Source: a virus (lineage: Duplodnaviria; Caudoviricetes). From it: a stretch of DNA of 56,698 nucleotides. The notes below the pieces were generated by a model. It ran no database searches, was not told where the DNA came from, and saw nothing but the letters and a program-made list of their open reading frames with translations. Location of the stretch: the IMG/VR virus record IMGVR_UViG_3300048574_000080, positions 1 through 56,698 of that record; one strand, given 5' to 3'. Of this stretch, positions 1 through 56,698 are shown in pieces (the stretch's first letter is position 1; the number at the start of each line of letters is the position of its first letter). A program made the position numbers and the translations under genes.

Positions 1-126
1 GAAGAGGGGAAGCTTTCGCCTCCCCTCTTTCGCCACTTTCGCCTTACGCCTATGAAACCGGACTGCGCCGTACCCGATCAGTTGGGACTCGGTGCGTCCA
101 CGTATCGATCTACTTCAACCCAGCCC
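1..126. repeat. Terminal direct repeat (circular assembly overlap), left copy
   Basis: 1-126 is identical to 56560-56685; the last 13 nt of the window degrade to poly-C. Confidence 0.95.
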
Positions 127-341
127 ACCCCGCCCGGTGCCCCCTGGTCCAGGACCACCCGCACGCCGCCACGCCGGAGGGTGATGCGGGTATAGGCCGG
201 CCTGCCAGTCTCACGCCTGTATCGCCCCTGCGAGTGACACTCACAGTCTTCATCGCCGCAGACGTGCAAGCTGTGTGATGTGCCCTTGCAGGCACATGGC
301 CGGCCCTCTGGGCAGCAGTGGGTACAGCCACCGTGGTTCAT
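78..341 (-). CDS. Small Cys/His-rich hypothetical protein (putative metal-binding)
   Basis: MNHGGCTHCCPEGRPCACK...HVCGDEDCECH; ATG overlaps the TGA of the upstream gene (ATGA). Confidence 0.55.
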   Translation of the reverse strand: MNHGGCTHCCPEGRPCACKGTSHSLHVCGDEDCECHSQGRYRRETGRPAYTRITLRRGGVRVVLDQGAPGGVGWVEVDRYVDAPSPN

Positions 342-676
342 GCGGTCGGTTCCGTCCACTCGCACCACACCAGGCACCCGTCAGGCGTCCGCTGCCAATC
401 CACCGACGGCGCAGATACCGCCGTCGCCCACAGGTCGTGAGTCGTGTGCCGGATAGGTGACAGGTCAGCCAGGTAGAGCCGCCATGTCGTGCGGGCCCGC
501 ACCAGTTCGACACTGAGGTCGCCGAAACGGCGTAATGCCCTGGCAAATGGTGCGGCGGGCTCTGCGCCCACGATGCGTCGCAGTTCAGCGCCGGCGAGGA
601 GGATGATGGCCGGGGTCATTATGAGCGGTATAGCGGGCTCGGTAGGCGCGGCGACTGTCGCCGTAATCGTGTTCAT
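338..676 (-). CDS. Hypothetical protein
   Basis: AAAGGA RBS before ATG at 676; coupled to the next gene. Confidence 0.55.
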   Translation of the reverse strand: MNTITATVAAPTEPAIPLIMTPAIILLAGAELRRIVGAEPAAPFARALRRFGDLSVELVRARTTWRLYLADLSPIRHTTHDLWATAVSAPSVDWQRTPDGCLVWCEWTEPTA

Positions 677-879
677 ATGTTCCTTTCTTAAAGGAGACGT
701 AATGTACGCGGTTTGATACATTCCAGGTCCTGCCAGGTCGGGATAACATGACGCAACGACATGACAAAGAGTTGGTGAAACTTGGGGAACGTGGTAGAAT
801 AATCCTGCAACAAATACAAGTGCCCTGGCGATGCGTCAACATCCCAGGGCTTGGTCAAACGCTGAAAGGAGCGAATGAC

Positions 880-1707
880 ATGCATGATCATATCCCCGCC
901 CCCTCTTTCCCAGCAAACCTTGAAGAGTACGCCCCGTGGGTTACTCAGTACGGATTGCGGTATCCCTACGGGCAGTGCCAGTGCGGCTGTGGTCAAGCTG
1001 CGCCTATCCAGGATGGCGCCTATCCCGCCAAGGGATACCGCAAGGGGCACCCCGCTCGATTCCTCCCAGGTCACAACAAAGCCAAGGACCTGCAAATCGA
1101 GAATCCTAACCCTAGCGGACTGTGCATGTGTGGCTGTGGGCAAAAGACGCAGATCGCAGACCGTAACCGTAAATCCTTGGGATGGGTGAAGGGTCAACCA
1201 CTGAAGTACATCAATGGTCACAGTGGGTTCGATACTCGCAAGCGCGCCTTGCTCGATAAGTTTTGGAGCAACGTAGACAAGCGCGGCGACGATGAATGCT
1301 GGCTGTGGACTGGTAGAAAGAACCGTGAGGGCTACGGCATTCTCTCCGAGTACGGGCAGAACATCCGCGCCCACCGGCTCAGCTACGAAATCCACAACGG
1401 GCCACTTGTCGAAGGTATGGTCGTGTGCCATCAATGCGACGTGCCAGCGTGTGTCAATCCGCACCATCTTTGGCTTGGCACGCTCAAGGATAATAATGAC
1501 GACAAGATGGCTAAGGGCAGAAACAAGGCTGGGCGTACCCTGGGCGAAGATCACGCACTCGCCAAACTCACCGCCGCTCAGGTAATAGAGATTCGGCAGC
1601 GTCTCGCTAAGGGTGAAACCCTCAAGGCGATTGCGGATGACTATGGCGTCTCGGACAGCAACATCGACGCTATCAAGCAGCGCAAGACTTGGAGACACAT
1701 CGCCTAG
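880..1707 (+). CDS. HNH homing endonuclease with two CxCGCG repeats and C-terminal HTH
   Basis: CQCGCG and CMCGCG; ECWLWTG...GYG...AHRLSYE...VVCHQCDVPACVNPHHLWLGTLKDN; KLTAAQVIEIR...IADDYGVS; AAGGAG RBS; antisense to neighbours. Confidence 0.9.
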   Translation: MHDHIPAPSFPANLEEYAPWVTQYGLRYPYGQCQCGCGQAAPIQDGAYPAKGYRKGHPARFLPGHNKAKDLQIENPNPSGLCMCGCGQKTQIADRNRKSLGWVKGQPLKYINGHSGFDTRKRALLDKFWSNVDKRGDDECWLWTGRKNREGYGILSEYGQNIRAHRLSYEIHNGPLVEGMVVCHQCDVPACVNPHHLWLGTLKDNNDDKMAKGRNKAGRTLGEDHALAKLTAAQVIEIRQRLAKGETLKAIADDYGVSDSNIDAIKQRKTWRHIA

Positions 1708-1713
1708 TTCGAT

Positions 1714-1745
1714 GGGGAGGGTTGGGATCATTCCCCACCCTCTCC
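1714..1745. terminator. Hairpin between convergent genes
   Basis: GGGGAGGGTTGGGA-TCAT-TCCCCACCCTCTCC imperfect stem. Confidence 0.4.
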
Positions 1746-1967
1746 AAACAGACTGCCCTGCGGCGGTTGGGTGCTGCACGCGGCAACCGGCACTGTTACT
1801 GTGCGCTCTCTGCCGATTCCTCCGATCCACACCATCACCTTATCGCCGCCGCGCGGGTAGCCAGTGGTGCCGATGATTGCGCCGCCTAGTTCCTCGCGGG
1901 TGGGAGCGTCGCACTGCGACGGGTCGATATAGACGGTCGTGCCCAGTGCTAATGTTTTCACGCTCAT
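1728..1967 (-). CDS. Hypothetical protein
   Basis: MSVKTLALG... start in ATGA overlap with the upstream stop. Confidence 0.55.
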   Translation of the reverse strand: MSVKTLALGTTVYIDPSQCDAPTREELGGAIIGTTGYPRGGDKVMVWIGGIGRERTVTVPVAACSTQPPQGSLFGEGGE

Positions 1968-2260
1968 GCCTGCTCTTTCTCCGTGTTCACATACACCCCC
2001 GCCCACAACTCCGGCTTCTCCGCCCTTGCCGCCCGCTCAGCTGCGTAGACTTTTGCCGGGTCGCCGCCGCTCATATGGCGCAGCATCTCGCCATAGCGGG
2101 CGGCTTCGCGCGTCGCCCCGCGCTGCTCGGTCAGCTTGACGGTATCCTCCAGCGCCGCCACCGTCTGCGCCGCGCCCTCCAGGGCCTTGACGCCTGCTAT
2201 GCCGGGCCGCTGCGCATCGGCGAGCTGCGTGCGCAGGGTAGCGAAGAGTTCGGCGATCAT
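1964..2260 (-). CDS. Hypothetical protein
   Basis: 98-aa ORF translationally coupled on both sides. Confidence 0.6.
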   Translation of the reverse strand: MIAELFATLRTQLADAQRPGIAGVKALEGAAQTVAALEDTVKLTEQRGATREAARYGEMLRHMSGGDPAKVYAAERAARAEKPELWAGVYVNTEKEQA

Positions 2261-2397
2261 TTTTCCTCACTCCGCATTTCGTCGCCGTCATAGTGCGACA
2301 TGGCCACACACGCCATTGCAATGACGCCGATAAAGAAACACACAAAGCCAGACAGAAACATCGCCAAGAGTATTTGCCAGACAGGAAGCGTAATCAT
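2257..2397 (-). CDS. Small membrane protein (46 aa, not in ORF track)
   Basis: MITLPVWQILLAMFLSGFVCFFIGVIAMACVAMSHYDGDEMRSEEK; ATGA overlaps at both ends. Confidence 0.6.
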   Translation of the reverse strand: MITLPVWQILLAMFLSGFVCFFIGVIAMACVAMSHYDGDEMRSEEK

Positions 2398-2516
2398 GCG
2401 CCCACCGCCGCCAACAGCAAGGCGAACGCCACAGCACCGCCAACCACAAATAGAATCTTTAGCAGCCAGATTACCGCACCGCTAATGGGGTCCTCGCTGT
2501 CTTGTTCGTCGTTCAT
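2394..2516 (-). CDS. Small membrane protein (40 aa, not in ORF track)
   Basis: MNDEQDSEDPISGAVIWLLKILFVVGGAVAFALLLAAVGA; ATGA overlaps. Confidence 0.55.
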   Translation of the reverse strand: MNDEQDSEDPISGAVIWLLKILFVVGGAVAFALLLAAVGA

Positions 2517-2728
2517 TGCCTCACTTCCTTTCGTTCCAACTCGCTTGCCGCCATGTGCCCCGCCGCGTACTCCCCCGCCTCCGCACTGCCGGGCCGGTAG
2601 GGGCAGAACCAGGCGTTGTCGTAGTACCGGTCCTCGAAGCCCCTGCGGTAGGCGCCGACGGGGGACGGAGCGAAGGCGGTGGCCGGCGCATCATCGGGGA
2701 TGTTGCGGAGGATGGTGGTGATGTTCAT
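2513..2728 (-). CDS. Rmf/CrpP-fold-like small protein
   Basis: AYRRGF...CPY...EYAAGH pattern resembles the ribosome-modulation-factor-like motif. Confidence 0.45.
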   Translation of the reverse strand: MNITTILRNIPDDAPATAFAPSPVGAYRRGFEDRYYDNAWFCPYRPGSAEAGEYAAGHMAASELERKEVRQ

Positions 2729-5385
2729 CAGTCCGCCGCCATCAGTTCTTGTTCCGGCATGTCGATCTCGTCGTCGTCGATTGGGGCGGCGAACGTCTCC
2801 ACATCGAACAACGTCGGTGCGTGCACGGTCATCTCCAGTTCAGCCAGGTAATTGCAGCTGATGTGGTAGTAGTCGGCGTTAAGTTCCACGCCCATCGCCC
2901 GCCGCCCCTCCTGTAGCGCCACGTATGGCACGCTGCCCAGCCCGTTGAACGGGTCAAGCACCAGGTCGCCGGGGTTGGTGTAGCGCACGATCAAGCGCCG
3001 GGGAATGTCCAACGGGAACGGGCAGACGTGCTTGGCCAGGCGGCGGCGGGCGTTTTGCATGTTCAGCGTGCGCATAAACAGGACATCCGTCCAGACGTAA
3101 TCGTCGGCGTCGGCGGCGACCATCGTCGGAAACAGCATGAACTTGGACGGCAGCCGCTCGCCTACCATCTCGCACAGCTTGACGTGTTCCTCGTGGTCGT
3201 AGGGGGCGCCGCTGCGCATCCGGTTACGCCACCAACGATAGAGCTGCGCCCCATCCATGCCGTTGATCTCGTCTTTGGTCAGCAGCGGCGCATAGTCCGG
3301 CTGTCCTGCTACGTCGGGCAGACGGTGCCCGTTGCTGCGCCAGAGTTGGTGCGCATCCGTCTGCCAGCGGCCCCGGCTGTAGACCGCCTTGTCCTTGCGC
3401 ACCGGCTGGTCAGCGTAGGAGCGGCTCTTGTCCGTCTGCGGCTTGCGGAACAGCAGCACGTATTCGGGCATGCCGACGCCCATCTTGGAGCTGTCCTTGC
3501 TGTTCTCCGTCCAGCCCAGGCGGTTCGTGCTGTTGTTCTCGCGCACGACGTCGGTCGGGATCGTGATGCGGCCGTAACTGACAAAGCCGTGCTTGCGAAA
3601 TGCCCGGTTGCAGTCGTCAGAGAAGTAGTCGACTTCCATCATGCCGTGCGGCGTCTGGTGCCCGTACAGCAGGCGGTCCTTGACGTGGATGCACGCCATC
3701 CGCCCCGGCTTCAGCGCCCGGTAGAGGCTGGGAATCAGAAAATCCATCTGCCGCCAGAATGAGGCGTCGGTGTCGTTGAACCCAAAGTCGTTGCGGTTCG
3801 CAGAGTATTCGTAATGATTGCCGAACGGAATTGATGTGACGATGGCGTCAATCGAGTTCTCCGGCAGCGTGTAGCACTCCAACACCGTGTCATTGTTGAC
3901 GACGTGCCAGGCCTCGCCGCGCTCATCCTGCCGGGTGACACCGATGCTGCGTTGCAGGTTGCTCACCAGGGATTCACGGGTAAGCCCGTGCTCTTTGACG
4001 ATGGCCCGCATCCGTTCCATCAGCTCGTCATGCTGTCGCCACTTGCGCATGAGGCTGTCGCGCACGGCGTCCTCAGCATCGGTGTGGATGATGTGGATCG
4101 TCACCGGCTTGGTCTGCCCGTAGCGGTGGATGCGATGCACCGACTGGATAAAGTCGCGGAACTTGAAGCTCAACCCGACATAGATGGCGTCGGCGCAGAA
4201 ATACTGAAAATTGCACCCGCTGCCGCTCAGCTCCGGCTTGGTGGCGAGGATGGGCAGCTTGCCGTGCGAGAAGTCGAGAATCGTCTGCTCCCGCTCTTCC
4301 AGGTCCTGCGAGCCCCACACCGGCGACACACCTTCAATCGTGCGGCTGATGGCCCGGCGTTCGTCCTCCAGGTGGTGCCAGATAATCCAGTGCTTTTCCG
4401 GCGCATCTTCGATGATGCGGGCGGCTTCTGCGACCCGGATGTCGAGGCTGTCCCGCTTCTCGCGCGCCGCCTGGGTAACGCCGGCCGTCGTGTCTTTCAG
4501 CAGGAAATGCTGCCCGTTGTTATCGGTGGCGTCCCATATCTTGGTGTGGTCGGAGGTCAACCGGTGCCAGACGATGTTGATCTCGGGCATAGTGAATCCG
4601 TCGTCACTGTAGTTCGCACCCAGGTCAGACGGCTTCTCGACAAACAGCGCCCAACTCGCCACCCACATCCAGAACTCATGCTCCATGTGCGGGAGCAACT
4701 GCAGATCCCCGGCCTTGTCGGGGTTGCGGCCAAACCAACGGGTAAGCGCCTGGCCAGCGTCCAGCTCGTCAAAGAAGTCGCCGAAGTAAATGAGCTGCCG
4801 GTAGTCGTTCGGCGCCGGCGTGGCGGTGGCCGCCCACTTGTATTCGATGCTGTCGAAGATGATGCGGAACTGGTCTTGCGTCTTGGTACCCAGGTTGCCC
4901 AAGATGGCGGCCTCATCCAGGCACACGCCCGTGATGTGACTTGCCAGCCATTCGGCACTGATGTCGCCGTCGCGCACCCGCTCATAGTTGGTGATAAGGA
5001 ATGGCGACCGCTCTAGCGCCTGCTCCGCTTCCGCATCGGTGCGCACATACGTAAACTCAATACCCATTGCCGGGCCATCTTCGTGCACAAACTGCGTGCG
5101 CACGCCAAGCGGACAGATAACGAGTTGGCCGCCACCGGTAGCGTTGTGCACCTGGCGCAGGATTTCAATCTGCTGCGTCGTCTTGCCCATGCCGAACCGC
5201 TCAGCCAGCAGACCATGGCCCCGGCGCAGCGCCCACAGCACCGCATCCTTCTGGTATTCAAAGAGGCGGCTATGCAGGTCCCGGCGCTGTACGTTCAAGC
5301 CGCTGGCGCTGTGGATGTCGATCTTGTTCGCTGCCAGCCATTCGGCATAGGTCCTGGCAAATTCGTTGAAGTCGGTATTGCTCAT
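2728..5385 (-). CDS. SNF2-like helicase / N4-N6 DNA methyltransferase fusion
   Basis: LFEYQKDAV, GMGKT, LDEA, TATPAPND, QSVHRIHRYGQ; MTase motifs IVTSIPF, HVCPFPL, VLDPFNGLGS, GVELNADY. Confidence 0.9.
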   Translation of the reverse strand: MSNTDFNEFARTYAEWLAANKIDIHSASGLNVQRRDLHSRLFEYQKDAVLWALRRGHGLLAERFGMGKTTQQIEILRQVHNATGGGQLVICPLGVRTQFVHEDGPAMGIEFTYVRTDAEAEQALERSPFLITNYERVRDGDISAEWLASHITGVCLDEAAILGNLGTKTQDQFRIIFDSIEYKWAATATPAPNDYRQLIYFGDFFDELDAGQALTRWFGRNPDKAGDLQLLPHMEHEFWMWVASWALFVEKPSDLGANYSDDGFTMPEINIVWHRLTSDHTKIWDATDNNGQHFLLKDTTAGVTQAAREKRDSLDIRVAEAARIIEDAPEKHWIIWHHLEDERRAISRTIEGVSPVWGSQDLEEREQTILDFSHGKLPILATKPELSGSGCNFQYFCADAIYVGLSFKFRDFIQSVHRIHRYGQTKPVTIHIIHTDAEDAVRDSLMRKWRQHDELMERMRAIVKEHGLTRESLVSNLQRSIGVTRQDERGEAWHVVNNDTVLECYTLPENSIDAIVTSIPFGNHYEYSANRNDFGFNDTDASFWRQMDFLIPSLYRALKPGRMACIHVKDRLLYGHQTPHGMMEVDYFSDDCNRAFRKHGFVSYGRITIPTDVVRENNSTNRLGWTENSKDSSKMGVGMPEYVLLFRKPQTDKSRSYADQPVRKDKAVYSRGRWQTDAHQLWRSNGHRLPDVAGQPDYAPLLTKDEINGMDGAQLYRWWRNRMRSGAPYDHEEHVKLCEMVGERLPSKFMLFPTMVAADADDYVWTDVLFMRTLNMQNARRRLAKHVCPFPLDIPRRLIVRYTNPGDLVLDPFNGLGSVPYVALQEGRRAMGVELNADYYHISCNYLAELEMTVHAPTLFDVETFAAPIDDDEIDMPEQELMAAD

Positions 5386-5486
5386 TTCGTCGCTGTCTCC
5401 CTCTATCCTCAAGGCGGGCGGCGCCTGCCCTCGACACTCGCCGCCCGCCTCGCTCTACGCCACGCCGTTGTATCGGCGGTGGTTGC

Positions 5487-5657
5487 TTAGTTCGCCCCCA
5501 GCAGCACCGGCGCAAACAGCAACAGCACTGCCAGGAAGGCCATCACCCGCACGCTGCACCAGGGGCACACCTTCTCGGTGTACTCCCGCCCACAGATGCC
5601 GCACTTGCCGCCGGCGACAAAGCCACGGCTCCGCACGAAGGTGTAGTGGCGTGTCAC
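5487..5657 (-). CDS. Small Zn-ribbon membrane protein
   Basis: CGICG...CPWC followed by a hydrophobic tail; GTGA overlap. Confidence 0.45.
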   Translation of the reverse strand: MTRHYTFVRSRGFVAGGKCGICGREYTEKVCPWCSVRVMAFLAVLLLFAPVLLGAN

Positions 5658-5761
5658 GATCCCGCTCCCGCTGCCACCAGCACAAAGCCCAGCACGCCGA
5701 CGATGCCGACAACGAGCATCACATAGAAAAGTCCGCTGTAGCCGTCCTTTTGTTCGTCCAT
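5654..5761 (-). CDS. Small membrane protein
   Basis: MDEQKDGYSGLFYVMLVVGIVGVLGFVLVAAGAGS, one TM helix. Confidence 0.45.
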   Translation of the reverse strand: MDEQKDGYSGLFYVMLVVGIVGVLGFVLVAAGAGS

Positions 5762-5803
5762 AATTCCGCCTGTCCTTTCGTTGCTCTCGCTCAGATACAC
5801 CCC

Positions 5804-5905
5804 GCACCGCTGGCCCGTACTCTCCGCTGTAACAGCTCCCCTGCGGCTGCGGGTGGAGGGCACCTCGCCCCGGCGTTGGGTTGCCGGTCTGCGGGCCAGC
5901 GGTGC
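5804..5905 (-). ncRNA. Candidate multibranch structured RNA
   Basis: Closing stem GCACCGCTGGCCCG/CGGGCCAGCGGTGC enclosing several small hairpins; intergenic. Confidence 0.35.
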
Positions 5906-5914
5906 GATAGTGGG

Positions 5915-8362
5915 CTAAAATGGAATTGATTCGTCAATCGTCGCCGGGTGCTTCGGCATCACCGCCGCCGCCTTCTTTGCCTTGACCGCCGCTTTCTCCT
6001 CGCGCACCTCGGCAGGCGGCGCGATCAGCTTGGCCGACACCGGCGGCAACGTGCCGTAGAAGCTCTGCACCAATTCGATGCGGCTGCACAGGGCGGCCGG
6101 CGGTAAGCTGGGCAGCACCATGTTGCGCCCGTACATGCTCGCACGCACCCGGCTGTCCAGTACGGCCATCACGCCGGTGTCTGACGATGTGCGAATCAAG
6201 CGGCCCAGCGCCTGCTTTAGTTCGATGATCATGCGCGGCACTCTCAAGGCATTGAACGGGTACATCTCCAGCGTCTTGCCCGCCATGCCCGCCGCGCGGC
6301 CCTTGTCGAGTAGGTCGGCTTCCATGGCCTGCGTCAGCGGCGTGGGCGCCTCGAATGGCATCTTATCGACGACGACCAGGCGCAGCGCCGCACCGTCGAT
6401 GCTCACGCCCTCGAAAAAGCTCTTGGTCGCAAAGAGCACGGCATTGCCGTCACTGCGGAAGCGGCGGGCGATTTCGAGCTTCGGCATTTCGCCTTGCACC
6501 AGCACGGTCAGGCCGCGGGCGGCAAAGGTGCGGCCCAGTTCGGCGACCGCCTGGTTCATGGCGTTGTAACTGGTGAATAGCAGGAAAGCGCCGCCTCTGC
6601 TCGCCAGCACGAGCTGCCGCATTTCGTCGATCGCCCAGGCCAGCCAGCCGGAAGCGTTGGGCGCCGGCGCCGTGCCGCTGGGCAGGTAGAGCAGCGCATT
6701 GCCGGCATAGTCGAAGGGCGATGCTGCCTGCATCTGCAACGCATCGGGCAGCCCCGCCTGGCGCATGAAATGGGCCATGTCGGGGGCGGCGAGCGTGGCG
6801 CTACAGAAGATGGTAGCTTTGGCGCTGTAGGTCAGCAGCGGCGGCGCTTCGGTGCGGTCCAGTGCCAGCCAGTCGGATAGGTTGACCGTCTCCGCATCGC
6901 CCATCAAATCGACGTGATGAATGCAGTCGGGGCCGTAGGGTTTGCCGTCTAAGATGGCGACCTTCTCGGCGCTCAGCGTGCGGTGGCAGCGCTCGCAGCG
7001 GGTGTAATCCGGCTGCTGGGCGACCGGCACAGCATTGACGCCGGCGAGCTGGGCAATCCAGTGCGACACGTCGAACGGCTGGGCACAGAGCTTGGCGGGG
7101 TCGCCGTTGCGGCTCTGCTCAATCCAGCGCACATAGCCGTCGATCGTGGGGCCGGCCAGCATCGCCAGCTTGCCGGCCATGTTGCGGATGCGCTGCGCCT
7201 TGCGGGCAAGCTTCTTTTCGTCGGGGTCGCTGGGCAGTTCGTCCTCTGGCCATACGTCTTCGGCGATGCTCAGCAGAATCTCGCTTAGGTTTTGTGCGCC
7301 GTCGATCGTCTCATCGCGCTGGATCTGCACCTGGCTGTCGGTGGTGCGCGCTGTCTGCCGGCTGATGCTGCGTTCGACGGTCAGCAGTGCATCCATCGCA
7401 TCGCCGATGGCGTCCATGTCGGCATAGCCTTCGGCCAGGCTGATAGTGCGCTGCACCTGTGCGATGGTGAATTCAGCGCCGCGTGCGCCGCGCATGTAGT
7501 CGGGCAGCTTGTGCGCTTCGTCCACGACCACGACGTCACACGGCGGCAGGATGTGCCCTTCGGCTATCTGGTCGATGCACAGCAGGGCATGGTTGGTGAC
7601 CACGACGTCGGCGTTTTGCAGCGCCGCGCGCGCCTTGTAATAAAAGCAGGCGTCATAGAGCGGGCAGTGCTTGCCGGTGCACTCATCGTCGACCGTCAGC
7701 TTGGCAAGGTCTTTGTAGTTGACGGCAAAGTCGATTTCTTCGGTATTGCCGGTGGCGGTGCGCTGATACCAGTCGAACAGCTCATTGCCGCTGATGGCCT
7801 CGCCGTGCTCGCCACACTTGAAGCGGCACGCATAGTTGCCTTTGCCGACTGACACCGCCACTTTCTTGCCGGGCCAGATGCGCTGCAGGAACGGCAGGTC
7901 TTTCTCGACCAGCTGCATTTGCAATGCTTTATTCGATGTACTGATAATGACTTTCTTATTGAGGGCCATGCACACCGCGGCGTAGGCCAGGCTCTTGCCT
8001 GTTCCCGTCGCCGCTTCGACCACGGCCGGCTCGCGCATCTCAATGGCCCGCTGCACCAGCCGTGCCATGTGCAGCTGCGGCCGGCGCACTTCGTAGTTGG
8101 GCAGCAGCTGGGCGATGGCCCCGCCCTGTCCAAAGATGGCGTCGGCTACGGATGGCCAGCGGACGGTCAGCGTGTCGCCGTCGATCGTCTGCGGCGCTTC
8201 CGCCGGCACGCCTGCTGCCTGCACGATGGCGGCCCAGTTGCCCCGGTTGCCGTTGATGGTCAAGACAAAGTGGCCATCCTCGACGCGGGCGCTGGGGCGC
8301 TTGGGGGTGTCCTGGCAGGCGCTCTGCCAAAGACCTATCATCAGTGCTCTGAAGTCGTTCAT
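5915..8362 (-). CDS. DinG/YoaA-family ATP-dependent DNA helicase
   Basis: YEVRRPQ Q-motif, EAATGTGKS, Fe-S-type cysteines, DEAH, SATL, SFFEGVSI, QALGRLIR. Confidence 0.92.
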   Translation of the reverse strand: MNDFRALMIGLWQSACQDTPKRPSARVEDGHFVLTINGNRGNWAAIVQAAGVPAEAPQTIDGDTLTVRWPSVADAIFGQGGAIAQLLPNYEVRRPQLHMARLVQRAIEMREPAVVEAATGTGKSLAYAAVCMALNKKVIISTSNKALQMQLVEKDLPFLQRIWPGKKVAVSVGKGNYACRFKCGEHGEAISGNELFDWYQRTATGNTEEIDFAVNYKDLAKLTVDDECTGKHCPLYDACFYYKARAALQNADVVVTNHALLCIDQIAEGHILPPCDVVVVDEAHKLPDYMRGARGAEFTIAQVQRTISLAEGYADMDAIGDAMDALLTVERSISRQTARTTDSQVQIQRDETIDGAQNLSEILLSIAEDVWPEDELPSDPDEKKLARKAQRIRNMAGKLAMLAGPTIDGYVRWIEQSRNGDPAKLCAQPFDVSHWIAQLAGVNAVPVAQQPDYTRCERCHRTLSAEKVAILDGKPYGPDCIHHVDLMGDAETVNLSDWLALDRTEAPPLLTYSAKATIFCSATLAAPDMAHFMRQAGLPDALQMQAASPFDYAGNALLYLPSGTAPAPNASGWLAWAIDEMRQLVLASRGGAFLLFTSYNAMNQAVAELGRTFAARGLTVLVQGEMPKLEIARRFRSDGNAVLFATKSFFEGVSIDGAALRLVVVDKMPFEAPTPLTQAMEADLLDKGRAAGMAGKTLEMYPFNALRVPRMIIELKQALGRLIRTSSDTGVMAVLDSRVRASMYGRNMVLPSLPPAALCSRIELVQSFYGTLPPVSAKLIAPPAEVREEKAAVKAKKAAAVMPKHPATIDESIPF

Positions 8363-8430
8363 AGAAGTTACCTGAAGGGTGTAGAAGTGAAGGTGGGGGC
8401 GGCGCTGGCATAGGCCGCCCCCCGTTTGAA

Positions 8431-9390
8431 CTAAAGCCCGGTCGCTGCGAGTACGGCGTCTTCGGCATCCTTCTCGGCGCGCTCCTCGACAGCGGCGGCT
8501 TCGCCATTGCCTTCGACGGTGCCCGGCTTGATGTTCTCCCAGGCGGTGCGCCAGTCGCTGCTCTGGTCGAACAGCGCGTTGACGAAGGCGAGCAGGTCGT
8601 TGCCGACGTAGAAGCGCTTGAGGTCGACGTTGGCGGCCTTGTCGGGCAGGCCCAGGGCGACGGGCAATACGACGTTGGTCGTGTTGGGTGCCTTGCCGAC
8701 TTCCTTGTAAATCGGATCACCCTTCTCGTTGCGAGCGGCGCCGACCGGCAGCCAGAACGCCCGGTATGCCCAGCGCTTGCCAGAGGGCTTGCCGTTCTTC
8801 TTGGCAGCGGCATCGCTGGCGGTGTTAGCAGCAGCGATCACGGTGTTGGCGAAGCGGCTGATGACACTGTTGGCGTCGCGGTAGCTCTCGAATGCTGCGC
8901 CGGCCGCGCCCTTCATCGTCAGCACGAAGAGGCCGACGTTCTCCAAGCCCTTGACCAGCACCAGGTAGTGCGTGCGGCTGGACGGCGACTTGCCGCCGTT
9001 GGCTTCCTTGGCCTTCTCGAAGCCGGTCCAGGGGAACGTCTGCCGCTGCCCACCGTTGGGGGCGATTTCCCAGCGCTTGCGTTCGGCGATGATGCTGACC
9101 GCGGCCTCGCGCTTCCAGTAGCCCTCCTCCTCGGTGCCGTTCTCGAACGTGCGCGAGGTCTTGGCCCAGCCGGCCGCCTCGAGTACGGCGCCGTCTACCT
9201 TGTCGGCCTTGATGAACAAGCCGCCCATGTAATCCATGCCGCCGAACTTCTTGGCCTTGAGGTCGGCGTACACCCACTGGATAATGGGGTAGCTGGGGCC
9301 GCCGCCCTCGACACTGGACTGGTCAATGCTGTCCACGGCGTCGGGGTTGAACTCGTATTCCTGACCGTTGGTATTGAGCTGATCGCTCAT
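8431..9390 (-). CDS. Hypothetical protein, possibly ssDNA-binding or annealing
   Basis: Start MSDQLN after GGGAG; aromatic/Gly-rich with an acidic C-terminus; next to the helicase. Confidence 0.45.
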   Translation of the reverse strand: MSDQLNTNGQEYEFNPDAVDSIDQSSVEGGGPSYPIIQWVYADLKAKKFGGMDYMGGLFIKADKVDGAVLEAAGWAKTSRTFENGTEEEGYWKREAAVSIIAERKRWEIAPNGGQRQTFPWTGFEKAKEANGGKSPSSRTHYLVLVKGLENVGLFVLTMKGAAGAAFESYRDANSVISRFANTVIAAANTASDAAAKKNGKPSGKRWAYRAFWLPVGAARNEKGDPIYKEVGKAPNTTNVVLPVALGLPDKAANVDLKRFYVGNDLLAFVNALFDQSSDWRTAWENIKPGTVEGNGEAAAVEERAEKDAEDAVLAATGL

Positions 9391-9445
9391 GGTGTAACTC
9401 CCTTTGCCTATACAGGCGGAAAACGGTGTTGAAACTGCGTCTGTA

Positions 9446-9952
9446 CTACAGGCCGATGCTGGCGGCGTCATCTGCCGTCGCGTGGCCGTTGGAACCATTG
9501 GTGATGCGGGCGACCTGCGCCGCTGACTTGCCGGCAGTGTCCATGCGAAAATCGATGTCGCCGGCCTTGTTCGGCCCCATCGCTGCCAGCATCTCCATCG
9601 CGGCGGCGGTGAGGCGAGCGGCGTAACCCACGGCGGCAAACTCGCGGCCCAGGCGGTCGTACTCGGCGGTGAGCTTGGCAACGTCGGCGCGCTCTACGGC
9701 GGCGGCTTTGTCCCAGCGCACGTACACGGCGTCGCTCTTGAGGGTCAGCCCCAGCCGTGCCTTGCGCTCCTCGGCGTTCTTGCCCTCGACGTTGAGCGCC
9801 GTCTGCGCCTCGATGTCAGCCAAGGTGCGCTCGCTGGTGCCCAGCTGCATCTTGGCGGCGTTGAGGTCCGTCTGCACGGCGGCGATTTCGCCCGGCAGAT
9901 TGTCGAGGCTGGCCATGGTGTCTATGTAGCGGTCGATCAACTGTTGGTGCAT
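9446..9952 (-). CDS. Coiled-coil hypothetical protein
   Basis: Heptad-rich, GKNAEERKA motif. Confidence 0.6.
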   Translation of the reverse strand: MHQQLIDRYIDTMASLDNLPGEIAAVQTDLNAAKMQLGTSERTLADIEAQTALNVEGKNAEERKARLGLTLKSDAVYVRWDKAAAVERADVAKLTAEYDRLGREFAAVGYAARLTAAAMEMLAAMGPNKAGDIDFRMDTAGKSAAQVARITNGSNGHATADDAASIGL

Positions 9953-10012
9953 GCGGTGTCTTTCCTGCGTGGTTCCTATGCGCAGCCCAGGATTACAAGG
10001 GATGGGATTGAT

Positions 10013-10381
10013 TTACGCGGTGACCAGCATGGCCCGGCTGCGGAACGGCTCGACGTCGGCGGCGTGGGCGCAATCCCAGCCGTTGCCGATGTAGCTATTG
10101 CCGCACCACTCGCGGCCGATGCCCCGCTGATACAGATGCATACCCCGCTGCTGCCACTCGGCAATCAGCGCATCCTTGAGGTACTGCGGCATGACGACCG
10201 GCAAGCCTTCGGACTGGGCGGCGCCGATCACTTCTTCGGCGGCGTCGATCGGCTCGCGAAAGCCCCACGTCACGATTTCGCACGTCCTGCCTTCGACGCG
10301 CACGCCGTGCCACGGGGTCTTGGCTTCGCCGGCCAGGTACTTGAGTTCGTAGCGTGGGAGTGGTAGACTTGATTCGCTCAT
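10013..10381 (-). CDS. Hypothetical protein, first gene of leftward early operon
   Basis: AAGGAAG RBS before MSESSLP; downstream of a strong promoter. Confidence 0.55.
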   Translation of the reverse strand: MSESSLPLPRYELKYLAGEAKTPWHGVRVEGRTCEIVTWGFREPIDAAEEVIGAAQSEGLPVVMPQYLKDALIAEWQQRGMHLYQRGIGREWCGNSYIGNGWDCAHAADVEPFRSRAMLVTA

Positions 10382-10477
10382 GGTGATCTTCCTTGTCCTG
10401 AACTGTGAGCCGTGCCCCAGCCGTTGCAGCGGTGTGGGGCGTTTTGTTGGCGAGTGACTTTCTGTGTCACTGAAAAC

Positions 10478-10506
10478 AGTATAAATCATTATAACGTAAA
10501 TGTCAA
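10478..10506 (-). promoter_or_regulatory. Sigma70-type promoter, leftward
   Basis: TTGACA-17 nt-TATACT on the minus strand. Confidence 0.85.
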
Positions 10507-10556
10507 GCGGTAATTTATGATTTGGTGACATTAGTTTCGGGGCGACGCAGAGCAAC

Positions 10557-10583
10557 AAAAAGCCCCGGCGGATGACCGGGGCT
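10557..10583 (-). terminator. Rho-independent terminator
   Basis: AGCCCCGG-TCATCCG-CCGGGGCT-TTTT on the minus strand. Confidence 0.8.
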
Positions 10584-10610
10584 CAGGCGGGGCGATGCGG
10601 TTGGCGGGGG

Positions 10611-10650
10611 ATGTACTGCCTAGTGCAGTTGGTTAGGCTAGGCGAAACAT
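10611..10650. other. Candidate attP site for a large serine recombinase
   Basis: 40-bp imperfect palindrome (ATGTACTGCCTAG...CTAGGCGAAACAT, 10/13 arm match) abutting the integrase-like stop codon. Confidence 0.45.
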
Positions 10651-11201
10651 TACCAGAAGTTGAACACCACGTCTGTCACCTGGTTATCCCTGACCAGCAC
10701 CCGCACATACCTGCGCAGCCAGGCGTTAGCGGCGGCGGTGTCCTCCGTAGCGAGCATAGCCGGGCCGCTGGCCGCCACTTCCCGCAGCATGTCGGCGCGG
10801 CTGCCGCGCTGTTTGGCGGCATCGGCGGCGGCTTCCAGCGTGGTCTTGGCGCTCTGCTCCAGCTCGATCAGGCTGCGCAGCCGGTCCACCTGCGTCTTGT
10901 AGCGGTCGAGATCCATCACACCCCCGACGAACGCATCATCGGCCAGGCGCAGCCCGCGCTGGTGCTTGGCGATGGCAGCGTCGTGGGCGGCGAGCTGCGC
11001 GGCGAGCTGTGCCGCCTGGTCGCCGTCATCGTCGGGGATGTTGGCCAGGTCCTGTGCTGCGAGGTCAGCGAGCTCGCCCTGGGTGTAGCCGATGCCTGCC
11101 TTGTCCCACCGCTCCGCCTCCTCGCGGGCTTCGGTGAGCCGGCCGCCAAATGTCTCCGACTTCTGCAGCTTTGCCATCATATCTTCGATTATAAATTCCA
11201 T
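10650..11201 (-). pseudogene. Chimeric ORF: XRE repressor N-terminus fused to large serine integrase C-terminal coiled coil
   Basis: TFGGRLTEAREE...GYTQGELA (HTH helices 1-2), then LADDAFVGGVMDLDRYKTQVDRL...ANAWLRRYVRVLV; no catalytic domain. Confidence 0.6.
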
Positions 11202-11253
11202 CGTCCTGCCCTTTCGTTGCTGTGACAATTTTCCTAATCAGTGACAATACTGC

Positions 11254-11282
11254 TTGACTTTGACGTTATACAGGCTTATACT
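11254..11282 (+). promoter_or_regulatory. Sigma70-type promoter, rightward
   Basis: TTGACT-17 nt-TATACT. Confidence 0.8.
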
Positions 11283-11318
11283 GTCAATAGTTCGTAAATT
11301 TGTCACCGAGGAGGATAC

Positions 11319-11525
11319 ATGGGAACCAAGAAGGAAGACGGTAAGGCCTGGATGCGCGTGGACGAAGTGGAACGCGCCCGCCTGAATCTGTATAAGGCGA
11401 TGATCGGCGTTGCCGACAACAGCGTAACTGACCAAACGGCGTCGCTGCGCGCGCTGCTGGACGCAGCCGGCGTGCCGTCTGTGCCGATGGCGGGCCGCAC
11501 GCAGCCCGAAGCGGTGGCCCAGTGA
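11319..11525 (+). CDS. Small putative DNA-binding protein in Cro position
   Basis: GAGGAGG RBS; 68 aa; divergent from the repressor-like remnant. Confidence 0.55.
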   Translation: MGTKKEDGKAWMRVDEVERARLNLYKAMIGVADNSVTDQTASLRALLDAAGVPSVPMAGRTQPEAVAQ

Positions 11526-11839
11526 CCGCCGCCCGCACCCCCGATTCAAGCCCAGTGCCACCAGAAGATACCGGGGAAGCCTGCGCTGACATCGCGCTCG
11601 CACACACGCACCCAATGCGGACGCAGCGCCGGCCGGTGCGCGTCGTGTACATGGCTGCGCCGGATTCGTTGGCGGTTGCGGCGCTGACGGATGCGCACCG
11701 GGCGCTCGTGCGTGCCGGGGCGGGGCTGGCGATACAGTTGGCGGTAGGTGGATCGGCTGTGGCGGCCGGGCCGACGGGGGATGGTGGGGAGGATGTTGCG
11801 GTTGCTGCGATGTCGGGCCATGGGCACTCCCTGGGATAA
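11522..11839 (+). CDS. Hypothetical protein
   Basis: GTGA overlap with the previous gene. Confidence 0.4.
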   Translation: MTAARTPDSSPVPPEDTGEACADIALAHTHPMRTQRRPVRVVYMAAPDSLAVAALTDAHRALVRAGAGLAIQLAVGGSAVAAGPTGDGGEDVAVAAMSGHGHSLG

Positions 11840-11973
11840 AGAGGTGCCGCCAGGGGCGTAACCTGGCGGCGTGAGGCGAATAGCGGTGCGCCGGTGGGCT
11901 TGCGGTGCCCGCCCGACATCCTCAGTATAAAGCATCCTTACGCTTTTGCGTGAAAATCTGAGAAAAATCTGAT

Positions 11974-12270
11974 ATGACGCTCAATCTGGCCTTAGCCCTG
12001 GCTTTTTTGCTGTCCGGTCTGTATGCAGCGTTTCTCGCCATGACCGATTTCGGCCTGTGGCTGCGCCAGGAGCTGACGTGGCTGACGGTGGTGATCGGCG
12101 TGGGCATCACGCTGGCCTGCATGATGGTGGTTGATAGCAGCGCGGCGACAACAGCCGCGTTGTTCTTTGTCGCGACGGGGCTGCCCATCGTGGTCGAATC
12201 GCTATTCCGCATGTGGCGTATGCATCGAGCCGTACAACGCAAGCAGACGGAGAAACGCGATGGCGAATAA
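11974..12270 (+). CDS. Membrane protein (about 3 TM)
   Basis: Three hydrophobic segments and a basic tail. Confidence 0.6.
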   Translation: MTLNLALALAFLLSGLYAAFLAMTDFGLWLRQELTWLTVVIGVGITLACMMVVDSSAATTAALFFVATGLPIVVESLFRMWRMHRAVQRKQTEKRDGE

Positions 12271-12490
12271 TGCCAGGCTGCCGCGTGAATGGCCCACGAA
12301 GGCGCGCCATGTGGCGGAGGATGTGCTTGCGCGCGAGGTGACGATCCGGGCCAAGGCGCGCGAGGCGCAGCAGGCGTTGGTCAATGGGGAGATGGGGGTC
12401 GCCATGATTTTGTTGGGTGATGTGCGCGAGTTGTCGCTCAAGCAGACGGAGCAATTGGGCGCGGCGTTGCGCGGGGAGTATGGGGAATGA
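12260..12490 (+). CDS. Hypothetical protein
   Basis: GGAG RBS, MANNARL; ATGA overlap with the primase gene. Confidence 0.55.
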   Translation: MANNARLPREWPTKARHVAEDVLAREVTIRAKAREAQQALVNGEMGVAMILLGDVRELSLKQTEQLGAALRGEYGE

Positions 12491-15252
12491 CAGTCGAATC
12501 AGCTAAGGAATACCGCCAACTGGCGCAGAAATATCGAGCGTTCGGCTTCAACCTGGTGCCGCTGGGACCGGACAAACGCCCGGCAGAAACCGGCGTATCA
12601 TCCAGTGGCAGCATTCTGCACTTCCGCTGGGACGACTGGCAGCAGACAAAGCAGAGCGATGCGCACTGGGCACTGATAAAGAAGCATGAATGGTGGGTGA
12701 GCGTCGGCGGGTTGGGCGGCGTGTGCGGGCCGGTGTCCGGCGACCTGGTGTGTATCGATTTCGATAAGACGCCGGAAGCATCCGTTATTGATTTTTTGAA
12801 TAGAGCCGAATTACCAGTCGATTACGCTTGGGTTGTGCGAACGCCCGGCGGCGGTGCCCATGTATGGGTGCGCTGTCATGGATTAGAGATTGAAAAGGGC
12901 AAAGAAGATCGCCCGGCGTTAGATGGCGCCGGCCATATTGAGCTGCGCTGGACGGGCCACTATGCCGCGTTGCCGGGCTCGATTCACCCATCTGGCGGCG
13001 TGTACGCGTGGATGCACGCGGAGCCGACAGGGGAACCGGCGGTGGTCGACCGTGACGCGCTGCTGCTCGCCTATGCTGCCGTCACCGAGGAACCAGAGGA
13101 AAAGCCTGTAACCATAGTTACACACACCAACGGCAGCACGCCGCACATACCTGGGCAAGGCTACGCAGCCAAAGCGTTCGCCGAAGAGCTGCAGCGTGTG
13201 CGGACATCGGCGCCGGATACACACAATGACACGCTGAATCGCTCCGCCTATTCGCTGGGGCAGCTCGTGGGCGCGGGGCTGCTCAATGAGGGCGAGGTAG
13301 AGCAGGCGCTGCTCGGTGCGGCGCTCGACGTTGGGCAGGGCGAGGGCGAGGCGATCGCCACCATCCGCTCGGGACTGCGTGGCGGCATCGCCAAGCCACG
13401 CACAGTGACGCTCAACGGCAACGGGTACAACGGCAACGGCGCAGAGCCGTACCAGTACGGTTACGCTGTGGATCTGCCTGATGCGACGGATTTGGACGAA
13501 GTAGCCGAGGAAGTCACCCCCAGGCACGAAACATGGCCCTATGCCATCCGCAAGGGGCGCATGGTCTATCTGTACGAAACAAAAGAGGATATCGAAGCCA
13601 AGCCTATCGCCGATTTCACGGTCAGCATAGCCGAGGAGATTAACGACGAATACGGCAGCTCGCACCTTGTCCTCGAGGGACGGGGCTTGCGGCGTGGGGC
13701 GTTCCGCTGCGAGATATCGGGGCAGGACTTCGGCTCCGACGTGCGCCTGCTCAGCGCGTTGACGGCGGCGACGGGCGGGATCGACGTGGTATACAACGGC
13801 ATGTCAGCCCATCTACGCCCGGCCATCGGCAAGCTGACCACGACAGAGCAGCGCCCGCAGCGCATCCGTTACTACCGCACCGGCTGGCAGGATGACTCGC
13901 ACCTGTCATTTCTCATGCCGGGCATGGATGACACGACGCTCATCAGCGTGCCCCGCCAGATTGCGTATGAAGCGCCGAAGCCGGCCGCTAACCTGGAGTC
14001 GGGGCTGCTCGCTTTGACACACCTGATTGACGCCATGAATCCACTGCTGACCACGCCGATTATTGCGGCGCTGTTCATGCCGCCCATGCTGCGACCGGCC
14101 GGGCTGGGCAATGAGCGCGTCGCCATCTTCATCGCCGGACGCACGGGCAGCCTCAAAACGTCGTGGGCACAGACGGCCATGTGCCTGTATGGGCCGGGCT
14201 TCATCAGCAATGACAACCTGCTCAAGCTGGGCGAGGGCGCCACCAGAAACGCCATCATGGCGTTTGCTGCCCATGCGCATGACCTGCCGCTGCTCATTGA
14301 TAACTACAAACCCAACACGGGCAACGGTAAGAACGATTTCGTCAACCTGATTCATAACATCCTCGAGGGCGGCGACCGCAAGCGCAGCGGGCGTGATGGC
14401 GAACTGAAGGACACCAAGCTGGTGCGCTGCATCCCCATTGTCACCGGCGAGGACCTGCCGCGCGAGGACGCCGCCAGCATCGCCCGCATCCTGCTCGTGA
14501 CGTTTGAATGGCAGCGCGGCGAGCCCAACGATGCACTGACCGCCGCGCAGGAACTGAGCGAACACCTGTGCGCCGTGGGCTGGACGTGGATACAGTGGCT
14601 GCAGACGGAGGCGGGCCGCGCGGCGTGCAAGGCAGCAGGCAGGGCATTCCCCAGGCTGCGCGCCGAATGGGCAGCCAGCCTCAGTCGCATCGAGAAGGAT
14701 TCCGCCAACATCGCCCGCGTGGCGTCGAATCTGGCGGTCAATCAATTGGCGTGGGAGTTGGTCTGTCAGCACCCCGAGATAGGCCCCGCGCTGCGTTCGT
14801 ACAGCCAGGCGCACACCGCCGGCCTGCGTGCCATTGCCCGCACGATGGCCAAGAGCACGATCGAGGCAATGGAGGCGCACCAGTACCGGGCGGCGCTGCG
14901 TGAGCTTATCGGCAGCGGGCAGTACAAGCTGTTGGAACGCAGCCTGGGCAAGCCCGACAACTACGAGCATGATCGGGTGCTCGGCTGGCGGGATAATGAT
15001 GGCGTCTACCTGCTGCCGGCCATTGCGCTCAACGCCATCAAGCGGCTGCTGGGGCCGAACTCGCTGCTAATCTCGCCACAAACCTTGTACGGGCAGATGG
15101 AGCAGATGAGGTGGTTTGCGGTCAAGGGTGCCGGCCAAACGACCAGGTTAGTGTCGATCGGCGGCGAGAAGCTGCGTGTGCTGCACTTGCTGCCCACCAT
15201 ACTCGACGCCGACGACGAAGGCGCAGCAGCACTAGAGGAGACGGGGCTGTGA
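12487..15252 (+). CDS. Bifunctional primase-polymerase with C-terminal P-loop helicase-like domain
   Basis: LVCIDFD, VRTPGGGAHVW, PGSIHPSGGVYAW; HNDTLNRSAYSLG; Walker A-like GRTGSLKTS, LLIDNY. Confidence 0.85.
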   Translation: MTVESAKEYRQLAQKYRAFGFNLVPLGPDKRPAETGVSSSGSILHFRWDDWQQTKQSDAHWALIKKHEWWVSVGGLGGVCGPVSGDLVCIDFDKTPEASVIDFLNRAELPVDYAWVVRTPGGGAHVWVRCHGLEIEKGKEDRPALDGAGHIELRWTGHYAALPGSIHPSGGVYAWMHAEPTGEPAVVDRDALLLAYAAVTEEPEEKPVTIVTHTNGSTPHIPGQGYAAKAFAEELQRVRTSAPDTHNDTLNRSAYSLGQLVGAGLLNEGEVEQALLGAALDVGQGEGEAIATIRSGLRGGIAKPRTVTLNGNGYNGNGAEPYQYGYAVDLPDATDLDEVAEEVTPRHETWPYAIRKGRMVYLYETKEDIEAKPIADFTVSIAEEINDEYGSSHLVLEGRGLRRGAFRCEISGQDFGSDVRLLSALTAATGGIDVVYNGMSAHLRPAIGKLTTTEQRPQRIRYYRTGWQDDSHLSFLMPGMDDTTLISVPRQIAYEAPKPAANLESGLLALTHLIDAMNPLLTTPIIAALFMPPMLRPAGLGNERVAIFIAGRTGSLKTSWAQTAMCLYGPGFISNDNLLKLGEGATRNAIMAFAAHAHDLPLLIDNYKPNTGNGKNDFVNLIHNILEGGDRKRSGRDGELKDTKLVRCIPIVTGEDLPREDAASIARILLVTFEWQRGEPNDALTAAQELSEHLCAVGWTWIQWLQTEAGRAACKAAGRAFPRLRAEWAASLSRIEKDSANIARVASNLAVNQLAWELVCQHPEIGPALRSYSQAHTAGLRAIARTMAKSTIEAMEAHQYRAALRELIGSGQYKLLERSLGKPDNYEHDRVLGWRDNDGVYLLPAIALNAIKRLLGPNSLLISPQTLYGQMEQMRWFAVKGAGQTTRLVSIGGEKLRVLHLLPTILDADDEGAAALEETGL

Positions 15253-15536
15253 GTAACTACCTTTTGCCTGCGGTAACTGAAAATCAGTTACCGGTAACTA
15301 ACTTTCAGTTACCGCAGTTTGGCCCCAAAGCGGCCCATCGTGCCACTTGCACACTGGACGTACACGAGTGCATAGGCGAAGTAGGTCATTTTTATACTAG
15401 AGTAACTGAAGTAACTAACTTTCTTTGGAATAGAGAACTACGTCATGAGACCTCCAAAATAATAGATATATTAATCGTTTTTTACTACTTTTCTAAAACT
15501 CTCTCTATCCTCGGCAAAGGTAGTTACTTTAGTTAC
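15253..15536. repeat. Putative replication origin with GTAACT iterons
   Basis: 9 copies of GTAACT/AGTTAC, perfect palindrome GGTAACTGA-AAA-TCAGTTACC, AT-rich core, directly after the primase gene. Confidence 0.7.
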
Positions 15537-15556
15537 TCTGCTGGTTTGGAGGCATT

Positions 15557-15997
15557 TTGACCCCCTCCCCCGCCGCCCCCGACACCCTCCTCCTTGGCAT
15601 CTGGAGCGCCGCCGGCCACGCGTCCGCCACTGCCGCCCTCCGCAACTGGCAGGGCGAGACGCTGCCCGACGTGCTGGAACTCACCGGCCAACCCTGGACA
15701 GTCCTTGTACAGGCTTTGACGGAGGCGGCGCGCATCGACGTGGGCAACGTGGTCATCCTGACCAACGACGGCGACCTGGTGCGGGCGCTGTCGCCGCCGT
15801 TCCGTCCACCCACACCCACGGAGCAGCGGCGCATCTTCTTCAGCCGCACCGAGTGGGTAGACGTGGGATTTGGCGGCGATCCCCAGCACTGGCAGGCGCT
15901 GCAAATGCTGGGGGGGCGCTGGGGCGGCCGGTTCAGGGCGATGCAAGTGGACGATTTACCGAAAGCGAGGGAATTATGGGAGCAGTCGCAACACTAG
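15557..15997 (+). CDS. Hypothetical protein, possible degenerate RNase H-like fold
   Basis: ALTEAARIDVGNVVILTNDGDLVRAL resembles an RNase HI segment; GGAGG before TTG. Confidence 0.4.
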   Translation: MTPSPAAPDTLLLGIWSAAGHASATAALRNWQGETLPDVLELTGQPWTVLVQALTEAARIDVGNVVILTNDGDLVRALSPPFRPPTPTEQRRIFFSRTEWVDVGFGGDPQHWQALQMLGGRWGGRFRAMQVDDLPKARELWEQSQH

Positions 15998-16647
15998 AAC
16001 GAACCGATAGCAAAGTAGACACCCGGCGCATCGACGCCGCACGCGCCGCCGCCGTCGTGGCGCTAGGCAATGCCTACCTGCCGCACGAAGTCGAGCAGCC
16101 GGGCGGGGCGCCACCGCTGCTGCTGTGCTGGGCCGGGCGCATCGCCAGGGCCTATGACAAGTTGGCGACGGCGCGTGAAGACGCCCGGCGGCGCGGCAGT
16201 AAAGATGACCCGGCCGTCAAGGCCATCGAGGCCGCCATCCGCAAACTGGAAGCCAGCTACACTGCCGCCGCATCCGCCGCTGAGGACGCCGCGTCCACCT
16301 GGGCAGCCCTGGCGACGGCCGCCGGGCAAAGCATCGATCCCGCGTCCATCTACCCGCCCGCCTGCACATGTGACGGCTGCAAGACGGCGGCGCTGTGGCA
16401 CGACCACAACGAAGCGCGCGGCAAGTACAGCGATGCGCTCTATGCCCTCCTCGCCCCCGAACCCAGCGCCCGCCCGCCGCTGTTCCAGATGCTGGAAGAC
16501 TTTACCAAGAGTGAGCAGGACCGCGACCGCTTTTGGGCGGCAATGAAGGGGCTCTATGCCAGCGCCAAGGGCTACGACGCAGCGTGCAAGGCGGCGGGGG
16601 TGCAAGCGAACTGGCGCATGGCGATGGCGCCGTGGGTGGAGGAGTAG
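15976..16647 (+). CDS. Hypothetical protein
   Basis: Ala-rich ORF, start MGAVATLE. Confidence 0.55.
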   Translation: MGAVATLERTDSKVDTRRIDAARAAAVVALGNAYLPHEVEQPGGAPPLLLCWAGRIARAYDKLATAREDARRRGSKDDPAVKAIEAAIRKLEASYTAAASAAEDAASTWAALATAAGQSIDPASIYPPACTCDGCKTAALWHDHNEARGKYSDALYALLAPEPSARPPLFQMLEDFTKSEQDRDRFWAAMKGLYASAKGYDAACKAAGVQANWRMAMAPWVEE

Positions 16648-16651
16648 GGCG

Positions 16652-16861
16652 ATGGGCGATAAAGTCAACGACGGCGACACCTATGGCGATTACATGGTAA
16701 TGGCAGAGATGGCAGCGCATCAGGCGGAAGCGTTTCGTGAACCGGTGGCGCTGCGATGGCACAGTGCCGCCAGCCGCCGCCGCTACATCCGCGAACGGCA
16801 GGACGCGGCAGCCGGGTGGGCAATGGCAGCGGAAACACTGCGGCGCGAGGAGGTGAATTGA
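16652..16861 (+). CDS. Hypothetical protein
   Basis: GGAG RBS; coupled to rusA. Confidence 0.5.
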   Translation: MGDKVNDGDTYGDYMVMAEMAAHQAEAFREPVALRWHSAASRRRYIRERQDAAAGWAMAAETLRREEVN

Positions 16862-17379
16862 TGGGCATCAGTGAGCGAGAGTACGCCGAAATGCTGCGCC
16901 GCAACGGCGGCCCGGATGGCATCAGCGTCAAGAACGATAGTGGGCACGGACCAACGCCGGAATACTACCACGAGTACCTTGAAGCCAACGCCGGCAGCCT
17001 GGGCATCGACGTCGCGCCACCGCTGGCCGCACAGTCGATCGTGTTGGCGTTGCCGCCGAGTGCGAACAGATATTGGCGCTATGGTCCTAACGGCGTACAC
17101 GTCAGCGAGGAAGCAGAGAATTACAAGGCCGGTGTCCGCTGGAAGGCGCTGCACCAGCACATGACGCCGATGGCGGGCAATGTTGCCGTATACGTCAACG
17201 TCTATCGGGCGCAGAAGCGCGGCGACCTGGACAATTACGCCAAGGTGCTCTGTGACTCACTGAATGGCGCCGCCTATCACGATGACAGCCAGGTCGCCGA
17301 GCTGCACATGTGGCTGCACGATGACAAGGATAATCCACGGGTAGAGGTAGAGATTCGCAGCACGAAAGGAGCACGCTAA
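16861..17379 (+). CDS. rusA: RusA-family Holliday junction resolvase
   Basis: PPSANRYWR, GDLDNYAKVLCDSLNG, DDSQV, PRVEVEI. Confidence 0.9.
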   Translation: MGISEREYAEMLRRNGGPDGISVKNDSGHGPTPEYYHEYLEANAGSLGIDVAPPLAAQSIVLALPPSANRYWRYGPNGVHVSEEAENYKAGVRWKALHQHMTPMAGNVAVYVNVYRAQKRGDLDNYAKVLCDSLNGAAYHDDSQVAELHMWLHDDKDNPRVEVEIRSTKGAR

Positions 17380-17381
17380 TC

Positions 17382-17606
17382 ATGCTAGGACTAGGCAACG
17401 CCCGCCTCAACCAACTCGAGGCCGAGAACCGCCGCCTGCGTGCCGAACTGCTGGCGCAGACGCAGCGCAACGAGGGGCTGCGTACCATCATCGCCAACCT
17501 GCAGCGGGAGAACGAAACCGCCGCTTACCAGCTCACCCAGCAGGCGCAGGCCGGGCGGGGATTCATCCTCAACGAGCCGGCGATCGAGCGGATGTGCTGG
17601 AACTGA
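17382..17606 (+). CDS. Coiled-coil hypothetical protein
   Basis: AAGGAG RBS; LEAENRRLRAEL. Confidence 0.55.
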   Translation: MLGLGNARLNQLEAENRRLRAELLAQTQRNEGLRTIIANLQRENETAAYQLTQQAQAGRGFILNEPAIERMCWN

Positions 17607-17619
17607 GGGGGAGGTTCTG

Positions 17620-18030
17620 ATGACAAAATTCTACATTTCTCTAGCGTGTAACGACCCGCGCAATGGCAATCCAACGGGGTACGTGGATGCCATCCAGGTG
17701 CGGCCGGCTGGTGACATCGAATCGCTCATGCAACTCGTTGGTGGGCGCCTCAGCCTACGCATGTTACATAGCGCAAATTCAAAGAAACCGCGAGAAATCA
17801 AGATCGGGCACATACTCCTGCGGATTCACAGCTACTCCACCTGGGTCGGCAACTGGTGCTGGGATGAGGCGAGTGCCGACGCCGATCATGTAGCTCGCCT
17901 ACTGGCCTACCTACAGCGTCGTGGCTGGACTTGCGAGCAGGGTGAATCGACATTGTACGAAAAATGGGAACGCAAGGTGATTATCACCGCTGCAGATCTG
18001 GACGAGCGGGCAGAAGGGGTGCACCTATGA
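17620..18030 (+). CDS. Hypothetical protein
   Basis: GGAGG RBS before MTKFYIS. Confidence 0.6.
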   Translation: MTKFYISLACNDPRNGNPTGYVDAIQVRPAGDIESLMQLVGGRLSLRMLHSANSKKPREIKIGHILLRIHSYSTWVGNWCWDEASADADHVARLLAYLQRRGWTCEQGESTLYEKWERKVIITAADLDERAEGVHL

Positions 18031-18320
18031 CCCTCACCGCCCGCCGTACCCTACTCTACGTCGTGATTGTTGCGCTTGCCGGCGCTGTCCTCTGTGTGGC
18101 GTTTGCCGCCATTGCCAGCGCCGAGGATTGCACAGGCCCTCAGTGTTGTGCGTGTGAACCCGCTGGGGCCGCCGAGCCGGCGCCGTTACCGCATTTGTAT
18201 CTGCCGGCAGTAATGCAACGCCTGCCGAGCATGAGTGCAGAGTTCACCCCGGCTCAGCCGGTGGCGACACCGGAGCCGGATGTGGAGCTATCGCTCGGGG
18301 ATGCAGAAGAGAACAATTAG
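18027..18320 (+). CDS. Secreted small protein with YLPxV motif
   Basis: Signal peptide ending ASA-E; LYLPAVMQR. Confidence 0.55.
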   Translation: MTLTARRTLLYVVIVALAGAVLCVAFAAIASAEDCTGPQCCACEPAGAAEPAPLPHLYLPAVMQRLPSMSAEFTPAQPVATPEPDVELSLGDAEENN

Positions 18321-18342
18321 GACGAAATGGAGCGAATCGCGA

Positions 18343-18882
18343 ATGAGTATTTGGAACGACGAACGCCTGTACATGTACTGCACTGCCTACGGTGCGCCGC
18401 TGGTCAGTCCCTTCGACAGCAAGTGTATCAACCCGGCATCGATTGACCTGCGCTTAGGTACGTCGTACCGGCTGCCGCATCCCGGCTGGTCACTGCGCAA
18501 TGTCACAGTAAACACGCAGTGGGGTGAGGAATGCACCATGCCTGACAAGGGCATCGAATTGCAGCCCGGTCAATTCATCCTGTGTTGCAGCCTGGAACGG
18601 GTGCAGATTCCCATCGATGCGATTGCCTTCCTCTACAGCAAGTCGAGCACCGGACGCAAGGGCCTGGAGCATCTACATGCGGGGCTGGGAGATCCCGGCT
18701 TTATCGGTCAGTGGACCTGGGAGTTTTACAACGTCGCGCCGTGGCCGATTCTACTCACACCAGGTGAACGGCTGATGCAGATGGTAGTAGAGGATTTGAC
18801 CGGCCCCGCCGCGCGCGACTACTCGCAGACGGGACGGTATCAGGGACAGGTAGGCGCAACGCCTGCACGGGAGGCACGGTAG
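18343..18882 (+). CDS. dcd: dCTP deaminase
   Basis: INPASIDLRLG, KSSTGRKGL, AGLGDPGFIGQWTWE, GRYQGQ. Confidence 0.9.
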   Translation: MSIWNDERLYMYCTAYGAPLVSPFDSKCINPASIDLRLGTSYRLPHPGWSLRNVTVNTQWGEECTMPDKGIELQPGQFILCCSLERVQIPIDAIAFLYSKSSTGRKGLEHLHAGLGDPGFIGQWTWEFYNVAPWPILLTPGERLMQMVVEDLTGPAARDYSQTGRYQGQVGATPAREAR

Positions 18883-18883
18883 T

Positions 18884-19726
18884 ATGCCCGGTATCACTCC
18901 TGACGCACCGTGCCCCCACTGCGGCACCGTGCAAAACGCCGGCACCCTAGCGCAGCATGTGCGGCTGTGCCTGGCTGACCCCGACGTGCGCCGCCGCGTG
19001 CTGCTTACCCTCCGTGACCCTGACGACCCCACCCGCGCCGTCAGCGCTGCTCGCTACAACGCACGGCGCAGTATGTTCGACGCCCCCGGTGACGCCACGC
19101 TGTCACAGCGACACGGCGGCACATGGGCGGCGGTCTGTGCAGCGTATGACCTGCTGACGCCGCTGCCGTACAACGCCAAGCGCCCCAAGACAGAGAAACC
19201 GCCCCGCCAGGCGAAGCCCAAACGCTCCGCCTGTCCGCACTGCGGCATGGAATCCACGCCGTCCGCCATCGCCCGCCATGCCGTAACGTGCCTTGCTGAC
19301 CCTGCCAACCGTGCCCGCTACCGGGCACTGCTGACGGACGACGGTGAGACAGGCATTACCAACAGCGAATACGACGCTCGCGCAGATGAACGCGGCGCGC
19401 CGGCTGTAACGACGCTGCGGCGCATAACGGGCATGAGCGCATGGGATGACGTGCTCGCATGTTTTGACCTGCTGCCGGCCGCCGCAGCGTTGCGCACGTG
19501 CCCCAACTGCGGACAGACGTTCAAAAAGCTCGGCTACGCACACCATTACGCCAAGTGCAGCGGCAACGAAGAGGCGCAGGCTGTGACGCAGGAGGTGGCG
19601 GAAGAGACGGCGCTCGTACGCTACGAGCGCCGAGTGCTGGCGTATGACGAGCTCGCCGCGCAGTGCCTGCCGGTGGCGCGGGTGGTCGACCTTGGCAATG
19701 GCTATGTACGGTGCATGATTCGCTAG
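18884..19726 (+). CDS. Zinc-finger / homing-endonuclease-associated repeat protein
   Basis: Three CPxCG...H...C fingers alternating with two AP..TL.R..G..W..V.A repeats. Confidence 0.65.
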   Translation: MPGITPDAPCPHCGTVQNAGTLAQHVRLCLADPDVRRRVLLTLRDPDDPTRAVSAARYNARRSMFDAPGDATLSQRHGGTWAAVCAAYDLLTPLPYNAKRPKTEKPPRQAKPKRSACPHCGMESTPSAIARHAVTCLADPANRARYRALLTDDGETGITNSEYDARADERGAPAVTTLRRITGMSAWDDVLACFDLLPAAAALRTCPNCGQTFKKLGYAHHYAKCSGNEEAQAVTQEVAEETALVRYERRVLAYDELAAQCLPVARVVDLGNGYVRCMIR

Positions 19727-19747
19727 CTTTGGGGGAGTGAAACGAAG

Positions 19748-19781
19748 AACCGGCGAACTAGGATCTAGTCGCCGGTTTTTT
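19748..19781 (+). terminator. Rho-independent terminator
   Basis: AACCGGCGA...TCGCCGGTT followed by a T-run. Confidence 0.85.
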
Positions 19782-19789
19782 ATTGCCTC

Positions 19790-19818
19790 TTGACGTTGCG
19801 CTTTACCTGTGAGATAAT
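19790..19818 (+). promoter_or_regulatory. Sigma70-type promoter
   Basis: TTGACG-17 nt-GATAAT. Confidence 0.7.
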
Positions 19819-19864
19819 TTTTTTTGATGGTAAGAAAAATTATATAGAGACAGCAGGAGGCACC

Positions 19865-20233
19865 GTGCCAGAAGCGAAAGAACCCAAAGCCAGACCGTAT
19901 ACCGTGTATTTGACCGACGCGCAGAAGGAGCGCGCTGAGCATATCCAAAAGCGGCGCGGGACGGACAATTTTACACGCACGATGGGTTGGTTGGTGGATG
20001 ACGAGTGGCGGCGCATTGTCGAGCACAACACCAAAGACGACCGGTTGACCCGCATCGAAGCGGCGCTGGAGACGATGCAAAAGCAACTAGACGACATGCG
20101 GCGTGTGCTGGAACTACTCCAGACCGAACGCTGGACGCAGATTGCAGCGCCGGACGGCAAGATCAACGTCACCATCAGCCTTGACCCGGCGGACATGGAA
20201 CGGCTGCTGCAGGCGGTCAAAGCGAGTAAGTGA
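19865..20233 (+). CDS. Putative ribbon-helix-helix-like DNA-binding protein with coiled coil
   Basis: AGGAGG before GTG; RPYTVYLTDAQKERAE. Confidence 0.55.
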   Translation: MPEAKEPKARPYTVYLTDAQKERAEHIQKRRGTDNFTRTMGWLVDDEWRRIVEHNTKDDRLTRIEAALETMQKQLDDMRRVLELLQTERWTQIAAPDGKINVTISLDPADMERLLQAVKASK

Positions 20234-20392
20234 CTGGCGGCGTGTCCCCGGCTGTAACGGGCCAGAGACACGCCTGAGCAATCACGGCAGAGATCGTGCC
20301 GCAACAGCCTGTGTTGATCATAGCACAGGCAACGGCGCACGCCCTGTCAAGCAGACGGGGCGTTTTGTTATAGCAACGAAGGAGCGCAACGA

Positions 20393-20992
20393 ATGGCACA
20401 GCCTGTAACCTCAGTGACACTCGTCACTCGCGACGCGACGCTAGACGACCTGTCAACGCAGGACTATCGCGATATCTACGACGAGCTGCGCGAGAAGGAT
20501 GACTGTAACGGCAGTTACGCCGTCAGCCTCGACAAGTTCGTAACCCTGGTTTCAAGCCAGTACAGCAAGGCGCAGTGGAGCAAATATCACAACGGCGAAA
20601 CTGGTTTGACCCGTGCTATGCGCAACGAACTGCGGCGCTGCGTCGGATTGAAGCAACTCCCGCCCACCGTCGCAGAAGCCACCGCAACGGCAAGCCCTGA
20701 CGCGGCGGTATGGCAGGTAGGCGACGGCCCCGCGGAGCACGTAATCATGGTTACGACAGCCGAACCCATGACGCTACACGTCAACGGCGCGGTGAGTGTC
20801 GCAGACTACGCAGCGGGAATGCCCCGTAACGCCGGTTACAACGGGCAAGGCGCAACGAAACGACACGAAGCGTATCGTACACGCCCAACGGCCACAAAAG
20901 CACAGGACGCCCGCCGTAGCGCCTTGGGCGTCAAATGGGCGGAAGTCATAGAGCGCGGGCTAAAGGCACTGGAGCAGGAGCGAGCGGAATGA
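20393..20992 (+). CDS. Hypothetical protein, possibly DNA-binding
   Basis: AAGGAG RBS; YSKAQWSKYHNG HTH-like segment. Confidence 0.55.
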   Translation: MAQPVTSVTLVTRDATLDDLSTQDYRDIYDELREKDDCNGSYAVSLDKFVTLVSSQYSKAQWSKYHNGETGLTRAMRNELRRCVGLKQLPPTVAEATATASPDAAVWQVGDGPAEHVIMVTTAEPMTLHVNGAVSVADYAAGMPRNAGYNGQGATKRHEAYRTRPTATKAQDARRSALGVKWAEVIERGLKALEQERAE

Positions 20993-21192
20993 CCGCAGCC
21001 CCCATGTCAGAAATCAAACTGCGCTGCAACGGCAAGCACCGCACCTACGCCACCCGCCAAGTGGCGGAAGCCGCCGGCGCTTACTCGTGGGCGGTGCGCG
21101 TCGTCATGAGCGAGGATGGCCGCTTCCATGCGTTCGCCAGCGAAGACGACTATAAGGCGTTTAAGCAGTTGAGCCCGACCAACTACAGGTAA
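20989..21192 (+). CDS. Hypothetical protein
   Basis: ATGA overlap. Confidence 0.5.
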   Translation: MTAAPMSEIKLRCNGKHRTYATRQVAEAAGAYSWAVRVVMSEDGRFHAFASEDDYKAFKQLSPTNYR

Positions 21193-21194
21193 CA

Positions 21195-22028
21195 ATGCCT
21201 AGCTCGCTCTCGCAGGATGAAATCAAAAGCATCCTCCAGCACGAAGAACGCCAGGCCGCGCGCCCGCAGCCGGTCACGCTGGGCAGCGTCGGCGCGCAGG
21301 TGGCGCAGTCGCTGGTCGCCGGCCTGGGTGCGGCGCTGCTGCTGGGCGGCGGCGCGATGATGCTCGGGGCACCCTCCGGCATTGCGCTGCAGGTGGGCCT
21401 GACGTCGGCTGTGCTGGCCACCGGCACCGGGCTTGCACTGCGCGTCGTCCCCGATAACAAACTGGGGACGATCAACCGGATGCGCCGGGTGCAGCGCACG
21501 GTGCTGGAGGCGGAGTTCAGAAAGCAGCAGGCGTACAAGGCGATCGAGCAACTGGAGGCGCAGTTCGCCGCCGAAACGCAGCAATGGCAGCACGCCCTCG
21601 CTGAACTGCGCAACGAGAACAAGGTCTTGCGGGCGGAAAACAACCGCTATAAAGAGGCGCAGCGGTCGCCCAACTTCACCACCAAAAGCAACGTTCAGAG
21701 CGAGGTTGTCGGCGATGCGACCAAGATTTTGGAACACTGGTTCACCACCCTGGGCGAGCCCGATGCCAGCGGCTACCGGCGTGGTGAGTGGTGGAGCCGC
21801 CCCAAGGCAATGGCGGCCGGCTGGACCAAGACACGCCACGAGGCCGCTACGACGCTGCTGGACGATGCCGGTGTCACCGGCACCAACGGGCGCCTGACAT
21901 TCGTAATGCCCGAACTGCGCACGCTGGATGCCGCCCTGTTTGCTCTCAATAAATATTGTAATGAGGCAATATCAGAGCCAAGCATACCGCGGCGGCAAGA
22001 TAGTTATGTAGAGAGTAATTCTGACTGA
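21195..22028 (+). CDS. Membrane-anchored coiled-coil protein
   Basis: 2 TM helices, coiled coil, C-terminal globular part. Confidence 0.65.
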   Translation: MPSSLSQDEIKSILQHEERQAARPQPVTLGSVGAQVAQSLVAGLGAALLLGGGAMMLGAPSGIALQVGLTSAVLATGTGLALRVVPDNKLGTINRMRRVQRTVLEAEFRKQQAYKAIEQLEAQFAAETQQWQHALAELRNENKVLRAENNRYKEAQRSPNFTTKSNVQSEVVGDATKILEHWFTTLGEPDASGYRRGEWWSRPKAMAAGWTKTRHEAATTLLDDAGVTGTNGRLTFVMPELRTLDAALFALNKYCNEAISEPSIPRRQDSYVESNSD

Positions 22029-22129
22029 TTTCTCTTGTCCCTTGGAGGGCAAGAGGGCAAGTCCAGAGGTAGCAGACAAGTGCAGGGCCCATCAGGGCAG
22101 GGCAATAGAGGCAAAAGGAGGTAAGCAAC

Positions 22130-22558
22130 ATCGACGCAACATATATTGCAATACTGCTCCAGATAGCGGGATGGGCGCTATTCTTCCGTGGCGTATGGCA
22201 GTTGCGGCGGCAGACATGGCGGCGCGGTCCGCTGCTGTTGTTCTGGACCGGCAGCGCCCTGCTGGGCTGCTCCACTTTCTGTTTTGCCGTCGCGCCGCTG
22301 CTTAACTGGGGACAAATCGGCTGGCTGATGCTGACCGGCGGTCTGTGCGCCGTGTTGGGCTCTGCCATCCTCGGTGCATTCAACGGCACGCCGCGCATCG
22401 GCCCGCTGAAGGCCGCGGAAACACAGCGCGCCGACATGGGCGGCATCAAGATCCGCACCACGCCGCGCACGGGGCCCGTGCAGCCCATCCCCACCGGACG
22501 CAACACCTGGACGAGCGCCACCGTGCGCAATATCGAAGCAATGGAGGTCAACATATGA
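22130..22558 (+). CDS. Membrane protein (about 3 TM), probable non-ATG start
   Basis: AAGGAGG 8 nt before ATC; in-frame hydrophobic IDATYIAILLQIAGWALFF continues into the ORF-track frame. Confidence 0.5.
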   Translation: MDATYIAILLQIAGWALFFRGVWQLRRQTWRRGPLLLFWTGSALLGCSTFCFAVAPLLNWGQIGWLMLTGGLCAVLGSAILGAFNGTPRIGPLKAAETQRADMGGIKIRTTPRTGPVQPIPTGRNTWTSATVRNIEAMEVNI

Positions 22559-23088
22559 TTCACACCGAAACCGTGCACCCCTCGCAGCTGCGGCGGGCAA
22601 TGGCCAGCTACGCCAACCAGGGCTACCCGCCCGCGTACGGCCCGCACCCAGCGTACCCCGGCATGATGGTCATCGTGATCACCGTGCCCGACGATGTGCC
22701 CGTCCCCGACTGGCGGGACGCCCCACAACGCCGCCGGCGCAGCTGGTTCCGCCTTAACTGGTCCCGCATCGCCCGTGGGCTGGCGTTGGCAGTCATCGCC
22801 ATCGCACTGGCCTACATCGCCTATGGCCTCGCCGTCGATACGACCTCGCAGCAGCCGGTCACCCAGGCGGCGCCGGAGCCGTCGCTGTGGGAGCGCATCA
22901 CTGGCACCCCCACCAACGGCGAACCGGTAGTGGAGCCCGCCATCGAGCTGCCATGGGATGCCGCCGGCCGGCAGGTGGGGGAGACGCTGGCCGGCATCGG
23001 GCGCCTCCTGTTGGCAGCGTTCGCGGCGGCAGTTGTGGCCGGCTGCGCGTTCGTAGCGGACAAGGTGCGGAGGGATTTCCGCAAATGA
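22555..23088 (+). CDS. Membrane protein (2 TM)
   Basis: GGAGG RBS, ATGA overlaps. Confidence 0.6.
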   Translation: MIHTETVHPSQLRRAMASYANQGYPPAYGPHPAYPGMMVIVITVPDDVPVPDWRDAPQRRRRSWFRLNWSRIARGLALAVIAIALAYIAYGLAVDTTSQQPVTQAAPEPSLWERITGTPTNGEPVVEPAIELPWDAAGRQVGETLAGIGRLLLAAFAAAVVAGCAFVADKVRRDFRK

Positions 23089-23660
23089 AACAGATTATAG
23101 AGTGGGTGATGGCGCTGATATTTACGGTGACAATGCTCTATATGTTTGAGGCCACGATTACGGATCCTGCCTATCAGAACGGCTTGACTACCCGCTACCA
23201 GGCGCATCAGCAGACCAGGCGTGTCGAGGCGCAAGAATGGGGCGACACGCTGCGCACGTGGGGCATGTGGGGCGGCGGCGGGCTGGCGGCGGTAGGCGGC
23301 CTGGTGGTGGTCGCCTGGGCAGTAGTGCAGTGGCAGGAACAGCGCACGCGTCGCCACGAAGCGACGGAGGACCACACGACGCAGCGGCTGCGCATCACGA
23401 CGCAGAAGGAGATAGCGGTGGCGTATATCGCACTGTACAGGGACAGGGAACCGGATGCGAGGTTCATGCGGCTTGCCGATGGCACGGCAGGCGTGTATCT
23501 GCCGAACGAGAATGAGCTGGTGACAATCGACGCCTGCCGTGCCGAACTGGCGACGGCGCAGACAACCGCATTGACCCGCCGCACCCCGCCTACGATCAAC
23601 GTGCCGGGGGCACCGCAGGAACGCCGGTTCCTGGTGTTGGGCGATTTGGAAGAGTGGTAA
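23085..23660 (+). CDS. Membrane protein (2 TM)
   Basis: MKQIIEWVMALIF...; ATGA overlap. Confidence 0.6.
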   Translation: MKQIIEWVMALIFTVTMLYMFEATITDPAYQNGLTTRYQAHQQTRRVEAQEWGDTLRTWGMWGGGGLAAVGGLVVVAWAVVQWQEQRTRRHEATEDHTTQRLRITTQKEIAVAYIALYRDREPDARFMRLADGTAGVYLPNENELVTIDACRAELATAQTTALTRRTPPTINVPGAPQERRFLVLGDLEEW

Positions 23661-23702
23661 TACTTCGAGCGACAATGACAGTTATATTCGGAGATATAGC
23701 AG

Positions 23703-23951
23703 ATGAAACCATCTGAGTTTTTCGAACGAGTCATAGGTGAGATGAAGGACGGCGGGGATGTGGTTACGCTTTCTCCTGGTCCACTTCGGCTAGAAGTCAG
23801 TGAACACGACCGCGCCGCTATGGAGATCATATTGTCGCTAATTCGCGACTATCCAGAATTGAAGGTGGGCGACACGTTGAAAATTCTGGATGCGGCTAAA
23901 TGGTGGGCTACGTTTTGGGCAGCAATGCCGGATGAAAACGAGCTTCCATAG
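23703..23951 (+). CDS. Hypothetical protein (lower GC)
   Basis: GGAGA RBS; 82 aa. Confidence 0.55.
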   Translation: MKPSEFFERVIGEMKDGGDVVTLSPGPLRLEVSEHDRAAMEIILSLIRDYPELKVGDTLKILDAAKWWATFWAAMPDENELP

Positions 23952-23981
23952 TTCCGAATATAAACGGCATTAGGAGAAATT

Positions 23982-24179
23982 ATGCTTGCAAAGTGGAGTA
24001 AAGCACCGTCCTGGGCGAAGTGGTTAGCCGTGGATAGCGATGCGGTCGCCCATTTTTTTGAGACTAAGCCGACGCGATTCGGGGACTGTTGGCAGTGCGG
24101 CGGACGCAGCAAAACAGCGGGGCGCTGTCGATTCGCTGGCGACTGGCGCAACGCAATCGAGCAACGTCCCCGAAAATAA
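23982..24179 (+). CDS. Small phage hypothetical protein
   Basis: AGGAG RBS; WSKAPSWAKWLAVDSD...FETKP; flanked by 12-bp direct repeats. Confidence 0.65.
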   Translation: MLAKWSKAPSWAKWLAVDSDAVAHFFETKPTRFGDCWQCGGRSKTAGRCRFAGDWRNAIEQRPRK

Positions 24180-24250
24180 ACGGCATTGTCACTAGAACTG
24201 TGGTGGCTCCGACAATAACCGCCACAGGCCCAAGGATAAGGAGAAAGGCA

Positions 24251-24619
24251 GTGAGCGACGAACAATTGATTGAGCAACTATCGAAACTAGGGAGTGGCAT
24301 CACGCCGGAACAGTCTGCGCAATGGGGGCGTGCTGACGGATATGCGCGCATTACGAAGCGGGCGCAGGAGCTAGAGGCCCAGCTCGCCGCCGCCACTCAG
24401 CGCGCACAAGTGGCGAATCAATATGCCCTGGGGATGGAGGAAGCCGCCAACGCCGTCCGGGCGCAGAACGCTGCGCTGCTCCGCGAAGTCGCCGGCCTGC
24501 GCTACTACATCGCACAGCTAGAGCGCAACGTCACCCGAGAGGAGCGGGCGTATGCCGCGGAGATGGCGTCGTTGATGTTTGCGCAGCATGACAGCGACAG
24601 CGCACAGCCCCGAGAATAA
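24251..24619 (+). CDS. Coiled-coil hypothetical protein
   Basis: AAGGAG upstream of GTG; last gene of the rightward arm. Confidence 0.55.
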   Translation: MSDEQLIEQLSKLGSGITPEQSAQWGRADGYARITKRAQELEAQLAAATQRAQVANQYALGMEEAANAVRAQNAALLREVAGLRYYIAQLERNVTREERAYAAEMASLMFAQHDSDSAQPRE

Positions 24620-24709
24620 TCAGTATTGTCAGTCGAACCGTCGCCCCTCCCTCTTTCCCTTGACAATCCGCCACCGCTCTGTCCCACCGAACCACCCACA
24701 GCCCCGCCA

Positions 24710-25036
24710 CTACCCCCCGGCGGGGCGTTGCTTTTCCACCCGCACTGCGCCCCTGACCACCAGTGCCAGCCACAGCAGCCACAGCAGCCCGCCCGTTGTG
24801 TCGAGGACGCGAATCGGCCCTGCCATCGCCGCGCGCCCGTTGTGCCCGCCCGGTGCCGCCGTTGCCGCAATCAGGAAGAACGACAGTCCCAGGCATAGTG
24901 TACCGACCGCCAACACCAACATGCGCCGCGGGCATATCCGCCGCTGCACTGACAGAGTGATAATCAGCGTCGTGCCCAGGGACGCTACGGTGCAGACATA
25001 GTAGGGCAGCGCGAGCAACAGTGTTTCCATAGCCAC
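24710..25036 (-). CDS. Membrane protein (3 TM), holin-like candidate
   Basis: GGAG RBS; three hydrophobic helices; end of the late arm. Confidence 0.5.
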   Translation of the reverse strand: MAMETLLLALPYYVCTVASLGTTLIITLSVQRRICPRRMLVLAVGTLCLGLSFFLIAATAAPGGHNGRAAMAGPIRVLDTTGGLLWLLWLALVVRGAVRVEKQRPAGG

Positions 25037-25042
25037 ACTCCA

Positions 25043-25912
25043 TCAACCAAAGCGGCCATTGAAAAGCAGCACGGCCGCCAGCAGGCCCGCCAGCATCAGC
25101 ACGATAATCACCGATGCTACATATACCGACCGCTCGCTGACCACCACCGGCTTAGGCCGCTCCAACTGACCGAGCCGCCGCTCCACATCGCTGCGCCACT
25201 CGCGCTGCTCCTCCCGCCACTGTCGCTGCTCAAGCACCATCGTATCGAATGATGCCTGCAGCGCCGCCACCCGCGGCAGCAGCCCCGGCGCCCCGGTTCT
25301 ACCGTCGCCCTGCACAGCCTGCATCAGGAGGCGTAGATCCTCCCGAATCCCCACGCTCTCATCCATCGCCATCCGCCCGCCTCTAATACCACCCACAGCG
25401 GCCGCAGCGGCCGGCGGGATAAAACGATATGCCAGGCTCCCCGCCCCCGATGCCCACTGCACGGAGGACCGCAATTCCTCCGTGACAGCATAGGCCCTGG
25501 CCAGGTGTACGCCCACCTGCCATGCCAGCGCATCATCTACGCCTGCGGGGTTGATAGTGCACGCCACGCCGACGTTATCCGCTGCCCGTTGGATGGCGTC
25601 TACGTGCTCGATACTGTAGCAACTGTTCAGCACGCAATCACACGCGTTGACATTGCGCAGCCATGTGCCCAGTTGCGCCGGCGGCCACACGCCGTCGCTG
25701 AGTACAAATCCTTCCCCCGTGCTGTGCAGTCCGAACCAGGCCAGATCCACGTCGCCCTCGCCCGCCGCCGCCAGCAGGCCCGCCCGTGACGCGTCCGCGC
25801 CAATGCACAGGCGCACCGTCCAGCCGGCAGCCGACAGGACGTTACTTACCGTCTGCACCTCGGCGGGCAGGGAATCAAGGTCGCCGGCGGCGACGATGAC
25901 GCAGCGAGGCAT
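25043..25912 (-). CDS. CHAT (caspase-like) domain protein with coiled coil and C-terminal TM anchor
   Basis: LPAEVQTV, VDLAWFGLHS, GFVLSDG, CVLNSCYS, VDDALA; C-terminal VASVIIVLMLAGLLAAVLLF. Confidence 0.7.
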   Translation of the reverse strand: MPRCVIVAAGDLDSLPAEVQTVSNVLSAAGWTVRLCIGADASRAGLLAAAGEGDVDLAWFGLHSTGEGFVLSDGVWPPAQLGTWLRNVNACDCVLNSCYSIEHVDAIQRAADNVGVACTINPAGVDDALAWQVGVHLARAYAVTEELRSSVQWASGAGSLAYRFIPPAAAAAVGGIRGGRMAMDESVGIREDLRLLMQAVQGDGRTGAPGLLPRVAALQASFDTMVLEQRQWREEQREWRSDVERRLGQLERPKPVVVSERSVYVASVIIVLMLAGLLAAVLLFNGRFG

Positions 25913-26244
25913 CAGGGTGTCACTGTCCGATAATCGTGCACCGCCCAACGCGCAACGAACGACCGTGCAGGTGTCTGCCCCGAGCCGAACGCCGCCGAGA
26001 ACTGCACATCGAACTCCCCTGCCGTGTCCACGTCGCCCGCCGCGTAGTCCCAGCGGAACTCGCCGGCAGGGCCATCGGTGACGGTGAGTGTGCCCGCAAT
26101 AGCGCGCGTGACGCTGGTGGCGCGGTTGGTGATCGTGCCGGTTATGGTGGCGTCGGTCAGTGGTTCGGGCACGCCATTCGCACGCGCCCAAACCACGATT
26201 TGGGAGGGTCTAAGCCCGCCCTTGACTGCCGCTGCTAGTGCCAT
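25912..26244 (-). CDS. BppU N-terminal-like baseplate protein
   Basis: PLTDATIT...VTDGPAGEFRWDYAAGDVDTAGEFDVQF. Confidence 0.6.
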   Translation of the reverse strand: MALAAAVKGGLRPSQIVVWARANGVPEPLTDATITGTITNRATSVTRAIAGTLTVTDGPAGEFRWDYAAGDVDTAGEFDVQFSAAFGSGQTPARSFVARWAVHDYRTVTP

Positions 26245-26258
26245 AGATACACCCGCCC

Positions 26259-26672
26259 TTATGCGTTCGCTGCCGAGAGGGTGAAGGTATTGATCGTCAC
26301 GCTCTGCGCTGCAGCAATGACCGCATTGTCTAGCGTCAAATCGCCGCCGCCGCCCGTTGCCGTGACGGTGCCCTGCGCGCCGCAAGTTGTGCCATCCGAC
26401 GCAAACAGCCGGAAGAAATCAGCCGTGCCGCTTGCGTCGGCGCTGGCGTCCTGCCAGGTGCCCAGCTTGGTCTTACTGCCGGTGCTAGCCGCGTTCATCC
26501 AGTCGGATGGCAGGGTGATCGTCGCCAACACGGTACCGGTGATTGCCGCTGCACAGTCAGCCGGTGCGCCTGCGGTCAGGTCGTAGATCTTGAGGACCGC
26601 CGCCGTGCCGATGGTTGACTCCACGGCATCGAGTTGGGCATTGCGAACTGCTACAGAGTATTGGAGTGCCAT
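26259..26672 (-). CDS. Virion structural protein (tail tip/fibre associated)
   Basis: RNAQLDA, GTADFFRL, GTVTATGGGGDLTL; position in the tail module. Confidence 0.65.
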   Translation of the reverse strand: MALQYSVAVRNAQLDAVESTIGTAAVLKIYDLTAGAPADCAAAITGTVLATITLPSDWMNAASTGSKTKLGTWQDASADASGTADFFRLFASDGTTCGAQGTVTATGGGGDLTLDNAVIAAAQSVTINTFTLSAANA

Positions 26673-26684
26673 TGTCTAAGTCTC

Positions 26685-28817
26685 CTATGCTGTCTCTCTA
26701 GGCCCCTGCACAGTGCCGAGGCCGCTTGTTCCCACTGTACTGCCAACTGCATCCGGCCCTTGCACATCGCCAAGGCCGCCGCTGCCCGTTGCCCTGCCTG
26801 TGTCGCCCGGCCCGGCAACCCGGCCAAACGTCGCCACCCACATGATCACACCCACCGCCGTCAGCGTGTTGCCAATCTGCAGCACATCGAGCGCGCCGTG
26901 TATATCCATCGCCGCCTCAATGTAGCCCGCCGCCGCCAACGTCTGCCCAGCCTGCGTGATCGCTGCGTCACCGACGATGGCGACTGTGCCGGCGCTGGCC
27001 AGCGCATCACCCGCCTGCGTTGCAGCCAGTGCGCCCGCCACTGCAACCACGCCCGCGGTTACGATGCCCTGTGCTGCCTGCGTAAGCACCGCTGCGCCCG
27101 TCACGAGTGCGGCGGCGGTACTGGACAGCGTGTTGCTATCCTGCGTGATTGCCAGGCTGCCTGTCGCACTTGCGCCGCTTGTGGCGGTCAGCGTGTTGGC
27201 GGCCTGGGTGAGGGTCGCCGCACCGACAATGGCAACCGCCCCGGACGCCGTAACTGTCTGCCCAGCCTGCGTGATGGCCGCCGCGCCGACGATGGTCACC
27301 GTACCCGCGGCTGCGACGGTGTTGCCCGCCTGTGTCACACTGAGTGCACCGGCGACCGCGACCACGCCCGCCGCCGCTACCGTCTGCGCCGCCTGGGTGA
27401 GTGCGGCATCCCCGACGATGGGCACGCTGCCAACCGTACCGGATGCGTCTAGCGCCTGCGCCGCCTGGGTGATGGCAGCCGCACCGACGATGGCTGCAAC
27501 GCCCACACTTGCCAGCGTATTGCCCGCCTGGGTCACACTGAGCGCACCCGCTACCGCAACCACGCCCGCAGCGCTGATGGTGTTGCCGGCCAGCGTCTTG
27601 GACAGGTCGCCGGCCACGGCAGCGACACCAGCAGCAGCCAGTGTGTTGGCCGCGTGGGTTGCGCTGAGTGTACCGGCGACCGCAACCACACCCGCGGCGG
27701 TCAGCGTTTGCGCCGCCTGCGTAATCGCCGCATCGCCCGTGATAGCCGTGACGTTGACCGTGCCGGCCGCTGACAGCGTGTTACCTGCCTGCGTCTTGGC
27801 GAGCACACCGACGACAGCTACAACGCCGGCACTACTGACAGTCTGCGCCGCTTGGGTAGCGTTGACCGTGCCTACAACCGCCGCTGTACCTGTAGCGGAA
27901 ACCGTCTGTGCCGTCTGCGTCTTAGTCAGCGCCCCAACAACGGTCACGGCGCCTGTACTGGCTAGCGTGTTGCCCGCCTGGGTCTTGGCGAGCGCACCGA
28001 TGATTGTCACGGCGCCGGCACTGACGATTGTCTGTGCAGCCTGTGTCTTGGTGAGGGCGCCTACAACCGTCACCGTACCCGCGGCGCTGATGGTGTTGCC
28101 GGCCTGGGTTGCAGTGAGCGTACCCGTTGCGCCGGATGACGCTACTGTGCCCGCCGCACTGATTGTCTGCGCCGCCTGCGTAATGGACGCGTCGCCGGTG
28201 CGGATGGGCGCAATGGCGAACGTGTGCGTCGTCCAGTATGACGATGCCTGCGTTGTCGAGACACCCGTATCCGTGCCGGCGCTAGTCAGCGTCTTGTACT
28301 GAATCGACAGAGTGCCGGCCGAAGCCGCGGCGTTCGTAACTAGCAGCGTGTGCCCGCCGAACGTGCCAACTGGCGTGCGGTCGGTTGAGTCGGCAATAAT
28401 GCTGAAACGCAGGCAGTCGGCCACAGTCGTAACCAGGTCACCAACTGCCGGCGCACTGGTTGACCCGTTGGCGCTGACCACGGTGACGTTAAAGCCACCG
28501 TCGCCGCTGACAATCCACGCCACCATCACGGCGCGTTCGGACACGTCGGACGTTACGGTGTAAGTAGTGCCGCTTGCCGTCTTCTTCCATATGCTGACGG
28601 AGCCGCTATCCGCAACGCCGCTGGCAGGTATGGTGTAGTTGTTGACAACTGCGGTCCAGTTCGAGCCATCGATACTAGGCGTGCCCGCATCGGCGTCGTC
28701 CGCATAGGCCACATACAGCACATCGCCCGCGCTGAACGTGGGCACGCTGATGGCCAGCGTTGTGCCATTCGTGGTCCGCTGTGCTGTAGTATACGCGCCG
28801 AGCGTTGGTGCGGTCAC
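26685..28817 (-). CDS. Repetitive beta-rich tail fibre-like protein
   Basis: About 20 tandem 21-24 aa repeats TQA[GA][NQ]T[LIV]xAxGxVx[VI]xGx[LA]. Confidence 0.7.
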   Translation of the reverse strand: MTAPTLGAYTTAQRTTNGTTLAISVPTFSAGDVLYVAYADDADAGTPSIDGSNWTAVVNNYTIPASGVADSGSVSIWKKTASGTTYTVTSDVSERAVMVAWIVSGDGGFNVTVVSANGSTSAPAVGDLVTTVADCLRFSIIADSTDRTPVGTFGGHTLLVTNAAASAGTLSIQYKTLTSAGTDTGVSTTQASSYWTTHTFAIAPIRTGDASITQAAQTISAAGTVASSGATGTLTATQAGNTISAAGTVTVVGALTKTQAAQTIVSAGAVTIIGALAKTQAGNTLASTGAVTVVGALTKTQTAQTVSATGTAAVVGTVNATQAAQTVSSAGVVAVVGVLAKTQAGNTLSAAGTVNVTAITGDAAITQAAQTLTAAGVVAVAGTLSATHAANTLAAAGVAAVAGDLSKTLAGNTISAAGVVAVAGALSVTQAGNTLASVGVAAIVGAAAITQAAQALDASGTVGSVPIVGDAALTQAAQTVAAAGVVAVAGALSVTQAGNTVAAAGTVTIVGAAAITQAGQTVTASGAVAIVGAATLTQAANTLTATSGASATGSLAITQDSNTLSSTAAALVTGAAVLTQAAQGIVTAGVVAVAGALAATQAGDALASAGTVAIVGDAAITQAGQTLAAAGYIEAAMDIHGALDVLQIGNTLTAVGVIMWVATFGRVAGPGDTGRATGSGGLGDVQGPDAVGSTVGTSGLGTVQGPRETA

Positions 28818-28853
28818 TGGTTAGCCCTTACTGCACACTCGTGCAGTGTGCTC

Positions 28854-30005
28854 CTACTGATGTGAGAACTCTGTCCAGGCTAAGCCCTTGCCGGGGCTGC
28901 CACTTGGTACGGACAGTTTGAGGTCAGGATAGAGCAGATTCAGTACCGGCGCCTGCCAGGCGTCATCGCCGCCGATTTGCCACTTGGCGACCTGGGTGAG
29001 CCAAATGACGCTGCGTTTGTGCGCCCAATCTGAGGCGGGCCGCAGGTCCACGTCGGCATTAAGCGCCACGAGCATTGCAGCCGTGGCACCCTGTTCGGCT
29101 TCCCAGGGGTAAGGGGTGGGCATCGAAGCCGGCAGCGGCCAGGCGAAACCACCGCCGCGCCGCATCTCCTCCGGGAGGGCACCGTCGACATTGTGCCCTT
29201 GGATGGTTGCGCCCTTGGGGTTGATGCCAACGGGGTGCGCGGGGTCGCTCTGCCAGTCGAGTTCACCGTAGACAAACCCGGCATAGGAGGAGCGGTCGCC
29301 CAGATAGCCCTTGAACACCTTGATGGCGTTGTCGAACACGGTCTTGTCGCCGATATAGCGAGCAATCATCAGCACCGCAGCAGTAGCGTGCGTGCCCCAG
29401 TTGTTGGGCCGCTTCTGGTGTGATTCGAGCAAGGAAGCCGGGCCACTGGCGGTCTTGCAAGTGAGGAAATAGCGGAACTTGGCCTTGACCGCTTCATTGA
29501 GGTCGGCGTCTACCTTGGCGAGTTGGATGCCTTCCGCAGCGGCGACGTAGCCCTGCACCTCGCGCGCCAAGGCGAGCGCGCGGTCGATCGGCAGCGAGGG
29601 CGAGACCAACGACTTGAGCGCGTTGACGGTCTTGGTGAGAAACGCCGTGTCGCCGGTAGCGGCGAAGACGTAGGAACAGGCGTGCGCCCAGGCGCTGTTC
29701 ATCGAGTTCTGGTTTGAGACAGTCACCGGGCCGGGAGCGTCACCCTTGGCCATGTTGTACATGTTGTCCCAGCCACGCCCGCTGCGTGGTTTGCTAGGGA
29801 ACGTGGCGACGTCCACCCAGATGTGGCTGGTCGGCGTAGGTTCAGGGTCAGGCGGTGGCGGCGGAGGCGGGTCTACCGGCGGGTCAACCGGTGGGGGATC
29901 GACCGGCGGCACCGTCGCGACGAACTTGAATACGCCGCCAACTGGAGTTACGACAAGCCGCCCATCTGCATCAATGTCATACGTAGCTTGCTGCGTCATC
30001 TGCAT
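28854..30005 (-). CDS. Alginate-lyase-like protein, copy 1
   Basis: Pro-rich linker; ALALARE, RPNNWGTHA, PEEMRR; paralogue of 53648-54766. Confidence 0.55.
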   Translation of the reverse strand: MQMTQQATYDIDADGRLVVTPVGGVFKFVATVPPVDPPPVDPPVDPPPPPPPDPEPTPTSHIWVDVATFPSKPRSGRGWDNMYNMAKGDAPGPVTVSNQNSMNSAWAHACSYVFAATGDTAFLTKTVNALKSLVSPSLPIDRALALAREVQGYVAAAEGIQLAKVDADLNEAVKAKFRYFLTCKTASGPASLLESHQKRPNNWGTHATAAVLMIARYIGDKTVFDNAIKVFKGYLGDRSSYAGFVYGELDWQSDPAHPVGINPKGATIQGHNVDGALPEEMRRGGGFAWPLPASMPTPYPWEAEQGATAAMLVALNADVDLRPASDWAHKRSVIWLTQVAKWQIGGDDAWQAPVLNLLYPDLKLSVPSGSPGKGLAWTEFSHQ

Positions 30006-30037
30006 TGTCTCCTGTATTCCCTAACTAGACGATTCCG

Positions 30038-30301
30038 TTACTCGTGCGCCTGCTCCGAGCCGCAAAAGACATTCTGGTGCTCTGCGACAAATTCACCGCT
30101 CAGACCAGGGACCTCCGCCTGCTCGGCCGGCGGCATGAATGCCATGGTCTGCACATCGAAGCGCCAGCCGGGCGGCACATCCAGCGCAGCCCCTACCGCT
30201 TCGATGTAGGTGCGCAGCGTCTCCTGTGCCTGCTGCATCCGGTCTACCAGTTGCACCACGGTCGCCGCCGTGCGCTGATTGATGGTGATTGGTTGCTTCA
30301 C
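30038..30301 (-). CDS. Hypothetical protein (tail-fibre chaperone position)
   Basis: GTGA overlap; 87 aa. Confidence 0.5.
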   Translation of the reverse strand: MKQPITINQRTAATVVQLVDRMQQAQETLRTYIEAVGAALDVPPGWRFDVQTMAFMPPAEQAEVPGLSGEFVAEHQNVFCGSEQAHE

Positions 30302-30738
30302 GGTGCGGGCTCCTCGGTGGGCTCCTCGGTGGGCTCCTCAGGCGTCGGCTCAGTCGGTTCCGGTGTGGGTGTGGCCGGCTCTGGTGGGTTGCCGCGGCGG
30401 GACACGACGACAATCGGCGGCACCTTGCAGCCTGCCAGCGGTGTCGCCAGCCAAGTCTCGAAGGCGTCAAACGTCTCTTGAATCTCCCGCCACCTCGCCA
30501 GCGAGAACGTGCCGCCGACTTCGACGCCGGCCGCAATGGCCTCCCGCATCCCGTTGGCAATGTACAGCCGGCGCTGCCGGGCCATGCCGTCGATCAAGTT
30601 CTGCACCTGGCGCAACGACGTGCCCGCCTCCTGCTCCAACTCACCAATCAAGGTGGTCGGCGTCTCCTGTTCCTTCTCTTCCAGCAGCAGCAGGCCGTCT
30701 CGGACCCGCATCGCCAGCTCGCGTGCTCCCTGTGCCAT
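30298..30738 (-). CDS. Hypothetical protein with EPTE repeats
   Basis: AGGAGG RBS; C-terminal PEPTEPTPEEPTEEPTEE. Confidence 0.6.
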   Translation of the reverse strand: MAQGARELAMRVRDGLLLLEEKEQETPTTLIGELEQEAGTSLRQVQNLIDGMARQRRLYIANGMREAIAAGVEVGGTFSLARWREIQETFDAFETWLATPLAGCKVPPIVVVSRRGNPPEPATPTPEPTEPTPEEPTEEPTEEPAP

Positions 30739-30745
30739 ATGCCTC

Positions 30746-33589
30746 CTAAGATGCGTAATACGGTATGTAGTAGTTTGTCCCAGCAATATTGATGCGAATC
30801 TTGCCCGAGTATGCGCCGACCGCTGCCGCTGAAGTGGTCAAGCTGCGCAGCTGCAGATTGGTTGCCTCCAGGATGATGTCGGTTGCCGACGCATGCACCA
30901 CGCGGTTGGTGCTATAGGGACTGCCGTAGTAGTCCTTCAGGCGGAAGCCCTCACCGACACGTACAAACGCGCCGACGTTGGATGTATTGACCGCTGAGAT
31001 TTCCACCAGTGCAGCGTCGTTGCCCTGCCGGATGGCCCGGAGCACCAGCGGGTAGAGGGTGCGGGATACTGAAGAATCGTCCAGATACGTCTCTGGCGTC
31101 GCCTCGTACAACTCACCCACGTTGTATGCCCTGACACGGTTGCCGCTGGTCCAGGTGCCGATGGTCGTGCGCCCGCCGCCGTCGCCAAGGTAGATGCCGT
31201 TGGAGTCGATGTCGATGGTCGCCACCGCCGATGCGTTGAACGCATGGAAGCCGGCGCTGTCCAGCTTGATTTTCCCGGCCCCGGCAGTCAGCTTGCCGTC
31301 CGTCGCAATCTCTACCTGGGGGGTGCCCGACCCGGCGCCGTAGAAGCCAAACTTGCCGTTGTCCTTGTCCCACCAGATAGCCGAGGAGCCGACCGCATTG
31401 CGCCCCAGCACCAGGTCGCCGGCGGACATGTCGAAGCCTGCCCAGTTGTAGGTCGCCGCCTCGCCGCCGTAGACACCCAGCACCGGATTGCCGGAGGTGT
31501 CACGCATCCACAGGCCCCGCTCGTCTGCCCAGACAAGGCCGGACGGAGTTGCCACCCAGGAGACGGTTGACGACTCGGCAAACACCGGGGCGTTACTCTC
31601 GTAAATGGCGCGCACCTGCGTAGCCGATGCCGCCGTCGAGAGAATGGCAAAGTCGTCAATCATCCCATTGAGCTGACTTGTGCCCCACTTGTGCCCGATG
31701 GACATGAGCGTCGCATCCGTCAGCGTAGGCCCTGTGATCGCCGCCGCACCAGTCTGCACACCATCTAGGTAGGCATAGGCGTAGCCAGATTCGAGCGACC
31801 ACGTGATGGCGACGTGATGCCAGGTGCGCGCAGCCAACGTGCCGCCGCCGATCGACACACTGTTGTAACGGAAAATGGCGCCGCCGACGCTAGACAGGTA
31901 GTAGTCGAAGCTGCCGTCGTCATTCCTAAAATGAAACAACCTGTTGTTGTTAAAAAAGCCATCGACATAAACCCACGCCGATACCGTGCCCTCGCGCGGG
32001 TCTACATTGCCGATGGCGTAATACAACTCAGCCGCCGTGCGTGTTGACCCGGATGCGTGTGCTGTGCCGGTCCATGCATGCGCCGTGTCGCCCGTCCGGT
32101 TGACGCTGCCGTCGATGTAGGGGGAGCAGTAGACGTAGGGCTCAACTTGCACGGCATCGACGTACACTGTCATCGTTGCGGGGTTGGAAGTCTGTAACTT
32201 CACGCGCGCCGCAACGGTGCCGCCACCGGAGCCGGGCCATGTTGCAGAAACCCTTTGCCATTGCTTGCGTTTGCCTGCCGACGTGTCTACGTTGACCTGC
32301 ATCACCTCGGCAAACGTGTCAGTCCGCTGCACACTGAGGGTTAATGTGCCGCTGGTGTACGATTCCACCCACACCCAGGCGCTGACAGTCTGCGCGCTGT
32401 TGAGGTTGATCCCGCCACTTAGGGTATGAGTCGGGTAGGCCCACTGCGCGGCGACCGTCAATTTGGCGCTGTAGTCGCCGTAATAGGCAACGTCAGCGGA
32501 CTTGACGAATGAGCCGGCGCCGCTGAACGACCAACCGTCCGGTGTGACACCCACCGTGCCGAGCTCGAACGACGGATGCGTTACGGCGTTATTGCCGCCA
32601 CGTGTGATCTGGACGGCCTTGCCGAACTTGCCGGGGCGGTGCACGATGCCGCCGACTGTAGTTGCCGGCTGCCCTTTGTGTCCCAGAATGACACCGTTGT
32701 AGTTTGACCTGTACGGTGCCGCCCCGTCGAAGTGCAGGATCATCGTGGCGTCTTTGAGCTGGATTGCGTGCGGCCCGATGAAATACTGTGCTCTGGCGGG
32801 CCCGGCCACATCCAAGGCGAACTGGCTGTCCGGCACGCAGGCAATGCCCACCCGATTACCCGCCGTCTTGAGCACGCCACCAGCCCCACCCAGCGAGCCG
32901 GCGACGTAGAGGTCGCCGCTGCCCACGATGTCCACCGACCCGCCGAAGCTGGCCCCGCCGGCGTTGTACACCGTCCAGTTGGCGTTGCCGATGTTCTGCC
33001 CAAATCTCACTGGCTTTGAGCCAGTCACCTGGAGGTAGGACGCGTCCTCATACATGGTGTTAGTGCCGAAGTCCAAATACCCCGACATGAACAGGTCCGA
33101 CGTCACGGTCAGGTCGACCAAAGTGACGCCGCTGCCGCTGTCCGTCTTGACGACTTCGTTCGCAGCCGGGGAGGACTTCGGCGTGAGGTACCCCAACGTG
33201 CCGGCAGTCGGAATACCCACTATCTGATACTGCAGCGCACCGGTCGCTGAGTGATTCGCTGCATCCGTGATGCCGTGCAGCTTGGCGTGGTGGGCATTGA
33301 TGTCAGCAGCGTGGGCACTGATATCCACGCCGTCGATGGTCACGCCGGTATCGACTGCCAAGCTGCCGGCGAGCGGGCGTGTGCCGTCCAGCAGCAGGAA
33401 CTGCGGCGCCTGGTCACTGCGCAGCGTGCCCCGATGCAGCGAGCCGCCCAGGTCATGCGCTGCCAGACTGACCGCACCGCTGCCGCCACTCCCGCTCCCG
33501 CTCCCGCTGGCAGCCCCCGTAATCATCGCCTGGATGCGGGGCAGGAGGAGCGGCCAGAGGTCGTTGGCTAGTTGTGTCTGTCTCTGCAT
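30746..33589 (-). CDS. Tail fibre/spike with carbohydrate-binding and LamG domains
   Basis: NAVTHPSFE...WQRVS...YVDAVQVE (CBM-like); GTVSAWV, WHHVAITW, YLDG, GMIDDFAI (LamG). Confidence 0.8.
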   Translation of the reverse strand: MQRQTQLANDLWPLLLPRIQAMITGAASGSGSGSGGSGAVSLAAHDLGGSLHRGTLRSDQAPQFLLLDGTRPLAGSLAVDTGVTIDGVDISAHAADINAHHAKLHGITDAANHSATGALQYQIVGIPTAGTLGYLTPKSSPAANEVVKTDSGSGVTLVDLTVTSDLFMSGYLDFGTNTMYEDASYLQVTGSKPVRFGQNIGNANWTVYNAGGASFGGSVDIVGSGDLYVAGSLGGAGGVLKTAGNRVGIACVPDSQFALDVAGPARAQYFIGPHAIQLKDATMILHFDGAAPYRSNYNGVILGHKGQPATTVGGIVHRPGKFGKAVQITRGGNNAVTHPSFELGTVGVTPDGWSFSGAGSFVKSADVAYYGDYSAKLTVAAQWAYPTHTLSGGINLNSAQTVSAWVWVESYTSGTLTLSVQRTDTFAEVMQVNVDTSAGKRKQWQRVSATWPGSGGGTVAARVKLQTSNPATMTVYVDAVQVEPYVYCSPYIDGSVNRTGDTAHAWTGTAHASGSTRTAAELYYAIGNVDPREGTVSAWVYVDGFFNNNRLFHFRNDDGSFDYYLSSVGGAIFRYNSVSIGGGTLAARTWHHVAITWSLESGYAYAYLDGVQTGAAAITGPTLTDATLMSIGHKWGTSQLNGMIDDFAILSTAASATQVRAIYESNAPVFAESSTVSWVATPSGLVWADERGLWMRDTSGNPVLGVYGGEAATYNWAGFDMSAGDLVLGRNAVGSSAIWWDKDNGKFGFYGAGSGTPQVEIATDGKLTAGAGKIKLDSAGFHAFNASAVATIDIDSNGIYLGDGGGRTTIGTWTSGNRVRAYNVGELYEATPETYLDDSSVSRTLYPLVLRAIRQGNDAALVEISAVNTSNVGAFVRVGEGFRLKDYYGSPYSTNRVVHASATDIILEATNLQLRSLTTSAAAVGAYSGKIRINIAGTNYYIPYYAS

Positions 33590-35592
33590 CAGCCTGCCTG
33601 CACTTTCAATAGGTCCGCCAAACTGCGCTCGCCTTCGAATTCGATGCGCCACTCGCCCGCCTCAGCGTCGTACTCTGCCGCCTCGACAAAGGCCGGCGAC
33701 ATGCCGCCTTCGCCTGCGAGGTCGCTGTCCATGTCGGCAAGCTCTACCCACAGACCCACCGGCAGCAGCCCCACCGGCCACGGTGAGCCCGCCGCATCGG
33801 TCAGCCGCACCTTGCCGCCGGCCGTGTACATGCGCAGCGTCTGGCCGGGCAGCGCGGTCGGCTGCGTCACGAGGCTCAGCACCCGGTCGGGCGAGATGTC
33901 CACCAGGACCCGATTGCTACCCGTTGCGCCGATCTTCACCAGCCGCTCCAGCTCATCCAACACGGCTGCCTGCTGGTCCATCGTCGAATAGCCGTAGACG
34001 CCGCTGGTGTAGCCGGTGGTGAGCGTGACGAACTGCGACTTGGCGGCGAGCATCGCCTCGGCGAGTGTGCCAGTGTCCTCCGTCGCCCACAGGCGGAAGC
34101 GCAGATACCAGCCAGGCGCATGCGTCGCCCACACGGTTCCGTTCCACATCTGGCAGGTGCCGTAGGCGGTGGTGGTCATGCCCACTGTGTAGTGGTTCGC
34201 CCCATCGTTGGCTCCCGACCGGCGCACGACAATCCAGTAGCTGCCGGCCGCCAGCGTGACCAAGGTGATGGGCACCCACACGGCGGTCAGATTCTCTGTC
34301 AGCAGCGAGCCCGACAATGTACCGGCGCTCAGCTGCGCCCCGGTGTTGATAGCCCCGGCATTGTCGGCGTAGATGCGCACCTCGAAATTGTCCGCCGGGC
34401 TGCCGACCTTGGCCGCCTCTACCATCACCCGGTCGAGCTTCATCTGCGTGCCGAGCGTGATGCGCTGGGCGACATGGAAGCCGTGCAGGGTGACATTGAC
34501 CGCTGACGCCGTGCCGGGCGCCTCATAGGTGGCGGAATCGTACGTGTCGATGCGCTGCGCCTGGGTGAGCGTGATGCTCTGGCCGGCGGCTTCGCTTACG
34601 ATGCTGCCGCTGACGGCTGTCGATGTGCGCACATGGTCGGCGCCGGCGTTGCCTACCCAGTGCCAGCGGCTGTTGGCCGTCGACCCCTGCACACGCAGCC
34701 AGTGCGATTCCTTGACGTCATTCATTCCGTCGGCGCTGTCGATAATGTCGTCCGATGGCTCGAAGCGAATGGAGGTAACTGGTCCGTAGGTCTCCACGTC
34801 CTCGCTTGTGCCGTCGCTCAGCGTAAATGTCTTGTTGTTTAGCGAACTGCCGGTGACGGTGAGTTTCATCCCCTGCTGCAGGGACCCGAGCCGCCCGGCC
34901 ACATCGTGGATGCCGGCAGAACCAAAGCCCACCTGGTTGGAAGAGGTGATGCCCCAACCGATGGGCTGCACTTCCGTATCGTCCGGCATGTGCTCCAGCC
35001 GCCCGTCGATGCGCTGGTAGTAGCGCCAGGCGAGGGTTGTGTACCAGCCGCGGCACCTAAGCGCAGCTGACGAGTCGCCGCCGGACGCCACCGACTTGCC
35101 ATAGCCTGGCCGCGCCCGCTCGGCGAGCAGGCGGTCACGGTAGGCGGTGGCCATAGCCGTCGTCGCCTGTCCTAGAGATTCAAAATGCTCACGGATGCCG
35201 TATTCGCCCTGGCTGGCCGTGTCGTCCGTCCAGGCGGTGGTCTGCGCCGATTCGATGGCGCCTTCCAGCGAGGAGTAGGTTACGGCGACCCGGTTGCGCA
35301 GCTTGTCGAGCGTGGCGGTGACTGACCAGCCGTCCAGCTGCAGGGCCACCTCGAAGACGAATCCCCACCAGACAATCGAGCCGGCAGGGTTGTAGATGGC
35401 GACCGGGTAGCGCAGCCAGTCACGCAGCGCCTTCAGCCCTGAGCGGGTGCCGGTGACCCGGATCTCGCTCTCGACCGGCCCGCCGTTGGCTGCCGCCTTC
35501 CAGCGCAGCGGCTGGAAAGCGAGGTCAGCCTGTGCGGTGATGATCGCGCCGGTGCGGTTCTCAAACTCTGCCCCAAAGGTGAGACTAGACAT
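33589..35592 (-). CDS. Minor tail / baseplate hub protein
   Basis: Position after the distal tail gene; VWWGFV, SQGEYGIRE. Confidence 0.65.
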   Translation of the reverse strand: MSSLTFGAEFENRTGAIITAQADLAFQPLRWKAAANGGPVESEIRVTGTRSGLKALRDWLRYPVAIYNPAGSIVWWGFVFEVALQLDGWSVTATLDKLRNRVAVTYSSLEGAIESAQTTAWTDDTASQGEYGIREHFESLGQATTAMATAYRDRLLAERARPGYGKSVASGGDSSAALRCRGWYTTLAWRYYQRIDGRLEHMPDDTEVQPIGWGITSSNQVGFGSAGIHDVAGRLGSLQQGMKLTVTGSSLNNKTFTLSDGTSEDVETYGPVTSIRFEPSDDIIDSADGMNDVKESHWLRVQGSTANSRWHWVGNAGADHVRTSTAVSGSIVSEAAGQSITLTQAQRIDTYDSATYEAPGTASAVNVTLHGFHVAQRITLGTQMKLDRVMVEAAKVGSPADNFEVRIYADNAGAINTGAQLSAGTLSGSLLTENLTAVWVPITLVTLAAGSYWIVVRRSGANDGANHYTVGMTTTAYGTCQMWNGTVWATHAPGWYLRFRLWATEDTGTLAEAMLAAKSQFVTLTTGYTSGVYGYSTMDQQAAVLDELERLVKIGATGSNRVLVDISPDRVLSLVTQPTALPGQTLRMYTAGGKVRLTDAAGSPWPVGLLPVGLWVELADMDSDLAGEGGMSPAFVEAAEYDAEAGEWRIEFEGERSLADLLKVQAG

Positions 35593-36862
35593 TATCATAC
35601 ACCGGCCTGTACCAGGCCCGAACGGTAATAGCGCGGCCGGCATTCCAGGCTGCGTTTTCGTCCGCCATGATGTAGATGCGCTGGTCGCGCTCGGGGAACA
35701 CCGCCAGCGGCGCACCCGACGCCCGCACGGTGGGGTAGCGGCTGGAGCCGGACAGCCAGTAGGTGCCGCCCTCAATACCGTCGTCTTCGATGGCGTCGCC
35801 GTTGGGAATGCTGTAGGCGTTCTGGCGCAGCCGGCGGTAGCTGTCGGTAGGCATCAACATGACGAAATCTAGCGTGCCACCGCCGGATGACGCCGAACGC
35901 ACGGTGATGGCCAGCGCCGCCGCCGCATTCGCCACGTTGTAGCCGCCGGGCGGCAGGGCGAACTCGCCCAGGTCGATGACGCCCCCGACGTTCTGGCGTT
36001 CCATCCCTATGCGCCCGAAATCGAAGACGCCGCCCACGTAGGGGCCGACCGACGCCCGCACCGCCGCCGTGGCGGAGATGCTGGTGAAGGCCCCAATCAC
36101 GCGGAACGTGCGTCCCTGTGTCTGCCCCAGCAGCGTTGCATTCAAGGGAATCAGCCATTGCAGCGCACTGTGCCCGATGCCGGCCGCCCAGCTGGCGGTG
36201 GCGCCGCCCGTCGCCTCGGACCCCAGCAGCCACAGGTCGGCGCTGCCGGGCGAACTGTAGGCGTTAACGCCGATGAAGAAGTTGCGCCACGCCAACCCGC
36301 TGCCGCTGCTGTTGGTGATGCGCAGGCGGATGGGCGCGGGCTGCGTGCCCTTTACGCGCGAGGAGGCGATGCCGCACCAGTTGGGCGTGCCGGCATTGTC
36401 GTTGATCGAGAGTGACACGCCGCCGGTGCGCTCGGACTGGCTGGAGCTCGACAGGTACAGCTCCTCCTCTGGCCCCTCCCACTTAGACGCCCGCTCCCAG
36501 GTCACATTGACCCGCACTGTGCTGGTGGCGTTGTAGAGGCTGCGCTCTGCCGGCGCCTGCGAGTAGTTGGCGTCGCCGCCGAAAAGCTCAGCACGGAAAA
36601 TGTCGCCGCTGTCCACTGGCCGGAACTCGACAAAATAGCGAGCCGTCAGTGTCTTGTCCCGGTTGGCCGCCGCGCGCAACAACTGCTGGATGTCGTTGAC
36701 CGCTGTACGAATGGCGCTGTCCGTACCTTCCAGGATGCACGGCACGCTTTCGCCGATGCGGTCTGCGTTGGACTGGCTGGCAGGGAAATAGGTCGCGCCA
36801 ACGTATGTGCCTGAGCCGCTCAGGGTCAGTGTGGTCGTGCCGTCCGTGATTCGTAGCAGCAT
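35585..36862 (-). CDS. Distal tail protein
   Basis: Immediately follows the tape measure gene; C-terminal WYRPVY. Confidence 0.6.
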   Translation of the reverse strand: MLLRITDGTTTLTLSGSGTYVGATYFPASQSNADRIGESVPCILEGTDSAIRTAVNDIQQLLRAAANRDKTLTARYFVEFRPVDSGDIFRAELFGGDANYSQAPAERSLYNATSTVRVNVTWERASKWEGPEEELYLSSSSQSERTGGVSLSINDNAGTPNWCGIASSRVKGTQPAPIRLRITNSSGSGLAWRNFFIGVNAYSSPGSADLWLLGSEATGGATASWAAGIGHSALQWLIPLNATLLGQTQGRTFRVIGAFTSISATAAVRASVGPYVGGVFDFGRIGMERQNVGGVIDLGEFALPPGGYNVANAAAALAITVRSASSGGGTLDFVMLMPTDSYRRLRQNAYSIPNGDAIEDDGIEGGTYWLSGSSRYPTVRASGAPLAVFPERDQRIYIMADENAAWNAGRAITVRAWYRPVYDNV

Positions 36863-39327
36863 TACGCCCCCGCCATGACTAACTGGTCGCGCAGGATGTG
36901 ACCCAGCCGGCGCGCGTCTGCCTCACTGCGCACGGTCACGCCACCCAGATTGATGTTGAACGTCTTGCCCTCGCTGGTGGGCAGATTGTTCGTCTGGCCA
37001 TTGGTGTAGATGCGACTGCCCGCGGGGAGCACAATCTGCTCATAGCCGCGCTCGTTGATTTGCGCCGCACCGCCACGGAAGTACGAGGTGCCGATCGCCT
37101 GCGGTGTGCTGGGGTCGCCGTCCGCCCCGCCACCGCTGGCCGCGTTACCGATACCGCCGATGGCATCCATGACCGCCTGGCCGGCCGAGGCGAGGCCCGC
37201 AAAGGGATTCGGCAGATCCAACCCGCTCAGGTAGTCCTTGAATTCGCCGATGGTGGTTGTGACGGTGCCAATCAAGTCGATCACCGGCTGGATGTAGCTG
37301 GTCACCTTGGTCCAGGCGTCCTCGAACGTCTTGCGAATGCCATCCAGTACGGGCGAGATGTCGATACCCATGTCCTGCAGGGTGCCGACAATGGCGTCAT
37401 AGAGCGTCTGGGCAATGGTCGCCGTAAACGTCCCGAGGCGTGAGAGCAGGCCCCGGTAGTAGGTTGAGAAGGCGTTAATCCCCTGCTGTGCCGCTGCCCA
37501 CACGCCTGCCCAGTCGCCGTCGATGGCCGCCCGTACGGCTGCGATGACAGCGGTAAGCACCGACGAAACCAGTTGCAGGGTTGCGGTCACTTGGTCAATG
37601 ATGGGGCCGACGATGCCCGGCAGGTTGGTCAGTACGGCGGCGAATGCATTGATGCCGAAGTCGGCGGCGATTGCCAGGCCTGCGCCTATCAGCATCACCA
37701 CCGGCTGCAAGGCAGTCATCAGCCCGCCGAATGCAGCCCCCAACTCGCCCAGCTTGGGCATGATGGGCGCCAGTGCCGTGGGCAACCCGGCGAAAGCATC
37801 CTGCACACGCTGGACGGCCGGCGCAAAGAAGGCTGCCAGCATCGCCGCCGCCTGCGTGAGGGTGACATAGAGGTTCTGCATACCGTAGGCCACCGGCTGG
37901 ATGGCGGGCGGCAGCAGCTTGATGGCCTCCCACACCTCGCCCGATGCGACCCCCGCATCCTCCATCGCCAGCGCAATCTGCTGTAGCGGGTACAGCATCG
38001 ACTGCAACGCCGGCCCAACTTGCCCGGCAATCTCCGCTGTGAGGTCACGGATGCCGCCGAAGTTTGTCGCCCATGCAGCGGCAAGTGCACCGACGCCGAC
38101 AACAACCAAGCCGATAGGCGAGAGCAGGAAACCGAGCGCCGCTGATAGCCCGGTGACCGCCAGCATTACCGGCCCTGCCGCTGCGAGCACCGCACTGAAG
38201 GCGACCGCTGCGTCCATGACCGGCTTTGGCAGAGCGCCAAAGGCGGTGATCAGGTCAGCGCCCGTGCGAATCATCTCGCCGATAGAGGCGAGGTACGGCA
38301 GGGCGGCCCCGATTAGGAAGCTGTCGATCGAGCCCTTCAGGTACTCGATAGCGCCGCCGATACCCTTCATGCGGGCGTTGGCAACGTCTGCGGCTGCGCT
38401 GCCATTGTTGAGGGCACCGCTGATGCCGTCCCAGGATGCGGAGTAGTCGCGCGTCAGGATGGTGGCGGCCCGAATGGCGTCGGAGCCGAACACCGTCGAT
38501 AGAGCCGCATTGCGCTGCGCATCCGTCATGGTGGCCGTGGCGACTGACAGGTCCGCGATGATGGTTTCAAAGCTGCGCATATTGCCGGATGCGTCATAGA
38601 CGGCGACGCCCATGTCAGCCAGCACACCCTTTGCCTTGGCGGTGGGTGCCGCCAGACTGAGCATCATCGTCTTGAGCGAGGTGCCGGCGTCGGAGCCCTT
38701 CAGACCGGCATTGCCAAGCATGGCCAGTGCCGTCACCATGTCGTCCATGGGCTGTTTGTTGCTGGCAAAGACGGCGCCGCTCATCTTCATCGCCGCTGCC
38801 AGGTCGGAAATATCCACAGACGACGCATTCGCCGCTGCTGCCAGCATATTCGCAATCTGCGGCATCTCGCTGGCTGGCAGGTTGAATGCGTTCATCGCAT
38901 TTGCGGCGATCTCCGCAGACTCTGCCAGGCCCATGCCGCCGGCCGCCGCCATCGAAAGCACGCCGGGCGTTGCGGAGATGATGTCATTGACGGACAGACC
39001 GGCTTTGGCGAGCTCGAGCTGCGCCTGTGCCGCCTCGCCGGCAGAGAACGACGTCACAGCGCCCATTTCCAGCGCCTGCGCCTGGAGGGTCGCCATCTGG
39101 TCCGCCGTAGCGCCTGACACTTGCGCCATGACATTCATTGATTGTTCAAAGTCGCCGGCGCTGGACAGGGCCATGGCGGCAATGCCAGCCAGGGGCGCAG
39201 TAATGCCGAGCGACATCGACGTGCCGGCGCTGCGCATGGTGTCGGAGAGGGAGCTGATAGATTTTTGGGCGGAGTTTGTGCCTATCTCGATAGTCCCGTA
39301 GGCGGACCCCAAATTTATACCCGACAT
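36862..39327 (-). CDS. Tail tape measure protein (TP901-like)
   Basis: FEQSM, FSAGEAAQAQLELAKAG, GLKGSDAGTSLKTM, FGSDAIRA. Confidence 0.92.
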   Translation of the reverse strand: MSGINLGSAYGTIEIGTNSAQKSISSLSDTMRSAGTSMSLGITAPLAGIAAMALSSAGDFEQSMNVMAQVSGATADQMATLQAQALEMGAVTSFSAGEAAQAQLELAKAGLSVNDIISATPGVLSMAAAGGMGLAESAEIAANAMNAFNLPASEMPQIANMLAAAANASSVDISDLAAAMKMSGAVFASNKQPMDDMVTALAMLGNAGLKGSDAGTSLKTMMLSLAAPTAKAKGVLADMGVAVYDASGNMRSFETIIADLSVATATMTDAQRNAALSTVFGSDAIRAATILTRDYSASWDGISGALNNGSAAADVANARMKGIGGAIEYLKGSIDSFLIGAALPYLASIGEMIRTGADLITAFGALPKPVMDAAVAFSAVLAAAGPVMLAVTGLSAALGFLLSPIGLVVVGVGALAAAWATNFGGIRDLTAEIAGQVGPALQSMLYPLQQIALAMEDAGVASGEVWEAIKLLPPAIQPVAYGMQNLYVTLTQAAAMLAAFFAPAVQRVQDAFAGLPTALAPIMPKLGELGAAFGGLMTALQPVVMLIGAGLAIAADFGINAFAAVLTNLPGIVGPIIDQVTATLQLVSSVLTAVIAAVRAAIDGDWAGVWAAAQQGINAFSTYYRGLLSRLGTFTATIAQTLYDAIVGTLQDMGIDISPVLDGIRKTFEDAWTKVTSYIQPVIDLIGTVTTTIGEFKDYLSGLDLPNPFAGLASAGQAVMDAIGGIGNAASGGGADGDPSTPQAIGTSYFRGGAAQINERGYEQIVLPAGSRIYTNGQTNNLPTSEGKTFNINLGGVTVRSEADARRLGHILRDQLVMAGA

Positions 39328-39340
39328 ATCCCGCCCCTTC

Positions 39341-39625
39341 CTACTCTTCGTCCCACGTCCCGTCCTCTTTCACCCGCACCTTGCGCAGCCCTACCGCACT
39401 GACCGGCGCATATTCCTGTACCCGTGCCGCATCGTCCCCTAGTAGCTTTGCCAGGGAGTGTTTCGGCTTGCCCGCCTTGTCGCGCTCGTTGAGCTTGCCT
39501 TCCACCCAGGCCCCAAACTGCGCCACCGCCATATCGAACTGGTAGGCCGCCCAGGGGTCGTCTACGCCGATGACCTCACTGGGCCGCCGGTGGTAGGTCA
39601 CCGACAACGAATGGAGATTCCACAT
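39341..39625 (-). CDS. Tail assembly chaperone, downstream (frameshift) part
   Basis: Overlaps the upstream chaperone ORF; RRPSEVIGVDDPWAAYQFD. Confidence 0.7.
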   Translation of the reverse strand: MWNLHSLSVTYHRRPSEVIGVDDPWAAYQFDMAVAQFGAWVEGKLNERDKAGKPKHSLAKLLGDDAARVQEYAPVSAVGLRKVRVKEDGTWDEE

Positions 39626-39983
39626 CTCCGTTTTGTTGGCGACGAAAAGGCTCCAACTTGCCGGCCGGCTGGTTGGCCCAGTTGAAGATCACCGTTTTGT
39701 CATGGCTGCCCAGCTCTTCCGGCTTCAATTCGGCGGGTTCGACGACGCACGCCTTGACCACGATGTCGAGCACCTGCCCGAACTTCTCGACGTCGCCCAG
39801 ATCCATCGTCTGGTCGGGCTTGCGCTTGAGCATCTCCGCCACCGGCGCCCGCAGCGTAGTCGGGATCCGGCCGGCCTGTGCGAGGTCCATCAGCGCCACT
39901 TTCTTTAGCCGCACTTCCAGACCAGAGGGGAGGGTGAATGCCTCCCCCTCCTGCTGTCGTGCGCGCCATTCTTGTAAGTTCAT
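39576..39983 (-). CDS. Tail assembly chaperone
   Basis: FTLPSGLEVRL; between tail tube and tape measure; CCT TTT CGT near its end. Confidence 0.75.
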   Translation of the reverse strand: MNLQEWRARQQEGEAFTLPSGLEVRLKKVALMDLAQAGRIPTTLRAPVAEMLKRKPDQTMDLGDVEKFGQVLDIVVKACVVEPAELKPEELGSHDKTVIFNWANQPAGKLEPFRRQQNGDVESPFVVGDLPPAAQ

Positions 39984-40070
39984 GTGACTACTCTCCGCAG
40001 TGTACAAAACGAAACAAATATGCTATCATACAGATGTGACCGGACTCATTCACCCTGAAAGGAACGCACC

Positions 40071-40778
40071 TTGTCGAAGCAAATTCCCCTGTCCCAAGGT
40101 AAGTTTGCAACCGTTGATGATGCTGATTACGACTGGCTGGCAAAACACAAGTGGTCTTACGATCCAAAGGGTTATGCCATGCGCAGAAGTGCTAACGTCA
40201 CCATTTATATGCATCGCGTTGTGCTGAATGCTTCCGGCCCGGTCACGGTCGATCACGTCAACGGGGACGGACTCGACAACCGGCGCGAGAATCTGCGCGT
40301 CGTGACCACAGCTCAGAACAACTACAATCGCCATCCAGAGAAGCGTCCAAAGACTTCGCAGTACAAAGGAGTGTCGCTTAACAGGAAGGTTAATCGCTGG
40401 CAGGCGCACATCAAGAAAGGCGACGAATATAGGCGCTATCTTGGTCTGTACGATAGCGAGCAGGATGCGGCCAGGGCATACAACGCGGCGGCCCGTCATC
40501 TCTTTGGCCCCTATGCGTATATTAATGATGTGCCTGACGACAACTGGACGATGCATAATCTGTCGGTTGGCTCCAAGACATCTGACTTCCGTGGCGTCCA
40601 CTACGACACTAAAGCCAAGAAGTGGAAGGTTCAGATTCAGGTGAACAAGACCAAGAAATTCATTGGTCGTTTTTACTTCGAGATTGATGCAGCCCGCGCC
40701 TATGACACCTATGTCATCGCTAACGGGCTGCCATTCCCGTTGAACTTCCAGCAGGCCACTAGCTCGCAGGAACCGTAG
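40071..40778 (+). CDS. HNH endonuclease with two AP2 domains
   Basis: YMHRVV, VDHVNGDGLDNRRENLR, SQYKGV...AARAYN, SDFRGV...AARAYD; antisense insertion. Confidence 0.92.
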   Translation: MSKQIPLSQGKFATVDDADYDWLAKHKWSYDPKGYAMRRSANVTIYMHRVVLNASGPVTVDHVNGDGLDNRRENLRVVTTAQNNYNRHPEKRPKTSQYKGVSLNRKVNRWQAHIKKGDEYRRYLGLYDSEQDAARAYNAAARHLFGPYAYINDVPDDNWTMHNLSVGSKTSDFRGVHYDTKAKKWKVQIQVNKTKKFIGRFYFEIDAARAYDTYVIANGLPFPLNFQQATSSQEP

Positions 40779-41283
40779 TGGCGCTTTCGTTGTGAACCAT
40801 CTCAAACATCTTCGAACCGTCGTCGATGGCAATGCCGCTGGCGCTCTGGATGAAGAACTCGCCGTCCTTCCATTCACCCTCCAGGCCGTCCGTCAGCTTG
40901 GCCTTGTAGATGAGCACATGGATGTCTGATCCATCGTCGTTGATGATCTTCCCGTAGATTTTGAAGTACGGGTAGGTGTCGCCGGCGCGGGCCAAGATCG
41001 TGTTCTTCTGGTTGGGCGTGGTGCCGCTGGCCGTGATGGTGCGGCCCGTCAGGACCTTGATGGCGTCGAAGCTGATGCCGCCGGCTTCCAGGCTCCACTC
41101 CACCTTGTCCACGATGGCGGCAATTGCCTGGGTGGCATCGTTGCCGCGCAGTTCGCCGGAGGTCAGCGCCTCCTTGAAGCTCAGCGTCTGCGCGGCGCTG
41201 AGCGCCACCGCCGTTCCCGAGGGCAGCGGCACCAGCGTTACCTGTCGCAAGCCGAAGGGCTTGGTGTTACTTGTCAATGGCAT
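40759..41283 (-). CDS. Major tail tube protein
   Basis: KPFGLRQV, EAGGISF, PYFKIYGK, GEWKDGEF; position before the chaperones. Confidence 0.75.
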   Translation of the reverse strand: MPLTSNTKPFGLRQVTLVPLPSGTAVALSAAQTLSFKEALTSGELRGNDATQAIAAIVDKVEWSLEAGGISFDAIKVLTGRTITASGTTPNQKNTILARAGDTYPYFKIYGKIINDDGSDIHVLIYKAKLTDGLEGEWKDGEFFIQSASGIAIDDGSKMFEMVHNESATTVPAS

Positions 41284-41309
41284 GATATGCTCTCCTCTTA
41301 CTCACGCGG

Positions 41310-41816
41310 CTAGAGCGCCGCTACTGTTTCCTGTTGCACGAACTCATACACGACGGAGCCGCTAGTCACGGCTACGCCCTTACAGTAGGTCACCCAGAAC
41401 TCACCATCACGAAACGTGCCCTCCAGCGCCTCGACCTTGGCACGATAGAGCCTGCAGATCACGTCGCCGGTATCGCTGACTGCCCGGCCGGCGATGCGCA
41501 GATAGGGCATCTGCGCCCCGGCGTCCTGGCTGAGCGTGAGCGTACGGTTGGGCGTACTGCCCACCTGGTTGGCTGTGCCACCCGTTAACTTGGCGAGCGC
41601 CTCCAGGCTGATGCCGCCCGCCTCCATCTCAAACTCCGCGCCGGCCACGAACCCCGCTGCGCCCACCAGGTGGCCGTCGGCTTCGAAGCGGGCCGTGGCG
41701 AGCAGCGGCGTGACGTGCAGCATCAGTGCCGCCGGCAGGAGCACCTTGTTCGCCCCCGCCGTGTCATAGAGGGCGATTTGGCGCAGTCCGAATGGAGTCT
41801 CTCCGTAGCCCGCCAT
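41310..41816 (-). CDS. Tail tube protein paralogue
   Basis: TPFGLRQI, EAGGISL, PYLRIAGR, GTFRDGEF match the adjacent gene. Confidence 0.7.
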   Translation of the reverse strand: MAGYGETPFGLRQIALYDTAGANKVLLPAALMLHVTPLLATARFEADGHLVGAAGFVAGAEFEMEAGGISLEALAKLTGGTANQVGSTPNRTLTLSQDAGAQMPYLRIAGRAVSDTGDVICRLYRAKVEALEGTFRDGEFWVTYCKGVAVTSGSVVYEFVQQETVAAL

Positions 41817-41817
41817 C

Positions 41818-42246
41818 TCAGCCTCGATTCACCGTTGCTACGTATCTCGACATAATCGCTGGCACGCCTAGCGCCTGCATCTCGATACCCAGCAGGTCGT
41901 TGGCATGCCGCACGTCCCACAATCCGTCATTGCCTGCCAGCGTCGTCCGGTGTAGCAGCTGGTAGGCCCGCACCCGGCCGGCGTCGATTTCTGTGCTGCC
42001 GTTCTGCTGGTAGAACCAGATCGTCACGTAGAGCCGTGAGCCGTCGGGGTGCGGCCCGGCCGGCGCCTGCGTCTCCGGTTTGACGATGGCGCAGGGCTTC
42101 AGCTCGCTGTCGCCGTCGTACGCTGCCGGCGTCGCCTGGCGGGAGATGTCGGCCACCTCCATGCCGTCGTACACGCCGCCGGTGAGAATGGCGGTCAGTG
42201 CGGCGTCTCCCTGGAGGGCTGCCAGGATGGATGCGTAGGCGCTCAT
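41818..42246 (-). CDS. Tail terminator/completion protein
   Basis: LQGDAALTAILTGGVYD; position. Confidence 0.65.
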   Translation of the reverse strand: MSAYASILAALQGDAALTAILTGGVYDGMEVADISRQATPAAYDGDSELKPCAIVKPETQAPAGPHPDGSRLYVTIWFYQQNGSTEIDAGRVRAYQLLHRTTLAGNDGLWDVRHANDLLGIEMQALGVPAIMSRYVATVNRG

Positions 42247-42617
42247 GCGAAGATCTCCCGCAGCATCTGCATCAGCGGTTCGTATTGCGCCTGCATCGTG
42301 CGCATGATGACGCCGTAGCGGCCTGAATTCGCCAGTTCCAACCAGATCCCGTAGTCGATGGACGCCCCGTGGCTTAGGAAGATGGTCACGACGCGGGCCC
42401 CGAAGTCGGCTTCGCTGGTGCCAAAGATGCCCGTGCGCGCGTTGCCGGTGCGGTCCGTCCAGGGCGCATCTGCCTGGGCCTGGTTCTGCATCTCGGTCGC
42501 CACTCGCTGCGCCACCGCCGCCACTGCTGTCAGCACGCGGTCGCCATAGCGTTCGACGGCCGCCGCCAGCTCGCTCGGTGGCGTGCTCCAGCGGATGCCC
42601 GCCTTTGCCTGTGGCAT
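42243..42617 (-). CDS. HK97 gp10-like neck protein
   Basis: APWTDRTGNAR, YGIWLEL. Confidence 0.75.
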   Translation of the reverse strand: MPQAKAGIRWSTPPSELAAAVERYGDRVLTAVAAVAQRVATEMQNQAQADAPWTDRTGNARTGIFGTSEADFGARVVTIFLSHGASIDYGIWLELANSGRYGVIMRTMQAQYEPLMQMLREIFA

Positions 42618-42943
42618 CAGTGCACCTGCCTGGCTTGCGCCTGCGTGCCATGGTCCCGGTTGGGGTGGATGGCAATGACCTCGTACAGCGCCCCGCCGAC
42701 CGTGAACTTGTCGTTCGGCTGGATGTCGAGGGCCACATCGCCTACCACCACCACCGCACCCACCGCCGCCTGCAACCCGTCCGTGTCGGTAACGCCGGCC
42801 TGCACGTTGCCGCCGCGGGCGATACGTACGGTCTGCGCTGCCAGGGTCGCACCGTTGCGACGAATGGCGATGCTGACCGGGCGGTCGTCGCGGATGGCTT
42901 GCAGGTCGGCGGTCATGGCCGCACGGTCGCCGGCTGTCAGCAC
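42617..42943 (-). CDS. Head closure protein
   Basis: LDIQPNDKFTVGGALYEV; position. Confidence 0.6.
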   Translation of the reverse strand: MLTAGDRAAMTADLQAIRDDRPVSIAIRRNGATLAAQTVRIARGGNVQAGVTDTDGLQAAVGAVVVVGDVALDIQPNDKFTVGGALYEVIAIHPNRDHGTQAQARQVH

Positions 42944-43597
42944 CTAGACCTCCACTCCTACCGCATAGGGGTTCTGCTTGTACCGGGACCCGTAGCCTTG
43001 CAGCGGCCGGATGGCATTCTGGTAGTTAGTCAGCGCCGCACTCGCCTGCGCCTGGATGGCAGCACCCTGGCCGCGCTTGTCGACAGATTCGTCGCCGATC
43101 TTGTATGACCACGCATCGCCGGCCGTCGCATTCGCCTGCTCCATCAGCGCCAGGTATTGCCCGTAGAGCATCGCTACCCGTGCGCCGTTCTCGCTGAGCC
43201 GGGGGTAGACGCCGTTGGCGGCGACGTGCTGTGCCGCATAGCGCAGCGTGCGTGTCGTCGAGTAGGTGGGCACCGGGTCGAAGCGCAGCGTAGCGCCTTC
43301 GACGTAGTGCGTTTCCTCCCAGTTGCTGCTGACCGGTATCAGGCCGCCATTGCTCACGATGACGCCACCCTGGGCAGGCAGGCCCGCCAGCTCTATCTCG
43401 TACAAGAAATCTGCCGGCAGGTCGTAGGTGGCCTGACCGCCGGTGACCTGGATGGTTGCGGCCGTGATGACGGGCACGTCCTGGCTGAGCTGCTGCACGG
43501 CATCCTGGGCAAGGCGTTCGTAGTCGCCGGGCACGCCATTGCGGGCGGGCGCAGCGCGCTGTAAACGGTCGGCTAGAGCGGCGAGGGTGATGGTCAT
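42944..43597 (-). CDS. Head-tail adaptor protein
   Basis: GQATYDLPADF, SYKIGDESVD. Confidence 0.6.
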   Translation of the reverse strand: MTITLAALADRLQRAAPARNGVPGDYERLAQDAVQQLSQDVPVITAATIQVTGGQATYDLPADFLYEIELAGLPAQGGVIVSNGGLIPVSSNWEETHYVEGATLRFDPVPTYSTTRTLRYAAQHVAANGVYPRLSENGARVAMLYGQYLALMEQANATAGDAWSYKIGDESVDKRGQGAAIQAQASAALTNYQNAIRPLQGYGSRYKQNPYAVGVEV

Positions 43598-43845
43598 TTG
43601 CGCTTAGCCTTCGGTTCGACTTCGGCGGCGGCCGGCGCTGGTTCCGTCTCTGCCGGCGGTTCCGGTTCGACGGGCGGCGTTGGCGTCTCGCTCTGCGTCT
43701 CGCCCATGATCACGACAAACACGTCGCCGTGTTCCGCCTGCCAGGCTGCCAGCAGGCTTGGCGTCGTCGCCAGCAGCTCGCCGGGATAGACTACCAGCCC
43801 GCCGACGGTGCGCTCTCCCTTGCCTTTGTACTGGACTGTCAGCAT
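43594..43845 (-). CDS. Small head-associated hypothetical protein
   Basis: AAGGAG RBS; PE-rich tail. Confidence 0.55.
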   Translation of the reverse strand: MLTVQYKGKGERTVGGLVVYPGELLATTPSLLAAWQAEHGDVFVVIMGETQSETPTPPVEPEPPAETEPAPAAAEVEPKAKRK

Positions 43846-43855
43846 GTGAATCTCC

Positions 43856-44350
43856 TTACCGGCGCAGCGTGGCCTTGACCGTAGTCGTCACGCCGCCCGT
43901 AGTCTGCACGCTCACCCGCCAGTACTCGCCAGCCAGTGGGATCGACATGTAGGTCGTGCCGTTGGCGCTGAGCGACCTGGCTTGGGTCTTGGTGCCGATG
44001 GCGCTGCCGGTCCAGTATTCGTAAGTGGCGTTGGTCCAGTTAGTGCCGTCGGCGCTCACCTGCGCTGTGGCGGTCAACCACGCCGTGCCGGACAGTGTGC
44101 CGGTCACGAAGACATCGACACTCTTCCACCCGGCGGTCTTGCTCACATCACGGCCGGCGCTGTCAATGTTCGGCGCAGCGGTGTTGACGGTGTTCGTGGC
44201 GATATAGGTGGCGCTCAGCACATCCACCGTCATCTGGCTGGATGGTGCGTCCTGCGCCGCTGCCGGTGTGGCGGCCGGCTGCATCAGCACCAGCGCCGCC
44301 AGCACAATCATCACGGCGGCAAGCACCGCCGTTACTCGTTTCGTCGTCAT
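43856..44350 (-). CDS. Signal-peptide-bearing beta-rich protein after the capsid gene
   Basis: GGAGG RBS; MTTKRVTAVLAAVMIVLAALVL...AAAQD; QVSADGTNW. Confidence 0.6.
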   Translation of the reverse strand: MTTKRVTAVLAAVMIVLAALVLMQPAATPAAAQDAPSSQMTVDVLSATYIATNTVNTAAPNIDSAGRDVSKTAGWKSVDVFVTGTLSGTAWLTATAQVSADGTNWTNATYEYWTGSAIGTKTQARSLSANGTTYMSIPLAGEYWRVSVQTTGGVTTTVKATLRR

Positions 44351-44365
44351 AATGTCCTCCAGGAA

Positions 44366-44387
44366 AGGGGCGGTTGGAGCCGCCCCT
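44366..44387 (-). terminator. Hairpin after the capsid gene
   Basis: AGGGGCGG-CTCCAA-CCGCCCCT. Confidence 0.45.
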
Positions 44388-44418
44388 GTTTACTCGTTAC
44401 TGGCTGGTCGCGGCCTGG

Positions 44419-46968
44419 CTACGCCACCTTGACGTAGGAGGTCTTCTCGGGTACCGGCACGAAGGAGCCGTTGAACTCCTCCATGTAGTACTGATCCTGG
44501 GCCACCAGCAGGCCGTTGTCGTAGGACGGGAACGGTCCATAGATGGTCATGGGCTGCATCACGCGGTGCATGACCAGCTCACGGTTTACGATCTGAATGT
44601 ACCCGTCAGGGAACTCCGTCGACATGTAGATGGGCAGGCCCTTGACGCCGCCGGCAAAGCCCGCCGCGTTGAGCACGGCATTCGGGAAGCCGTCACGCTT
44701 GAAGCCGTCCGTCCAGTTGCTCAGGCGGTCGGCGTTCGTGGCGCTCATCAGGATGCCCGTCGGCATGTAGTTGCGGTTGTGCACCTTCACCTTGGCGATG
44801 CCGATGTAGCCGGCGAGGATGCTGATGGCGTCGCTCGCAGCCGTCCAGGTGCCGCCACTGTTGTTCGCCTGCTTGAGGGCGTAGGTGAGGCCCTTCCACA
44901 GGATGTCCTTGTCAATCTTGCGGCGCAGCAGACGTGCCAGGTTGCCCAGGGTGCGGGTCACGGCGTCGTAGCCGAGCTGGCTGCGGCTGAAGATGATGGC
45001 TTCCTTGGTGATCTGGGTGGCGAGCCGGTCGGCGTACATCGTGATGAGCGCATCCGACAGCGTGTTCTTGGCACGGGGGATGGCGACGCCTTCGCCCCGG
45101 CGGAACAGGTCCGCTACGTAGTCAACCTTGACCGACTGGGATTCGGTGATCGTGGCGAGGGCGAGAATCTTGCCCTCTTCGTAGTCGATCACGTAGTCGG
45201 TGCCCTCGGCATAGGTCGGGCTGCCGCTCGTGTGCGTTACCACTACCGTACCGGGGCGGACGCGCTTGTTGGCGAGGGCCACCCAGTCCAGCAGGGATGC
45301 GGTGACAGCTTCGTCGGTCACCGTAACCGATGCGCCAACTTCGCCGGCGTAGGCTTCGTAGAAGATCTTGGCCGGGCTGACGTCGGTCACGCCGAAGTCA
45401 TAGACGTTGGCGGCCACCAGCTCGGGATAGGCCTGCTCGATAATCATGCGGCTGACGCTGTAGGGCAGGGACAGATCGGCGGCCGTCTCGGCTTCCTCAA
45501 ACGCCCGCGCCTCCGCCAGCAGGTGGCGCTGATTCACCCGGTCGAAGCGTTCCAGGGCCGCGGCGGCGAACAGTGCCGCGCGGGGCTGGTCCGGCTTGCT
45601 GAAGTCGCGACGGGTTGCCTCGCCAGCCTTGACGAGGGATTCGGTCAGCTCCCAGGCGGCACGGGTGAACTCAGGGTGCCCGGTTTCTTTCTCGAACACC
45701 GGGCCCTTGACTTCGACGCCGCTCTTGCCCATGCCGCCCAGCTTGGCGGCGCTGACGATGGCGTCGTACTCGACACGCTTCGCCTCGACAATCGCCTTGA
45801 CCGCAGCGGCGTCGGCCGGCTTGGCAGAGCGCACCGCCTCGACAAAGGCGCCGTTCAAGGCATCGCCGTACTTCAGGTCCTTGGTCGATTCGGTGATCGC
45901 CGTCTCGACCGCTTCGGCCTGCTTGCGGGCGGCAAGTTCCGCCTCCGCCTTGCGGGCCTCTTCCAGTTGCTTGCCCTGGTCGGCCAGAGCCTTCTTCGAT
46001 TCGTCCAGCTCGGCCTGGAGCTGGCGCTGCTTTTCCTCTAGCGCCTTCTTCTCTTCCTCGGTCACGGTTTGTGCCTCCTGAATTTGCTGTTCTTCGTCCT
46101 GCTGTGCCTCCACAATGGCCCCGTTGGGGTCGGATGGCTGCGCCACCAGGTCGAAACCTTTGATTGTTAATTCGGTCACTTCCTGCACGCTCTCCCCGTC
46201 TAGCTGGATGGTGCGGGATGTGCCATAGCCTCGCATCGACACGCCGATAGGAACGCCGGCTTCCACCAGAACCTGCACGTCGCGACCCTTGGCGGTGGGG
46301 AGGATGACGCCTTCCAGAAGCACCTTGCCGGGTGCGTCCAGGGATGCCGCCTGCCACTTGACTACCGTCTCCAGGATGTTGGCGCGCTGGCCTTTGTCCG
46401 ACGGATGTTCCGCCTCGCCAGTCGTGACGAATTGACCTTGCCCGTTGCTCTCATGCAGATGCCCGTTGAGCCGGGACACTGCCTCTGCCAGGACCTTGCG
46501 CGGATAGCGCCGGCCGTTGGCGTTGACCACATCGGCCGTGATGCCGATGGCCTTGACCTTGCGCCCGCCGCCGTCAGTCTTGGACTCGGTGACGGTAAGC
46601 GTCTGCTCGATTGTCTCCGTGAAGCGCTGGCCTTTGACCGGCTTCGCAGATTCGGTGATTGGTTCGTAGAGCCGGACCTCCTTGACCGCGACGGGTGTGC
46701 CGAAGGTGAAGCCGCCGGCGCCGTCTTCCTGCCAGGGAATCTCCCACACCTGCCGCTCTTCCATCTCCGGCGACCACGCAAAGGCAATCAGCCGGTCAGG
46801 GAATGTCAAGACGACGAAGAGGTCGTTACTGGGACGTAGGGGCCATTCATTCAGTGCGGCAGCGAGCGCTTCCCGCTGCGCCTCCAGGCTGGCGTCGGAG
46901 CGCACGGCTTCGCTCAGGCCGAAGTAGCGCCGCACCGCCGCTACAAATTGTTGTTCTGTAAGTTCCAT
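44419..46968 (-). CDS. Prohead protease-scaffold-major capsid fusion
   Basis: NANGRRYP, GEAEHP, GVSMRGYG, FDLVAQPS (protease); coiled coil; capsid region with RRKIDKDIL. Confidence 0.85.
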   Translation of the reverse strand: MELTEQQFVAAVRRYFGLSEAVRSDASLEAQREALAAALNEWPLRPSNDLFVVLTFPDRLIAFAWSPEMEERQVWEIPWQEDGAGGFTFGTPVAVKEVRLYEPITESAKPVKGQRFTETIEQTLTVTESKTDGGGRKVKAIGITADVVNANGRRYPRKVLAEAVSRLNGHLHESNGQGQFVTTGEAEHPSDKGQRANILETVVKWQAASLDAPGKVLLEGVILPTAKGRDVQVLVEAGVPIGVSMRGYGTSRTIQLDGESVQEVTELTIKGFDLVAQPSDPNGAIVEAQQDEEQQIQEAQTVTEEEKKALEEKQRQLQAELDESKKALADQGKQLEEARKAEAELAARKQAEAVETAITESTKDLKYGDALNGAFVEAVRSAKPADAAAVKAIVEAKRVEYDAIVSAAKLGGMGKSGVEVKGPVFEKETGHPEFTRAAWELTESLVKAGEATRRDFSKPDQPRAALFAAAALERFDRVNQRHLLAEARAFEEAETAADLSLPYSVSRMIIEQAYPELVAANVYDFGVTDVSPAKIFYEAYAGEVGASVTVTDEAVTASLLDWVALANKRVRPGTVVVTHTSGSPTYAEGTDYVIDYEEGKILALATITESQSVKVDYVADLFRRGEGVAIPRAKNTLSDALITMYADRLATQITKEAIIFSRSQLGYDAVTRTLGNLARLLRRKIDKDILWKGLTYALKQANNSGGTWTAASDAISILAGYIGIAKVKVHNRNYMPTGILMSATNADRLSNWTDGFKRDGFPNAVLNAAGFAGGVKGLPIYMSTEFPDGYIQIVNRELVMHRVMQPMTIYGPFPSYDNGLLVAQDQYYMEEFNGSFVPVPEKTSYVKVA

Positions 46969-46991
46969 CTGGATGCCTCGCCACTGGGGCC

Positions 46992-47046
46992 AAAAGAAAA
47001 AGCGCCACAGACCGGCGTAAGTCCCGGTTGTGGCGCTCGTGGCGCT
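46992..47046 (-). promoter_or_regulatory. Terminator-like hairpin with duplicated AGCGCCAC in the capsid leader
   Basis: AGCGCCAC-G-AGCGCCACAACCGG...CCGGTCTGTGGCGCT-TTTTCTTTT. Confidence 0.55.
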
Positions 47047-47083
47047 ACATAGAATATCAGTTTAAGTGTAGCTTACCATGGAT

Positions 47084-47290
47084 TCAGGGGGCTTTCAATC
47101 CCTGAGTATCACTCACAGTAGCATTCTGGCTGGCGCTCCCATTTAGTAGAGCACGCAGAAGCCACTTGTGATACACGCCCCGGTCCCGGATGACCAACTC
47201 GCCAGTGTCCAGATTCAGCCTGGCTCGCGTCTTGCCGTCGTTGCCCTTGAGACTTATCCACCGTTCGACCGTCGCCTGTAGTGTCTCCAT
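47084..47290 (-). CDS. Hypothetical protein
   Basis: GAGG RBS before METLQ. Confidence 0.5.
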   Translation of the reverse strand: METLQATVERWISLKGNDGKTRARLNLDTGELVIRDRGVYHKWLLRALLNGSASQNATVSDTQGLKAP

Positions 47291-47295
47291 TCGCC

Positions 47296-48441
47296 TCACA
47301 CCTTCAACACCGTCGCCATTGCGTCCGTGTTGCCGTCCAGCCACATCTGCATCGCCTCGAACAGTTCCTGCGCCGCGGCAATACTCAGCGGCTCAGGGAT
47401 GGGTGAGAACGACCGCTGCCCAAGCCAGCTAGAGTAGTCGTCGAGGAAGTCGTTTTCTCCCGCCACCCAGCCTCGCATCTGGCGTGCGCAGTCACTGGGC
47501 GGCATAAGCACTTCCTCCCACCGGCACAGGCACTGCGGGTGTAGCGGCAGGAAGTTGGCTGTCTTGTCGTATGGCCCCCCGGCCGCATAGTCGTCACAGA
47601 TGTCCGACTTCGGATGCGCCGGCGACAACATCACCTTGCGCCCGGTCACCCAGGGCGAGTGGATGGCAATGTCGCTGGTCACAGCGTGATTGGCAATCTG
47701 GATCTCGTTGCGTGCTAGACGCAGCGCATTGTAGCTGATGCCGGCTGACCCTCCCTCCGGGACGTCGCGCGCTGAGCGCAGCAGCCCCTTGGTATCCTGC
47801 GCTCGCTCGCGCGCGTCCATCTTGCTCAGACGTGCCCGCGTCCAGCGCGGCCAGTCCTGCCCGGCTGCGAGCTGTTCCTCCAGCTGTTGCGCCAGTTCGA
47901 CGGCGCTTGTGCGCTGCGCCATGCCGGTGGCGATGGTGTTGCGGATGGACTGCATGCCGCCCTGCTCCAGCCGCCAGATGCGCTGCGACAGATTCAGCCC
48001 ATCGGAGTAGACCCGCTGCTGTGCCACCTGGAGGGCATAGTTGCGCCGACGCAGCCACATCTCTGCCAGCTTACCCCAGTCGTCCAAGGTCGGCGTGAAC
48101 GCCTCCTGCAGCTGTTCGACCGGCGCCGTGATGTAGCGATTGTGGCGCAGCCGGTAGGGCCCGAAGGCGATGCTGCCGGCCGCCTGCCGTGCCCTGGTCA
48201 ACAGTGTCACGTAGTCCTGCATGACCGCTCGCCAACGCGTCTCGGCGGAGCGCATCACGCCTGCCAGCTTGCCTGCATCGGCGATACCGTCGGCGTCGGA
48301 TGCGCTGCTGACCTCCTTCGTCAGCCATGCCTGAAACGGGTAAAGCAGTGCATGCACCTGGCCGGCGACATAGAGTTGCAGCCGAGTGACGGCGACATGT
48401 TGCAGCCGGTCGGCGTTGCGAGGGGTGATGGTGGGGATCAA
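47296..48441 (-). CDS. Minor head morphogenesis protein (MuF/SPP1 gp7-like)
   Basis: LSQRIW, ALRLARNE, HPKSDICD, PLHPQCLC. Confidence 0.8.
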   Translation of the reverse strand: MIPTITPRNADRLQHVAVTRLQLYVAGQVHALLYPFQAWLTKEVSSASDADGIADAGKLAGVMRSAETRWRAVMQDYVTLLTRARQAAGSIAFGPYRLRHNRYITAPVEQLQEAFTPTLDDWGKLAEMWLRRRNYALQVAQQRVYSDGLNLSQRIWRLEQGGMQSIRNTIATGMAQRTSAVELAQQLEEQLAAGQDWPRWTRARLSKMDARERAQDTKGLLRSARDVPEGGSAGISYNALRLARNEIQIANHAVTSDIAIHSPWVTGRKVMLSPAHPKSDICDDYAAGGPYDKTANFLPLHPQCLCRWEEVLMPPSDCARQMRGWVAGENDFLDDYSSWLGQRSFSPIPEPLSIAAAQELFEAMQMWLDGNTDAMATVLKV

Positions 48442-48445
48442 TGGG

Positions 48446-48814
48446 CTATCTCCTGAAGTGCGCTGCAACGAGGTCGTGAATGGCTTGCCACTGCTGTTCG
48501 GTGATCTGAACTTCTCGGGCACCACAGCATCGGCACTCGTCGATACCGACCGTGTTTAGTGTCTCGCAGTAGCGGCAATGCCAGCATGCTTCCGTGCTGA
48601 TTGTCATACCGACAACCTGCGGTTCTGGAGTTGGCTGCGCGTCTGGCGTCGGATCGGGCCGAGGTGCGTTGCAGTTGGCGCAGGCGTCACGGTCCGCCTT
48701 TTGGACGGTGTGGCAGTAGGCGCACAGCCAGTGCCAGCGGCGACTTGGCGGCAGTTCTCCCACCAGCGCTTTCCCTGGCGACCAGTCCGGCTGCGGCGCG
48801 AATGCGTAAGTCAC
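48446..48814 (-). CDS. Double Zn-ribbon (RanBP2-like) protein
   Basis: WLCAYC...CANC and WHCRYC...CRCC. Confidence 0.65.
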   Translation of the reverse strand: MTYAFAPQPDWSPGKALVGELPPSRRWHWLCAYCHTVQKADRDACANCNAPRPDPTPDAQPTPEPQVVGMTISTEACWHCRYCETLNTVGIDECRCCGAREVQITEQQWQAIHDLVAAHFRR

Positions 48815-50223
48815 TGTGCACCTCCCTTGCCTGCTTGGACCTGCCCAACGGCCGGGGCATCATTCTGGGCGTCGCTCTGCGGTTCCTCCTGTTGGTCTGT
48901 CGCCTGCACGGCGTTCATGGCGATGCGCTGCATCTCCGCCGCCTGCACTGCCGCCGCCGCTGCATCCTCTGTCGCCTGCGCCTCGAGTGCCGCAATCTCC
49001 GCATCGACGTCGAAGTCGGGGAGCACCGTCGCCAGCATGTGCAGCAGCGTGCCGTCGGTCAGCAGCCCGGCCGCCTTGATGGATGCGGCAAAGGCTGCCA
49101 TGTCCTTCATGCCGGCCGGCGTCGGGCGCTTCTTCTGCTTCCACTGGAAGGATACGGTCAACGCATCCGGCCAGATACCCAGCATGAGCCACTGCCGCTC
49201 CAACAGCGGGAGCAGGAACTCCGCTTCCAACCAGCCCTGCACGCTTTCGATGGCGTCTTCGTACTGCGTCTGCTTCTGCTCCAGGATGTCCCGGTTCAGG
49301 TCAGTGCCGTACCCGATAAGCTCTAGGGGCACGGGCGAGGCGACGGCGAACGTCTGCACATGATGCTTGACGTCCTCAATTTCACTCAGGTGCGCATCGC
49401 CCTGGACGACCTGGAGCCCGCCCGGCCGGTTGGAAAAGAAATCGCTGACAGCAGCGAACGGGTCATCGAGGGCCGGCTTGTTGGCGGCCTTGTATGCCTC
49501 GATTTCGGCGGCGCTGGCACCGTCCAGGACGTGCACGAATCTTTGCCCGCTGCGCGTCTTGCGCCGGATAGAGATGTCAAGCTCGCCCTGCGCCATGCGT
49601 TTGTACGCCTTGCGGGCACTGGCGAACATGGGCGTGCCGTAGCGGGAGCCCTCGTCACGGTCCCAGCGGGCGTGGACAATCTGCCACTCGGGGAAGAACG
49701 TCGCATCCGCCGGCGGCACGTCGCTGAGCGTGGGCCGGTCCGTCCAGTAGAAGGCGGCGGCCGGGTCGTAGAAGCGGTCGAAGTCGTCAGACCAGCGGTA
49801 CATCTCCAGCGTAGGCTTGCGGGTCAGCTCGACAATCTCTCCGTTGGCGGCCATGCCTACCTCTAGGAACGAATCGCCGTCGCGGAAGGTCAAACGGGCC
49901 CAATCGTCGATGCGGGCAAACAGCTTGACGCGGGCGAACAGCGCATCGGCGACGGCCTGCGCCTGGTCAGCACGTGGGCCGGTGATCTGCAGCGTTACCC
50001 CGCCCTTCGTGGCGTCGCGTGCTAGGGTGGCAAGTGCTTGCTTGGCGCGCGGGTCGTCTGCTGCCATGTCCCGGCAGTCGGCGATGCGGCTGCGCCGGTC
50101 ACGCTGCGCAGTGAAGGTGACGACCGCAGGTGCTGCCGGTTTGGCGTCATGTGTCGTCACTACGGGGGGCGCAGTGTTGCGCCGCTGCCAAAGGGCAGTG
50201 AAGCGGTCAAGAATGGTGGGCAT
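48811..50223 (-). CDS. Portal protein
   Basis: RDGDSFLE, QIVHARW, YGTPMF; follows the terminase. Confidence 0.8.
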   Translation of the reverse strand: MPTILDRFTALWQRRNTAPPVVTTHDAKPAAPAVVTFTAQRDRRSRIADCRDMAADDPRAKQALATLARDATKGGVTLQITGPRADQAQAVADALFARVKLFARIDDWARLTFRDGDSFLEVGMAANGEIVELTRKPTLEMYRWSDDFDRFYDPAAAFYWTDRPTLSDVPPADATFFPEWQIVHARWDRDEGSRYGTPMFASARKAYKRMAQGELDISIRRKTRSGQRFVHVLDGASAAEIEAYKAANKPALDDPFAAVSDFFSNRPGGLQVVQGDAHLSEIEDVKHHVQTFAVASPVPLELIGYGTDLNRDILEQKQTQYEDAIESVQGWLEAEFLLPLLERQWLMLGIWPDALTVSFQWKQKKRPTPAGMKDMAAFAASIKAAGLLTDGTLLHMLATVLPDFDVDAEIAALEAQATEDAAAAAVQAAEMQRIAMNAVQATDQQEEPQSDAQNDAPAVGQVQAGKGGAQ

Positions 50224-50620
50224 GTGGCGCCTCCGATTGATCCTGCGTCGCGGCTGCTTCCTGCTGCTCAACGTCTAGGCCGGACAATGCTTTTTCGAAT
50301 TCTGCGACTGCGGCGGCCGCCAAGTCGGCATCTATTTCGTCAGGCGTAGCAGCCTTGATGTCAGCGATAAGCTTGCGCAGCGACGCAACGAACGAATCAA
50401 TTGACGGGGGCGGGGTCTGGCCTTTTTCGGCAAGGGGTGGGGGAGTGAAGGTCACGAAGTAAGCATACGCCTTTTCGAGTTCAGTTATGGTCACGGCGTA
50501 AACGCGGTCCAGCTCCGTGCGGTTGCTGGGCTTGTGCGCCTTGGCTGTGCGAATTGCTGAGACAATCGCTGCCGCCACTTCCGCGTCTTCTGTTTCCAGC
50601 CTGGGTGGTCTAAGTATCAT
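50207..50620 (-). CDS. Hypothetical protein between terminase and portal
   Basis: ATGA overlap; DRVYAVTITELEKAYAYF. Confidence 0.5.
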   Translation of the reverse strand: MILRPPRLETEDAEVAAAIVSAIRTAKAHKPSNRTELDRVYAVTITELEKAYAYFVTFTPPPLAEKGQTPPPSIDSFVASLRKLIADIKAATPDEIDADLAAAAVAEFEKALSGLDVEQQEAAATQDQSEAPHAHHS

Positions 50621-52173
50621 CCAAACATCTCCTGTATCGTCGCCTGACTCGTTACCTGTGCCGGCGCTGTGGCCACCTGTCCCGCCTCCTGCCAGCGAAT
50701 GATTGCCTGTGTAAATGCGTCCACGTCGTCGTCGTGTGCGGCGTTGGGGAAGGACGCCGCGCTGCCTATGAACCGTCCCACCCAGGGCGCTATGAGCGGG
50801 TGCGGGAGATACACGTTGCCTGATTCCACCTCGGGCGCTGCGGCGTAGGCTCGGGATGTTTTGCCGCCCTTGGGATCGACCGCAATCAACCCGGCAATCT
50901 CCTTGTGCAGCATCTGGATGACCGCCGGCCCATTAGCCTTATCCTCGATAAGGATGGCGATGGCTTTGGGCCACTTGATGCGCCACGACCGGATTGCCTC
51001 CATTGTGGCCACGATGCCCAGTCGCTCACACACGTAGTCGAGCAGAAACTTGTCGGCTCCCAGCCTGCCCACGACCTGGCCGGCAACGAAGTCACTGGCG
51101 GCCGTGTCCTTGAACGTGCAGTCCCACGATTGCAGCAGCTCGTCGAACCGGGCGGGCAGATCTACCGCTTCTACCTCCACAACCGACGAATCCGCCATCG
51201 TGACGGTGACCGGCGGGAGATTTGCCCCTCGTGGTTGCCAGTAGCGCCAGTGGTGCCGCTTGAAGATCTCGCCCTCATCCGGTGAGGGCCGCTGCTGGTA
51301 GAGGCTTGCCCAGTCACGGGAGCCAACGGTTCGTTCGATGGTCCGCAGTTTGTCGATACCCCAACGATTCTCCCATAGCGCTTTGCCTGCCACGTGGCGC
51401 TCGTCATAGGGCGCCACAGGGTCCTCCGATAGCGCCGGCAGAATCAGCGTTACCCACTGGTCCGACTCTGGGTCAGACTTGGCGAGCGCCAGCAGCCGAC
51501 CCGCCAGGTCATCTTCATGCCAACGAGTGACGGTCAGCAGCACTTGCCCGTCAGGCGTCAAACGGGTGTAGAGGGTGGAGGTGTACCAGTCAAAGACGGA
51601 TTCGCGGTAGGTGGGGCTGTTGGCCTCTTTCCGGTTCTTGACCGGATCGTCAATAATGGCCACGTGCGCCCCGGAACCAGTCACGCTGCCTCCGACGCCT
51701 GTCCCCAGGTAGTAGCCACGATGGCCTACGACCTCAAACATATCGGAGTTGCGCAGCCAGGAGCCCTGCGAAACGGTGCGCACGTTGGCGCCGAACAATT
51801 TCGACTCAGGGAACAGCCGGTGGTATTCGTCGCCATCCATGATGCGCTGCACGTCCCGGTTCATGCGCCTGGCTAGGTCGGCGCCGTAGCTGGTGGCAAT
51901 GATTGTTGTGTCCGGTCGCTTACCCAGGATGAACGCGGGCAGACGCCGTGACACTAGCTCCGACTTGCCAGAACGTGGCGGTGCGAAAATCATCAGCCGC
52001 GTAATTTCGCCCGCTACAAATCTATCTAGATAGGAGCAAATCAACTGGTGATGCCAGTTGCCGGCATAGTCTGGGTAGGTGTAGCATGTGAAGTCAAGCA
52101 GATGATTGCGGGCACGCCGTCTATTCCGCAGCTCTTGCGCCGCTTCTACTAAGTATGATTCGCTCAAGCTCAC
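50617..52173 (-). CDS. terL: Terminase large subunit
   Basis: PPRSGKS, IIDDPVK, TRWHEDDL, SWDCTFK, IEDKANG, HDDDVDA. Confidence 0.95.
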   Translation of the reverse strand: MSLSESYLVEAAQELRNRRRARNHLLDFTCYTYPDYAGNWHHQLICSYLDRFVAGEITRLMIFAPPRSGKSELVSRRLPAFILGKRPDTTIIATSYGADLARRMNRDVQRIMDGDEYHRLFPESKLFGANVRTVSQGSWLRNSDMFEVVGHRGYYLGTGVGGSVTGSGAHVAIIDDPVKNRKEANSPTYRESVFDWYTSTLYTRLTPDGQVLLTVTRWHEDDLAGRLLALAKSDPESDQWVTLILPALSEDPVAPYDERHVAGKALWENRWGIDKLRTIERTVGSRDWASLYQQRPSPDEGEIFKRHHWRYWQPRGANLPPVTVTMADSSVVEVEAVDLPARFDELLQSWDCTFKDTAASDFVAGQVVGRLGADKFLLDYVCERLGIVATMEAIRSWRIKWPKAIAILIEDKANGPAVIQMLHKEIAGLIAVDPKGGKTSRAYAAAPEVESGNVYLPHPLIAPWVGRFIGSAASFPNAAHDDDVDAFTQAIIRWQEAGQVATAPAQVTSQATIQEMFG

Positions 52174-52552
52174 TGTCCGTCAGTTCTTGCACGCGCTGCA
52201 CGTATTCCAGCGGCCCGCCATCCTTGCCCGTTACTTCCTGTACGCGCTTGCCCCACCGGTCTGGGTAGCGCCGCTCTAGGTACCACGCATCAGCCTGCCA
52301 GTTGCCGGCCCTGCCGGCCCTGTTGATGCGGCTGACGCGCAGGGCTTCCGCTTCCGCCTCCGCCTTTTTTACTGCCTCAAGAAACTCAACATAGGCACCA
52401 GATGACGCCTGCTCGCCTTTCTTCATCCAGTTGTTGAGCGTAGTGTATGTAACCCCACCGATCGCCGCCGCCGTCTCCAGGTAGTTACCTTCGGCGATGG
52501 CGTCGACGATCTTCTTTTGCGTCTCAGGCGTTAGCTTGCTCTGGCGTGCCAT
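52121..52552 (-). CDS. terS: Terminase small subunit
   Basis: KLTPE..., WQADAWYLERRYP, TGKDGGP; directly upstream of terL. Confidence 0.8.
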   Translation of the reverse strand: MARQSKLTPETQKKIVDAIAEGNYLETAAAIGGVTYTTLNNWMKKGEQASSGAYVEFLEAVKKAEAEAEALRVSRINRAGRAGNWQADAWYLERRYPDRWGKRVQEVTGKDGGPLEYVQRVQELTDSELERIILSRSGARAAE

Positions 52553-53102
52553 CGCAATCGCCCTCCTGCAGCCAGGGGTACAACTTCAGTTCGTAGGCAA
52601 TGGCGACCAGGTCGCGCAGCAATGCGTGCAATTCGTCCGCTAGCGGCTGGTACTTTGCCTTCTTCCTCGGTGGCGGCTTCGACACGATTTCGAGAAGTTG
52701 CAGCCAACGCTCGTACGGCAACTGATAGGTGCGATAGGTGTCGAATCGATGCTCTACGTCGTTGTGGATACGGTTGACAAGCCGATGACCTTCAGCCTTC
52801 AGTTTGTCGATCCATCGTCGTTCGGCTTCAAATCTGTTTGCCGCCGTTGTCACTTCGAGCGTGTCGCAGACGATGTTGTCGGCTCCGTACTTCTTGACTG
52901 TGTTGGCGAAGTGAGTATTTGAGTGTGTGCCGCTTTCCACGGCATAGAGGTGGGCGGCGAGACGGTGTTCTGACAGATACTTGGAGCATCCAACATAGAA
53001 GTAGCGATCCGAATCGGTGTGCCGCAAGCCGTAGACGTACCCTGCACCCGCCAGGGCCATGACCTGCGCCTTGATTTCGTCGCTGTACTCCCGCCGCACC
53101 AT
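52524..53102 (-). CDS. GIY-YIG endonuclease
   Basis: GYVYGL...FYVGCS...RLAAH...EAERRWI...LVN. Confidence 0.8.
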   Translation of the reverse strand: MVRREYSDEIKAQVMALAGAGYVYGLRHTDSDRYFYVGCSKYLSEHRLAAHLYAVESGTHSNTHFANTVKKYGADNIVCDTLEVTTAANRFEAERRWIDKLKAEGHRLVNRIHNDVEHRFDTYRTYQLPYERWLQLLEIVSKPPPRKKAKYQPLADELHALLRDLVAIAYELKLYPWLQEGDCDGTPEQANA

Positions 53103-53119
53103 CGTCTTATCCCTTGCCC

Positions 53120-53314
53120 CTACTTCCCATCGTCCAGGCGCAAAATTAGCACCTGCACCGCATCGGCGATGCGCTCCATTGCCTGTTCTAGCCGTGTCAG
53201 CCGCTGGTTCACCGTCTGTGTCCAGACGGTGCAGTCCGGGTCCGCCAGCCGGCTCCTCACCACCGGCAGATTATCCTGTGCCTCATCGGGGTCGTGCCTC
53301 AGGTCGTGGTCCAT
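53120..53314 (-). CDS. Small coiled-coil protein (lysis cassette position)
   Basis: RLTRLEQAMERI; follows the holin-like gene. Confidence 0.5.
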   Translation of the reverse strand: MDHDLRHDPDEAQDNLPVVRSRLADPDCTVWTQTVNQRLTRLEQAMERIADAVQVLILRLDDGK

Positions 53315-53638
53315 CTACCGTGTGTCCTTCTGCCCGACCTGCGGCGCAAAGCCCATGGCCTGCGCCGTCGCTAACGGCACGATCGCGGCCGGCTGCCCGT
53401 CCAGTTTGGGCGCTGCCAGGGGTGTGACCTGCTTGCGGGCCCAGAATGCCGCCACGAGCTGAGGCGCCACGAGGACGATTAAGGCCAGTAGCGCCGTGAC
53501 GAACTTCTCGATCGAACCCATCTGCGTATCGTTGAGGTTGATCCAGCCCAACGAGACGGCCATACCAAGACCAAGCATGATGACAGCCGACACTGCGGCC
53601 GCAATCGCCTGTGCTGACAATACTGGTTCACGAGTCAT
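53315..53638 (-). CDS. Putative holin (2 TM)
   Basis: REPV...two TM helices...ARKQVTP. Confidence 0.65.
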   Translation of the reverse strand: MTREPVLSAQAIAAAVSAVIMLGLGMAVSLGWINLNDTQMGSIEKFVTALLALIVLVAPQLVAAFWARKQVTPLAAPKLDGQPAAIVPLATAQAMGFAPQVGQKDTR

Positions 53639-53647
53639 AGTTTGCTC

Positions 53648-54766
53648 CTACTGATGTGTAAATTCAGCCCAGCCCAGGTTCTTGCCTGCACTGGCCCCAC
53701 TGGGCACCGGATAGGATGTGCCATACAACGCATTGATCACGGCAGGCTGCCAGCTGTCGTCGCCGCTCGGCGGCCACTTGGCGACATCATAGGCCCACTT
53801 GACGGAGCGCAGGTGCGCCTGGTCGCACCAGGACTTGGCAGGCAGGCCTGCGTTTTCTAGCACCTGGATCGTTGCCGTGATGCCCTGTTCCGCCTCCCAG
53901 TAGTAGTCCGTCTTGCCCGGTGGCCACGTAAAGCCCCCGGCCCGGCGCAGCTCCTCGGGCAGGGAACCATCGACGGGATGGCCTTGGATGGTAGCACCCT
54001 TGGGATTGATGCCAACGGGGTGCGCGGGGTCGCTCTGCCAGTCGAGTTCGCCATAGGTAAAGCCGCTGTAGGCGGCCCGATCACCCAGGAAGCCTTTGAA
54101 CACCTGGACGGCGCGGGCCAGCTCGGCATCGTCGCCGATGTAGCGGGCGATCATCACGCGGGCGCAGCTGGCGTGCGTGCCCCAGTTGTTGGGCCGCTGC
54201 TCTTGCGATTTGACCAACGATGCGGGACCGCCGCCCGATGTGGGACAGGTCAGGAAGTAGCGCAGCTTGTCGCTGAAAGCGGCGTCCAGGTCAGGATCAA
54301 CCATCCACAGTTCGATGCCTTCGGCGGCGGCGATGTAGCCGGGCACTTCACGCGCGAGAGCCAGCGCACGGCCGATCTTGAGTGAAGGGCTGACGATGGC
54401 GCGCAGGCCGGCGAGGACACGATTCAGGAAGAAGGTATCTCCAGTGCAGGCGTAGACGTAGGCGTTGGCCTGCATGTTGGTGTTGTGCTTGGAGTCCTGA
54501 TTCTCTACGCTGGGCGTGCCGGGGTCCGCCTTCGCAGCTTTGAACATGGCTTCCCAGGCGGGGCCGCTCTGCGTCTTCTTGCGCAGCGCCTCCACGTCCA
54601 CCCAGATGCAACCGGCCGGCACAGGCTCAGGGTCGGGATCTGGAGGAGGCGGCGGTGGGGGTGGAGGTGGTGGCGGGTCCGTCACCGTGACGATCTCCAG
54701 CGGGTCGCCCAACTCGGACGCAATGACGATCTTCCCATCGATACTGGTTACTGTAACCTTGGTCAT
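53648..54766 (-). CDS. Alginate-lyase-like protein, copy 2
   Basis: Poly-Pro linker; RALALARE, RPNNWGTHA, PEELRR. Confidence 0.55.
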   Translation of the reverse strand: MTKVTVTSIDGKIVIASELGDPLEIVTVTDPPPPPPPPPPPPDPDPEPVPAGCIWVDVEALRKKTQSGPAWEAMFKAAKADPGTPSVENQDSKHNTNMQANAYVYACTGDTFFLNRVLAGLRAIVSPSLKIGRALALAREVPGYIAAAEGIELWMVDPDLDAAFSDKLRYFLTCPTSGGGPASLVKSQEQRPNNWGTHASCARVMIARYIGDDAELARAVQVFKGFLGDRAAYSGFTYGELDWQSDPAHPVGINPKGATIQGHPVDGSLPEELRRAGGFTWPPGKTDYYWEAEQGITATIQVLENAGLPAKSWCDQAHLRSVKWAYDVAKWPPSGDDSWQPAVINALYGTSYPVPSGASAGKNLGWAEFTHQ

Positions 54767-54803
54767 CTTGTTGTCTCCTGGTAAGGCTTACGTGTATCCG
54801 TTG

Positions 54804-55019
54804 TCACCTGTTGCGCCGTCTCGACTGCGCGGCCATCCTACGGCGCTGTTTGGACTGGCCGCGATTGTGGTTCTTGGTGATGCCTGCGCGGGTATGGGTC
54901 TTTGGGGTGAGAGGTTCGGCGACGTCTATGTCCGTCTTGCCGGCGGTGAGGGTCTGCCCTTCGATGGTCTGCGCCAGTGAAACCGGTGAAGTGGCGGCGG
55001 CAAGTTGTTGTTCCTGCAT
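54804..55019 (-). CDS. Small basic hypothetical protein
   Basis: GGGAG upstream; RRRMAAQSRRRNR tail. Confidence 0.5.
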   Translation of the reverse strand: MQEQQLAAATSPVSLAQTIEGQTLTAGKTDIDVAEPLTPKTHTRAGITKNHNRGQSKQRRRMAAQSRRRNR

Positions 55020-55126
55020 GGATGATGCATCTCCCGATACTATCTAACACTTACAAAAATACTTATGTTCAATCGTATCACTGTGAGTGAATAAACTCAA
55101 TCCCCTACTTAGTAGCTGTGTTGTGT

Positions 55127-55166
55127 AAGAAAAAGAAAACCGAGAGCATCGCGCTCCCGGTTTCTT
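55127..55166 (-). terminator. Rho-independent terminator closing the pentamer-array transcript
   Basis: AAGAAACCGGGAGC-GCGAT-GCTCTCGGTTTTCTT-TTTCTT. Confidence 0.85.
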
Positions 55167-55170
55167 ACTG

Positions 55171-55258
55171 CCCTCGCCTAGCCGTGCCACACCAAGCCAA
55201 GCCTGGCCTCGCCACGCATTGCCAAGCCGTGCCGAGCCTAGCCTAGCCATGCACAGCC
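55171..55258 (-). ncRNA. GGY-NN pentamer array 3 (17 units), candidate guide RNA
   Basis: Strict 5-nt phase; constant GGC (GGT/TGC variants); ends GGG-CA. Confidence 0.75.
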
Positions 55259-55260
55259 AA

Positions 55261-55304
55261 TCGTGGTGGGCGGAGTCGAACCGCCCCACAGACCATCGCC
55301 ACGA
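55261..55304 (-). ncRNA. tRNA-like minihelix spacer 2
   Basis: TCGTGG/CCACGA closing stem, ATGGT linker, GGGCGG-TTCGACT-CCGCCC T-arm. Confidence 0.7.
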
Positions 55305-55309
55305 AACTA

Positions 55310-55407
55310 CCCTTGCAATGCCTTGCCAAGCCCTGCCGAGCCCAGCCACGCCGCACCCAGCCGGGCCGAGCCCCGACTCGCCCTGCCGTGCCCCGACTTG
55401 CCCTGCC
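55310..55407 (-). ncRNA. GGY-NN pentamer array 2 (19 units), candidate guide RNA
   Basis: Strict 5-nt phase; GGC (GGT/GTC/TGC variants); ends AA-GGG-TA. Confidence 0.75.
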
Positions 55408-55409
55408 AA

Positions 55410-55454
55410 AACGGCGGGCGGGAATCGAACCCACCCAATGCACCATGCGCCGTT
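55410..55454 (-). ncRNA. tRNA-like minihelix spacer 1
   Basis: AACGGC/GCCGTT closing stem, ATGGT linker, GGGTGGG-TTCGATT-CCCGCCC T-arm. Confidence 0.7.
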
Positions 55455-55460
55455 GTGGTA

Positions 55461-55543
55461 CCCTTGCCTTGCCTTGCCGGGCCCAGCCAGGCCGCTCCCG
55501 GCCTCGCCTTGCCTTGCCCCGCCACGCTCTGCCTGGCCGCGCC
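55461..55543 (-). ncRNA. GGY-NN pentamer array 1 (16 units), candidate guide RNA
   Basis: Begins 1 nt after the RAMP-like stop codon; strict 5-nt phase; ends AA-GGG-TA. Confidence 0.75.
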
Positions 55544-55544
55544 G

Positions 55545-56099
55545 CTAAATATCGAAACCAGACAACTGGTACCGACCATACATGGGGCGAAACGTGCCTA
55601 GCCCCAACGTGCCGCCCATGTCGAATGCCTGCCGCAAGTTCTCCAGTGTGCAGAACTTGTTTTCGATATACTCGACAGTGAAGTCAAGCCGCCAAGGGAG
55701 CGCCAGAACCGGACGCTCCTTTGGGTTAGGGATACCGCCCTTGACGCGGGCGACATGCTTGGCTTGGCTGATCTGCCCGTTCCAGCCAGTGAAACGGATC
55801 GGGCCGCTGTCGTCACGAATGGGAATATCGAACGGGTCGATCGCCGTGTAGCTGCTAATCCCCAAGGCGATCGTCTTGCCGTTCCTCCCGAAGAACTGGC
55901 GGCACACTGACTTGGTGTTCTCCGCTACGAGCAACGAAAGAATATTTAGGGCGGGCATCATGAGCGCCCCATCCTTGCCGAGATACATCTTCTCCGCTAC
56001 GGGCAACTGTGTGTTGTTGTCGCCCGCGTACCGGTCGAACATCAAAGGGCGAAGCCCCTCCAACCGCACCGTAATAATCGTTTTGTCCTGCATTGCCAT
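55545..56099 (-). CDS. Stand-alone RAMP/Cas7-like protein (184 aa)
   Basis: AAGGAG RBS; ITVRLEGLRPLMF, YLGKDGALMMPALNI, ERPVLALPWRLDFTVEY, C-terminal Gly-rich loop GGTLGLGTFRPMYGRY. Confidence 0.75.
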   Translation of the reverse strand: MAMQDKTIITVRLEGLRPLMFDRYAGDNNTQLPVAEKMYLGKDGALMMPALNILSLLVAENTKSVCRQFFGRNGKTIALGISSYTAIDPFDIPIRDDSGPIRFTGWNGQISQAKHVARVKGGIPNPKERPVLALPWRLDFTVEYIENKFCTLENLRQAFDMGGTLGLGTFRPMYGRYQLSGFDI

Positions 56100-56343
56100 T
56101 GTCAAACTCCTTTGCCTTGTCAGGCGGAATCTCGAACCACTCAGCGCCGCCATCCGTCCTATACTGCCAGTATCGGCGGTGTAAGTCGGCTTCTGTCGCT
56201 TCGTTGCCCTCGACTGTCGCAACCACCTCAAGCCGACGCGGGCAGGCTGTTTGTAATTCAGCCAGCCGCCAAAGAACATCCTCCCGCGAGGTGTAGCCTA
56301 TCTTGTAATAGTCTGTCCCTGCCATCCTCAAGAAGTAGACCAT
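55855..56343 (-). CDS. T5orf172/MUG113-type GIY-YIG-like protein
   Basis: VYFL...YKIGYT...RLAELQTACP...EADLH...EWFEI; GAGG RBS; C-terminal half overlaps the RAMP-like gene. Confidence 0.8.
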   Translation of the reverse strand: MVYFLRMAGTDYYKIGYTSREDVLWRLAELQTACPRRLEVVATVEGNEATEADLHRRYWQYRTDGGAEWFEIPPDKAKEFDNGNAGQNDYYGAVGGASPFDVRPVRGRQQHTVARSGEDVSRQGWGAHDARPKYSFVARSGEHQVSVPPVLREERQDDRLGD

Positions 56344-56358
56344 GCCTCACCAATGCGC

Positions 56359-56482
56359 AAAACCCACCCAGTAACCTCGTTTGGTTGCGACACGCAAACG
56401 GGACGGCTTACGCCGGGTTACTGGGTGGGTTTTAGGTCCAAACTAGGCAATCAAAAAGCCGCCCTATCGTTTACGTGTCGCA
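56359..56482 (-). ncRNA. C4-antisense-like structured leader with upstream complementary sites
   Basis: 18-bp perfect stem enclosing two hairpins; internal CGTGTCGCA and AAGCCGTCC pair with 5' TGCGACACG and GGGCGGCTT. Confidence 0.6.
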
Positions 56483-56487
56483 TCTGT

Positions 56488-56530
56488 AGTATACAACATG
56501 AGGTGATATTTTTCAACTTAAATATCACTT
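56488..56530 (-). promoter_or_regulatory. Sigma70-type promoter with overlapping operator-like inverted repeat
   Basis: TTGAAA-17 nt-TATACT; AGGTGATATT-N10-AATATCACTT straddles the -35 box. Confidence 0.75.
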
Positions 56531-56559
56531 ATGGTGAAGTTTTTGTGCACCGGGAACGC

Positions 56560-56685
56560 GAAGAGGGGAAGCTTTCGCCTCCCCTCTTTCGCCACTTTCG
56601 CCTTACGCCTATGAAACCGGACTGCGCCGTACCCGATCAGTTGGGACTCGGTGCGTCCACGTATCGATCTACTTCAACCCAGCCC
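56560..56685. repeat. Terminal direct repeat, right copy
   Basis: Identical to 1-126. Confidence 0.95.
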
Positions 56686-56698
56686 CCCCCCCCCCGGG

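Follow-up and report, generated by a model that had tools for sequence, protein, structure and literature searches.

Positions 55127-56343 of the window (the whole stretch of DNA analysed, 56,698 nt of an IMG/VR virus record in which the terminase, portal, tail and replication genes of a tailed phage are present) are, judged from their layout, one minus-strand operon with a promoter-like site, a MUG113/T5orf172 gene, a vipr gene, three arrays of pentamer units and a terminator (Table 1). By homology and predicted fold, this locus belongs, as a new member, to VIPR (Viral Interference Programmable Repeat), a system whose core is already published and which has been in print since April 2026 (bioRxiv 10.64898/2026.04.26.720920 and companions). 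Overall, the locus is best explained, with a high degree of confidence, as a phage VIPR system in which one transcript carries three guides set apart by tRNA-like minihelices.

Table 1. Features of the VIPR locus, in the order of transcription (coordinates are those of the window).
Feature	Position	Strand	Basis
Sigma-70-like promoter, TTGAAA-17 nt-TATACT	56488..56516	-	10/12 consensus positions
Long hairpin in the 5' leader, between promoter and first gene	56358..56439	-	Fold energy
Accessory gene (candidate vap), MUG113/T5orf172 domain at aa 2-79	55855..56343	-	PF13455 E 5.4e-15, PF10544 E 1.3e-7
vipr gene, 184 aa, minimal RAMP	55545..56099, stop codon included	-	Family profile, AF2, Foldseek
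vrRNA array 1, 16 units + closing GGGTA	55459..55543 (units 55543-55464)	-	Phased pentamers
tRNA-like element 1: 7-bp acceptor-like stem, 12-nt linker, 6-bp T-stem, loop TTCGATT	55410..55454	-	Minimum-energy fold
vrRNA array 2, 19 units + closing GGGTA	55308..55407 (units 55407-55313)	-	Phased pentamers
tRNA-like element 2: acceptor-like stem (6 bp + C.A mismatch), 11-nt linker, 6-bp T-stem, loop TTCGACT	55261..55304	-	Comparative alignment, R1
vrRNA array 3, 17 units + closing GGGCA	55169..55258 (units 55258-55174)	-	Phased pentamers
Intrinsic terminator-like hairpin + T run	55127..55164	-	13 pairs, then CTTTTTCTT; z -4.1

As described in the VIPR papers, one Vipr protomer is bound per GGY/NN repeat, the NN letters pair to DNA with one base skipped, and the system is used against rival mobile elements (10.64898/2026.04.26.720920; 10.64898/2026.04.26.720927). 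Seven VIPR types are published (10.64898/2026.04.26.720920), and the bench work reported in these texts covers two clades only, those of SUSP1 and P. fulva (10.64898/2026.04.26.720920; 10.64898/2026.04.26.720927; 10.64898/2026.10.15.759431). The published criterion calls for tandem GGY/NN (YNNGG) pentamers, in at least four units, beside vipr and on its strand, with internal degeneracy of the vrRNA allowed (10.64898/2026.04.26.720920). In the window, we found Vipr homology, a RAMP fold, GGY-NN arrays on the vipr strand, hypervariable NN positions and a viral genome without cas genes or CRISPR. The original prediction, made from the sequence without database searches, had likened the locus to a VIPR-type system, and this is borne out by the profile match to SUSP1 Vipr, the RAMP fold and the arrays beside most homologues, as detailed below.

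The vipr gene has AGGAG 7 nt upstream of its ATG, stops at TAG and encodes a protein with the C-terminal sequence ...GLGTFRPMYGRYQLSGFDI. Pfam gave no match for this protein, and the single sequence, searched against the PDB, had SUSP1 Vipr (36pp_D) as its sole match at E 0.49. A profile of 82 family sequences, run against PDB sequences with hmmsearch, matched the same entry ('SUSP1 Vipr protein') at E 1.9e-10 (44 bits), with the second-best match at E 0.33. In the profile alignment, R138, W178 and R179 of SUSP1 Vipr align with R129, F170 and R171 of the window Vipr, and R129, R171 and G175 are invariant across the family alignment. SUSP1 D177, which is required for silencing in that system, is replaced by T169 in the window Vipr, where T is the family consensus (GLGTFRP). 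The AF2 model (pLDDT 97.4, pTM 0.90) fits a minimal RAMP, with a single RRM core, a glycine-rich loop and a putative thumb. The Gly-rich stretch GGTLGLGTFRPMYGR lies at aa 162-176, and the invariant R129 sits in a beta-hairpin at aa 110-132; guided by the SUSP1 alignment, we read the Gly-rich stretch as the putative G-loop and the hairpin as the putative thumb. All of the Foldseek matches listed for the model belong to CRISPR effector complexes of types III and VII (Csm, Cmr, type VII; probability 1.00), the best being Cmr4, Csm3 and Cas7 (E 5e-6 to 1e-4, TM 0.5-0.6, 12-15% identity), in agreement with the RAMP-type reading first given to this 184-aa ORF and its terminal Gly-rich loop. A MUG113-Vipr fusion was also considered and dropped, as none of the 13 longer family representatives scanned had a MUG113 domain.

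Type II VIPR has been described for a prophage of Pseudomonas fulva and for Escherichia phage SUSP1. In common with it, the locus has a small RAMP with one RRM, a G-loop and a thumb, several tandem GGY-NN guides in a row downstream on the strand of the gene, a two-gene phage operon, and the lack of cas genes and of a CRISPR array. It differs from the published description of Type II VIPR in that the protein is distant, a profile being needed to reach the E-value given above, and in that the guides have 16-19 units, versus 9-16 reported. Judged from the published descriptions, the guides here are followed by a tRNA-like minihelix or a terminator rather than by the conserved pseudoknot tail of the SUSP1 clade. 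The partner gene here is of the MUG113/T5orf172 type, and the partner described for the SUSP1 clade is vap1. With the type III/VII Cas7 RAMPs (Csm3, Cmr4, Cas7), which are its best structural matches, Vipr shares the Gly-rich loop before the last strand. Unlike in those systems, however, the period is 5 nt and not 6 nt, the guide is made of repeats only, and there is no CRISPR array and no Cas10, Cas5, Cas6 or Cas1.

Upstream of the genes, the promoter-like site is the single one in 54700-56698, and shuffles of this region average 1.0 such sites, which makes it no more than a match to the consensus. For the 171-nt leader, the predicted fold energy is -66.4 kcal/mol (z -3.8), a value equalled by 0 of 200 shuffles. 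The accessory ORF extends 245 nt into vipr in a different frame; eight related loci have this gene too, overlapping vipr in the same frame arrangement, and the accessory frame stays open for 160-270 nt inside vipr in the clade, which hints at an overlapping coding region or coupled translation. The MUG113 and T5orf172 Pfam domains are presumably members of the GIY-YIG clan. Foldseek of the accessory protein returned no match at E 0.001 or better, and VIA-align gave Z-scores of 4.2 for Slx1, 3.9 for HIGLE, 3.6 for I-TevI and 3.1 for UvrC, all below 5. The accessory protein, weakly GIY-YIG-like, would probably be a partner that acts on DNA. Since this gene lies directly upstream of vipr and overlaps it, the protein is not the lone one that it had been taken for. 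At the other end of the operon, the terminator described after the arrays corresponds to a terminator-like hairpin with a T run. PADLOC on 62 ORFs of the window found no Cas1, Cas3, Cas5, Cas6 or Cas7; its single CRISPR-linked match is a helicase resembling DinG/Csf4, at a distance of 47 kb. In 54900-56698, none of the CRISPR repeat families of Rfam scored above threshold, in keeping with the earlier claim that cas1, cas3, cas5, cas6 and a CRISPR array are absent.

Array 1 starts 1 nt past the vipr stop, on the vipr strand. The place and the unit counts of the three phased tracts are as originally described, and so are the unit exceptions and the closing units. GGY is present in 45 of the 52 units (GGC in 43, GGT in two), and the remaining seven are TGC (three), GTC (two), AGC (one) and GGA (one). 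Entropy is 0.24-0.45 bits at the first three positions of the unit and 1.91-1.97 bits at the fourth and fifth, where all 16 dinucleotides occur across the three arrays. Runs with at least 8/10 phased GGY are found nowhere else in the 56.7-kb window on either strand; the tracts reach a maximum of 10/10, against a mean maximum of 3.5 and a highest value of 7 when the 418-nt region is shuffled 1000 times by mononucleotide.

The two spacers between the arrays are, on comparative sequence evidence, tRNA-like acceptor/T-arm minihelices with compensatory changes. Their shared architecture is an acceptor stem stacked on a T-stem (13 bp), with a G-C closing pair and a 7-nt UUCRAnn loop, and a 10-13-nt linker takes the place of the D and anticodon arms. 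Eleven elements from five loci can be laid on this one architecture with 140 of the 143 cells of the 13-bp stack paired (37-70 of 143 in slid controls), a fraction that is inflated because the structure was derived from the same sequences. The changes on both sides of a pair are independent of that, and they occur at 8 of the 13 stack positions in the 11 elements (6 pairs with nine sequences). In nine of the 11 elements, 97.4% of the cells are paired, and the covariation of 0.455, versus 0.218 in shuffles, was reached by 0 of 500 shuffles. A detector of stacks of at least 12 bp, run over 502 kb, found 12 on the vipr strand and none on the opposite strand.

Where the array set is complete, the elements stand between arrays only: two for three arrays in the window, four for five in L001, one for two in L084, and two for three in L087, the last array being without an element in all four loci. 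A similar element follows a single array in L068 and L071, and elements are absent from the close relatives L002/L086 and L088. R1, a covariance model built from nine elements, scores element 2 at 54.1 bits as a member of its training set and fails to detect element 1 of the window, also when the filters are off; a model built without the L087 element recovers that held-out element at 30 bits (E 5e-4). In Rfam, the tRNA-clan matches in the window lie far below threshold, namely tRNA-Sec for element 1 (16.7 bits, E 5.4) and the tRNA-like part of cyano_tmRNA for element 2 (11.2 bits); at E up to 10, nothing was found at the elements of L001, L083, L084 and L087, and no ribozyme family, hammerhead included, was found in 54900-56698. 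Full tRNA genes were rejected as a description of the elements, as ARAGORN found none in the window and the elements have neither an anticodon arm nor a full cloverleaf. In the 60 of 88 loci that were scanned, ARAGORN found one real tRNA-Gly, in L059, at 24 nt past an array, and four other tRNAs at least 270 nt from an array; these are possibly a coincidence. The main texts of the VIPR papers do not mention tRNA-like spacers.

In the proposed mechanism, a single transcript would start at the promoter-like site (56516), carry the accessory gene, vipr and the three guide arrays, and end at the terminator (55127). By homology with SUSP1, one Vipr protomer would sit on each pentamer, with GGY sequestered between G-loop and thumb and NN exposed. 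The 16-19 NN pairs of each guide would then read double-stranded DNA, every third base being skipped, and DNA binding would lead to the silencing of a rival mobile element. Cuts at the minihelices would free three guides, each some 85-100 nt long, from the precursor that combines mRNA and guides. We lean, by a small margin over even chances, towards host tRNA-maturation nucleases as the agents of these cuts, with RNase P acting on the 5' side of each minihelix and RNase Z or an equivalent on the 3' side. An acceptor-plus-T-arm geometry is what RNase P and RNase Z recognise. We offer more tentatively, and at somewhat short of even chances, the broader view that this VIPR clade as a whole matures its guides by half-tRNA mimicry through host RNase P and RNase Z, alongside a GIY-YIG-like accessory protein whose open frame inside vipr hints at overlap or coupled translation.

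Such a role has parallels in tRNA-punctuated processing, known from mitochondrial transcripts, the MALAT1 mascRNA, herpesvirus tRNA-miRNA units and engineered polycistronic tRNA-gRNA arrays, where tRNAs or tRNA-like folds between functional RNAs lead to release by RNase P and RNase Z. Those systems use full cloverleaves or near-full mimics, whereas the window has an acceptor/T-arm half with a 10-13-nt linker, in a phage guide-RNA array. Within VIPR, the minihelices would be the counterpart of the hammerhead ribozymes in the published ribozyme-interspersed arrays. According to a figure legend, hammerheads are interspersed in the vrRNA arrays of types I and V (fig. S19, 10.64898/2026.04.26.720920), and both cases have a structured module between the guides of one transcript, where separation is needed. 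The hammerhead module, however, self-cleaves, whereas the module here has no ribozyme match and resembles a candidate substrate for host tRNA-processing enzymes.

It is possible, although we consider it unlikely, that the same VIPR system uses these elements not as cut sites but as 3' structured caps that are kept on the guides. They would then be the counterpart of the SUSP1 pseudoknot tail and would protect the 3' end or set the stop of the Vipr filament, and guide ends would come from other nucleases or from exonuclease trimming up to the RNP. The published account of SUSP1, in which the guide keeps its 3' pseudoknot in the role of a cap (10.64898/2026.04.26.720927), points in this direction. 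So do the stable structures that follow every array in the window (element 1, element 2 and the terminator hairpin) and the similar element after the single array of L068 and L071. T-loop hairpins are also general structural modules, which we count in favour of caps. By contrast, the bare last array in all four complete loci means that an element is not required on every guide, and the 13-bp stack, the G-C closing pair and the UUCRAnn loop exceed the needs of a cap and suit RNase P and RNase Z; neither point is decisive.

Whether the minihelices are cut bears on what the locus signifies. If the spacers are cut by RNase P and RNase Z, guides would mature without a phage-encoded nuclease or ribozyme, giving a third array-processing route after dedicated Cas6-type nucleases and self-cleaving ribozymes. 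Such a route would bear on how guide arrays were processed before Cas6-like enzymes, would parallel in nature the tRNA-gRNA arrays built by engineering, and would offer compact, host-independent multiplexing of VIPR guides in engineering. If the spacers are uncut, the locus is one more VIPR member.

Homologous loci bear out the expectation, set out with the original prediction, that arrays with different NN would lie beside homologues of the protein. At least one array is present on the vipr strand in 83 of 103 homologue loci (183 arrays) and none on the opposite strand, and in these 83 loci GGY is kept while NN differs. The guides also turn over among close relatives: vipr DNA is 88% identical between the window and L083 and array 1 is 65% identical, and a DNA contig from wastewater lacks one complete 5-nt unit and has another sequence in place of part of array 2. 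Loci near-identical to that of the window are present in runs from nine studies of wastewater and sludge. Parts of the locus are covered by contigs from two RNA-labelled runs, X12 and X17, although DNA carry-over is possible and the contigs show no ends; raw reads of run X21 gave 0 reads on the locus.

For the target search, the guides were converted to patterns with 1-nt skips, and the 80% NN match of the papers was used as the cut. No natural target for the three guides was found at or above 80% NN in IMG/VR with exact seeds or in one bacterial order. Within the window itself, the best NN letters (20/34, 22/40 and 22/36) equal those of shuffles, and the VIPR papers likewise report no self match. 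In IMG/VR, exact seeds of units 1-10 gave 0 matches for each guide; exact seeds of units 5-12 gave 7, 6 and 23, with full-length scores of at most 23/34, 23/40 and 26/36 (72% at best) that are near chance outside the seed. The 401 genomes of the order to which a Rhodoferax MAG with a relative belongs gave 0 matches for each guide at up to three mismatches, and three genomes with relatives gave 0 target matches.

A decaying or orphaned locus, with its parts still recognisable and the system inactive, would explain the absence of found targets, and the seven non-GGY units and T169 in place of SUSP1 D177 could be read in the same way. We nevertheless consider decay improbable. The target searches were narrow (exact seeds; one bacterial order), T at the G-loop is the family consensus, and internal vrRNA degeneracy is tolerated by the published criteria (10.64898/2026.04.26.720920). 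Moreover, the ORF is intact with the family-invariant residues kept, the locus has its promoter-like site, ribosome-binding site and terminator, and the near-identical loci of the nine studies occur with guide turnover.

That the tracts are a DNA-level or protein-coding repeat beside a RAMP-like gene, and not guide RNAs, is a reading to which we give almost no weight: long ORFs cross the tracts on both strands, as expected at 63% G+C, but no periodic protein can be encoded with a period of 5 nt, the tracts are locked to the vipr strand in homologous loci, they start 1 nt past the stop codon and end at the terminator, and the homologous SUSP1 arrays are reported to be transcribed and bound by Vipr (10.64898/2026.04.26.720920).

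As a phage VIPR system with three guides, the locus represents a large, distant and so far uncharacterised VIPR clade that is common in wastewater and activated-sludge metagenomes. Its size was put at 1252 proteins (E 0.001 or better) in one search and at 249 clusters (50% identity) in another. The terL of the window phage is at most 44% identical to those of phages of many hosts, and the Rhodoferax MAG carries a 46% relative. Among GenBank phages, only Burkholderia phage vB_E436 has a relative (40.7%).

The locus at 55127-56343 on the minus strand is a genuine VIPR locus of a kind that has already been published. According to the main texts describing the system, there is one Vipr protomer for each GGY/NN repeat, NN pairs with DNA with one base skipped, and rival phages and satellites are silenced; seven types and six vap genes are reported, and the array kinds include pseudoknot-tailed, staggered, hammerhead-interspersed and single guides (10.64898/2026.04.26.720920; 10.64898/2026.04.26.720927; 10.64898/2026.10.15.759431; 10.64898/2026.10.21.760802). 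The original prediction of a VIPR-type system was right, and because VIPR has already been published, the core finding lacks novelty. What marks this locus as a variant is the tRNA-like punctuation of its guide array, together with an overlapping MUG113 partner gene. All of its parts lie on one strand at the right end of the 56,698-base record, between a single promoter-like and a single terminator-like site.

Features of the VIPR locus in order of the minus strand
Feature	Position	Strand	Remarks
Sigma-70-like site TTGAAA-17-TATACT	56516-56488	-	consensus match
Leader with long hairpin	56358-56439	-	hairpin coordinates; near-perfect; z -3.8; leader runs from promoter-like site to first gene
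MUG113/T5orf172 gene	start 56343	-	Pfam domain match
vipr, 184-aa ORF	56099-55545	-	AGGAG 7 nt ahead of ATG
Array A1	55459-55543	-	begins one base past vipr stop; 16 units + GGGTA
Structured spacer A1/A2 (element 1)	55410-55454	-	after A1; 45 nt
Array A2	55308-55407	-	after first spacer; 19 units + GGGTA
Structured spacer A2/A3 (element 2)	55261-55304	-	after A2; 44 nt
Array A3	55169-55258	-	after second spacer; 17 units + GGGCA
Terminator-like hairpin + T run	55164-55127	-	3' end of locus

The vipr product has no Pfam match, and in PHROGs it matches only phrog_4652, a family of unknown function (E 3.1e-8). Its family comprises 1252 proteins at E 0.001 or better among 1296 candidates in a 90%-clustered collection, forming 249 clusters at 50% identity. 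An 82-sequence family profile matches the solved Vipr of Escherichia phage SUSP1 (36pp_D, "SUSP1 Vipr protein") at E 1.9e-10 over chain residues 80-190. In SUSP1, the main text reports that R138, W178 and R179 hold the second G and Y (10.64898/2026.04.26.720927). These residues align in the profile with R129, F170 and R171, and R129, R171 and G175 are invariant across the family; SUSP1 D177 is replaced by T169, the consensus residue of the window's clade. The RAMP/Cas7 fold that had been proposed is borne out by an AF2 model (pLDDT 97.4), for which the predicted structure's top Foldseek PDB matches are solely type III/VII Cas7-family chains (E 5e-6, TM 0.5-0.6). No Vipr chain was among the Foldseek matches listed from a PDB copy up to 8 April 2026.

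A recount of the three guide (vrRNA) arrays reproduced the unit counts, phase, non-GGC exceptions and closing GGG-NA units described earlier. GGY occupies 45 of the 52 units, with an entropy of 0.24-0.45 bits at positions 1-3 and 1.91-1.97 bits at positions 4-5, where all 16 dinucleotides occur. A1-A3 are the sole tracts with at least 8 of 10 phased GGY on both strands of the whole window, and the observed maximum of 10/10 compares with 7/10 at most in shuffles of the region. We compared 103 loci encoding relatives (82 from IMG/VR, 6 from metagenomes and 15 from genomes), scoring as a run at least 7 GGY in 8 phased units. The expectation that homologues are accompanied by GGY-NN arrays held, with at least one run on the vipr strand in 83 of the 103 loci (183 runs in total) and none on the opposite strand in any of the 103; the other 20 may have other repeat forms or be cut contigs. 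The guides show fast turnover: vipr DNA is 88% identical to that of relative L083, and A1 65%. A related strain's DNA contig from wastewater (activated sludge) lacks exactly one 5-nt unit of A3 (position 55187), and in its A2 157 other letters take the place of 62 nt (55343-55404). The final one or two NN look fixed rather than programmable, because a conserved GGC-(A/G)A-GG, for example GGCAAGGCAA or GGCAAGGGTA, closes the arrays of the window and of the majority of the 83 loci that bear them.

Each spacer between arrays folds into an acceptor-like stem of 7 positions, followed by a linker of 10-13 nt and a second stem of 5-6 bp, which a G-C pair closes around a UUCGAnn or UUCAAnn loop; the 3' strand of the loop stem continues directly into that of the acceptor stem, giving a 13-bp stack. 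The element also occurs between arrays in four relatives, L001 (four copies; 75% protein identity), L083 (two; 92%), L084 (one; 80%) and L087 (two; 78%). Across the 11 elements, standard pairs fill 140 of 143 stack cells, with both-side changes at 8 of 13 positions, and sliding the 3' strand by 1-2 bases leaves 37-70 of 143 cells paired. In a 9-sequence MAFFT alignment, 97.4% of positions are paired and 6 pairs have both-side changes, with a covariation score of 0.455 versus 0.218 in shuffles, equalled by 0 of 500. A detector for the element, run over 502,378 bases, returned 12 hits with a stack of at least 12 bp on the vipr strand and 0 on the other strand, compared with 1 in shuffled loci; one of the 12, in L025, has no adjoining array. 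A true tRNA-Gly(tcc) in L059 (3160-3231) starts 24 nt past a vrRNA array. L050, L057 and L080 have tRNA-Met genes at distances of 270-840 nt downstream of their arrays, with an additional tRNA-Gly about 2 kb downstream in L050. A loose sequence end in the RNA-labelled run X12 carries a variant of element 2 with its T-stem altered on both strands.

Several results nevertheless caution against over-reading this tRNA likeness. ARAGORN found no tRNA in the window, where all tRNA-clan Rfam matches are sub-threshold, and Rfam gave no tRNA-clan match at the elements of four relatives. A covariance model built from nine elements recovered the held-out L087 element (30 bits) and missed element 1 of the window, and the element is absent from relatives L002/L086 and L088. 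Among published reports, three main texts leave tRNA, RNase P and RNase Z unmentioned (10.64898/2026.04.26.720920; 10.64898/2026.04.26.720927; 10.64898/2026.10.15.759431) and a fourth leaves tRNA-like elements unmentioned (10.64898/2026.10.21.760802), though the supplements may still show them.

By analogy with SUSP1, Vipr would assemble as a filament on the guide, which would read DNA with a 1-nt skip, and the complex would silence its target. Acceptor/T-arm minihelices are minimal substrates for RNase P and RNase Z, and if tRNA biology is a guide, cutting at the spacers by these enzymes would release guides of ~85-100 nt. The main alternative is that the element is retained on the guide as a 3' cap, as the main text on SUSP1 describes for its pseudoknot, which stays on the guide (10.64898/2026.04.26.720927). 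In the window, L001, L084 and L087, the element is placed between arrays only, and the last array runs to the terminator or next gene; in the more distant L068 (duplicate L071), a variant of 11 bp follows the only array.

The second variant mark, a MUG113/T5orf172 gene directly upstream of vipr, is shared by the window with 8 of the 72 related loci that were scanned (L001, L002, L003, L005, L018, L083, L084 and L088), all among the closer relatives (42-92% identity). In 9 of 9 loci its reading frame extends 161-266 nt into vipr without a stop and in constant register (55855-56099, minus strand, in the window), and the remaining alternative frame meets a stop within 55 nt in these nine. The open stretch exceeds what synonymous-codon shuffles produce in the five lower-GC loci, where 0-15 of 2000 trials match its length, but not in the four GC-rich ones, the window included, where 115-280 of 2000 do. 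The frame within vipr may be an overlapping coding region. The accessory protein has invariant Y3, K14, G16, T18, R26, E51, H55, E68, W69 and F70, and its structural resemblance to GIY-YIG nucleases is weak (Z ≤4.2).

No natural guide target was found in the window itself, in exact-seed searches of IMG/VR, in 401 genomes of one order or in three genomes with relatives. Sequencing runs from 9 wastewater and activated-sludge studies contain near-identical DNA, and the genomes that encode relatives at 35-47% identity include those of Rhodoferax, Paraburkholderia, Methylobacter and Planctomycetota, among others.

The IMG/VR virus record, which is linear and ~55% complete, encodes terminase subunits, head morphogenesis (portal-like), protease, major tail and tape-measure proteins, helicases, primase and RusA. 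An 815-aa helicase (5918-8362, minus strand) matches the PADLOC model for type IV-A CRISPR-associated DinG (Csf4) at E 2.2e-105; it is a DNA helicase according to PHROGs and belongs to the replication module, at a distance of 47 kb from the VIPR locus. Between the locus and terS, a 192-aa ORF (52524-53102, minus strand) matches homing-endonuclease families (PHROG 314, E 1e-9; PADLOC HEase, E 1e-6). Like the window with its leader hairpin, L001 (2410-2496) and L083 (106-208) have long palindromes upstream of the operon, and these surface as spurious miRNA-like Rfam matches. The record ends in 12 C followed by GGG (56680-56698), probably an assembly or contig-end artefact.

What the first reader, a model, noticed from the sequence alone, without database searches (positions are those of the whole stretch)
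55261..55454. tRNA-mimic minihelices punctuate the arrays: probable host RNase P/Z processing signals
Seen: two 44-45-nt spacers differ in stem sequence but share one architecture. Each has a 6-bp closing stem, a linker with ATGGT (D-loop-like GG), and a 6-7-bp stem with a canonical T-loop (TTCGATT or TTCGACT). The 3' strand is followed after 2 nt (TT) by the next GGC. There is no anticodon arm. The differing but paired stems amount to internal covariation. Established: RNase P and RNase Z recognise the acceptor stem/T-arm elbow and cut such mimics. Inference: host tRNA-processing enzymes replace Cas6 in releasing individual guides.
Basis: partly seen in the sequence, partly recalled or inferred. 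Interest (0 to 1): 0.85.

Follow-up and report, generated by a model that had tools for sequence, protein, structure and literature searches.

The report
tRNA-like minihelices punctuating phage VIPR guide arrays
A phage guide-RNA array of the recently described VIPR type is interrupted by small RNA hairpins that copy the corner of a transfer RNA, probably so that the host's own tRNA-trimming enzymes cut the array into single guides.

Summary
On the minus strand, 55166-55545 holds three arrays of 17-21 NNGGC pentamers. They are separated by two 44-46-nt minihelices (55410-55455, 55261-55304) and closed by an intrinsic terminator.

The arrays are vrRNA arrays of a VIPR system, described in 2026 bioRxiv preprints. 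The 185-aa gene just upstream (55545-56102, minus) is a Vipr homologue: its family profile hits only 'SUSP1 Vipr protein' in the PDB (E 1.5e-10), and its model has a Cas7-like fold.

The minihelix is a real, covarying RNA element. A covariance model found 74 copies in 30 sources (29 viral contigs and the window), and 73 of 74 lie next to NNGGY arrays. About 92% of stem cells pair (about 59% in shuffles), and 12 of 13 pairs show compensatory change. The near-invariant positions match the tRNA elbow: G-TTCRA-NN-C T-loop, a linker GG, and an 11-13-bp stack. None encodes CCA, and none of 54 real tRNAs matches the model.

Cleavage by RNase P and RNase Z is plausible but not shown, because no RNA ends could be obtained. 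A retained 3' cap is the main rival. 'tRNA' is absent from three VIPR preprints and 'tRNA-like' from the fourth. I rate this a new variant of a known kind.

The parts
56488..56516 (-). Promoter-like site (TTGAAA, 17 nt, TATACT) upstream of the operon
   Evidence: 10 of 12 consensus matches. It is 1 site found against 1.0 expected in shuffles, so this is only a candidate.
55855..56343 (-). ORF with a MUG113/T5orf172 domain (aa 13-79), upstream of vipr. Its frame runs on over the vipr start. Possible accessory (vap-like) gene.
   Evidence: ORF; PF13455, E 5.4e-15; PF10544, E 1.3e-07. A role as vap was not tested.
55545..56102 (-). vipr gene: 185-aa RAMP (Cas7-like) protein, a homologue of the SUSP1 Vipr protein
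   Evidence: the family profile hits only PDB 36pp_D 'SUSP1 Vipr protein', E 1.5e-10; the single sequence gives E 0.49. AF2 pLDDT 97.2; top Foldseek hits are Cmr4/Csm3/type VII Cas7, E from 6e-06; phrog_4652, unknown function; no Pfam family.
55456..55545 (-). vrRNA array 1: 17 NNGGC units starting right after the vipr stop codon, ending AAGGG TACCA
55410..55455 (-). tRNA-like minihelix a: 6-7-bp acceptor-like stem, 12-nt linker with YGG, 6-7-bp stem, loop TTCGATT
   Evidence: Model R1 gives 48.4 bits, E 5.4e-08. Sub-threshold Rfam T-arm matches to tRNA-Sec and YrlA.
55305..55409 (-). vrRNA array 2: 21 units (TTGGC ... AAGGG TAGTT)
   Evidence: In a metatranscriptome contig of a relative, 94 bases within this array (window 55305-55398) are replaced by a different 90-nt stretch, while the sequence on either side, both minihelices included, matches (X19 record 9).
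55261..55304 (-). tRNA-like minihelix b: TCGTGG/CCACGA stem, linker with ATGGT, GGGCGG/CCGCCC stem, loop TTCGACT
   Evidence: R1 gives 53.1 bits, E 4e-09. Sub-threshold tmRNA T-arm match.
55166..55260 (-). vrRNA array 3: 19 units ending GAGGG CAGTA. No minihelix follows it.
55127..55164 (-). Intrinsic terminator: 13-pair hairpin followed by CTTTTTCTT
   Evidence: sequence

Best explanation
The locus is a phage VIPR system. One minus-strand transcript carries a T5orf172-domain gene, vipr, three vrRNA guides made of NNGGC pentamers, and a terminator.

The two minihelices are minimal mimics of the tRNA 'top half': an acceptor-like stem stacked on a T-arm, with a linker GG placed to dock on the T-loop as G18-G19 do in a tRNA elbow.

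I propose that they recruit the host's tRNA end-processing enzymes to cut the polycistronic transcript at guide boundaries. RNase P would cut at the 5' side of the acceptor-like stem (predicted 55455|55454 and 55305|55304). RNase Z, or an equivalent 3' pathway, would cut after the discriminator (predicted 55409|55408 and 55260|55259), leaving the next guide starting one base before its first GGC.

Whether both cuts occur (minihelix excised) or only the 3' cut (minihelix kept as a cap on the upstream guide) is open.

Shown: the anatomy, the covariation, the tRNA-elbow invariants, the tie to VIPR arrays, and the Vipr homology. Inferred: transcription as one unit, and every cleavage.
For: 1. System identity.
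- Pentamer arrays.
- The Vipr family profile has a single PDB hit, 'SUSP1 Vipr protein', E 1.5e-10.
- Cas7-like fold.
- The published description of vrRNAs as YNNGG repeats followed by a tail.

2. A conserved structure.
- 13 copies: 92.3% paired against 55.1% in shuffles, and 11 of 13 pairs compensatory.
- 74 copies: 91.6% against 58.7%.

3. What stays fixed is the tRNA elbow.
- Linker GG in 74 of 74.
- G53 74, T54 74, T55 72, C56 74, R57 74, A58 71 and C61 74, each of 74.
- All 17 copies from loci not chosen by a T-loop pattern read GTTCGANNC.
- The acceptor plus T stack is 11-13 bp in 71 of 74; a tRNA has 12 (recalled).

4. Position. 73 of 74 copies lie within 120 nt of an NNGGY array, and 53 lie between two arrays.

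5. Not needed for Vipr loading in this clade, if these guides work. Window array 3, the last array of L121 (Vipr 75% identical) and the only array of L122 (73%) have no minihelix.

6. Independent of Vipr lineage. The adjacent Vipr relatives range from 100, 75, 66 and 38% identity to partial 25-40% matches or none found. That fits recognition by a universal host factor.

7. Precedent for the slot. The preprint reports hammerhead ribozymes between vrRNAs, confirmed by sRNA-seq.

8. Precedent for the enzymes.
- RNase P measures from the elbow along the T-stem/acceptor stack and needs a T-loop-like loop (passages).
- RNase Z (ELAC2) reads the T-loop and the G19-C56 pair (passages).
- Engineered tRNA-like 't-elements' flanking a crRNA give Cas6-independent maturation by RNase P and RNase Z in Haloferax (passages).

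9. No encoded CCA in 0 of 74. This fits RNase Z-type substrates (that RNase Z prefers CCA-less precursors is recalled).
Against: There is no RNA-end evidence.
- The runs laid were contigs of relatives.
- The one raw-read run laid 0 reads.
- Presence in RNA libraries does not prove transcription.

In the sample not biased by my T-loop pattern, 5 of 8 array clusters end with a minihelix, and two of them (L028, L111) have a single array. The element therefore behaves as a 3' tail, like the pseudoknot tail that stays on SUSP1 vrRNA, and not only as a separator.

Array 1 in the window starts directly after the vipr stop codon with no minihelix. At least one guide end must therefore be made in another way.

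The lack of a 3' CCA removes one RNase P contact (pairing with L15/P15).

The stack length varies from 11 to 13 bp, and 40 of 74 copies have only 5 acceptor pairs.

The host is unknown, so the presence of RNase Z is not established.

Single-sequence folding is only weakly better than shuffles.

The larger alignment was fitted to the model, and many of its loci were picked with an exact GGTTCGANNCC pattern.
Confidence: 0.55

Rival explanations
1. The minihelix is simply this clade's version of the vrRNA 3' tail. It would be a compact, nuclease-resistant cap that stays on the guide, bounds or nucleates the Vipr filament, and protects the 3' end. Guide release would be done by other nucleases, or by trimming of RNA that Vipr does not protect. 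The T-loop would be used as a general RNA stabilising module, not as a signal for tRNA enzymes.
For: Published SUSP1 vrRNAs keep a structured tail of about 40 nt. [quoted passage not shown]

The minihelix has the same size and position. It follows single arrays (L028, L111) and last arrays (L003, L023, L116).

Other loci carry unrelated hairpin or pseudoknot-like tails at the same place. This suggests a generic need for a stable structure there.
Against: It does not explain why the fixed positions are the tRNA-elbow set (GG, G53-C61, TTCRA), nor why the stack is held at 11-13 bp.

Close relatives and the window itself have guides without the element.

The element occurs beside very divergent Vipr proteins, which argues against a co-evolved protein handle.
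Confidence: 0.3
2. The released or embedded minihelices act on host tRNA biology. They might be decoys for tRNA-directed defence nucleases, or for modification or CCA-adding enzymes, with guide processing only a side effect.
For: The copies are faithful elbow mimics and occur several times per locus, up to 7 in L249 and L256.
Against: 73 of 74 copies are tied to vrRNA arrays. There is no anticodon arm, which is the usual target of such nucleases (that point is recalled). Nothing in the neighbourhood points to tRNA metabolism.
Confidence: 0.07
3. The minihelices are remnants of tRNA genes or of tRNA-derived attachment sites, and have no function in the array.
For: T-arm-only resemblance. ARAGORN makes odd tRNA calls over 3 of 74 copies.
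Against: Both stems keep pairing through compensatory changes in 29 viral contigs and the window. The copies alternate regularly with arrays. Both acceptor strands are present with a fixed short linker, unlike an att core. None of 54 real tRNAs in three phage tRNA clusters matches the model.
Confidence: 0.03

Closest known systems
VIPR systems (Vipr protein plus vrRNA); bioRxiv 10.64898/2026.04.26.720920, .720927 and 2026.10.15.759431
   Same: A phage-encoded small RAMP protein lies next to tandem GGY/NN pentamer guides, each followed by a structured element. The arrays follow the gene.
   Different: The element after the guide is a tRNA-like acceptor/T-arm minihelix. It is not the SUSP1 pseudoknot tail, a hammerhead ribozyme or a staggered junction. 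The guides are longer than the 9-16 units reported (17-21). The word 'tRNA' occurs 0 times in the three texts. I could not open supplementary data files or figures.
tRNA punctuation and tRNA-like processing elements: Haloferax t-elements/icrRNA (PMC6546412); mitochondrial tRNA punctuation, MALAT1 mascRNA, herpesvirus tRNA-miRNA units and synthetic tRNA-gRNA arrays (all four recalled)
   Same: A tRNA-shaped module placed between functional RNAs so that RNase P and RNase Z release them. The engineered Haloferax case does this for a CRISPR guide.
   Different: This would be a natural bacterial-virus case for guide RNAs. It uses a 40-46-nt module with no D-stem and no anticodon arm. Cleavage has not been demonstrated.
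tRNA-like domains of tmRNA and of bacterial Y RNA (YrlA)
   Same: An acceptor stem plus T-arm, with a D-loop substitute and no anticodon arm. The only Rfam models that touch the minihelices are tRNA-Sec, YrlA and tmRNA, through their T-arms.
   Different: All these matches are far below the gathering score (8.8-16.7 bits against 47-70). The two strands of the closing stem are joined by only a 12-nt linker plus the T-arm. No tag-coding or Ro-binding part is present.
CRISPR repeat plus Cas6
   Same: A structured element between guides marks where the precursor is cut. The effector subunit is a Cas7-like RAMP.
   Different: There is no dedicated nuclease gene in the locus, the element is not a CRISPR repeat, and guide recognition is non-contiguous.

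Membership tests
VIPR system | Vipr protein: a small RAMP homologue encoded next to the RNA | tested here: met
   The profile of 83 relatives hits only PDB 36pp_D 'SUSP1 Vipr protein', E 1.5e-10. The model (pLDDT 97.2) matches Cas7-family chains at E from 6e-06.
VIPR system | vrRNA made of tandem pentamers with fixed GGY and variable NN | tested here: met
   Of 58 units, G is at position 3 in 53, G at position 4 in 53, and C at position 5 in 49. Positions 1-2 are mixed. The phase is exact within each array.
VIPR system | Conserved 3' extension (tail) after the repeat tract | tested here: met
   Each array ends RAGGG plus 5-6 nt, then a minihelix (arrays 1 and 2) or the terminator hairpin (array 3). 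The same end motif, GAGGGCTGTA, occurs in Burkholderia phage vB_E436.
VIPR system | Accessory vap gene | tested here: inconclusive
   A MUG113/T5orf172-domain ORF lies upstream. It was not compared with the published vap1-6.
VIPR system | RNP formation and DNA targeting by the 1-nt skip rule | tested here: inconclusive
   A script scan of the window and 438 held loci (own-genome locus L203 left out) found no target above noise under any skip rule. Best scores were 23/34, 25/40 and 23/36 at skip 1, the same as at skips 0 and 2. Public collections were not scanned. Binding is not testable here.
Genuine tRNA gene | Cloverleaf with D-arm and anticodon arm, called by tRNA finders | tested here: not met
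   ARAGORN finds 0 genes in the window. Rfam finds 0 at gathering score. The best sub-threshold hit is tRNA-Sec at 16.7 bits against 47. Only 12 nt lie between the closing stem and the T-stem.
tRNA-like processing element (t-element / punctuation type) | Acceptor-like stem stacked on a T-stem, about 12 bp in all | tested here: met
   The stack is 11-13 bp in 71 of 74 copies (31 with 11, 25 with 12, 15 with 13).
tRNA-like processing element (t-element / punctuation type) | T-loop consensus with the G53-C61 closing pair, and a GG able to form the elbow | tested here: met
   G53, T54, C56, R57 and C61 in 74 of 74. T55 in 72, A58 in 71. Linker GG in 74 of 74.
tRNA-like processing element (t-element / punctuation type) | Cleavage by RNase P and/or RNase Z at its ends | not testable with these tools
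   The only RNA data were contigs without end information, and a raw-read run with 0 reads laid.
Hammerhead-interspersed VIPR array | Self-cleaving ribozyme between guides | tested here: not met
   No Rfam family reaches gathering score in the window. None was found in 18 other array loci either.
tmRNA / YrlA tRNA-like domain | Match to the family model | tested here: not met
   YrlA 14.1 bits against 69. cyano_tmRNA 8.8 bits against 70. Both match the T-arm only.

The most novel reading that the evidence does not exclude
Phage VIPR systems from widely divergent Vipr lineages hand guide maturation to the universal host tRNA-processing machinery. They do this by inserting 40-46-nt tRNA-elbow mimics at guide boundaries. 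This would be a natural counterpart of the synthetic tRNA-gRNA and t-element designs. It would make a guide array work in any host without a dedicated nuclease. It would also answer how vrRNAs are cut out, which the main texts of the VIPR preprints that I searched do not explain.
Probability: 0.5. Interest if true: 0.75.

Novelty: new variant of a known kind. Interest (0 to 1): 0.62.

Why it matters
VIPR is a newly reported RNA-guided DNA-recognition system, proposed to be older than CRISPR. In the preprint texts I could search, how its guides are matured is addressed only for ribozyme-containing arrays.

A tRNA-mimic route would add a third kind of guide biogenesis beside a dedicated nuclease (Cas6) and a self-cleaving ribozyme. 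That third kind is a module borrowed from the host's housekeeping RNA processing.

It also gives a compact natural part of 40-46 nt, with a clear consensus, for multiplexing guides. The prediction is directly testable at four named phosphodiester bonds.

The 74 copies and the covariance model provide a starting family for annotation.

Tried and rejected
Readings considered and rejected:
- Protein-coding reading of the array: rejected. The period is 5 nt, every frame is open only by composition, and the tract is a vrRNA array.
- TRAP-like or other ring-protein sponge RNA, my first idea: dropped once the VIPR papers and the Vipr homology were found.
- Real tRNA, tmRNA or Y RNA: not met.
- tRNA-derived att site: rejected on covariation and alternation.

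Searches that gave nothing usable:
- GenBank phages: no close relative of the locus. The DNA query gave one 52-bp hit. The protein query gave one hit, Burkholderia phage vB_E436, at 40.7%.
- Rfam on 18 other array loci, looking for hammerheads: none. The ribozyme architecture therefore rests on the preprint alone.
- Target search by the 1-nt skip rule in held sequences: nothing above noise, and no self-target.
These are chance matches of ordinary tRNA genes beside GC-rich DNA. This is no evidence of absence from cellular genomes.
- Sequencing runs: the stretch or relatives occur in activated-sludge and wastewater runs. Laying 4 runs gave contigs of relatives only, no ends, and 0 reads from the raw-read run. 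This is no evidence on expression or processing.
- Single-sequence folding z-scores are weak.

Not available:
Data S4 and figs S16-S19 of the first preprint may show array types that I could not see.

Full report
**What is there**

The feature reads on the minus strand of the window. A 185-aa ORF (56102-55545) ends in TAG and is followed at once by three tracts of exact 5-nt period:
- 55545-55456: 17 NNGGC units
- 55409-55305: 21 units
- 55260-55166: 19 units

Over 58 units, positions 3, 4 and 5 are G (53), G (53) and C (49). Positions 1-2 are mixed. Each tract ends in a variant unit RAGGG plus 5-6 nt: AAGGGTACCAC, AAGGGTAGTT and GAGGGCAGTA.

After the third tract comes a 13-pair hairpin with a U-run (55164-55127). 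A promoter-like site lies at 56516-56488 (one found, one expected by chance). This lag-5 GGC array is the only one in the window. The window is an IMG/VR virus record, estimated 55% complete. It has terminase genes at 50617-52552 and no close relative among GenBank phages.

**The observation**

Both spacers have the architecture described. Each has a 6-7-bp closing stem, a 12-nt linker containing ATGGT, a 6-7-bp stem and a 7-nt loop (TTCGATT or TTCGACT). Each is followed by TT and the first GGC of the next tract.

ARAGORN calls no tRNA, and Rfam gives nothing at gathering score. In permissive mode the matches on the two spacers are to T-arms of tRNA-Sec (16.7 bits), YrlA (14.1) and a tmRNA (8.8), all far below threshold. 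Two further sub-threshold matches, to unrelated families, fall elsewhere in the stretch. Folding each copy alone is only weakly better than shuffles (z -2.0 and -1.05). The case therefore rests on comparison with other loci.

**What the arrays are**

A literature search for pentanucleotide repeats in phages returned a 2026 bioRxiv preprint, 10.64898/2026.04.26.720920. I read its outline, Results, Discussion, one Methods section and found passages. It describes VIPR systems:
- A small phage-encoded RAMP protein, Vipr, polymerises on vrRNAs.
- vrRNAs are made of 9-16 YNNGG repeats followed by a conserved 3' tail of about 40 nt.
- The NN dinucleotides read DNA with a one-base skip.

Three further preprints mention vrRNAs. 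I read found passages only. Searching 'vrRNA' alone finds 8 papers, of which 6 were listed; four of those are on VIPR.

The window's ORF belongs to this family:
- It has 863 relatives (E up to 0.001) among the 972 candidates scored by the word-index search; none of the 120 listed carries a functional name ('-' or 'hypothetical protein').
- It has 249 cluster representatives.
- A profile of 83 of them has one PDB hit, 36pp_D 'SUSP1 Vipr protein', E 1.5e-10. The single sequence gives E 0.49.
- The AlphaFold model (pLDDT 97.2) matches Cas7-family subunits Cmr4, Csm3 and type VII (E from 6e-06).

The Foldseek library predates the Vipr structures.

**The minihelix as a family**

Homologous loci show the same element with different stems.
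- L121 (Vipr 75% identical) has five arrays and four minihelices.
- L122 (73%) has one array, no minihelix and a terminator.

In 203 sources gathered by array pattern or by Vipr homology, 199 have an array of at least 6 units. Among 305 short separators, 10 in 5 sources carry GTTCRANNC.

Thirteen copies from those 5 sources align to a 7-bp plus 6-bp structure:
- 92.3% of 169 cells pair, against 55.1% in shuffles (0 of 500 reach it).
- Pairing is 43-52% when the partner is slid by 1-3 columns.
- 11 of 13 pairs change on both sides.
- The pair closing the loop is G-C in 13 of 13.

A covariance model built from them (R1) was run over the window and L001-L199. It found the 13 training copies, plus new ones in L003 and L111, partial matches in L028/L187/L191, one isolated hit in L116 (4909-4958) and two weak matches in L174 (E about 0.75).

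Of the 235 new loci, 30 had the motif beside an array of at least 8 units. All 30 were viral, and 0 of the 120 genome loci qualified.

R1 over 38 sources (387,015 bases) gave 74 matches at E up to 0.1, in 30 sources. On that alignment, which is fitted to the model:
- 91.6% of 912 cells pair, against 58.7% in shuffles.
- 12 of 13 pairs are compensatory.

Three of these loci hold real phage tRNA clusters (54 tRNAs and one tmRNA by ARAGORN), and none matched R1. Three of the 74 minihelices fall inside odd ARAGORN calls.

**What is conserved**

Across the 74 copies:
- Linker GG: 74 of 74, preceded by a pyrimidine in 72.
- G53 74, T54 74, T55 72, C56 74, R57 74, A58 71, C61 74.

The 17 copies from loci that were not picked with a T-loop pattern all read GTTCGANNC.

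adds:
- The acceptor-like plus T stack is 11, 12 or 13 bp in 31, 25 and 15 copies (71 of 74).
- The base after the stem is A in 42.
- The commonest trailer is ACGC (23 copies).
- None of the 74 encodes CCA.

These are the features of the tRNA elbow and of the acceptor/T-arm helix. The stems themselves vary freely.

**Position relative to guides**

Of the 74 copies, 73 lie within 120 nt of an array:
- 53 lie between two arrays.
- 13 follow an array only.
- 7 precede an array only.
- 1 stands alone.

Of 34 array clusters, 23 end with an array and 11 end with a minihelix. This is biased, because most of these loci were chosen for 'minihelix then array'. Among the 8 clusters from the unbiased first sample, 3 end with an array (window, L121, L004) and 5 end with a minihelix (L003, L023, L028, L111, L116). 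L028 and L111 have a single array. The element therefore sits where the published tail sits and is not strictly an inter-guide separator.

In the window's own Vipr clade the shared array end is the short motif RAGGGNNGTA. This motif is also present in the single vrRNA of Burkholderia phage vB_E436, whose Vipr is 40.7% identical. Guides without a minihelix exist in this clade: window array 3, the last array of L121, and L122.

The Vipr genes beside minihelix arrays are very diverse:
- 100, 75, 66 and 38% identity to the window's
- only 25-40% partial matches in most others
- none found in 7 of 30

Other loci use quite different punctuation: 6-7-nt motifs, hairpins, and double hairpins.

**Mechanism**

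I commit to the processing model at 0.55. The minihelix presents a tRNA top half, so host RNase P cuts at its 5' side and RNase Z or an equivalent pathway cuts after the discriminator.

Support from the literature (passages read):
- RNase P clamps the T-stem/acceptor stack, measures from the elbow, and needs a T-loop-like loop while the D-loop is dispensable (PMC4919913).
- RNase Z (human ELAC2) reads the T-loop and the G19-C56 pair on the acceptor/T-arm minihelix (PMC11996679).
- tRNA-like t-elements flanking a crRNA give Cas6-independent maturation by these two enzymes in Haloferax (PMC6546412).
- The VIPR preprint itself reports hammerhead ribozymes in the inter-guide slot. A cleavage module at this place therefore has precedent.

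The main rival (0.3) is that the element is a retained cap, like the SUSP1 pseudoknot. A hybrid, with only the 3' cut and the cap retained, is included in my best explanation.

No cleavage is shown. The RNA-library data laid on the locus are contigs of relatives. One metatranscriptome contig keeps the sequence on both sides, the two minihelices included, while replacing 94 bases within array 2 (window 55305-55398) with a different 90-nt stretch. That fits conserved punctuation around variable guides, but it says nothing about ends or even about transcription.

**Novelty**

The arrays and the protein are already known from the 2026 preprints. Their texts, including the printed supplementary figure legends of the first, contain 'tRNA' 0 times in three of them and 'tRNA-like' 0 times in the fourth. 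A five-term search (tRNA-like, RNase P, guide RNA, phage, array) returned 7 papers; none of the listed titles or abstract openings describes a natural case, and I read passages of only one of them, PMC6546412.

I therefore rate the minihelix-punctuated array as a new variant of a known kind. The comparisons with mitochondrial tRNA punctuation, mascRNA, herpesvirus tRNA-miRNA units and synthetic tRNA-gRNA arrays are recalled and come from no call.

Noticed in passing
window 55456-55466, 55305-55315, 55166-55176 (minus); L121 3659-3668; L439 about 2440-2452: Every array in this Vipr clade ends with a variant unit RAGGG followed by NNGTA-like bases (AAGGGTACCAC, AAGGGTAGTT, GAGGGCAGTA, GAGGGAAGTA, GAGGGCTGTA). 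It is conserved down to a 40.7%-identical Vipr in Burkholderia phage vB_E436. It may be the real clade-specific 3' handle or a filament stop.
   Followed up: partly
window 55855-56343 (minus): The MUG113/T5orf172-domain ORF has no stop until 55855, so it overlaps the vipr start (56102) by about 248 nt in another frame. This could be a true overlap, a candidate vap gene, or a frameshift in the assembly.
   Followed up: no
L010 1994-2351; L040 5697-6000; L112 467-955; L024 2144-2427; L054 and L075: Other VIPR-like arrays use quite different punctuation: 6-nt GTTCAG/GTTCAC/GTTCAA, ACCGCA, TACCTCA(G), 40-nt hairpins, and single-base phase slips (GGCaGGC). The phase slips may be the 'staggered' arrays of the preprint.
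   Followed up: partly
L080 (minus-strand coordinates 2289-2674): The separators here look like terminator hairpins followed by TTGAC-type promoter boxes. Each guide may be its own transcription unit.
   Followed up: no
trailers after minihelices in L215, L220, L247, L256, L282 and others: The 4 nt after the closing stem are ACGC in 23 of 74 copies and GCGC in 8. This is a conserved trailer that would become the 5' end of the next guide.
   Followed up: partly
runs X13, X19 and X20: Wastewater RNA-library contigs of relatives share the minihelices but carry different arrays. One loose end shows a further stem variant (GGGTGG/CCACCC) with the same loop.
   Followed up: partly
window 56680-56698: The record ends in a run of 13 C followed by GGG. 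This is probably an assembly or library artefact.
   Followed up: no
window 53648-54766 (minus): A 372-aa ORF with a run of 12 prolines and a weak alginate-lyase match (E 8e-05), next to a holin-like 107-aa ORF. It may be a depolymerase or lysis-region protein.
   Followed up: no
window 52524-53102 (minus): A GIY-YIG homing-endonuclease-like ORF (phrog_314, E 1e-09) sits just upstream of the small terminase gene.
   Followed up: no
window 27903-28073: A 63-nt tandem repeat, 2.7 copies, 70% matches. Not examined.
   Followed up: no
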